IMG/VR virus record: IMGVR_UViG_3300048589_000479
DNA length: 20,000 bases
Source of the DNA: an uncultured virus (IMG/VR IMGVR_UViG_3300048589_000479)
Taxonomy: Duplodnaviria; Heunggongvirae; Uroviricota; Caudoviricetes
Reading direction: 5' to 3' (one strand)
Part shown: one piece after another, positions 1 through 20,000 of the stretch
Layout: each line of letters opens with the position of its first letter
How positions within the stretch are numbered: the stretch's first letter is position 1
Position numbers and translations under genes: made by a program
The notes under the pieces: model-generated
Databases searched by the model: none
What the model saw: only the letters and a program-made list of their open reading frames with translations
What the model was told of the DNA's origin: nothing

Positions 1-223
1 AGGACGCCTTCGCGATGAACGTGGCGTCGAAGAGCATGTGCTTCGGGCCGCCGTTGGAGTAGCCGATCAGCGCGCCGCCCTTCGCCTTCACAGCGGCCCC
101 GACCTTGTTGGACAGGTACTCGTAGCGCGGCGGCACGTCGGCGTCCGGGTCCATCGCAACGACGTCGCAGAGGTCGGCGTACTCGTCGAGCTCCTGCATG
201 GTGATAGCTAGTGTCGCAGACAC
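1..223 (-). CDS. 5' end of a gene running off the window; probable portal protein by position
   Basis: Open frame from GTG at 223 (MSATLAITMQELDEYADLCDVVAMDPDADVPPRYEYLSNKVGAAVKAKGG...) to the window edge, with strong SD AGGGAGGGAG at 229-238 and GC-rich third positions. The portal call rests only on synteny downstream of terL. Confidence 0.5.
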   Translation of the reverse strand, partial: MSATLAITMQELDEYADLCDVVAMDPDADVPPRYEYLSNKVGAAVKAKGGALIGYSNGGPKHMLFDATFIAKAS

Positions 224-290
224 TTCGTCTCCCTCCCTGGCCCCGCTCCCACGAGGTCCGTTTTGCCGGCCCACACCGGCGGCGCAGAAT

Positions 291-632
291 CTAAACCTGC
301 TCGCCGAAGTCCGTCAAGTGTTCTTCTTCATTCCGCAAGTTGTTCTTCGCAACGTGCGGGTTTTTCTTCTTCTCTAGGCGACGGTGCAACTCCTCCAAAC
401 CGCGTTTGTGGCGCTTGCGGTCGGCGTGGTTGCGGCACGACGCCAGGTGGTAGCCGTCGCACTTGCGACAGAGGTAGGCATACGCCTTCTTCCCTCGCTT
501 CATGTTCCGGTGCTTGCCAGCGGCCACGAGTTCAACGACGAACCAGGCACTCTCGGCGTTGGGCCAGCGTTCCTTCGGCTTGCCGTCGCGAGACGTGCAC
601 GGGTCGTCCCTGATGTTCGCGACCGTGACCAT
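291..632 (-). CDS. Small Zn-binding phage protein (C..K.RW...A ... Y.CxxC.GYHL type) with basic tail
   Basis: Motif AYLCRKCDGYHLASC resembles a widespread small phage family; a promoter motif copy ends 5 nt upstream of the ATG. Confidence 0.75.
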   Translation of the reverse strand: MVTVANIRDDPCTSRDGKPKERWPNAESAWFVVELVAAGKHRNMKRGKKAYAYLCRKCDGYHLASCRNHADRKRHKRGLEELHRRLEKKKNPHVAKNNLRNEEEHLTDFGEQV

Positions 633-637
633 GCCGT

Positions 638-661
638 AGCTTCGCAGCGGGGTCGGACGCA
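638..661 (-). promoter_or_regulatory. Conserved promoter motif copy TGCGTCCG-ACCCCGCTGC-GAAGCT (probably leaderless)
   Basis: Same 8-mer and 10-nt spacer as 7 other copies; 5 nt to ATG at 632; 649-665 is identical to 5740-5756 (17 bp). Confidence 0.7.
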
Positions 662-683
662 GCCGATGAAGAAGAGGAGAGCG

Positions 684-2258
684 TCAGCCGGAGTGCCAGG
701 AGTCGCCCTGGCGCCCGGTGAGCAGGAAGTAGGTCGCGCCGTACACGTTGGCGTCCACGCGGTCGGGGGACTTCGCCTTCGGATCCTTCGGGTTCCAGGA
801 CTTCCACTGCCATTCGAGCAGCGTGAAGTTCGCCCACTCCGAGATCCGGCGGCACGGACACAGGAGAACCTTCTTCACCTGGTACAGCACGGCGACCGGA
901 TCGGCGCGTTCCTTCTTCGACTTGTTGTTGTGATAGATCGGCTCGACCTTGATCGGACGACCGATCTCTTCGAGCTTCTCTTTCAGCACTCGCTCCACGA
1001 CGTCGAGCACGAGCGACTTGTCATCCTCGACCACGAGCCGGTCGATCTCCGGGAACGCGGCCAGCACTTCGATGATCCGCTCGCCCCACGCCTTCGGTCC
1101 ACCGGGGGTGGAGGCGTCGGCGAAGACGTAGGCTCGGCCGTTGTAGAGGCCCATGACGATGATGCCGCACTCGTCGCTCTTCTTGTTCGACGAGTGGTTG
1201 GCGTCGATCACGCAGACGACTTCGCTGCACATCTCCGGCGTGGCGTACCACTCGTGGTCCGGGTCGCCGACGCGCACGTTCTCCAGGTCGGCCTCCGACA
1301 GCAGCGCGTGGGGCGACTCGAGGATCAGGTGGCCTTCGAGCTTCTGCTGCGCGAACGCCGAGTCGCCGGCCTCGCGGTACATCTTCCCGGTCTTCTTCTT
1401 GTCCAGGTTCGCGATGTTGTCGCGCGTGGCAAGCTGCGTCCACTCGTACTCTTCGGGCCACTTCTCCGTGGAATCGTGCAGATCCTTGATGAGCAGCGTC
1501 GCTTCCGGCGTGCCGCTCATCAGGTGGCGCACCGGCTCGCCGTTGTCGCCGAGCAGACGCACGCCTGGTTCGAGGCGCTTGCGCCAGATGCACTCGTCGC
1601 CACCTTGACCCAGGAGCTCGGCGAGCTCGTCGAGCCACGACAGGTGGTACTCCTCGCCCTCGATCGAGCCGGGTTCCTTCGACGAGAGGCAGTTGACCTG
1701 CGAGCCGTTCGCGAGCGTGAGGATGTTCTTCACGTCGTTCCAGCGCCAGATCAAGCCGGGGTCGAACTCCTCCAGGAGCGTCTTGAGCCCGGAGCGGCCC
1801 TTGATGCCGACGCCGACTGACACCTTGAAGTCCGGACCCAGGTACGCGGCCCGCATGTTGGGGCGACGGAGGAGCTCCTGCACGTTGAAGCCGTTGCAGG
1901 TCATCGTCTTTCCCGAGCCGCGACCGCCCATGAACGTGTGCGTGGACACGTCGCCCCGGCTCTCGGGATCCATCAGCCATGCCGGGATCTGCTGGAAGCG
2001 CGCGACGCGGCGCGTGGGCACGCACTGCTGACACGGACGGACCTCAACCGACGGCGGCAGCTTGCAGATCCGGCACGTCTCGAGTCGCTCGACGGCGTGC
2101 GGCGCGTACAGGCGGGCGAACCAGGTCCGGCGCATGATGCCACCGGCGTAGGCGCACTTCTCCTCGCCGTCCATCTTCGCGTACTCGTTGGCAGCGTCGC
2201 GCGCCTTGTCGGTCTTCCCGCGCTCGATAGCGCTGGCGGGTGCCTGCGGGCCGAGCAC
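684..2258 (-). CDS. terL: Phage terminase large subunit
   Basis: Walker A GGRGSGKT, Walker B SWLDELA, coupling motif SGTP, and RNase H-like nuclease acidic motifs VIDANH...SDECGIIV and SPDRVDA. Confidence 0.95.
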   Translation of the reverse strand: MLGPQAPASAIERGKTDKARDAANEYAKMDGEEKCAYAGGIMRRTWFARLYAPHAVERLETCRICKLPPSVEVRPCQQCVPTRRVARFQQIPAWLMDPESRGDVSTHTFMGGRGSGKTMTCNGFNVQELLRRPNMRAAYLGPDFKVSVGVGIKGRSGLKTLLEEFDPGLIWRWNDVKNILTLANGSQVNCLSSKEPGSIEGEEYHLSWLDELAELLGQGGDECIWRKRLEPGVRLLGDNGEPVRHLMSGTPEATLLIKDLHDSTEKWPEEYEWTQLATRDNIANLDKKKTGKMYREAGDSAFAQQKLEGHLILESPHALLSEADLENVRVGDPDHEWYATPEMCSEVVCVIDANHSSNKKSDECGIIVMGLYNGRAYVFADASTPGGPKAWGERIIEVLAAFPEIDRLVVEDDKSLVLDVVERVLKEKLEEIGRPIKVEPIYHNNKSKKERADPVAVLYQVKKVLLCPCRRISEWANFTLLEWQWKSWNPKDPKAKSPDRVDANVYGATYFLLTGRQGDSWHSG

Positions 2259-2768
2259 CTACGCCTCCGGGCCGAGCAGCAGTTCGAGATCCTCGGTGAC
2301 ACGCTGCACGACGTCGTGCTGCACCTTGAGGTCGGCGACACCTGCGCCTCGGCGCACCATCTCGGAGCCGGCCTGCAAAAGCGCCTGGATGTCCCGGACC
2401 TTGAGCAGCGCCGGGTTCTTGAGCTTGATCGCTTCGAGCCCGAGCCGGAGCATGATCTGGCCGGCGGCGTACTGCGTGGCGAGCGCCTCGTCCTCGCGCG
2501 GCTGGATCGCTGACGTGATCGCCACCACGGTCGCATCGTAGGCGCGGCACCGATCGTCCCATGCGTGCTTCGCAGCGGCGGCGCGCAGCAGCTTGACGGG
2601 GATTCCGACGAGACGAGCGGCGCGCGCGATCTCTCGCGTCTCGCCGAGCTCGGCGTAGCGCACGAACCAGGCGTACTCGTAGTTCGTCTCGCCGGTGCGC
2701 TGCTCCCAGACGGGGCGCGCTGTCAGCGAGTCGATTGCGTGGTCGTCGTGCGGAACGATGTCAGTCAT
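2259..2768 (-). CDS. terS: Probable terminase small subunit (169 aa)
   Basis: Start reassigned to ATG 2768 (TGATG overlap with upstream stop). WEQRTGET..YAWF.RY.ELG.TR...W.DR..AYD pattern recalled for TerS-like HTH proteins; abuts terL. Confidence 0.75.
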   Translation of the reverse strand: MTDIVPHDDHAIDSLTARPVWEQRTGETNYEYAWFVRYAELGETREIARAARLVGIPVKLLRAAAAKHAWDDRCRAYDATVVAITSAIQPREDEALATQYAAGQIMLRLGLEAIKLKNPALLKVRDIQALLQAGSEMVRRGAGVADLKVQHDVVQRVTEDLELLLGPEA

Positions 2769-3103
2769 CAGTGCAGGTCCATCGACAGCTTCGCGAGCGC
2801 CAGGCCGGACGCGCGCATTTCCTTCGAGTCGCCGAGCTCGGCTGCGATCTCGTAGCTCTTCTGGACACGCCCCCATGCGAGCACGAGCGTCCATGCGCCC
2901 TGGAGCTCTGGCGGCGCCGACTCGGTGAGCTCGTACAGCGCGCGCGCCGCAGCTTCGTCGCCGACCTCGCGGGCCAGCGCCGGCACGTTGCCGAGCACGA
3001 GCAGGCGGTCGATCAGATCCTTCATCGCCAGGTCGTGCGGGTTCATGACCGCGCGCGTCGTGGCCTCGATCTTCTTCCGTCGCTGGATCTCTTCGTAAGT
3101 CAT
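2768..3103 (-). CDS. Hypothetical protein (111 aa)
   Basis: MTYEEIQRRKK...; start/stop overlaps with both neighbours; phage-like codon usage. Confidence 0.75.
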   Translation of the reverse strand: MTYEEIQRRKKIEATTRAVMNPHDLAMKDLIDRLLVLGNVPALAREVGDEAAARALYELTESAPPELQGAWTLVLAWGRVQKSYEIAAELGDSKEMRASGLALAKLSMDLH

Positions 3104-3666
3104 GAGTACCGCCGTCCCGACTCGTGCATGGCGTCGCGGTCGCGCTCGGCGAAGTGCTCCTTCGTGTCGCGCCACTCCGCACGCTCGCGCAGGTCCACAT
3201 CGACCACGCCGCGCAGCACGAACTTCGTGTAGTGGTGCACTTCTTCGTCCGACATTTCACCCTTCATGTACCGCTCCATTTCCTTGCGCGGAGGGCGGGT
3301 GATCGACCAGTGCGTGCACGCGATCTCTTCGAGAACGCGCTTGCGGATCCACAGGTAGAGGTAGGTGTCAGCCTGGATCGGCCGGCCTTTGTAGAGCTTG
3401 CGCGGCTCGTAGCGATCGATGCCTTCGAGGACGCCTTGCCGCGATGCTTGTTCGAGGTCGGCGATCTCGACCCGCGTGTGGCGCGGCATCTTGTTCGCGT
3501 ACTGCTGCGCGATCTTCGGACCCATCGGCATCGCGAGCTCGATTGCCAGGTCGCGCGCCGGCACGAGATACACGCCGTTCTCGCGCGCCTCGTGGATCGT
3601 GTTGTACGGGCCGATCGCGTCGAGGATCACCTGGCGCACTCGTGCGTGGTCGATTCGCTCGCTCAA
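3100..3666 (-). CDS. Short sigma-70-like protein (region 2 only recognisable)
   Basis: ADLEQASRQGVLEGIDRYEP...DTYLYLWIRKRVLEEI matches the sigma region 2.2-2.4 pattern DL.Q....G......RFDP....TY...WIR; no region-4 HTH seen; TTGA overlap with upstream gene. Confidence 0.75.
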   Translation of the reverse strand: MSERIDHARVRQVILDAIGPYNTIHEARENGVYLVPARDLAIELAMPMGPKIAQQYANKMPRHTRVEIADLEQASRQGVLEGIDRYEPRKLYKGRPIQADTYLYLWIRKRVLEEIACTHWSITRPPRKEMERYMKGEMSDEEVHHYTKFVLRGVVDVDLRERAEWRDTKEHFAERDRDAMHESGRRYS

Positions 3667-3914
3667 GTTGTGCCCCCCGGTGGCGGCACGGGAACGGCCA
3701 CCTTCGCGTCGTAGATCTCGGCGACGTGTTCCAGGTTCTCGATCGAGCGCTCCGCGATCTCGGCGCCATGCAGCAGTGCCTCTATCGCGTCGCCCTGGTA
3801 CGTCTCACGACCGCGCGGGCCGTTCTCGATCGCGTCTGCCAGGTGGGTGAGCATCGACCGCGTGGACTCGGTGCGGGCGATCTCTTCGTCAAGGTGTTGG
3901 CGTGCTGGGTCCAT
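3663..3914 (-). CDS. Hypothetical protein (83 aa)
   Basis: Overlaps both neighbours; helical, acidic composition. Confidence 0.7.
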   Translation of the reverse strand: MDPARQHLDEEIARTESTRSMLTHLADAIENGPRGRETYQGDAIEALLHGAEIAERSIENLEHVAEIYDAKVAVPVPPPGGTT

Positions 3915-4227
3915 CGTCGCCGGGCATGGTAGCGGCGGTGCGCGGGCGCCCCTGATCGATCCACAGGGCGACCGTCTGCTCGGAGCGGCGCCACTGCGGG
4001 ATCGGGCACGTCAGCCACTCGCGAATCTCGGCGAGCAGCCACAGGCGCCGGTTGGCGATGCGCGCCACGGGTGCCGGCATGGGGCCGTACAGCGCGTGCT
4101 CACGTCGTCCTGTCGCGTAGCTGCGCAGCGCGGCGTACTCCGGCGCCCCTTGCAGCTTCGAGACGTCCACGAGCCCCACGACCTCGTGAGGCTGGTACGT
4201 CGTTCGGTGCCACTCCGGAATCTCCAT
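3889..4227 (-). CDS. AlpA/excisionase-like HTH DNA-binding protein (112 aa)
   Basis: From ATG 4227: VVGLVDVSKL...MPAPVARIANRRLWLLAEIREW resembles the AlpA-like P.PV......W...EI..W motif; TAACCT lies 7 nt upstream. Confidence 0.65.
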   Translation of the reverse strand: MEIPEWHRTTYQPHEVVGLVDVSKLQGAPEYAALRSYATGRREHALYGPMPAPVARIANRRLWLLAEIREWLTCPIPQWRRSEQTVALWIDQGRPRTAATMPGDDGPSTPTP

Positions 4228-4234
4228 AGAAGAC

Positions 4235-4258
4235 AGGTTAGCCCGGCCGATGCACGAG
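4235..4258 (-). promoter_or_regulatory. Leaderless promoter: -10 TAACCT with degenerate upstream element (CGTGCA-N10)
   Basis: TANNNT 7 nt before ATG 4227; the hexamer 10 nt further upstream matches CGTCCG at 4 of 6 positions. Confidence 0.5.
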
Positions 4259-4298
4259 GCATCGACCGGGCCATTCTGCCGAGCTTCTGACTGGACGA

Positions 4299-5678
4299 TC
4301 AGAAGTCGATGTCGTCCTCCGTCGCCGCGCCGCTCCCCACGGCAGCAGCGACGGGCTGGGCGACTGGCGCCGGTGCCGCAACGGGCGCGGCGGCCACGGG
4401 CTCCTGCGCCGGCACGGGAGCGGGGGCGACAGCAGCCACAGGCGCCGGTGCCGGAGCAGCGACGGGAGCGGGTGCCGGAGCCGCAGCGACCGGAGCCGGA
4501 GCGGGAGCAACCTGCGCCACTGGCGCCGGTGCCGGAGCGACGGGGGCCGGAGCCGCCGCCACAGGTGCCGGAGCGACGACCGTCGCCCCGAAGGTGTCGG
4601 CGAGGTTCTGCACGCCAGGATCCGGGGATCCCACCGCGTTCGCGAACGCCTGGTCGAGCTCCGCTGCCTGCGGGCTGATCGGAGCGACGACCTGCGCCGG
4701 TGCTGCCGGAGCGGGTGCTGCCGGGATCGCAGCCTCCACGTCGGCGTACACCGGGGCGGGCTGGGCCACCGGAGCGGCCACGGGAGCCGCCACGGGGACC
4801 GGAGCGCCCACCGCAGCCACCGGGACGGGCTGGCCCACCGGAAGCGCTGCGAGTGGAGCAGCGGGTGCCGCGAGCTCGGCGGGCTGTGCGACGCCGCGCG
4901 AGATCGCGAACGGGTCGGACGAGATCACCGGCTTCAGACCGGCCGCGAACTCCGTGGTCTGCGCGAGCAGAGCGGGTTCGAGGGGTCGTCCGGGGTGGAA
5001 CTCGACCTTCGAGTAGATCACGTTGCCCGGCCCCTGCTCCGGCGTGAGCGTCAGGATCGTCTCGACCGACGCGAGGCGAATGCCGCGCGTCAGCAGGCGA
5101 CCCTTGTAGCCCTTGCCTCGACCTTCCCACGCGGGGATCGACGCGGCCGACAGGCGCACGAGGTACGGGATCGGAGCCGGCGAGCCGTGCAGCACCATGA
5201 AGAGCTCGCGGTAGCTGCTGTTCACGGGCGTGTCGGTGTTGCGGCCGGGGATGACCACGCCACCGTCCTTCGGGAACTTGTTGTACGGGCACTCGGCCAG
5301 GTTGCGCGAGGGGAACGGGAGCGACCATCCGTTCGCTGCGTTGAGCGCGGCGATCTTCTCGTATGTCTCCTGCGGCACGACCTGCACCACGCCGTCGTTG
5401 CTCCAGGCGTCCGGTCGGCGGCCGCCCTCGTCGCTGTCCTCGAACTTCTCGAGGTACAACTGCGTGGAGGGGCGGTGCCCGACGATCACGCCTCGGAGCT
5501 CGCGGGTGGGCTGGAAGGTGGGATCGTCCCGGTCCTCCCAGGTGGTGCCGCCACCGGCGGGAACCTTGATGCGGGGGAAGTCGGGCTGGAAGTCCGGGCC
5601 GCCCTCCTCGCGCCAGACCTCGGCGAGCGCGGAGGCGCCAGCGAGGTTGTATTCGGAAGCTACTGCGACTTCGCTCAT
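4299..5678 (-). CDS. Putative phage single-stranded DNA-binding protein with long Ala/Pro linker and acidic tip
   Basis: N-terminal FPRIKVPAGGG...GVIVGH...PDAWSNDG resembles a phage replication-module family; ends in EDDIDF like SSB C-terminal tips; SD AAGGA upstream. Confidence 0.6.
   Translation of the reverse strand: MSEVAVASEYNLAGASALAEVWREEGGPDFQPDFPRIKVPAGGGTTWEDRDDPTFQPTRELRGVIVGHRPSTQLYLEKFEDSDEGGRRPDAWSNDGVVQVVPQETYEKIAALNAANGWSLPFPSRNLAECPYNKFPKDGGVVIPGRNTDTPVNSSYRELFMVLHGSPAPIPYLVRLSAASIPAWEGRGKGYKGRLLTRGIRLASVETILTLTPEQGPGNVIYSKVEFHPGRPLEPALLAQTTEFAAGLKPVISSDPFAISRGVAQPAELAAPAAPLAALPVGQPVPVAAVGAPVPVAAPVAAPVAQPAPVYADVEAAIPAAPAPAAPAQVVAPISPQAAELDQAFANAVGSPDPGVQNLADTFGATVVAPAPVAAAPAPVAPAPAPVAQVAPAPAPVAAAPAPAPVAAPAPAPVAAVAPAPVPAQEPVAAAPVAAPAPVAQPVAAAVGSGAATEDDIDF
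4330..4870 (-). repeat. Low-complexity coding repeats (APAPVAA / APVAQP)
   Basis: Repeated GCCGGTGCCGGAGC-like units encoding Ala/Pro/Val-rich repeats within 4299..5678. Confidence 0.8.
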
Positions 5679-5728
5679 TCTGTGTCCTTCATCGTGATTT
5701 CCGTGGCCGCCTTTTGAGCGGTGGGAAG

Positions 5729-5752
5729 ATCATGAAGAAGGGGTCGGACGCA
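5729..5752 (-). promoter_or_regulatory. Conserved promoter motif copy TGCGTCCG-ACCCCTTCTT-CATGAT
   Basis: Intergenic, 50 nt upstream of ATG 5678 and just downstream of hairpin 5770-5795. Confidence 0.85.
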
Positions 5753-5769
5753 GCCGTTGCAGATGCAGC

Positions 5770-5795
5770 AGGGCGGCCCCGTGTGGAGCCGCCCT
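5770..5795 (-). terminator. GC-rich hairpin, likely terminator
   Basis: - strand AGGGCGGCTCC-ACAC-GGGGCCGCCCT, 27 nt after the stop at 5823; no U-tract. Confidence 0.65.
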
Positions 5796-5822
5796 TCGCG
5801 ATGGAACCTGGTTGTTGTCGAG

Positions 5823-5978
5823 CTACTTGCGCTTGAAGTAGATCGTCTTGTTCTCGGCGTCGTTGTCCTGGATCTCGTCGAACTCGTAGCCGTCGGGTGC
5901 GCTGATCTCGTAGCTCACCGTGGCGCCGTCGTTCTCGACCAGTGCGGGGCTGACGCCCAGGGTCACGTCGTCATCCAT
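5823..5978 (-). CDS. Small acidic protein (51 aa)
   Basis: MDDDVTLGVSPALVENDG...IYFKRK; bracketed by promoter motif 6013-6036 and hairpin 5770-5795. Confidence 0.7.
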   Translation of the reverse strand: MDDDVTLGVSPALVENDGATVSYEISAPDGYEFDEIQDNDAENKTIYFKRK

Positions 5979-6012
5979 GTTGCACTCGCTTTCGTTCGTG
6001 GTTGGCTGGAAC

Positions 6013-6036
6013 ATCATGAAGAAGCGGTCGGACGCT
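6013..6036 (-). promoter_or_regulatory. Conserved promoter motif copy AGCGTCCG-ACCGCTTCTT-CATGAT
   Basis: 34 nt upstream of ATG 5978; overlaps the stop codon of the upstream ORF. Confidence 0.85.
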
Positions 6037-6136
6037 AGAACGCGCCGCCTCGACGAGCGGTAGCTGTCACCATGCCGAGCCACAGCGCGGGGCGATAGCA
6101 CGTCACGAGCCAGGCACCGTGGTACGCCTGCGTCAT
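6035..6136 (-). CDS. Possible 33-aa peptide
   Basis: MTQAYHGAWLVTCYRPALWLGMVTATARRGGAF; ATGA overlap with upstream stop, and its own stop abuts the promoter motif. Confidence 0.4.
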   Translation of the reverse strand: MTQAYHGAWLVTCYRPALWLGMVTATARRGGAF

Positions 6137-6366
6137 CGCAGCTTCGCCCCAACGCTCTCGACGAGAACGATCCGCATGGCGCCTGTCATGGCGCTGCGCA
6201 CGCCGATCGCGCCGCCAGCCTGGAGCAGGTGCACGTTCTCGGCCTGCTCTGCCAGCGGGAAGAACGGGACGGGCGGCGACTCGAAGCCGCACGAGCACAC
6301 GGCCTTCATCTGCTGGCCCGGAGCTTCGGGTGCCGGGGCGATCGTTGTCTCGTGCGGGACCGTCAT
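6133..6366 (-). CDS. Hypothetical protein with CSCG...H putative Zn site (77 aa)
   Basis: Start at ATG 6366 (ATGA overlap); AVCSCGFES...NVH. Confidence 0.65.
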   Translation of the reverse strand: MTVPHETTIAPAPEAPGQQMKAVCSCGFESPPVPFFPLAEQAENVHLLQAGGAIGVRSAMTGAMRIVLVESVGAKLR

Positions 6367-6890
6367 GCCGTCTGCTCCTGGAACACGAGCTCGAAGAAGT
6401 CGAGCCAATGGTCCTCCATCATCCACCCGTCGATTCCGAGCAGGGAGCGGAGGTCGATTCGATAGAGGGCTGTGCGTCGCTCGTGGCGCTCGTCGTCGAT
6501 CCATCGATCCGGCGAGAGGTTGTCGCGCAGGTCGGAGATCTTCGCGGCGCGCGCCAGGCCGTTGCGCTTCACGCGGAGCATGTAGTCGTCGCGCGACTCG
6601 CCCTCGCGGTGGGTGATCGCGTCAACTGCGGTTGCGATACGCCGGCCGAACTTCGCCTCGATGTGGCCGACCTCCCACTTCGTATCCTCCACGACGTCGT
6701 GCAGGGCGCCGACGATCATCGCCTCGACGGAGTGCCAGGAGCAGTTCGCCGACACGCGCAGCGCGTGCTCGATGTACGGGTGGCCGCTCTTGTCGGTCTG
6801 CCCGGCGTGCGCCATGACAGCGAAGCAGTGCGCCATGCCGAGGTTGTCGAGCGACGGTATCCAACTGCCGCCCTTGACGTGCCTACTCAT
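6363..6890 (-). CDS. HD-domain protein, SpoT/MESH1-like (small alarmone hydrolase-like)
   Basis: AHAGQTDKSGHPYIEHALRV...GALHDVVEDT...AKISDLRDNL match RelA/SpoT HD motifs. Confidence 0.85.
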   Translation of the reverse strand: MSRHVKGGSWIPSLDNLGMAHCFAVMAHAGQTDKSGHPYIEHALRVSANCSWHSVEAMIVGALHDVVEDTKWEVGHIEAKFGRRIATAVDAITHREGESRDDYMLRVKRNGLARAAKISDLRDNLSPDRWIDDERHERRTALYRIDLRSLLGIDGWMMEDHWLDFFELVFQEQTA

Positions 6891-7212
6891 AGTCCTCGAC
6901 CTCTTCTTCGACGTCCACCTGGACGTGTTCTTCGTGGGATGGTACAGACTTGATCGGCGTCGGCTTCCAGCCCTCGGCCTCGCCAGCGGTCCAGCCCTTG
7001 ATCCTGTCGGCGTGCGTGAGCTTGCGCCCGTCGCGTTCGAGTTGGACCATGTGCACGATCGGCGCGGCGTCCAGCGCGATCTTCTTCTCGCCGCCTATCC
7101 ACCGCTCGCGCGGCCCGCTGATCTCCACCCGAACGAGGAGGGGCCGCGACGCGATCATGTGCGCCGGCAGCCCCTCGAACGGGTCAACGTCTGGACGAAG
7201 GAAGCCCGTCAC
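6883..7212 (-). CDS. Hypothetical protein (109 aa)
   Basis: GTG 7212 in GTGA overlap; acidic C-terminus. Confidence 0.65.
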   Translation of the reverse strand: MTGFLRPDVDPFEGLPAHMIASRPLLVRVEISGPRERWIGGEKKIALDAAPIVHMVQLERDGRKLTHADRIKGWTAGEAEGWKPTPIKSVPSHEEHVQVDVEEEVEDYE

Positions 7213-7454
7213 GACTTGTCCACCACGATCTCGAGCGGCCGGTACTTCCAGCGCGCCCGGTTGCGATTCCATGACTCGGCCCACGACAGGGCGCAGCGCC
7301 AGGTCGCATGGTCGCCGCCGGTGATGTAGCGCTTCCGAGCTCGGTGTCCAGATGGTCGCCTGCTCTTCGCGTCCCAGCCGTTGTATTCGCGGCTGATGAT
7401 CCAACGCCCGTTGCGGTCGCGGTGCACGACCATGTTCTCGGTTTCCGAGCTCAT
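7209..7454 (-). CDS. Hypothetical basic Trp-rich protein (81 aa)
   Basis: ATG 7454 in ATGA overlap; MSSETENMVVHRDRNGRW... Confidence 0.65.
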   Translation of the reverse strand: MSSETENMVVHRDRNGRWIISREYNGWDAKSRRPSGHRARKRYITGGDHATWRCALSWAESWNRNRARWKYRPLEIVVDKS

Positions 7455-8233
7455 GCCGAGGCGACGACCTGGAGCTTCACCCGCTTCTGCGGCGGGCGGC
7501 CGCGCAGCCCGGCAGCCTTGCGGAGCTCGGTCGCAACGAACATGGGAGCAGAGCCGCCCAGGTTCGCGCGGCCGGCCTGGGCGCGGCGCTTGATGTCCAC
7601 CGGCGCCTGCTTGCGCAGCCGCTCCGTGTGCGACTCGTTCCACCGCTCGGAGTAGTCGGCCAGGACTTCGCCCATGCCGCCGATGATCGAGCCGTCGAGC
7701 GAGTACGGATCCTCGTACCAGGCGTCGCGAATCACGTTGAAGACGCGGGCCAGGATCTCGACCCCGTGCTTCGCTGCGATCTTCTCGATCGACGCGACAG
7801 CCTTGACGTCGTTCGCGCCGTTCCCGACGACGTAGCCGGAGCGCAGCAGTGCGTCAGCGATCATCTGCGCGTCCTTGTCGCCGGAGAAGAGTTGAGCACG
7901 GAAGCGCTCGACCGGAGTCGGCGGCCGGCGGTCCCTCTGCAGCCGCACGAAGAGCTCGGCTTCCTGCTGGGCCGAGAGCCCGACGTGCACGATGCACGGG
8001 GCGTCGTCCTCGCCAAGCGCCTTGAGCGCGGCGAGCCGGTGCTGCCCGTCGAAGACAGCGCACACGCCGTTCTCGCGTCGGGACACTTCCAGCGCGCCGA
8101 GTTGCGCGGGGTTGAACTCGTCCACGATCTTCCCGACGCGGTGCTCCATGAGCTTGCGCTGGTATCGGGTGTCAATCACCATGCGGTCGACTGACACGAT
8201 CTCGAACTTCGGCCTTGCCTGCTTCGTGGTCAT
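7451..8233 (-). CDS. ParB/Srx-like N-terminal domain protein (DGQHR; DUF6551-like, 260 aa)
   Basis: ID.RYQR.L...RV.KI...F....LG...VS.R......FDGQHRL.A; start reassigned to ATG 8233. Confidence 0.85.
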   Translation of the reverse strand: MTTKQARPKFEIVSVDRMVIDTRYQRKLMEHRVGKIVDEFNPAQLGALEVSRRENGVCAVFDGQHRLAALKALGEDDAPCIVHVGLSAQQEAELFVRLQRDRRPPTPVERFRAQLFSGDKDAQMIADALLRSGYVVGNGANDVKAVASIEKIAAKHGVEILARVFNVIRDAWYEDPYSLDGSIIGGMGEVLADYSERWNESHTERLRKQAPVDIKRRAQAGRANLGGSAPMFVATELRKAAGLRGRPPQKRVKLQVVASA

Positions 8234-8267
8234 GCTAGTGGGCTTTCGGGTTGGGGGTGCGGGTTGG

Positions 8268-8564
8268 CTATTCTTCTTCGTCGCTGGCAGGTTCGTCGCG
8301 CTCGACCTTGCCGCCAGCGTTGATCGCGTTGGACACGAGAATGTCCACGGCGTAGGTGTCGACCACCTGCCAGTCGTCGCTCTTCGCAACGAGCTCGGCG
8401 AAGTTCTTGTTGGTCTTCCCCTCCATGTAGGAGCCGCCGCCAGCGCGCACGAGCGTCACGATGCCCGTGGCGGTCGGCGCCTTCGCCACGACGTAGAGCT
8501 TCCAGCCGTCCGGCTTGCCCTCGCCGCGCTTGACGCGCTCGGCTACCAGTGTGCCCGGCCCCAT
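8268..8564 (-). CDS. Hypothetical protein (98 aa)
   Basis: TGATG overlap with upstream gene; phage-like codon usage. Confidence 0.7.
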   Translation of the reverse strand: MGPGTLVAERVKRGEGKPDGWKLYVVAKAPTATGIVTLVRAGGGSYMEGKTNKNFAELVAKSDDWQVVDTYAVDILVSNAINAGGKVERDEPASDEEE

Positions 8565-9292
8565 CAGACGTCAGCCTTCGGTGCGATGTGACCGTCGGGG
8601 CCGTGGCCGCAGTAGTGGCACAGCGTCGGGTCGAACGTGCGGTGCTCGATCACGTCCTCGCCCTTCGAGTAGTCGAGGCGCGGGGATCCGTCCTCCTCGA
8701 ACTCGCCCTCAACTTCTGGGTAAGTTGTATCCACCACGACGTCGCCGGACCAGTCGCCCGCCTTGAAGCGGTGCAGCGAGGGCCGAGCGAGCATGGCCCA
8801 CTGGAGCTCGGAGAGGTACTGCGACAGCACGATCCGCTGGGCCAGACCCATCCACGGCATCGACCAGATCTTCCGGGCCGCCGTGTATGCGCCGTTGATC
8901 TGCTCGTCGGTGAACTTGTTGACGGCCGACTCCAGGACCGGCTCGAAGCCCTCGGCGGTCATCGTCACGGCGCCGTCGATCAGACCCGGCACCGGGAGCG
9001 CGTAGAAGTGGCCGGGGCGAGGCTTGCGGAACTCCGGCTGCGCCTGCGGCTCGCGCTCTTCGTCCTCGTCGTATGTCACCGACCAGGGTTGACCGCCTTC
9101 GTCCAGGTGCAGGAAGAGGGCGTCGAAGATCGCGTCGGGATCCTCGTTGAGCACATCCCAGAGCTTCGCTTCCGAGATCTCGGACGGGTCGCCATAGATC
9201 TCCTCGACCTTCTGGCGTGGAACGGGAACGCGCAGCCGTAGCTCGACGTCGAGCATGGCGTAGGTCTTCGTGTCAGTCGATGCGGTGGTCAT
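8564..9292 (-). CDS. Hypothetical acidic protein with C-terminal CxxCGH...H motif (242 aa)
   Basis: ATG 9292 in ATGA overlap; ends LCHYCGHGPDGH. Confidence 0.75.
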   Translation of the reverse strand: MTTASTDTKTYAMLDVELRLRVPVPRQKVEEIYGDPSEISEAKLWDVLNEDPDAIFDALFLHLDEGGQPWSVTYDEDEEREPQAQPEFRKPRPGHFYALPVPGLIDGAVTMTAEGFEPVLESAVNKFTDEQINGAYTAARKIWSMPWMGLAQRIVLSQYLSELQWAMLARPSLHRFKAGDWSGDVVVDTTYPEVEGEFEEDGSPRLDYSKGEDVIEHRTFDPTLCHYCGHGPDGHIAPKADV

Positions 9293-9576
9293 GAGGTCTG
9301 CTCCGGGTAGGTGATCTCGAAGACGTGCCAGACGAATCTTCCCTCCTGGTACGTCCCGATGTAGTGGTGGTACTTCGTGACTTCTTCGTGGCCGGTCCCG
9401 ACGATCTGGAACAACCGCTCGGCATCGCCGTTGTGCGGATCGACGAGCGCCCAGATGAACGGCTCCGGATCGCTGCCCTGCAACTGCAAGGACAGGATCT
9501 CTGCGCCCTTCGGCATCTTGAGCTCGAAGCGTCCGTTGGGCGTGAGTGGGACGTGGAACTTCCAGACCGCCTTCAC
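9289..9576 (-). CDS. Conserved small phage protein (DUF7352-like)
   Basis: VWKF...MPKGAEILSLQ.Q...WALVDP...GTGH...YIGT.Q...VWHVFE pattern recalled from many phages. Confidence 0.8.
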   Translation of the reverse strand: MKAVWKFHVPLTPNGRFELKMPKGAEILSLQLQGSDPEPFIWALVDPHNGDAERLFQIVGTGHEEVTKYHHYIGTYQEGRFVWHVFEITYPEQTS

Positions 9577-9887
9577 GCTGCCGCCACCTGCTCGGCGGCC
9601 TTCTCCGCGCGCCGCACGAGCTTCGTGCCGACCGTGGTCGCCTCCAGGTGAACGCTGCGCCGATCGGTGAGCTCACGCACGCGCTTGACGTAGCCGGCTG
9701 CGGCGAGACGATCGGCGATCTGGGTAATGGCGCCGGTGGTGATGCCGACACGCTTCGCAGCATGGCCCATCTGGACGGGCTCGCCCGCGTCCACGATCGT
9801 CAGCAGCACGATCCGGTCGAAGGGCGACGAGTGCTCCATGAGCTCGCCGATCTCCCGGAGGGTTGCGATGGTCAGTTCGTGCTTCAT
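9573..9887 (-). CDS. MarR-family winged-HTH regulator (104 aa)
   Basis: GITTGAITQIADRLAAAGYVKRVRELTDRRSVHLEAT..G is a canonical MarR wing (DRR motif). Confidence 0.9.
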   Translation of the reverse strand: MKHELTIATLREIGELMEHSSPFDRIVLLTIVDAGEPVQMGHAAKRVGITTGAITQIADRLAAAGYVKRVRELTDRRSVHLEATTVGTKLVRRAEKAAEQVAAA

Positions 9888-10207
9888 GGTGCCTTGCTCC
9901 CGTCTCCGAGCCACGCGAGTACCTTCGCGAGCTCTTCTTCTGTCAGTCCGTCCCGCTCCGCGCGGTCGATGAACATGCGGGCGCGCTTCACGAACGAGCA
10001 CTTCGGCTCGTCCACGCCCATCGCTATGTCGTGCTCGTCGATGAGCTCGATCAGCTTCGACAACCGCACGTCGTCGCGGGCGGCAGCCCAGGGCGACTCG
10101 CCCCGGTGCAGGTCGGAGTGCCGGTACCAACGCCACTCTCGCAGCGCGTCCACGATCAGGTCGCGCAGGTCCGGCGCTTCATCTGGTGGGGGAGCGAACC
10201 CGCTCAC
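9884..10207 (-). CDS. Hypothetical protein (107 aa)
   Basis: GTGA/ATGA overlaps with both neighbours. Confidence 0.7.
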   Translation of the reverse strand: MSGFAPPPDEAPDLRDLIVDALREWRWYRHSDLHRGESPWAAARDDVRLSKLIELIDEHDIAMGVDEPKCSFVKRARMFIDRAERDGLTEEELAKVLAWLGDGSKAP

Positions 10208-10515
10208 GCCTGGGCCGCTGCCTTCGCCGCGTCGCGCTCTGCCTTCGCGCGCTTGCGCTCCTCGGCGGCAGCCGTGAGCCGAGTGAAGATCCGCGAGATC
10301 GCCGAGCGCTGGATGTCAGCATCCACGAGCCCTTCGAGGTTCTTCACGACCACGACAAGCGAGCCGCCTGCGTCGATCAGATCGGAGTAGTTGTCGGTCC
10401 CGGAGGCTGACACCTTCGCCGAGCCCAGGTCGTCGTAGGTGCGACGCACGAGGTCCAGCGCCTTGTTGAGATCCTTCTGCCAGCGCGCGGCGCGGGCGGG
10501 GGTCATCTTCGCCAT
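10204..10515 (-). CDS. Hypothetical coiled-coil protein (103 aa)
   Basis: ATG 10515 with SD GAAGGA; MAKMTPARAARWQKDLNK... Confidence 0.75.
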   Translation of the reverse strand: MAKMTPARAARWQKDLNKALDLVRRTYDDLGSAKVSASGTDNYSDLIDAGGSLVVVVKNLEGLVDADIQRSAISRIFTRLTAAAEERKRAKAERDAAKAAAQA

Positions 10516-10529
10516 GAGTGTTCTTCCTT

Positions 10530-10790
10530 CTACTCGCAGTTGCAGTTGATGTGCCCGCACTGATCGCAGCGCGTGGACTGGTACTTCCCCTCGCATGGGG
10601 GAATCTCGTTGCCGGCACGGTCGTACTCCGGCTGGGTGTTCTGGCACGGCCCGTCGAGCTCGGCCGCGTCGGGGTCCGTCGGCTCCTCGTGACACGCGCC
10701 GCAGATCAGCGGGTCTTCGGAGTGGTCGGGCTGGTTCCACGGCGCACGCAGGCTGCCAGCGGGAACGTCGTCGGGGTAGTTGTCCATCAT
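10530..10790 (-). CDS. Small Cys-rich protein (86 aa)
   Basis: NYP......APWNQ...CGAC...CDQCGHINCNCE; ATGA overlap. Confidence 0.7.
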   Translation of the reverse strand: MMDNYPDDVPAGSLRAPWNQPDHSEDPLICGACHEEPTDPDAAELDGPCQNTQPEYDRAGNEIPPCEGKYQSTRCDQCGHINCNCE

Positions 10791-11158
10791 GCCCGCATAC
10801 CCCCGCCGCCGCCTCGGTCCACGGGAACGAAGACGATCTGCGGCTCCGGCGGTCGCGTGTGGATCTGGATGTTGTTCACCTGCACGGACTGCTTCGGCCC
10901 GTTCGGGTGCTGGCCGGGGAGGTAGCCACAGCCGTTGCACGGAAGCTGCTGGCCGGCGTTCGCGCCCTGGCCCTTGACGAGCCGCCCCTGGTTCTTGCAC
11001 TTCTCGCAGAAGATCTCCGAGTCGGCAGGTGTCAGCAGCGCGCCGACGGGGAGATCGCCGAGCGCGACCTTTGCCTGCACGCGCGCGTCGCGCGCCTTGC
11101 CGGTGGCGATCTGCTCCAGGTGGAACGTGAGGTACTTGACCCGCTCGGCGTCGTTCAT
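10787..11158 (-). CDS. Zn-ribbon protein (CEKC...CNGC; 123 aa)
   Basis: ATG 11158 in ATGA overlap; two CxxC pairs. Confidence 0.7.
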   Translation of the reverse strand: MNDAERVKYLTFHLEQIATGKARDARVQAKVALGDLPVGALLTPADSEIFCEKCKNQGRLVKGQGANAGQQLPCNGCGYLPGQHPNGPKQSVQVNNIQIHTRPPEPQIVFVPVDRGGGGGMRA

Positions 11159-11553
11159 GCCTGCGCCGCCTTCCACTCGTTGTAGATGCGGCGCAGCGTG
11201 CGCTCGTAGTTCTCGTCCGGTGGACCCTCGGCCGTGTAGCCGGTCATGCGCTCGGTGCCGTCGGGCAGGCGCATGATCTTCGAGTCGCCCTGGTCGGTGA
11301 AGACCATGCGCCGCAGGTCGGAGTTCGTCGGCACCGCCTTGACCTCCGGCTTCGGGTGCTGGTACACGGCGTCGCGAGTGCCCCTGGTTTCCCATTGGTC
11401 GTCCTCGACTTCGAGCTCGTATTCGACGCCGCGCTCCTCGAGATCGCGCACCGGGTACCCGTGGAGGTCGTCCATCGTCAGCCCGGACTTCGCCAGCGCT
11501 TCTTCCTCGATGCGAATGGTCGCCGTGTTGACTACCTTGACGTAGATCGTCAT
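11155..11553 (-). CDS. Hypothetical protein (132 aa)
   Basis: ATGA overlaps at both ends. Confidence 0.75.
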   Translation of the reverse strand: MTIYVKVVNTATIRIEEEALAKSGLTMDDLHGYPVRDLEERGVEYELEVEDDQWETRGTRDAVYQHPKPEVKAVPTNSDLRRMVFTDQGDSKIMRLPDGTERMTGYTAEGPPDENYERTLRRIYNEWKAAQA

Positions 11554-11813
11554 GCGTGGGCCGCCCTAATCTCGTCGAGCATGGCTCGCTTCTCTTCCTC
11601 GATCTTCGCCTGGTCGATCTCGAAGAAGTCGGCGAGCAGCTTCGTCACCATCGGGACCGTGTGCGTGTAGAGGCGCGTGCCCTCGTCGTTGTAGCGGCCC
11701 AGGTGGTAGCCCTGCTCCTGCAACCAGTCGATGAACTCGCCGCACACCTGCGACTTGTCGCTGATCGCCTGGAGCTTCGTGTGCTCCGGCCACTTGTCGA
11801 TCTCGTCAGCCAT
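11550..11813 (-). CDS. Conserved hypothetical phage protein (87 aa)
   Basis: PEHTKL....KSQ.CGEFIDWL...LLADFFEID..KIEEEKRAML; tightly coupled to neighbours. Confidence 0.8.
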   Translation of the reverse strand: MADEIDKWPEHTKLQAISDKSQVCGEFIDWLQEQGYHLGRYNDEGTRLYTHTVPMVTKLLADFFEIDQAKIEEEKRAMLDEIRAAHA

Positions 11814-11814
11814 G

Positions 11815-12537
11815 CTACTTCTTCTTCGTCACGGACAGGGTGGGCTCGGAGTGAACCTTCACCATTGTCAGCAGCGTCTCGTGGCGAGCGATGCGGTCGG
11901 CAAGCTGCTCGGCCGCCGTCACCGTCACGGAGATCTCGTTGCCCTCGTCGTCCTCGCGAAGCTCCACGCGATCGGAGAGGCCGAGCGCGTCGAGGAGCTC
12001 CTGCCCGGAGAGCGGCACCTGGTCGTCGCCGACCTGCTTCGTCGCCTCGATCGGGTGGTCCTTGAGCCACGTCGAGATCGTCGACTTGAGCGTGTTCGCG
12101 TTGATCGTGCCCTCGGCCACCTTCGGCGCGCCGTTGTCGATGAGCCACTGCTTCAAGTCGGGGTTGCCCGTGCCGCCGAGTTCCTTGATCGCCTGGATCT
12201 GCTTGTTGGAGCTCATGGCGAACGTCTGGCCCATGTGCGTGAAGCCGGTCGGACCCTTCTCGGCCATGACCTCGAACAACTTGATCTCGACTTCGCTCGT
12301 GTATTCCTTCACGGCGCTGGCGAGATCACCCAGGAAGTCCTTGACGCGGCGAAGGCGAAGAACCTCCTCCGCGAGCGGGAGCGCGTCTTCGGGGAGGACG
12401 TACTGCACCGGGTCGGTGTCGGGAATGTAGTAGGGTGGCGTCGTGAGCTCCACGCCTCGCTTGACGATGTGGATCAGGGTATCGTCGCCTCGCTCCTGCG
12501 AAAGTCGCGCTACCAGGCCGTCCAGCTTCTCGCTCAC
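11815..12537 (-). CDS. Phage replication-module protein (gp33-like; 240 aa)
   Basis: Start reassigned to GTG 12537 (SD GGAGGA); coiled coil followed by LKQWLIDNG...TINANTLKSTI, recalled from proteins adjacent to phage SNF2 helicases. Confidence 0.6.
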   Translation of the reverse strand: MSEKLDGLVARLSQERGDDTLIHIVKRGVELTTPPYYIPDTDPVQYVLPEDALPLAEEVLRLRRVKDFLGDLASAVKEYTSEVEIKLFEVMAEKGPTGFTHMGQTFAMSSNKQIQAIKELGGTGNPDLKQWLIDNGAPKVAEGTINANTLKSTISTWLKDHPIEATKQVGDDQVPLSGQELLDALGLSDRVELREDDEGNEISVTVTAAEQLADRIARHETLLTMVKVHSEPTLSVTKKK

Positions 12538-12574
12538 AATCTTCCTCCGTAAGTATCTCGCGGTGTCATGTAGC

Positions 12575-12603
12575 AGTGTATCGTGAGATACATGCCATTG
12601 CAA
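12575..12603 (-). promoter_or_regulatory. Housekeeping sigma-type promoter TTGCAA-N17-TACACT with overlapping inverted repeat
   Basis: -35 at 12598-12603 and -10 at 12575-12580 with a 17-nt spacer, in an AT-rich intergenic gap; palindrome GTATC-N4-GATAC at 12578-12591. Confidence 0.8.
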
Positions 12604-12625
12604 CCATAAGGAAGAAGTTTGGCCT

Positions 12626-14290
12626 CTATCGGCCACGCCGGAGAAGGAACCGCTGCCAGCCGCCGTCCACGATCTCGTCGGCTACTTCCTTCTTCTCGAC
12701 CTGGGTATCGAGGATCGTTTCATCGATCGTGTCCAGGGCGAGCAGGTGGTGGTGGGTCACGGGCTGCGTCTGGCCGATGCGGTGGTAGCGCGCGAGCGCC
12801 TGCTGGAACACGGCCGACGCGAACGGCGACGAGTAGAACGCGCCGTCGCTGGCAGCGTGCAGCGTGATGCCCTCCGCGCACGCCTGGATCTGCCCCACGA
12901 AGAACCAGGCGTCGCCGTCCTGGAACTGGTCGATCATCTTGCCGCGCGCCGAGCCCTTCACCTGGCCGTTGATGTAGCTGACCGGCGTGTTCTTTCCGGA
13001 GATCCGCTCGGCGGCCTTGATGATCGCCTGGCCCTCGTGCGTGAAGCGGTGGAAGATCACGAGCTTCGCGTTCGCGTCGCGCAACGTCTCCATGAGATCG
13101 GTGAGGCACGACAGCTTCGCGTTCTTCTTCGAGTCGATCGGCTCCACAGAGTCGCGCCCGTCCACCTGCATGAACCCGCCGGTGATCTGCTGCAACCGGA
13201 GCATCCGCGTCAGTACGTTGTCGCCGAGGATCTCGGACTCGTCGCCCATATCGAGCGATGCCGCTTGCGTCAGGAAGTCCAGGCCGCCGCCGCCCTCGAC
13301 GAACGCGATCGAGTCGCGCACGAGGTCGTCGTAGAGCCGGCGCGCCTTCGGGTCAAGCTCGAACTCGATGCGTGCGTGGGTCTGCTCCGGCAGGTCCACC
13401 GCTTCTTCCTTCGAGACGCGGTGCACGCGCTCCATCACCCGGCGTTCGAGCTCCGGCAGCGTGTGCGGATTGATGACCACCTTGCGGAACGTGCCGCAGT
13501 CGATCTCGATAGCGAACTGGCGCTTGAAGTTCGTGTGGTTCGTGCCGAGCACGCGGTCGTCCAGGAAGCGGAACTGGCCGTACCAGTCGAGCCCGCCTTC
13601 GGGCACCGGCGTGCCGGTCATGATGATTCGCATAGGGGCTGCGGTCGCTGGCCGGAACGGTGTCAGCATGGCGGCGCCGGTCCACGCCTGGAGCACGAAG
13701 CTCGCGGCCTTGCCGATGCGGTGCATGGCCTTCGACTGGTTCGAGCCCGGCGCCTTCAACCGCTGGCTCTCGTCGCACACGTCGATGTCGAAGCCGGCCG
13801 CCTTGAGCTCGGCTTCCATGCGCCAGGTGCCCTCGTAGTTGAGCGCCACGATCCCAGGGAGAACCACCTGGCCGTAGCGCCGGGCCAGGTCGCGGCGCGC
13901 CAGCCACTCCTCGAGATCGCGCTTGCGGCGCTTCACCGAAGGGTGGTCGAGGGAGAGCACGTCGATCTCCGTGCCGCCGCGCGCGGTGATCCCGAGTGAC
14001 TCCTTCTTCCAGGCTGACACGACGGACGACGGGCACACGACCAGCATGGACTCCGCGCGGCCCTCGGCGTGCATAGCCAGGAAGCCGCCGAGCACGGTCA
14101 GCGTCTTCCCGCAGCCCATATCGTGCAGCAGGCCGAACGAGCCGAAGCGCTCGAGTCGCTCCATCATGCACGCGAGCCCGTTGGCTTGATGCACGAACGG
14201 GACGATGTGGCAGTGGCGGCGCAGCAGCATTGACGCGCGGCCTGCCCCCGGCTCCGACGGGCGCCGATCCTTTGTCGGCGGGTCGATCAC
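12626..14290 (-). CDS. SNF2-family (SF2) DNA helicase
   Basis: Motifs HDMGCGKT, VVCP, CDESQ, MTGTP, EGITL, QALARYHRIGQ. Start is GTG 14290 (GTGA overlap) or ATG 14230. Confidence 0.92.
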   Translation of the reverse strand: MIDPPTKDRRPSEPGAGRASMLLRRHCHIVPFVHQANGLACMMERLERFGSFGLLHDMGCGKTLTVLGGFLAMHAEGRAESMLVVCPSSVVSAWKKESLGITARGGTEIDVLSLDHPSVKRRKRDLEEWLARRDLARRYGQVVLPGIVALNYEGTWRMEAELKAAGFDIDVCDESQRLKAPGSNQSKAMHRIGKAASFVLQAWTGAAMLTPFRPATAAPMRIIMTGTPVPEGGLDWYGQFRFLDDRVLGTNHTNFKRQFAIEIDCGTFRKVVINPHTLPELERRVMERVHRVSKEEAVDLPEQTHARIEFELDPKARRLYDDLVRDSIAFVEGGGGLDFLTQAASLDMGDESEILGDNVLTRMLRLQQITGGFMQVDGRDSVEPIDSKKNAKLSCLTDLMETLRDANAKLVIFHRFTHEGQAIIKAAERISGKNTPVSYINGQVKGSARGKMIDQFQDGDAWFFVGQIQACAEGITLHAASDGAFYSSPFASAVFQQALARYHRIGQTQPVTHHHLLALDTIDETILDTQVEKKEVADEIVDGGWQRFLLRRGR

Positions 14291-14472
14291 GCCGGGAAGA
14301 GGTTGACGCCAGCGTAGAAGGTGAACGCGCCGAGCGTGAAGAAGAAGGCTCGGAAGCCCCACGGCACGCGCTCGCGCATCGCCTTCGAGTAGGTGCTGGC
14401 AGCCTGGGTCGCGCCGGAGAGGATCACGGCGACAGCGATCGTGGCCTGCGTGATTTCCACGGCCTCGTTCAT
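14287..14472 (-). CDS. Small membrane protein (61 aa, 2 hydrophobic segments)
   Basis: MNEAVEITQATIAVAVILSGA...FFFTLGAFTFYAGVNLFPA; ATGA overlap. Confidence 0.65.
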   Translation of the reverse strand: MNEAVEITQATIAVAVILSGATQAASTYSKAMRERVPWGFRAFFFTLGAFTFYAGVNLFPA

Positions 14473-14639
14473 GCCGCGACCTTGAAGAAGAGGATCGCTC
14501 CCACGGCTACCAGGTCGGCGCCGACGAAGGCGTACACGGCGCGCTCGCGCCAGGTCAGCCCGCGCGACACGGAGGCGCCCAGGTGGACGACTCCGTAGAA
14601 CGCGGCCGCTACCGAAACTGCTGCGACTGCATAGTTCAT
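14469..14639 (-). CDS. Small membrane protein (56 aa; not in ORF track)
   Basis: MNYAVAAVSVAAAFYGVVHLGASVSRGLTWRERAVYAFVGADLVAVGAILFFKVAA; ATGA overlaps at both ends. Confidence 0.7.
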   Translation of the reverse strand: MNYAVAAVSVAAAFYGVVHLGASVSRGLTWRERAVYAFVGADLVAVGAILFFKVAA

Positions 14640-14845
14640 CGCCGGTTCCGCTTTCGAGAGGCGCGAGCCGCCTTCGTCTTCGCGCGGGCCGCCACCTTCC
14701 GCTGGCGACGCTGGTCGAACGCCTCGCCCAGACCGGACGAGTAGGCGATGTTCGCGTCGTGCTTCGGAAGCTGCTGCTGCTGGACCGCAATGGTCAGCAG
14801 GGGCCGGCGAAGAGAGTTGAGCTTTGCGCGTGTGATCGGGTGCAT
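14636..14845 (-). CDS. Small basic protein (69 aa)
   Basis: Tail ARAKTKAARASRKRNRR; ATG 6 nt after the promoter motif. Confidence 0.75.
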   Translation of the reverse strand: MHPITRAKLNSLRRPLLTIAVQQQQLPKHDANIAYSSGLGEAFDQRRQRKVAARAKTKAARASRKRNRR

Positions 14846-14851
14846 ACCGAG

Positions 14852-14875
14852 ATCATGAAGAAGCCCTCGGACGCA
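14852..14875 (-). promoter_or_regulatory. Conserved promoter motif copy TGCGTCCG-AGGGCTTCTT-CATGAT (leaderless)
   Basis: 6 nt to ATG 14845; directly after hairpin 14877-14904. Confidence 0.85.
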
Positions 14876-14876
14876 G

Positions 14877-14904
14877 CACGGCCCCCGCCGGAGCAGGGGC
14901 CGTG
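14877..14904 (-). terminator. GC-rich hairpin, likely terminator
   Basis: - strand CACGGCCCCTGC-TCCG-GCGGGGGCCGTG, 21 nt after the stop at 14926. Confidence 0.7.
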
Positions 14905-14925
14905 AGCTTCACCGGGGGATCTGTG

Positions 14926-16215
14926 TCAGTCGGAGAGCGGGTCCGACACCGGCTCGGGCGCCGGGCGGTCGATGCCGTAGCGCGACGAGACGTACCGCAT
15001 CACGCGGATCTGCGCGTCGCGGTCGAGGTCCAGCAGCGCCTCGCGCACGATGTCCATCGCCGCGATCTCCGGATCGAACTCGCCGACCGGCTCCTGGATC
15101 TCGGCCATGTGCACCTTGACGCCCAGCTTGCCGAGCTCGGCTTCCACGTCGCGCGCGGCGCCGGCCGCGAGCTCTGCGTTGCGCAGGCTGCCGTTGTAGG
15201 CACCCAGCGCGCTCTCCGCGTGCTTCATGGAGCCGACGTACAGCCCCATCGCTCGCTCGTGGAGGCCGATCAGCTTGCGAGCGGTCGCCTGCTTGTCACC
15301 GACGGGGAACATGATGCCCCCGTCGAAGTCCACGAGGTCGGCCTGGTACATCGCCTTCGAGAGATCGAACGCCACGATCGAGCGACCGTCCTTGCAGACG
15401 TCCACCCCGATCTCTGCCGCGAGCTCGTCGCCGAGCACGAGCGGTGCATCGGGGCGGCCGCCGTCGCGGGCGAAGTCGCACAGCGCGATTGCCTCCAGGA
15501 CGGAGTTCACTTCCTGCGCGTCGCCCTCGCCGTTGAGCCACCGCTGGATCTCGGCCGGCGGCCACTCGCCCTCGGTCGCGTCGCTGTCGGGCTCCGGCCG
15601 GCTGTCCGGATCGCGGTCGGGGTTGCACTCGTCCGGGTTGCCGCAGCACGTCTCGCCCGCGTCGCGCGGGCAGCCCTCCGGGTTGAGGTTGTACGCCGCC
15701 GCGCGCTCGCGGTCGAGCCGACCGTCCAGGCGCGGGTCGCTCTCGCCGGGCATGATCGTCTTCGACGCCTTGCCCGACTCGATCTCCTCCGGCGTGGCCG
15801 GCAGGTCGATGCCAGTGTCGACGACCTCGTGCAGTCGCACGGTGCCAGGGTGCGCGGGCTCGGCGGCCGCGTTCTTCTCGGCGTCACGCGCCAGGCCGTA
15901 GTGCTTCGTGCACAGGCCGCGCGCTGCGTGACGGCGCGAGAACTTCTCGTCGTCGGGGCACTCCGAGCAGCCGTCCGGGTGGGCGCGGCTCTTCCACTTC
16001 TTGATTCCGAGCATCGGTGTCGTCTCCTGGGTGGGGGGCGCGGCGAACTTCGCCTGACGCTCCGGGTCGTTTTCGCAGAGGCCGCACTTGTCACCCTTGC
16101 GGTACCGCAGGATCTTCGTTCCGCACGCGCAGCGGCGTCCGGTACCGAAGTCCTGCGGCGCCTTCCCCGACAGGCCGCCGGGAGAGATCGCCGAGTAGTG
16201 GGTGCGCTCTGCCAT
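14926..16215 (-). CDS. Hypothetical multi-Cys-cluster protein (429 aa)
   Basis: Start at ATG 16215, 7 nt after the promoter motif; CACG...CGLC, CSEC...ARGLCTKHY and CPRD...CCGNPDEC clusters; C-terminal coiled coil. Confidence 0.8.
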   Translation of the reverse strand: MAERTHYSAISPGGLSGKAPQDFGTGRRCACGTKILRYRKGDKCGLCENDPERQAKFAAPPTQETTPMLGIKKWKSRAHPDGCSECPDDEKFSRRHAARGLCTKHYGLARDAEKNAAAEPAHPGTVRLHEVVDTGIDLPATPEEIESGKASKTIMPGESDPRLDGRLDRERAAAYNLNPEGCPRDAGETCCGNPDECNPDRDPDSRPEPDSDATEGEWPPAEIQRWLNGEGDAQEVNSVLEAIALCDFARDGGRPDAPLVLGDELAAEIGVDVCKDGRSIVAFDLSKAMYQADLVDFDGGIMFPVGDKQATARKLIGLHERAMGLYVGSMKHAESALGAYNGSLRNAELAAGAARDVEAELGKLGVKVHMAEIQEPVGEFDPEIAAMDIVREALLDLDRDAQIRVMRYVSSRYGIDRPAPEPVSDPLSD

Positions 16216-16222
16216 GCACGAG

Positions 16223-16246
16223 ATCATGAAGAAGCAGCCGGACGCA
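16223..16246 (-). promoter_or_regulatory. Conserved promoter motif copy TGCGTCCG-GCTGCTTCTT-CATGAT (leaderless)
   Basis: 7 nt to ATG 16215; directly after hairpin 16250-16287. Confidence 0.85.
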
Positions 16247-16249
16247 GAA

Positions 16250-16287
16250 GAACGCGGGGAGCAACCCGAAGGTCACTCCCGTTGTTC
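16250..16287 (-). terminator. Terminal hairpin with cUUCGg loop
   Basis: - strand GGGAGTGACC-TTCG-GGTTGCTCCC flanked by GAAC/GTTC and followed by TT. Confidence 0.65.
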
Positions 16288-16469
16288 CCGGCCGTCACAC
16301 GATCTTCGGCTATCGCCCGGCGCCGTGTCAGTAGAAACCGTCTCGCTCGCAAAGTGTCGGACGTGGCTGGCCTGCGTGTGCGTCGTACACGGCTACGCTG
16401 CCGTCGTCACACGTTTCCCGCTGCTATTCCGGCTCCGGTCATGGCCTCGGCTGGATTCGGTACGTCCAC
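16250..16469 (-). ncRNA. Candidate structured ncRNA B (~220 nt)
   Basis: Own promoter motif (16475-16498), terminal hairpin, nested stems GGACGT/ACGTCC, CGTGTG/CACACG and ACGGC/GCCGT; only a 20-codon ORF at its start. Confidence 0.5.
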
Positions 16470-16474
16470 GAAGA

Positions 16475-16498
16475 AGCGTAGCATGGCCGCCGGACGCA
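16475..16498 (-). promoter_or_regulatory. Conserved promoter motif copy TGCGTCCG-GCGGCCATGC-TACGCT
   Basis: Exact 8-mer, N10, TANNNT; follows terminator 16512-16537. Confidence 0.8.
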
Positions 16499-16511
16499 CC
16501 CGGATACACGA

Positions 16512-16537
16512 ACGCCCCCGCTCGGAAGCGGGGGCGT
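16512..16537 (-). terminator. Intrinsic terminator
   Basis: Perfect 11-bp stem ACGCCCCCGCT-TCCG-AGCGGGGGCGT followed by TCGTGTAT on the - strand. Confidence 0.8.
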
Positions 16538-16540
16538 CGC

Positions 16541-16796
16541 TGGTAGATCCACCGGGGCTCTCACCCGGCAAGCCCATTTAGGTCCACGAACCCGGACGAA
16601 CCGGGAGCGACCATCTTTGGGTGGCGCCAGTGTCCGAGCCCTTTGTGCCAGTCGCCCGATCAGGTTCATCTGGAGCCGCTTCGATCCCGAGCATTCTCCA
16701 CTGCCAACCCGGAGCTCTAGTCCCGGTCCCGCGATACTCGAAAGTTGCGCGGTGCAGTTTCGGGAGGAGCCCTGCGGCGGCGCCTCCGATCAACAA
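16541..16796 (-). ncRNA. Candidate structured ncRNA A (~255 nt) ending in T-loop arm + ACCA
   Basis: Own promoter motif (16802-16825), terminator 3 nt after ...GGATCTACCA, at least 7 stems visible by eye, and atypical codons in the overlapping frame. Confidence 0.6.
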
Positions 16797-16801
16797 GGGG
16801 A

Positions 16802-16825
16802 ACGATACACAGGTCGCCGGACGCA
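16802..16825 (-). promoter_or_regulatory. Conserved promoter motif copy TGCGTCCG-GCGACCTGTG-TATCGT
   Basis: Exact 8-mer, N10, TANNNT; back-to-back with 16847-16870. Confidence 0.8.
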
Positions 16826-16846
16826 AGTCAAGCACGAGTTTCGCAG

Positions 16847-16870
16847 TGCGTCCGACTTCACTGTGAAGAT
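16847..16870 (+). promoter_or_regulatory. Conserved promoter motif copy TGCGTCCG-ACTTCACTGT-GAAGAT (leaderless, sigma gene)
   Basis: The only + strand copy with a valid -10; 7 nt before the in-frame GTG 16878 of the only + strand gene. Confidence 0.8.
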
Positions 16871-16877
16871 CCTGGAA

Positions 16878-17627
16878 GTGAAGCCGTTTGAGACACGCCG
16901 AGCAATCGAGGAGTCCATGCGATCGGGCGCCGCCCGCATCCTGGACGACTCCCGCGTGCTGTCCGACGATCCCCGCGAGCACTCCGAGCTCCTGACACGC
17001 TTCGCGGTCCAGGCCAACGCCGGCAACGAAGCCGCGATGAACATCGTGGTGAACTGCATGAGCCGCCTGGTCTTCCGGCTGTCGGAGACGTACTTCTGGA
17101 AGTGGAGCACGCACCTGCCTGCCCACGCCTCGTTCGACAACGTGTTCAATGCCGGCCTGGAGGGGCTCGTGATCGGCACCGGCAAGTTCGACCCGGAGCG
17201 CGGCACGGTGCTCACCACGAGCGCGACGCACTGGATCCGCACGAAGGTCCAGCGCGAGATCTACGCGCAGTGCGGCGCCGCGCGCATCCCGGAGCACGTT
17301 CTGCAGGGCGGGCTCGACCCCGGCTCTCCGCTCGTCGCGAGCTCGACGTCCAGCCTGGACTTCCGCTATGAAGAAGACGGGCCGAGCCTCGGCGACACGA
17401 TCCCGGCCGAAGACGAGACGCTCGAAGAGGCCGGGCAGCGCGCAGCCCTCGAGAAGATCGTCGCGCTGCTGCGCACCCTGGACGACAAGATGCCGAAGGT
17501 CGCCGAGTACCTGGAGCGCGGCTACGCGGATCGAGAGATCGCACGGCTGACAGGGCTCACGTCGAAGCGCGTTGCCGAGCTACGCGGGCAGGCCGAGCAG
17601 CTTCTTCGCTCGCACGGCTACGGCTGA
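16878..17627 (+). CDS. Phage-encoded sigma-70-family factor (249 aa)
   Basis: Region 1.2/2.1 ANAGNEAAMNIVVNCMSRLVFRLS; region 2.2-2.4 AGLEGLVIGTGKFDPERGTVLTTSATHWIR; SSLD...SLGDTI; region 4 GYADREIARLTGLTSKRVAEL. Start reassigned to GTG 16878. Confidence 0.9.
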   Translation: MKPFETRRAIEESMRSGAARILDDSRVLSDDPREHSELLTRFAVQANAGNEAAMNIVVNCMSRLVFRLSETYFWKWSTHLPAHASFDNVFNAGLEGLVIGTGKFDPERGTVLTTSATHWIRTKVQREIYAQCGAARIPEHVLQGGLDPGSPLVASSTSSLDFRYEEDGPSLGDTIPAEDETLEEAGQRAALEKIVALLRTLDDKMPKVAEYLERGYADREIARLTGLTSKRVAELRGQAEQLLRSHGYG

Positions 17628-18172
17628 CTCGGTTCGTCCAGGTCTGCGAGGTCGGCGTCGAGCTCGCCGTTGTCCACCATCGACTGACCCAGCGCGAGCG
17701 CGGTGACGCTCTGCTCCCAGGCGCCCATCGCGTGAAACGCCACGAAGAGGGCGTTGTTGACGTAGAAGGTCTGCTCGAAGCCGCACTCCACGCACGCCTG
17801 GTTGATCTCGGCGTACACCGCGCCCTCGTTGATCGACCAGTCGCCGAAGCCGAAGCCTCCCGCGAGCGACTGACACTGCGAGCAGCGCCGGATGTCCTCG
17901 CCCTTCTGGAGCACCACGTCGAGCGACTCGTAGAACGACGGCGCCGGACGGGTCGACGTCCACGCCGGAGAGTCGGCCACGTCCGGAGCGTCCGGCAGCG
18001 ACTCGAACTGGACGGCGCCACCCTCGATCGGGCCGCCGTCGGAGAAGATCCCCGGCCCATCGTCTCGTCGCAGCAGCAAGCGCACGCTCGGGCCGAGCAC
18101 TCGCCATGCGAGGCCACCCAGGACGTACAGCAGCACTGCCGCAACGAGGACGATGGAGCCGGCGTCGCTCAC
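17618..18172 (-). CDS. Membrane-anchored Zn-ribbon protein (184 aa)
   Basis: GTG 18172 (GTGA overlap); N-terminal TM IVLVAAVLLYVLGGLAW; CSQC...CVECG. Confidence 0.7.
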   Translation of the reverse strand: MSDAGSIVLVAAVLLYVLGGLAWRVLGPSVRLLLRRDDGPGIFSDGGPIEGGAVQFESLPDAPDVADSPAWTSTRPAPSFYESLDVVLQKGEDIRRCSQCQSLAGGFGFGDWSINEGAVYAEINQACVECGFEQTFYVNNALFVAFHAMGAWEQSVTALALGQSMVDNGELDADLADLDEPSQP

Positions 18173-20000
18173 GGCTGCGGGACGCCGATCGGAGCGGGAG
18201 CCGGCACGCCCTGCGCGACCGGCTGCTGCGCCAGGTCGTAGGCGGGCGCCACCGGCACCTGCTGGACCTGCTGCGGCGTGACGTGGTGCACGGGAGCGAC
18301 GGCCTGCGCGGGCGGCACCGACTGCGCAGCGGGGACCGGCGTCGGGATGTGCTGCGCCTGCTGGACCTGCGGGACGGTCGTGCCGAAGGGCGGTGCACCG
18401 GCGGCCTGGAGCTCGCCGAGCTCTGCCATATCGGTGATGAACCACTCCGGGTGAGCGATCCGGCACATCAGGTGGATGCGCTGCGCCTTGACGTGCGCCA
18501 GGTGCGCGGCTCGCGCGTCCTCGACGGTCGCCGCGTGCTGTGCGCGCCAGAGCGCTTCCAGGTGGTTCTTCCACTGCGCCAGCGCGCGCTCGCGGCCGAG
18601 CCCGGAGATCTTCTGCCAGTTCGGGTCGTCCATCGGCGGGAAGTCGGCGACAGGAATCGGCTCGCCCAGCTTGCCTTCCGGGTCGTCCACGGCTGCCGCC
18701 TGGTAGTGGCCTCGCAGCGCTTCGAGCTCGTTGTGCGAGTCGCGCCGGATCGTCTCGTGGATCGAGACGTTCGTGCGGCACTTCTCCGCGTCGCCGACGG
18801 CATACATGCCGACCGACCATAGGAAACGGGTGTCTGCTCCCATGTTGTCCTCCGTTGTGTAGGGCAGGTCGCGATGACCCACGCCGGTTGTGTACGCCGC
18901 GAGCATCTTGTCGCGGCCTTGCTCGAACACATAGCGCGCCGCTTCGCGGTACCCCATTGCGTCGATCTCTTCCTTCATGCTCGCCGGGATGACCCAGCCG
19001 TGCGTTGAAATAGCGAGGAGCATTCCCATGCTGTGCTTCTCCGTCCAGAGGTAGTCGCGGGAGTCTAGCGGAGCGGCCAGTCCATGCGGGTCAGGGTTGT
19101 GCGGCGGTGGCAGCGTCGGGTCTTCGTCCGGCTCGTCGGTGTCAGTCGTCGCCGGGGGAAGAAGCCAGAGCGTGCCGCGCGGCCGCGAACCGTCGCTCAT
19201 GCGGAACTGATGGCCCTGCTTGCACACGCCCTCCGCGCAGGACTGCTCGATGATCTGCATCGTGACGCCGTAGCGAGCGTTGAGCATTTCCATGCCGGCA
19301 CGCAGAAGAACAACGCGGCGCGTGCCGTCGGAGAGCGAGTCGAGCGTGCGTCCGAGGTAGCCCTGCAGAGGGTGCGGCGCGTCGTAGATCTCGGTACCCA
19401 GCGCGCGGTCGAAGCGATGCGGGTGCGACGCCAGCATCTCCTCGACGCTCGACACGGCGCCGCTGACGCCCGTGAGCTCGGAGTCCTTCGTCGCACCGCC
19501 CGCGCCTGCGCCGGCCTCCATGTACGGCGCCAGCAGGTCGAGCGCTCGCGCCACCGCACCGTCGAAGTCGGCACCGACTGACACCTGCGCCAGCAGGCCG
19601 AAGCCGAGCGCGATCATGGCGAGCGACTCGCGCTGCGTCAGCGTCACGTCCCGGCTCTGCGGCATTGCAGCTATGCGGCTGCGCACTCCCTGCCACAGCC
19701 CGTGGAGCTCGCGGGCGGCCACGACCTCGCGGATGCGTGCGACCAGGAGCTCGCCGGGCGCGCCGCCCACGCTGGCCGACAGGTCGTTCACCTGCTCCGC
19801 ATATGGCTGGCCCAGGCTGCGCTCGCTCATGGGGCGCGCCTCGATCGTGGAGATACGTCGGCGCTGGCCGGCTGTCACGATCGCCTTCGAGCTCTCCGAG
19901 CTCATGTTGACCTCGGCCGAGAAGATCGCGCTCGACCGGAACGCGCGCGTCTGGCGAATGCCACCCTCGCGGGTCGCGCGCTCGATCGGCTTGCGGTTGA
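18169..20000 (-). CDS. C-terminal part of a DUF927-like primase/helicase (5' end outside window)
   Basis: The frame stays open upstream of ATG 19905: NRKPIERATREGGIRQTRAFRSSAIFSAE...TAGQRRR, resembling the RA.R.G..R....WR....STGE...AGQ..R motifs of DUF927/Cch-like ATPases. Confidence 0.6.
   Translation of the reverse strand, partial: NRKPIERATREGGIRQTRAFRSSAIFSAEVNMSSESSKAIVTAGQRRRISTIEARPMSERSLGQPYAEQVNDLSASVGGAPGELLVARIREVVAARELHGLWQGVRSRIAAMPQSRDVTLTQRESLAMIALGFGLLAQVSVGADFDGAVARALDLLAPYMEAGAGAGGATKDSELTGVSGAVSSVEEMLASHPHRFDRALGTEIYDAPHPLQGYLGRTLDSLSDGTRRVVLLRAGMEMLNARYGVTMQIIEQSCAEGVCKQGHQFRMSDGSRPRGTLWLLPPATTDTDEPDEDPTLPPPHNPDPHGLAAPLDSRDYLWTEKHSMGMLLAISTHGWVIPASMKEEIDAMGYREAARYVFEQGRDKMLAAYTTGVGHRDLPYTTEDNMGADTRFLWSVGMYAVGDAEKCRTNVSIHETIRRDSHNELEALRGHYQAAAVDDPEGKLGEPIPVADFPPMDDPNWQKISGLGRERALAQWKNHLEALWRAQHAATVEDARAAHLAHVKAQRIHLMCRIAHPEWFITDMAELGELQAAGAPPFGTTVPQVQQAQHIPTPVPAAQSVPPAQAVAPVHHVTPQQVQQVPVAPAYDLAQQPVAQGVPAPAPIGVPQP

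Follow-up and report, generated by a model that had tools for sequence, protein, structure and literature searches.

The noncoding region at 16216-16877 of the DNA analysed here, a stretch of 20,000 nt from a high-GC uncultured phage (the window), is tentatively read as the early control region of an actinobacteria-type phage, made up of a small-RNA gene that is conserved and an insert that is dispensable; the probability of this reading is put at roughly 0.45. On the - strand the order within the region is promoter P1, unit 1, hairpin T1, promoter P2, unit 2, hairpin T2, promoter P3 and then the first gene. Unit 1 would be a self-contained noncoding transcription unit, unit 2 an accessory insert between two copies of the motif TGCGTCCG, and the sigma-factor gene on the other side a neighbour, probably driven by one of eight phage motif promoters. 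The features are as follows, L002 being a metagenome relative.

16878-17627, + strand: sigma-70-family factor gene, 249 aa from GTG 16878 (254 aa if GTG 16863)
16847-16870, + strand: sigma-gene motif promoter, TGCGTCCG-N10-GAAGAT, 7 nt to GTG 16878, leaderless geometry
16802-16831, - strand: P1, -35 TTGACT, 18-nt spacer opening with TGCGTCCG, -10 TATCGT
16660-16798, - strand: conserved 5' core of unit 1, predicted closing helix around a Y-shaped junction
16541-16659, - strand: variable linker of unit 1; L002 lacks 16553-16618 and one relative has 15 nt there
16508-16540, - strand: T1, GC hairpin with an 11-bp perfect stem, then the tail UUCGUGUAU
16475-16498, - strand: P2 motif promoter, TGCGTCCG-N10-TACGCT
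16250-16469, - strand: unit 2, strain-variable noncoding insert of ~220 nt, ending in the T2 hairpin (16257-16280)
16223-16246, - strand: P3 motif promoter, TGCGTCCG-GCTG-CTTCTTCATGAT, 7 nt to ATG 16215
14926-16215, - strand: first gene past the noncoding region, 429 aa, Cys-rich, without family match

The noncoding region and its surroundings

The gene map of the window was made with a crude codon-usage caller, so that start positions are uncertain, and holds 34 genes. The gap beside the sigma gene is by far the largest in the window, at 635 nt in the gene map and 662 nt once the starts are revised to 16215 and 16878. An earlier note on this DNA had described the genes as otherwise overlapping by 1-4 nt, which is true of 17 of the 33 junctions (overlaps of 1 or 4 nt), but the map also holds nine further gaps of 14-144 nt and spacing in this genome is therefore not uniformly tight. 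The gap is without coding signal on both strands. The GC3 bias typical of genes is absent in all frames across 16230-16860, and all ORFs inside the gap, those of unit 2 included, have codon scores between -0.19 and -0.75 bits per codon, whereas real genes, including small ones outside the training set, score from +0.36 to +0.73.

Downstream of unit 1 lies a long co-directional block of - strand genes, and the noncoding region stands at the head of DNA-metabolism genes that include an SNF2 helicase. The first protein of the block gave no Pfam, PHROG, NCBIfam or PDB sequence match. It is 41% identical to its L002 counterpart, and among six sequences is conserved only in an N-terminal Cys-rich part of ~115 aa and a C-terminal part of ~110 aa. 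The proteins encoded at 17618-18172 and 18169-19998 had no Pfam, PHROG or NCBIfam match.

A small leaderless protein from unit 1 (TTG 16796, 72 codons, stop 16578) is very improbable. The TTG lies 5 nt past the -10 of P1, a spacing also found at five other motif promoters, but the frame scores -0.354 bits per codon (-25.5 bits in total) against at least +0.36 for real small genes, and its GC3 is ~64% by manual count compared with 0.80-0.93 in genes. In L002 no stop is found at the corresponding place, and the frame continues across the terminator and on into the gene behind it (150 aa). The five substitutions within the conserved stretch do not favour third positions. The + strand 'MKK' ORFs that arise from the complement of the motif (16, 35 and >100 codons) were also rejected; they are conserved in the motif only, and the one that was scored gave -0.27 per codon.

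Motif promoters

The full pattern GYGTCCG-N10-NANNNT occurs eight times in the window against 0.56 expected, a count reached in 0/200 shuffles, and the core TGCGTCCG eight times against 2.58 expected, with 1/200 shuffles reaching eight. The motif-N10-NANNNT geometry is common to all eight sites, and every one is intergenic and co-oriented with its downstream gene in the gene map. A start codon follows 5-7 nt on at six of the eight (661, 14875, P3, P2, the sigma site and P1 with its TTG). The sites at 14875, 5752 and 661 are -35-less, as are P2, P3 and the sigma site, and among the motif sites a canonical -35 is found at P1 alone. Canonical promoter matches are not rare by themselves, there being two in the window against 1.2 expected.

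Two of the motif sites, at 16802-16825 on the - strand (the motif part of P1) and at 16847-16870 on the + strand, had been reported as back to back and 21 bp apart; the positions proved exact, and each site is TGCGTCCG-N10-NANNNT. The accompanying idea of a shared promoter holds for the motif, which is common to both, but not for the canonical -35 and -10, which occur in P1 alone. P1 is a promoter of another kind than that of the sigma gene, and so the two need not be co-regulated. The sigma promoter of L002 has the same geometry (AGCGTCCG-N10-GAAGAT-7-GTG), its P1 reads TTGACG-18-TATCGT with five of the ten variable spacer bases changed, and its P3 counterpart (TGTGTCCG-N10-CATGCT-7-ATG) comes directly after its T1; P2 is absent from L002. 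Since P1 is the only host-type -35/-10 pair of the region, we infer that it is fired early by host RNA polymerase with the housekeeping sigma factor.

Unit 1 and its terminator

The RNA made from P1 is predicted to start near 16795 and to end at T1, and its first ~140 nt would be the functional part. Its predicted length is ~290 nt, which corrects the ~255 nt given previously, and ~200 nt in L002. The earlier note had described two successive blocks of promoter, structured unit and terminator. The layout was confirmed, but folding energy gave no backing to the word structured, with z-scores of -1.37 for unit 1, +0.65 for unit 2, -0.59 for the unit 1 core and -0.18 for the L002 core, none significant. 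Separate minimum free energy folds of the window and L002 cores gave the same Y-junction; the two sequences differ by a G:C to C:G swap in one core stem, and another hairpin has changed in sequence but not in shape. The core also contains a predicted invariant hairpin of 27 nt with a UUCG loop, which is an imperfect DNA palindrome as well and could therefore be a protein-binding site on DNA. The consensus fold is 13 kcal/mol better on the - strand than on the + strand, and at eight pairs of the predicted stems single-side changes are wobble-compatible on the - strand. Covariation, which had been suggested as a check, could be followed in two sequences (window and L002) and amounts to a few compensatory changes, but double changes are as many on the other strand, five in the + strand fold against four in the - strand fold. 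A structured unit 1 is thus weakly supported. A search of 16200-16900 and of L002 3850-4200 at E up to 10 found no match of unit 1 among 4227 Rfam families, the only matches being terminator-like fragments of unrelated families.

The T1 hairpin has a folding energy of -27.2 kcal/mol (z -4.72). In L002 the value is -26.2 kcal/mol (z -5.04), with the stem kept via wobble and double changes, and T1 is also kept in a contig of the run X8. The T2 hairpin reaches -19.9 kcal/mol (z -2.12). Both have the stable GC-rich hairpin of an intrinsic terminator, and neither has the U-rich tail (at least 5 T in the 8 nt after the stem), the tails being UUCGUGUA and CGUUCUUC; a simple terminator scan missed them because these T-tails are weak. 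Further hairpins stand right before the motif promoters at 14875 (14876-14905, z -5.9) and 5752 (5760-5800, z -5.6), which makes hairpin plus promoter a recurring unit boundary in this genome.

Such a layout could also belong to a cis-acting leader of an early operon, in which transcripts from P1 stop at T1 or T2 unless the polymerase is modified. Resistance of the polymerase to terminators would then come either from the RNA core or from a protein that loads at the TGCGTCCG copy in the spacer of P1. The Q-binding element of lambda has the same place between -35 and -10, and lambda PR'-6S RNA-tR' with Q and the HK022 put RNA follow a logic of processive antitermination. The likeness to these systems consists of a host-type promoter with TGCGTCCG between its -35 and -10, a short terminated transcript (predicted), an operon with further terminators and a conserved stem-loop RNA (predicted) right after the start site. 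Unit 1 heads the long co-directional - strand block with its hairpins at 14876-14905 and 5760-5800, its conserved part begins at the predicted transcription start and has two or more stems, and the spacing of core and terminator is free (45-125 nt among relatives), as for a processive and not a riboswitch-type mechanism; a riboswitch was rejected on the same distance. However, every block behind a hairpin is preceded by a motif promoter of its own, 5-7 nt ahead of a start codon without Shine-Dalgarno, so that read-through is unneeded and internal starts would be poorly translatable. Pfam and PHROG searches of 27 ORFs turned up neither Q nor N nor any other antiterminator family, there is no sequence or Rfam relation to known leaders, and the host phylum is another one. 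A leader of this kind is unlikely, though by no means far-fetched.

P3 lies 7 nt before ATG 16215, again without Shine-Dalgarno, and read-through from P1 is accordingly unneeded, and poorly suited, for the first gene. As this gene has a promoter of its own, unit 1 is read as a stand-alone early RNA that would act in trans, either by binding protein or directed at the host.

Conservation and variability in relatives

Relatives with DNA visible across the region are L002 and a 29.7-kb contig of X8 (record 25); three of the X runs are labelled RNA-Seq and are probably DNA, and they were compared as contigs. The unit 1 core is 88% identical to that of L002 at the nucleotide level over 139 columns, while the proteins on either side are less alike, at 65% for sigma and 41% for the product of the downstream gene. 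The core is also kept in X8 record 25 and is overlapped by pieces of X5, X7 and X12. A fragment from X12 (record 5, 16669-16874) differs at 24 of ~206 positions, which indicates that unusual conservation of the core does not extend to all lineages. The replacement of 16553-16618 by 15 nt in the linker was seen at the joint 16552-16619 of the contig comparison.

Unit 2 is absent from L002, and X8 record 25 has 72 nt in place of 16289-16499 (211 nt), whereas contigs of X5 and X12 keep the unit. Unit 1 adjoins the sigma gene in all three genomes with a visible junction (window, L002 and X8 record 25). The earlier note had proposed to ask whether the region upstream of the sigma gene is conserved along with it; this holds for unit 1, of which P1, the ~140-nt core and T1 are kept in L002 and X8, but not for unit 2. 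One noncoding unit, not two, therefore travels with the sigma gene. Unit 2 was probably gained or lost via recombination between the TGCGTCCG copies on either side of it.

Close relatives were few. Among 183 sigma relatives in JGI metagenomes, of which 80 were kept, L002 and L003 were the only close ones among those kept. Nothing close was found in IMG/VR through the sigma protein (one weak 38% fragment), the sigma alignment, two core DNA patterns or the downstream protein, and the sigma alignment found no relative in GTDB species genomes. Nine GTDB matches to an 18-mer of the core are without wider blastn similarity and were set aside as chance. A blastn search with 15800-18200 had no match among 50,697 phage records, and in the phage collection sigma matches were distant only, with at most 40% identity. 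The covariance model of the core, built from two sequences, picked up no further copy in the 82 sources searched (best non-self score 11.8 bits, E 2.2).

Gain and loss of DNA between motif copies is also what might be seen if the region acted at the DNA level, as an array of repressor operators resembling stoperators or as a replication origin, perhaps RNA-primed as in parABS mycobacteriophages. The asymmetric motif overlaps P1 and its eight sites are all intergenic and in one orientation, a distribution which parts of PMC5712189 give likewise for the stoperators of L5; the invariant hairpin is an imperfect palindrome, and the region heads the genes around the SNF2 helicase. Actinophage origins with a noncoding RNA exist, and in the parts of PMC7157519 that describe them they are noncoding regions of 400-500 bp without ORF which, unlike the region studied here, adjoin parABS and read away from parA. 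ParA was not found in the window (Pfam, PHROG; 27 ORFs), there is no adjacent parS and a ParB-like gene lies 8 kb from the noncoding region. Conservation extends ~140 nt into the transcribed side of P1 and ends at a conserved terminator, and the eight wobble-compatible stem changes on the - strand also argue against a DNA element. Classical origin features were rejected, since 16001-17000 has a GC content of 0.64-0.65 with no AT-rich stretch and a flat skew, and there are no iterons beyond the motif. Function as a DNA element is thus doubtful, and rather improbable.

The sigma-factor gene

The sigma-70-family gene had been described as the only + strand gene, and both parts of that statement were borne out, the first by PHROG, PDB, a SigA profile and Foldseek and the second by the 34-gene map. 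The protein matches phrog_351 (E 4.6e-17), TIGR02394 (8.7e-14) and, over residues 3-148, RpoS in the PDB (1.2e-8), and its family profile matches SigA at 4.5e-14. Pfam Sigma70_r2 was found at E<=1 in 16/17 family members, with a best value of 1.6e-7 and 0.031, under the cut-off, for the window protein. TIGR02937 spans residues 63-243 with 25.1 bits, under its cut-off of 42.9. By sequence the protein has a sigma-2 domain (regions 1.2-2.4, which by family bind core RNA polymerase and the -10), nearest to that of group 1/2 sigma factors (RpoS, SigA) and not to ECF sigma-E. The AlphaFold2 model (pLDDT 76.7) has two helical domains, so that the protein is predicted to consist of the sigma-2 domain, a disordered linker and a C-terminal four-helix HTH domain at 187-250. 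The best Foldseek matches of the model were all sigma factors, at full length and probability 1.0 but with TM scores of 0.29-0.38. For the C-terminal part, Sigma70_r4_2 was found at E<=1 in 2/17 family members and the KorA HTH in 6/17.

The description of the protein as a full sigma factor did not hold. A sigma-3 domain was not found in the AlphaFold2 model, where residues 144-186 are of low confidence and without a helical domain, and Sigma70_r3 matched 1/17 family members at E 0.11; the only part on the sigma-3 side that aligns with RpoS of the PDB is a region 3.0-like RIPEH motif. The N-terminal residues are kept in homologues, and 16863-16916 has a codon score of +0.73 per codon. The sigma homologues P0002-P0017 show 47-87% identity and are encoded on contigs as long as 43 kb. 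The window contains two phage sigma-like genes, the second of them at 3100-3666.

The position of unit 1 beside this gene had led to the proposal that the candidate RNAs bind the phage sigma, the host sigma or RNA polymerase in the manner of 6S, Ms1 or CoRP, or guide a sigma factor. A direct partnership of RNA and sigma is not indicated, and the proposal as a whole is improbable. The adjacency recurs in the window, L002 and X8 record 25, but over so short an evolutionary distance this is ordinary synteny. Like 6S, Ms1 and CoRP, unit 1 would be a noncoding RNA of 200-300 nt beside a transcription-factor gene. Parts of PMC11077062 present the RNA polymerase-binding RNAs of actinobacteria as diverse in sequence and as escaping sequence searches. 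Against this, neither 6S, Ms1 nor any other of the 4227 Rfam families gave a covariance-model match in the small region searched at E up to 10. The predicted fold of unit 1 is a branched junction and not the long hairpin with a central bubble that mimics an open promoter, and P1 and the sigma promoter are unlike in kind. RNA guidance has a published precedent in dCas12f-sigmaE, where, in the parts of PMC12259090 concerned, a sigma gene likewise adjoins a noncoding RNA locus, in the present case a candidate one. However, that sigma is of the ECF type, and no Cas12f/TnpB-like protein was found in the window (Pfam, 27 ORFs, E<=0.01); the neighbouring 429-aa protein, with its two short conserved parts that are Cys-rich or helical, has no room for a RuvC domain. 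Pairing with the sigma mRNA was rejected, the one 10-nt complementarity in the window not being kept in L002. In its most specific form the proposal would make the unit 1 RNA a phage counterpart of 6S, Ms1 or CoRP that binds RNA polymerase or sigma, is made first from P1 by the host polymerase, helps the handover from host sigma to a phage sigma reading TGCGTCCG-type promoters and is inherited with the sigma gene; this is more improbable still.

Relation to the Pleft locus of Cluster A mycobacteriophages

For the preferred reading, an early control region with one small-RNA gene, the closest known layout is the Pleft noncoding RNA locus of the Cluster A mycobacteriophages (L5, D29 and StarStuff; PMC5712189). 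Parts of that source describe ~500 bp of noncoding DNA that separate the early promoter from the first gene, with small RNAs which in L5 and D29 are the most abundant of the infection, stable, host-toxic and without known function. They also describe asymmetric repressor sites which overlap Pleft and recur intergenically in one orientation, and relatives which differ by deletions between these sites. The present region is alike in having an asymmetric repeated site over its putative early promoter, recurring intergenically in one orientation (8/8), about 500-650 bp of noncoding DNA between promoter and first gene, an actinobacterial host range, and relatives distinguished by deletions between site copies. 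It differs in having no sequence relation to Cluster A (blastn, 50,697 phage records), and in that the spacing of its site to -10-like hexamers and start codons is constant, so that the repeated site looks like part of a promoter. The unit 1 RNA would accordingly be a counterpart in layout of the Pleft RNAs.

Implications

The eight putative phage promoters form a defined set that combines a fixed -30 box and a -10-like hexamer with a leaderless start; together with the two sigma-like genes they offer a testable system for the redirection of host RNA polymerase by an actinophage. If transcribed as predicted, unit 1 would be a sequence-novel case in the poorly understood class of small noncoding RNAs that actinobacterial phages produce in quantity from their first promoter. 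The locus is compact and well delimited: its promoter is canonical, its conserved core spans 140 nt and its terminator is a clean hairpin. It should therefore be easier to dissect than the corresponding region of L5.

The noncoding region beside the sigma gene

By far the largest gap in the gene map, which was drawn from codon usage and holds 34 genes, lies at 16228-16862 (635 nt, or 662 nt using the preferred starts 16215 and 16878). The map places 33 of the 34 genes on the - strand, and the sigma gene is indeed the only + strand gene, as the earlier note had it. Its statement that genes otherwise overlap by 1-4 nt holds for 17 of 33 junctions on this map (overlaps of 1 or 4 nt), but ten gaps are of at least 14 nt. 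The claim of promoter, unit and terminator laid out twice was borne out, the order on the - strand being P1-unit 1-T1-P2-unit 2-T2-P3.

Features of the window
661, 5752, 6036 (AGCGTCCG), 14875, 16246, 16498 and 16825, - strand, motif sites
16847, + strand, motif site of the sigma gene
16831-16802, - strand, promoter P1, then unit 1
16508-16540, - strand, T1, hairpin with an 11-bp perfect stem ending unit 1
16498-16475, - strand, promoter P2, then unit 2
16257-16280, - strand, T2, hairpin ending unit 2
16246-16223, - strand, promoter P3, then ATG 16215
14926-16215, - strand, gene for a 429-aa protein of no known family
3100-3666, - strand, second sigma-like gene (188 aa)
684-2258, large terminase gene

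Judged from its sequence, unit 1 is built like a stand-alone small-RNA gene with a host-type promoter, and the reading ranked first, with a probability of roughly 45%, is that it may encode an early trans-acting RNA. Read-through from P1 is unneeded for the next gene because that gene has a leaderless promoter of its own, without a Shine-Dalgarno sequence. A cis-acting antitermination or insulation leader was ranked second and is unlikely. A degenerate motif copy (TGTATCCG, 16499-16508) lies directly before the TGCGTCCG of P2, and 16579-16606, in the variable linker between the conserved core of unit 1 (16660-16798) and T1, repeats the P2 region in degenerate form (direct repeats D3, D6 and D10) inside a segment missing from relatives (16553-16618).

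Motif promoters

The window has 8 occurrences of TGCGTCCG where 2.58 are expected, and 8 of GYGTCCG-N10-NANNNT where 0.56 are expected, the latter count being reached by 0 of 200 shuffles. All eight motif sites are intergenic and co-oriented with the downstream gene, and the single intragenic TGCGTCCG, at 19347, is without the hexamer. Four sites (5752, 6036, 14875 and 16246) have the longer consensus TGCGTCCG-N4-CTTCTTCATGAT in common. The box lies near -30 rather than -35 and could be read by a phage sigma factor, by an activator of the T4-middle type or by a repressor as at the L5 stoperators; T4 middle promoters use an activator. Only P1 (site 16825) has a canonical -35 (TTGACT, 18-nt spacer, TATCGT), and a canonical promoter match is by itself not rare, the window having 2 where 1.2 are expected. 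Strong GC hairpins lie directly upstream of four - strand sites, namely T1, T2, 14876-14905 (-28.0 kcal/mol, z -5.9) and 5760-5800 (-27.7 kcal/mol, z -5.6), the last two also on the - strand, and the - strand gene block is therefore split into hairpin-plus-promoter cassettes.

Six sites have a start codon 5-7 nt past the hexamer: the sigma site, P1 (with TTG) and those at 661, 14875, 16246 and 16498. At 5752 the ATG of the gene comes ~50 nt further downstream; for the site at 6036, the ATG within CATGAT may be the start itself. A leaderless peptide of 72 codons is the fifth-ranked reading of unit 1 and a very improbable one: gene-type GC3 bias was found in no frame of 16230-16860, where the ORFs range from -0.19 to -0.75 bits per codon as against +0.36 to +0.73 for genes.

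Conservation in relatives

The metagenome contig L002 is the only one with the sigma gene and its upstream DNA (80 of 183 sigma relatives kept). Its sigma protein has 65% amino acid identity over residues 1-159, the downstream gene shares 41% identity with that of the window, and the order in L002 is P1 (TTGACG-18-TATCGT, with half the free spacer bases differing), core (88% identical over 139 columns), a shorter linker, T1 and then directly P3 and the gene; unit 2, T2 and P2 are absent. Further relatives came from contigs of four wastewater runs aligned to the window, with pieces 95-99% identical to it. A 29.7-kb contig (X8 record 25) retains 16619-16860 and T1, with 15 nt instead of 16553-16618 and 72 nt instead of 16289-16499, and unit 2 is retained in X5 record 12 and X12 record 4. 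Taken together, L002 and the wastewater contigs indicate that the promoter, core and terminator of unit 1 are conserved, the linker free and unit 2 dispensable. The single site of L002 aligns to the degenerate copy TGTATCCG beside P2, which suggests that unit 2 may have been gained or lost via recombination between motif copies.

Near-identical or related DNA for 14800-17700 is present in public biofilm, wastewater and activated-sludge metagenome contigs, part of it in 20 runs of 12 studies and at least half of the sampled words in 5 runs.

Co-conservation of the region with the sigma gene applies to unit 1 (P1, core and T1 in L002 and X8 record 25), but not to unit 2, which is absent from L002 and largely replaced in X8 record 25. 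An RNA binding sigma or RNAP, the interpretation of the earlier note, was ranked fourth and is improbable, well behind an early trans-acting RNA.

Predicted structure of unit 1

Folding energies did not differ from those of shuffles (z -1.37 for 298 nt, -0.59 for the core, -0.18 for the L002 core, -0.21 for the core on the + strand and +0.65 for unit 2). The earlier note's word "structured" is thus not supported by folding energy; the window and L002 cores, folded separately, nevertheless give the same Y-shaped junction. Its stem is ACUGC/GCAGU, in L002 GCUCC/GGAGU; the junction also includes a UUCG-loop hairpin of 27 nt that is invariant and a second hairpin whose shape is kept but whose sequence differs, and in the predicted enclosing helix the 5' end is paired with conserved GCGGCUCC. 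The consensus fold of the - strand (-67.5 kcal/mol) has 4 double changes plus 8 single ones compatible with wobble pairing, that of the + strand (-54.5 kcal/mol) 5 double and 4 single changes. Comparisons of unit 1 rest on two complete sequences of the noncoding region, and a conserved RNA fold is suggestive only, because there are only two. The third-ranked reading is a DNA-level operator or origin element, somewhat less likely again than a leader. No Rfam family matched 16200-16900, a tRNA search found none, and a covariance model of the core turned up no additional copy among the 82 sources searched.

The sigma factors and other phage genes

The + strand gene encodes a sigma-70-family factor. 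It matches phrog_351 (E 4.6e-17) and, over residues 3-148, RpoS chains (1.2e-8), and a profile from 17 family members matches SigA (4.5e-14), regions 3-4 giving a further stretch that is colinear but weak. Several NCBIfam sigma models match, every one below its cut-off; the window protein has no Pfam match at 0.01, and Sigma70_r2 at E<=1 is found in 16 of the 17 members, the window's own only at 0.031. In the AlphaFold model (pLDDT 76.7) a helical domain at the N-terminus is followed by disorder at 144-186 and then by a C-terminal domain of four helices, and the best Foldseek matches of the model are exclusively sigma factors. Sigma-2 is present and the C-terminal domain is a probable sigma-4-like HTH, but the sigma-3 domain is not recognisable, so that the family assignment of the earlier note stands and its word "full" overstates. 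Seventeen homologues in public assemblies are 47-100% identical, several conserving residues encoded upstream of the ATG picked by gene callers, where the codon score is gene-like. The motif-promoter geometry favours a leaderless start at GTG 16878, with GTG 16863 as the alternative. At its stop the sigma gene shares 10 nt (17618-17627) with the end of a gene running towards it on the - strand (17618-18172), with no hairpin between, and transcription of either would run antisense into the other.

The product of 3100-3666, a gene immediately ahead of those for the small and large terminase, is also sigma-like (Sigma70_r2 E 0.002, phrog_351 8e-5, FliA/WhiG model 5.5e-4), and the phage thus carries two sigma-like factors. 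The 429-aa protein has conserved N-terminal Cys-rich (CAC...CGLCE; C..CP...RH...GLC..HY) and C-terminal parts around a highly variable middle, the six aligned sequences (five homologues and its own) spanning 310-464 aa. The window (GC 62-76%) also encodes small-terminase-like, HD phosphohydrolase, ParB-like/DUF6551, MarR-type regulator and SNF2 helicase proteins. The large terminase shares only ~28% identity with its counterparts in Microbacterium, Arthrobacter and Gordonia phages, and a DNA search with 15800-18200 matched none of 50,697 phage records.

Comparison with mycobacteriophages

Among described layouts, the nearest is that of the Pleft locus in Cluster A mycobacteriophages (PMC5712189). 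Since the Pleft RNAs have no known function in that account, the analogy names a kind of locus, not a mechanism. Asymmetric repressor sites overlap the promoter there and reappear between genes in a single orientation, and deletions between them are described in Cluster A (PMC5712189). The ~500 bp of noncoding DNA past the early promoter yields small RNAs that are stable, the most abundant of the infection and toxic to the host (PMC5712189).

Follow-up and report, generated by a model that had tools for sequence, protein, structure and literature searches.

What might be made from the 688-bp gap (16228-16916) that separates a phage sigma-factor gene, read on the + strand, from a gene for a 433-residue protein, read on the − strand, in the 20,000-nucleotide stretch of DNA analysed here (the window)? 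A sequence-only reading had placed in this gap an undescribed structured RNA or tRNA mimic. Of that proposal a − strand non-coding RNA with a conserved promoter, terminator and core has stood, while the tRNA mimicry has not. We give an even chance to the explanation that the gap holds a stand-alone non-coding RNA (sRNA) gene of an uncultured high-GC phage, referred to below as RNA A.

The window has a G+C content of 67% and is coded mostly on the − strand. The landmarks used here are as follows.

684-2258, large terminase
2259-3260, small terminase
12626-14362, SNF2 helicase
14926-16227, − strand, 433-aa gene downstream of RNA A, with GC3 of 0.92 and five relatives
16917-17627, + strand, phage sigma-factor gene divergent from RNA A, 236 aa from its ATG, matching phrog_351 with E 2.3e-17

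The sigma factor has 22 relatives, 14 of which carry PF04542. The 433-aa protein belongs to no Pfam or PHROG family and found no usable match in the ESM Atlas, and many other ORFs of the window are also without a family match. The terminase is at most about 28% identical to those of described phages, mostly phages of Microbacterium, Arthrobacter and Gordonia, and the identity of the sigma factor to proteins of 50,697 phage records does not exceed about 35%; judged by these proteins, the nearest described phages are remote relatives of the window phage. Close relatives of the flanking proteins occur in Logan/ENA metagenome assemblies only; the roughly 20 relatives of the sigma factor found there show 87% to 38% identity, on contigs that reach 43.9 kb. 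Of the 24 rows listed for runs that contain some of the region, 20, from 11 studies, are metagenomes of wastewater, biofilm or bioreactors. The phage to which the window belongs is novel and has a high GC content. Elsewhere in the window, a second, weak sigma-like ORF (3100-3666, − strand; Sigma70_r2 with E 0.002, below the Pfam cut-off) adjoins the small terminase gene, and GC-rich tandem or interspersed repeats of 41-58 nt occupy 4338-4817, inside a 459-aa ORF without family match (4299-5678, − strand). Three − strand ORFs, at 7451-8389 (DUF6551, E 2e-21), 9289-9576 (DUF7352, E 1.4e-22) and 11815-12636 (DUF7307 'Pam3 gp33-like', E 3.7e-6), provide the only other family matches in the replication/early region.

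The anatomy of RNA A on the − strand is given below; L002 is the relative with which it is compared.

16802-16831, − strand, promoter P_A, with the -35 hexamer TTGACT (16826-16831), GCGTCCG (16818-16824) and the -10 hexamer TATCGT (16802-16807), predicted start at about 16795
16505-16796, − strand, predicted primary transcript (RNA A) of about 290 nt, placed from the promoter and terminator positions
16634-16796, − strand, conserved 5' core common to the window and L002, holding P1, P2, P3, P4 and P5
16763-16787, − strand, hairpin P1, GGAGG..CCUCC
16754-16758 with 16700-16704, − strand, helix P2, ACUGC/GCAGU, enclosing P3 and P4
16729-16752, − strand, hairpin P3, CCGCG..UUCG..CGCGG
about 16709-16726, − strand, variable hairpin P4
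16672-16699, − strand, P5
16542-16633, − strand, 92-nt segment specific to the window lineage, holding CCCGG-UUCGU-CCGGG and a look-alike of a T-arm, acceptor and CCA end
16511-16538, − strand, terminator hairpin T1, with an 11-bp GC stem and a 6-nt loop, followed by the tail CGUGUAUCC

The hexamers of P_A are spaced as TTGACT-18-TATCGT, a consensus match from which the start was predicted, and a good -35 thus accompanies the GCGTCCG motif at this promoter. A consensus scan of 16000-17400 returned one sigma-70-like site against 0.1 ± 0.3 expected; over the whole window the count was two against 1.2 ± 1.1 and, because this is at chance level, the number of sites alone proves nothing. The putative terminator T1 lies about 290 nt downstream of P_A. 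Its tail contains four U in eight positions, below the threshold of the terminator scan, which makes no call at T1.

Conservation of these features was assessed against L002, a JGI metagenome contig and the only relative found with the region upstream of the sigma gene, whose sigma factor is 65% identical to that of the window over residues 1-141. Both hexamers of P_A and its GCGTCCG motif are conserved in L002, together with the first 163 nt of the RNA and the terminator hairpin. The two sequences agree at 65 of the first 70 nt of the RNA, at 57 of 88 positions in the remainder and at 122 of 158 across the core. The segment 16720-16799 is the best-conserved 80 nt of the 1.6-kb alignment (70/80, compared with 65-66/80 for the best coding stretches), the coding flanks of which vary from 42 to 85% identity per 40-nt bin. 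Two segments are absent from L002, namely 16542-16633 (92 nt) and 16244-16505 (262 nt between T1 and the 433-aa gene); these length differences may be insertions in the window or deletions in L002. The predicted RNA measures about 290 nt in the window phage and about 195 nt in L002. The 92-nt segment is also found in a contig of run X5, that is, in a second sample, and this contig (a single one, of depth 3) carries a SNP at 16520 that converts a C:G pair of T1 into U:G on the − strand.

A structure of 41 pairs, comprising P1, P2, P3, the outer part of P5, two pairs of P6 and T1, was tested on the alignment of the window with L002; its helices were derived from the window and chosen after both sequences had been viewed. 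P4 and the inner part of P5, which form hairpins in both sequences in different registers, were left out. The complementary segments listed by the sequence-only reading are all present on the − strand where it had placed them, and P1, P2 enclosing P3, UGGAG/CUCCA and T1 also hold in L002. In the test, 81 of 82 cells pair, with standard pairs at all 41 positions of L002. Most pairs never vary (33 of 41), four change on one side, each to or from G-U, and three change on both sides, from G:C to C:G in P2, from A:U to G:C in P6 and from C:G to G:U in T1. The remaining pair is a C.U mismatch in the window and C:G in L002. The three changes in T1 (C:G to U:G, C:G to G:U and G:U to A:U) are all paired on the − strand, and two are mismatched on the + strand. 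Non-standard cells number six when these columns are read as + strand but one when they are read as − strand, which identifies the − strand as that of the RNA. In a covariation control, 66 of 500 shuffles were equal or better, a comparison in which two sequences cannot reach significance, and slid controls remained 42-45% paired, a figure biased by the derivation of the structure from the window. For P4, the inner P5 and P6, the paired columns do not correspond between the two sequences, and P5 and P6 compete for two nucleotides.

Predicted pair probabilities are high in both the window and L002 for P3 (0.99 and 0.98, respectively) and T1 (0.89 and 0.98), and lower for P1 (0.41 and 0.58). P2 reaches 0.21 in the window and 0.74 in L002, P4 0.02 and 0.84, and P5 0.99 and 0.04. 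The proposed pairing of GGGCGACUG with UGGUCGCUC has a probability of about 0.14, and its 3' strand is missing from L002. The folding energy of RNA A is not better than chance in the window, in L002 or in the alignment. Against shuffled sequences, 16505-16800 gave z −1.01 on the − strand (36 of 200 shuffles fold as well) and z −1.63 on the + strand (13/200); the conserved core alone gave z +0.52 (137/200), the − strand of the L002 RNA z +0.11 (97/200) and the 92-nt 3' segment z +0.15 (107/200). When the alignment fold was compared with column shuffles, z was −1.12 for the − strand and −0.6 for the + strand. Comparison with shuffles had been named by the sequence-only reading as a check on its fold, and with z between −1.0 and +0.5 the RNA did no better than they did. 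The multi-stem architecture claimed for the locus is therefore retained in part: P1, P2, P3, UGGAG/CUCCA and T1 hold in L002, but folding is at chance level and P4, P5 and P6 are unsteady. The secondary structure of RNA A is suggestive, not proven.

The same data bear on whether an RNA is needed at all. The conserved block might be operator and promoter DNA of the divergent region, and any RNA from P_A might arise, without a function of its own, from divergent transcription, promoter insulation or supercoiling coupling. We consider this unlikely. The region is indeed one of divergent promoters, with GCGTCCG on both strands (16818-16824 and 16848-16854) and repeats resembling protein sites; the palindromes P1 and P3 could be operators, and the fold is not unusually stable. 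However, conservation reaches 160 nt into the transcribed region and resumes at the terminator, the one-sided changes involving G-U keep the RNA pairing and break the DNA palindromes, and the strands of P2 lie about 50 nt apart, unlike those of an operator.

Known RNA families were searched with Rfam 15. No match at the gathering score was found in the window, for tmRNA, YrlA, 6S, Ms1, GOLLD, ROOL, raiA, riboswitches or leaders among others. At E ≤ 10 three matches appeared, scoring 9-18 bits where the thresholds are 40-49.5, and the highest-scoring one falls on the terminator; in L002 a single match scored 16 bits, its threshold being 40. The absence of any known Rfam family, on which the novelty of the RNA had been made to depend, was thus borne out at the gathering score for both sequences.

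The 3' end of the proposed RNA had been described as having exactly the geometry of a T-arm and acceptor, ending in CCA, and a second, similar T-loop had been placed upstream. The first of these is the following element.

16541-16568, − strand, CCGGG-UGAGAGC-CCCGG-UGGAUCU-ACCA, a 5-bp stem, 7-nt loop, 7 nt and NCCA

The geometry is present, and the spacings are right, as would be expected if RNA A were processed to end at the ACCA at 16541 and its 3' end recognised by tRNA enzymes. The pattern of a 5-bp Watson-Crick stem, 7-nt loop, 7 nt and NCCA nevertheless occurs at chance frequency: the window has two instances, where random sequence would give 1.06 ± 0.97, and with G-U pairs allowed it has six, where 4.65 ± 2.2 are expected. 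The RNA contains no 5' acceptor strand for UGGAUCU, the best 7-mers resembling AGAUCCA having two mismatches in seven. For the T-arm-like hairpin the predicted pair probability is 0.00, and a fold forced to contain it is 4.8 kcal/mol less favourable. The ACCA is located 3 nt before the T1 hairpin and is for that reason internal to the predicted primary transcript, so that a CCA end would require unproven processing. ARAGORN found no gene in the window and none in 16400-16900 at its default, 90% and 80% thresholds; at 70%, 16400-16900 yielded six low-grade calls, which overlap and are spread over both strands, and no − strand call has its 3' end at 16541. Rfam was equally without a match, and the entire module is missing from L002. 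The second proposed T-loop, CUAGAGC in P4, fares no better, a different hairpin with a UUCG loop taking its place in L002. Functional mimicry of tRNA is, on this evidence, scarcely credible, and the tRNA-like tail would appear to be a chance resemblance, located in a segment that is absent from the only known relative. The lesson is that strings combining a T-arm with NCCA arise at chance frequency in GC-rich DNA.

The coding potential of the region was also evaluated. The only long frame in RNA A opens at TTG 16796/16793, extends for 72 codons and is open in L002 too. If it were translated from a leaderless mRNA, the locus would be a small protein gene, and the TTG does lie 5 nt after the -10 hexamer, with the frame open in both phages across 47 shared codons and the predicted peptides 62% identical (29/47, counted by hand). 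These observations are countered by several others. The start codon is TTG, and high GC leaves many frames open by chance. The GC3 of the frame is 0.64, compared with 0.82-0.93 in the ORFs behind other motif sites. Differences between the window and L002 are distributed over the three codon positions as 11/13/11, without third-position excess, and comprise five synonymous and 17 non-synonymous codon changes. The test by codon position is weak here, true genes showing 43/31/50 and 116/108/129 with little third-position excess, and GC3 is the stronger coding test. The C-terminal parts of the two frames are unrelated, the window frame stopping inside the insert and the L002 frame running through the terminator. 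Compared with 5.8 billion proteins, the peptide gave three candidates, none at E ≤ 0.01. The region of RNA A has no credible ORF and no coding signature, and a small protein gene is highly improbable.

The GCGTCCG element of P_A belongs to a family. A repeat search revealed a 28-nt motif at four gene starts, which was resolved as GCGTCCG, 10 nt and a hexamer NANNNT. This arrangement is found at eight of the 15 exact GCGTCCG sites in the window, against a background rate of 0.025 (binomial P 8.5e-10), and seven of the eight are on the − strand. The sites, with the elements assigned to three of them, are the following.

16848, + strand, and 16824, 16497, 16245, 14874, 6035, 5751 and 660, all − strand, motif sites in the window
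2932 (+), 2895 (−) and 2677 (−) in L002, motif sites at the three corresponding places
1442 (−) in the relative L003, motif site
16848-16880, + strand, sigma-gene promoter, with GCGTCCG at 16848-16854, the -10 hexamer GAAGAT at 16865-16870 and an in-frame GTG at 16878, conserved in L002
16213-16245, − strand, promoter of the 433-aa gene, with GCGTCCG at 16239-16245, the -10 hexamer CATGAT at 16223-16228 and an ATG at 16215, 7 nt after the hexamer, the same in L002
16244-16505, − strand, 262-nt 'RNA B' cassette, absent from L002 and flanked by GCGTCCGGC, with GCGTCCG at 16491-16497, TACGCT at 16475-16480 and no ORF
16257-16280, − strand, hairpin T2 at the end of RNA B

At four of the eight motif sites a coding-like ATG or GTG follows 5-7 nt after the hexamer (GTG 16878, ATG 16215, ATG 14845 and ATG 632), which is the geometry of leaderless mRNAs. 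Mapping of transcription start sites in M. tuberculosis (PMC3898074) describes a TANNNT -10, no -35 and many leaderless genes, and the geometry of the motif fits this actinobacterial architecture. The 433-aa gene probably starts at its second ATG, at 16215, which would give a protein of 429 aa; its first ATG (16227) is inside the -10-like hexamer. The sigma ORF has two candidate starts: GTG 16878, 7 nt after GAAGAT, which may be leaderless and gives 249 aa, and ATG 16917, preceded by a GAGGAG ribosome-binding site, which gives 236 aa, the length of most relatives. Two motif sites only, those of RNA A (16824) and RNA B (16497), have no ORF behind them. The site of RNA B is positioned just after T1. 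The fold of RNA B has z +0.68, and no similarity between RNA A and RNA B was found. Two runs labelled 'RNA?', one of which is probably DNA, have contigs covering only 16332-16514 of 1.4 kb.

The phage sigma factor, an activator or a repressor of the 'stoperator' type could recognise GCGTCCG. The stoperators of mycobacteriophage L5 are asymmetric repeated repressor sites. The motif resembles them in being a short asymmetric repeat at promoters and gene starts, oriented mostly along the direction of transcription. Unlike them, it keeps a fixed 10-nt distance to a -10-like hexamer, and it could equally be a promoter element for a sigma factor or an activator site.

The promoter map bears on the relation of RNA A to the gene downstream. 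RNA A and T1 could form an attenuator or a processive-antitermination element (put-like or riboswitch-like) in the 5' leader of a leftward operon, acting in cis to determine how far transcripts from P_A continue into the 433-aa gene and those after it. RNA A is co-oriented with these genes, no more than about 22 nt separate the terminator hairpin of L002 from the gene's first ATG, and a conserved structured RNA directly follows an early-type promoter. Against this, the 433-aa gene has a promoter-like motif of its own in both phages, complete with -10 and leaderless ATG, and in the window the 262-nt cassette with its own terminator-like hairpin intervenes; both observations argue against RNA A being simply the leader of the gene. 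As the cassette is found between them only in the window, RNA A need not adjoin the gene. In addition, the 5' strand of T1 has no conserved alternative partner, the candidate being GGGCG (16653-16657) in the window and the 3' strand of P4 in L002, and no Rfam riboswitch or leader was matched. We regard a cis-acting leader as quite unlikely, and the stand-alone RNA gene remains the preferred explanation.

Further relatives of this gene were sought in several collections. Two exact DNA patterns were not found in viral contigs, nor was a degenerate P1 pattern in genome contigs, and a blastn comparison of 16200-16950 with 50,697 phage records was without a match, as was one with plasmids. Scans of viral contigs with the sigma factor or the 433-aa protein singly recovered no relatives. 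A protein-guided scan with alignment yielded one distant locus (L001), the scan of genome contigs none, and that of metagenome contigs four loci, with the upstream region only in L002. A covariance model of the core, run over 38,837 bases, recovered just its two training sequences, the next hit scoring 14.7 bits inside a coding region. None of the runs listed as containing the stretch is recorded as RNA, and the contigs from four runs are fragmentary, none covering 16699-16839. Elsewhere in the window, RNA A and RNA B find only complementary 9-14-mers, at chance level. No description of RNA A or of the GCGTCCG motif was found in the literature, in a search that was not exhaustive.

The closest described case known to us is that of the cluster A mycobacteriophages (L5, D29 and StarStuff), which produce abundant and stable non-coding RNAs from the early lytic promoter P_left (Dedrick et al. 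2017, PMC5712189). Both loci pair an early promoter with a region of several hundred nucleotides without conserved ORF in an actinophage-like genome, upstream of early genes and in the same direction, and no function is assigned in either. They differ in that the region of RNA A has no sequence similarity to phage records and in that at RNA A a discrete terminator is visible, as is a promoter that belongs to the next gene alone. Abundance, stability and toxicity are shown for the P_left RNAs.

The following sequence of events is proposed for RNA A. P_A, through its -35 and -10 hexamers and the phage GCGTCCG motif, would fire leftwards at about 16795, and the transcript would end at the 11-bp GC hairpin T1. 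The conserved 5' 130-160 nt would form hairpin P1 and, next to it, a junction whose helix P2 surrounds both the invariant P3, with its UUCG cap, and the variable P4, and the 3' 92 nt with the tRNA look-alike would be a lineage-specific extra domain. RNA A would be made early by the host RNA polymerase, as the good -35 suggests, and would act in trans as a regulator or as a binder of a host or phage factor, with the P_left RNAs as the model.

Two further groups of small RNAs deserve comparison. The first comprises the processed, tRNA-like phage regulators C4 RNA (P1 and P7) and CI RNA (P4) and the tRNA mimics Y RNA/YrlA, all of them small and equipped with acceptor- or T-arm-like modules; RNA A differs from them in having no Rfam match, no acceptor helix and no conservation of the module. 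The 6S and Ms1 RNAs bind RNA polymerase and measure about 200-300 nt. RNA A falls into a similar size class, and a phage-encoded sigma factor nearby would make a polymerase-binding RNA useful, but it has no Rfam match at E ≤ 10, and its core consists of a hairpin and a junction, in contrast to the long rod with a central bubble of 6S and Ms1. A more specific proposal is that RNA A represents a new family of structured phage RNAs that aids the takeover of transcription, for instance by binding or titrating the host polymerase carrying the principal sigma factor, or another host factor. The neighbouring phage sigma factor would then redirect transcription to the GCGTCCG promoters, and the variable 3' domain, as an addition peculiar to one lineage, might mimic a host RNA. 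We consider this specific role very unlikely as it stands.

For the stand-alone RNA gene, the comparisons point to a probable new phage-encoded sRNA, of a known kind, belonging to no Rfam family and represented by two sequences. To our knowledge, few small RNAs encoded by phages have been described, and hardly any of them in uncultured phages of high GC content. The lineage of the window phage has no cultured relative, and RNA A provides for it a clearly bounded candidate, located beside a sigma-factor gene, in which the core is conserved and the variable domain modular. Together with the leaderless starts, GCGTCCG-N10-NANNNT offers a testable map of the transcription units of this phage, one that tells coding from non-coding units without RNA data.
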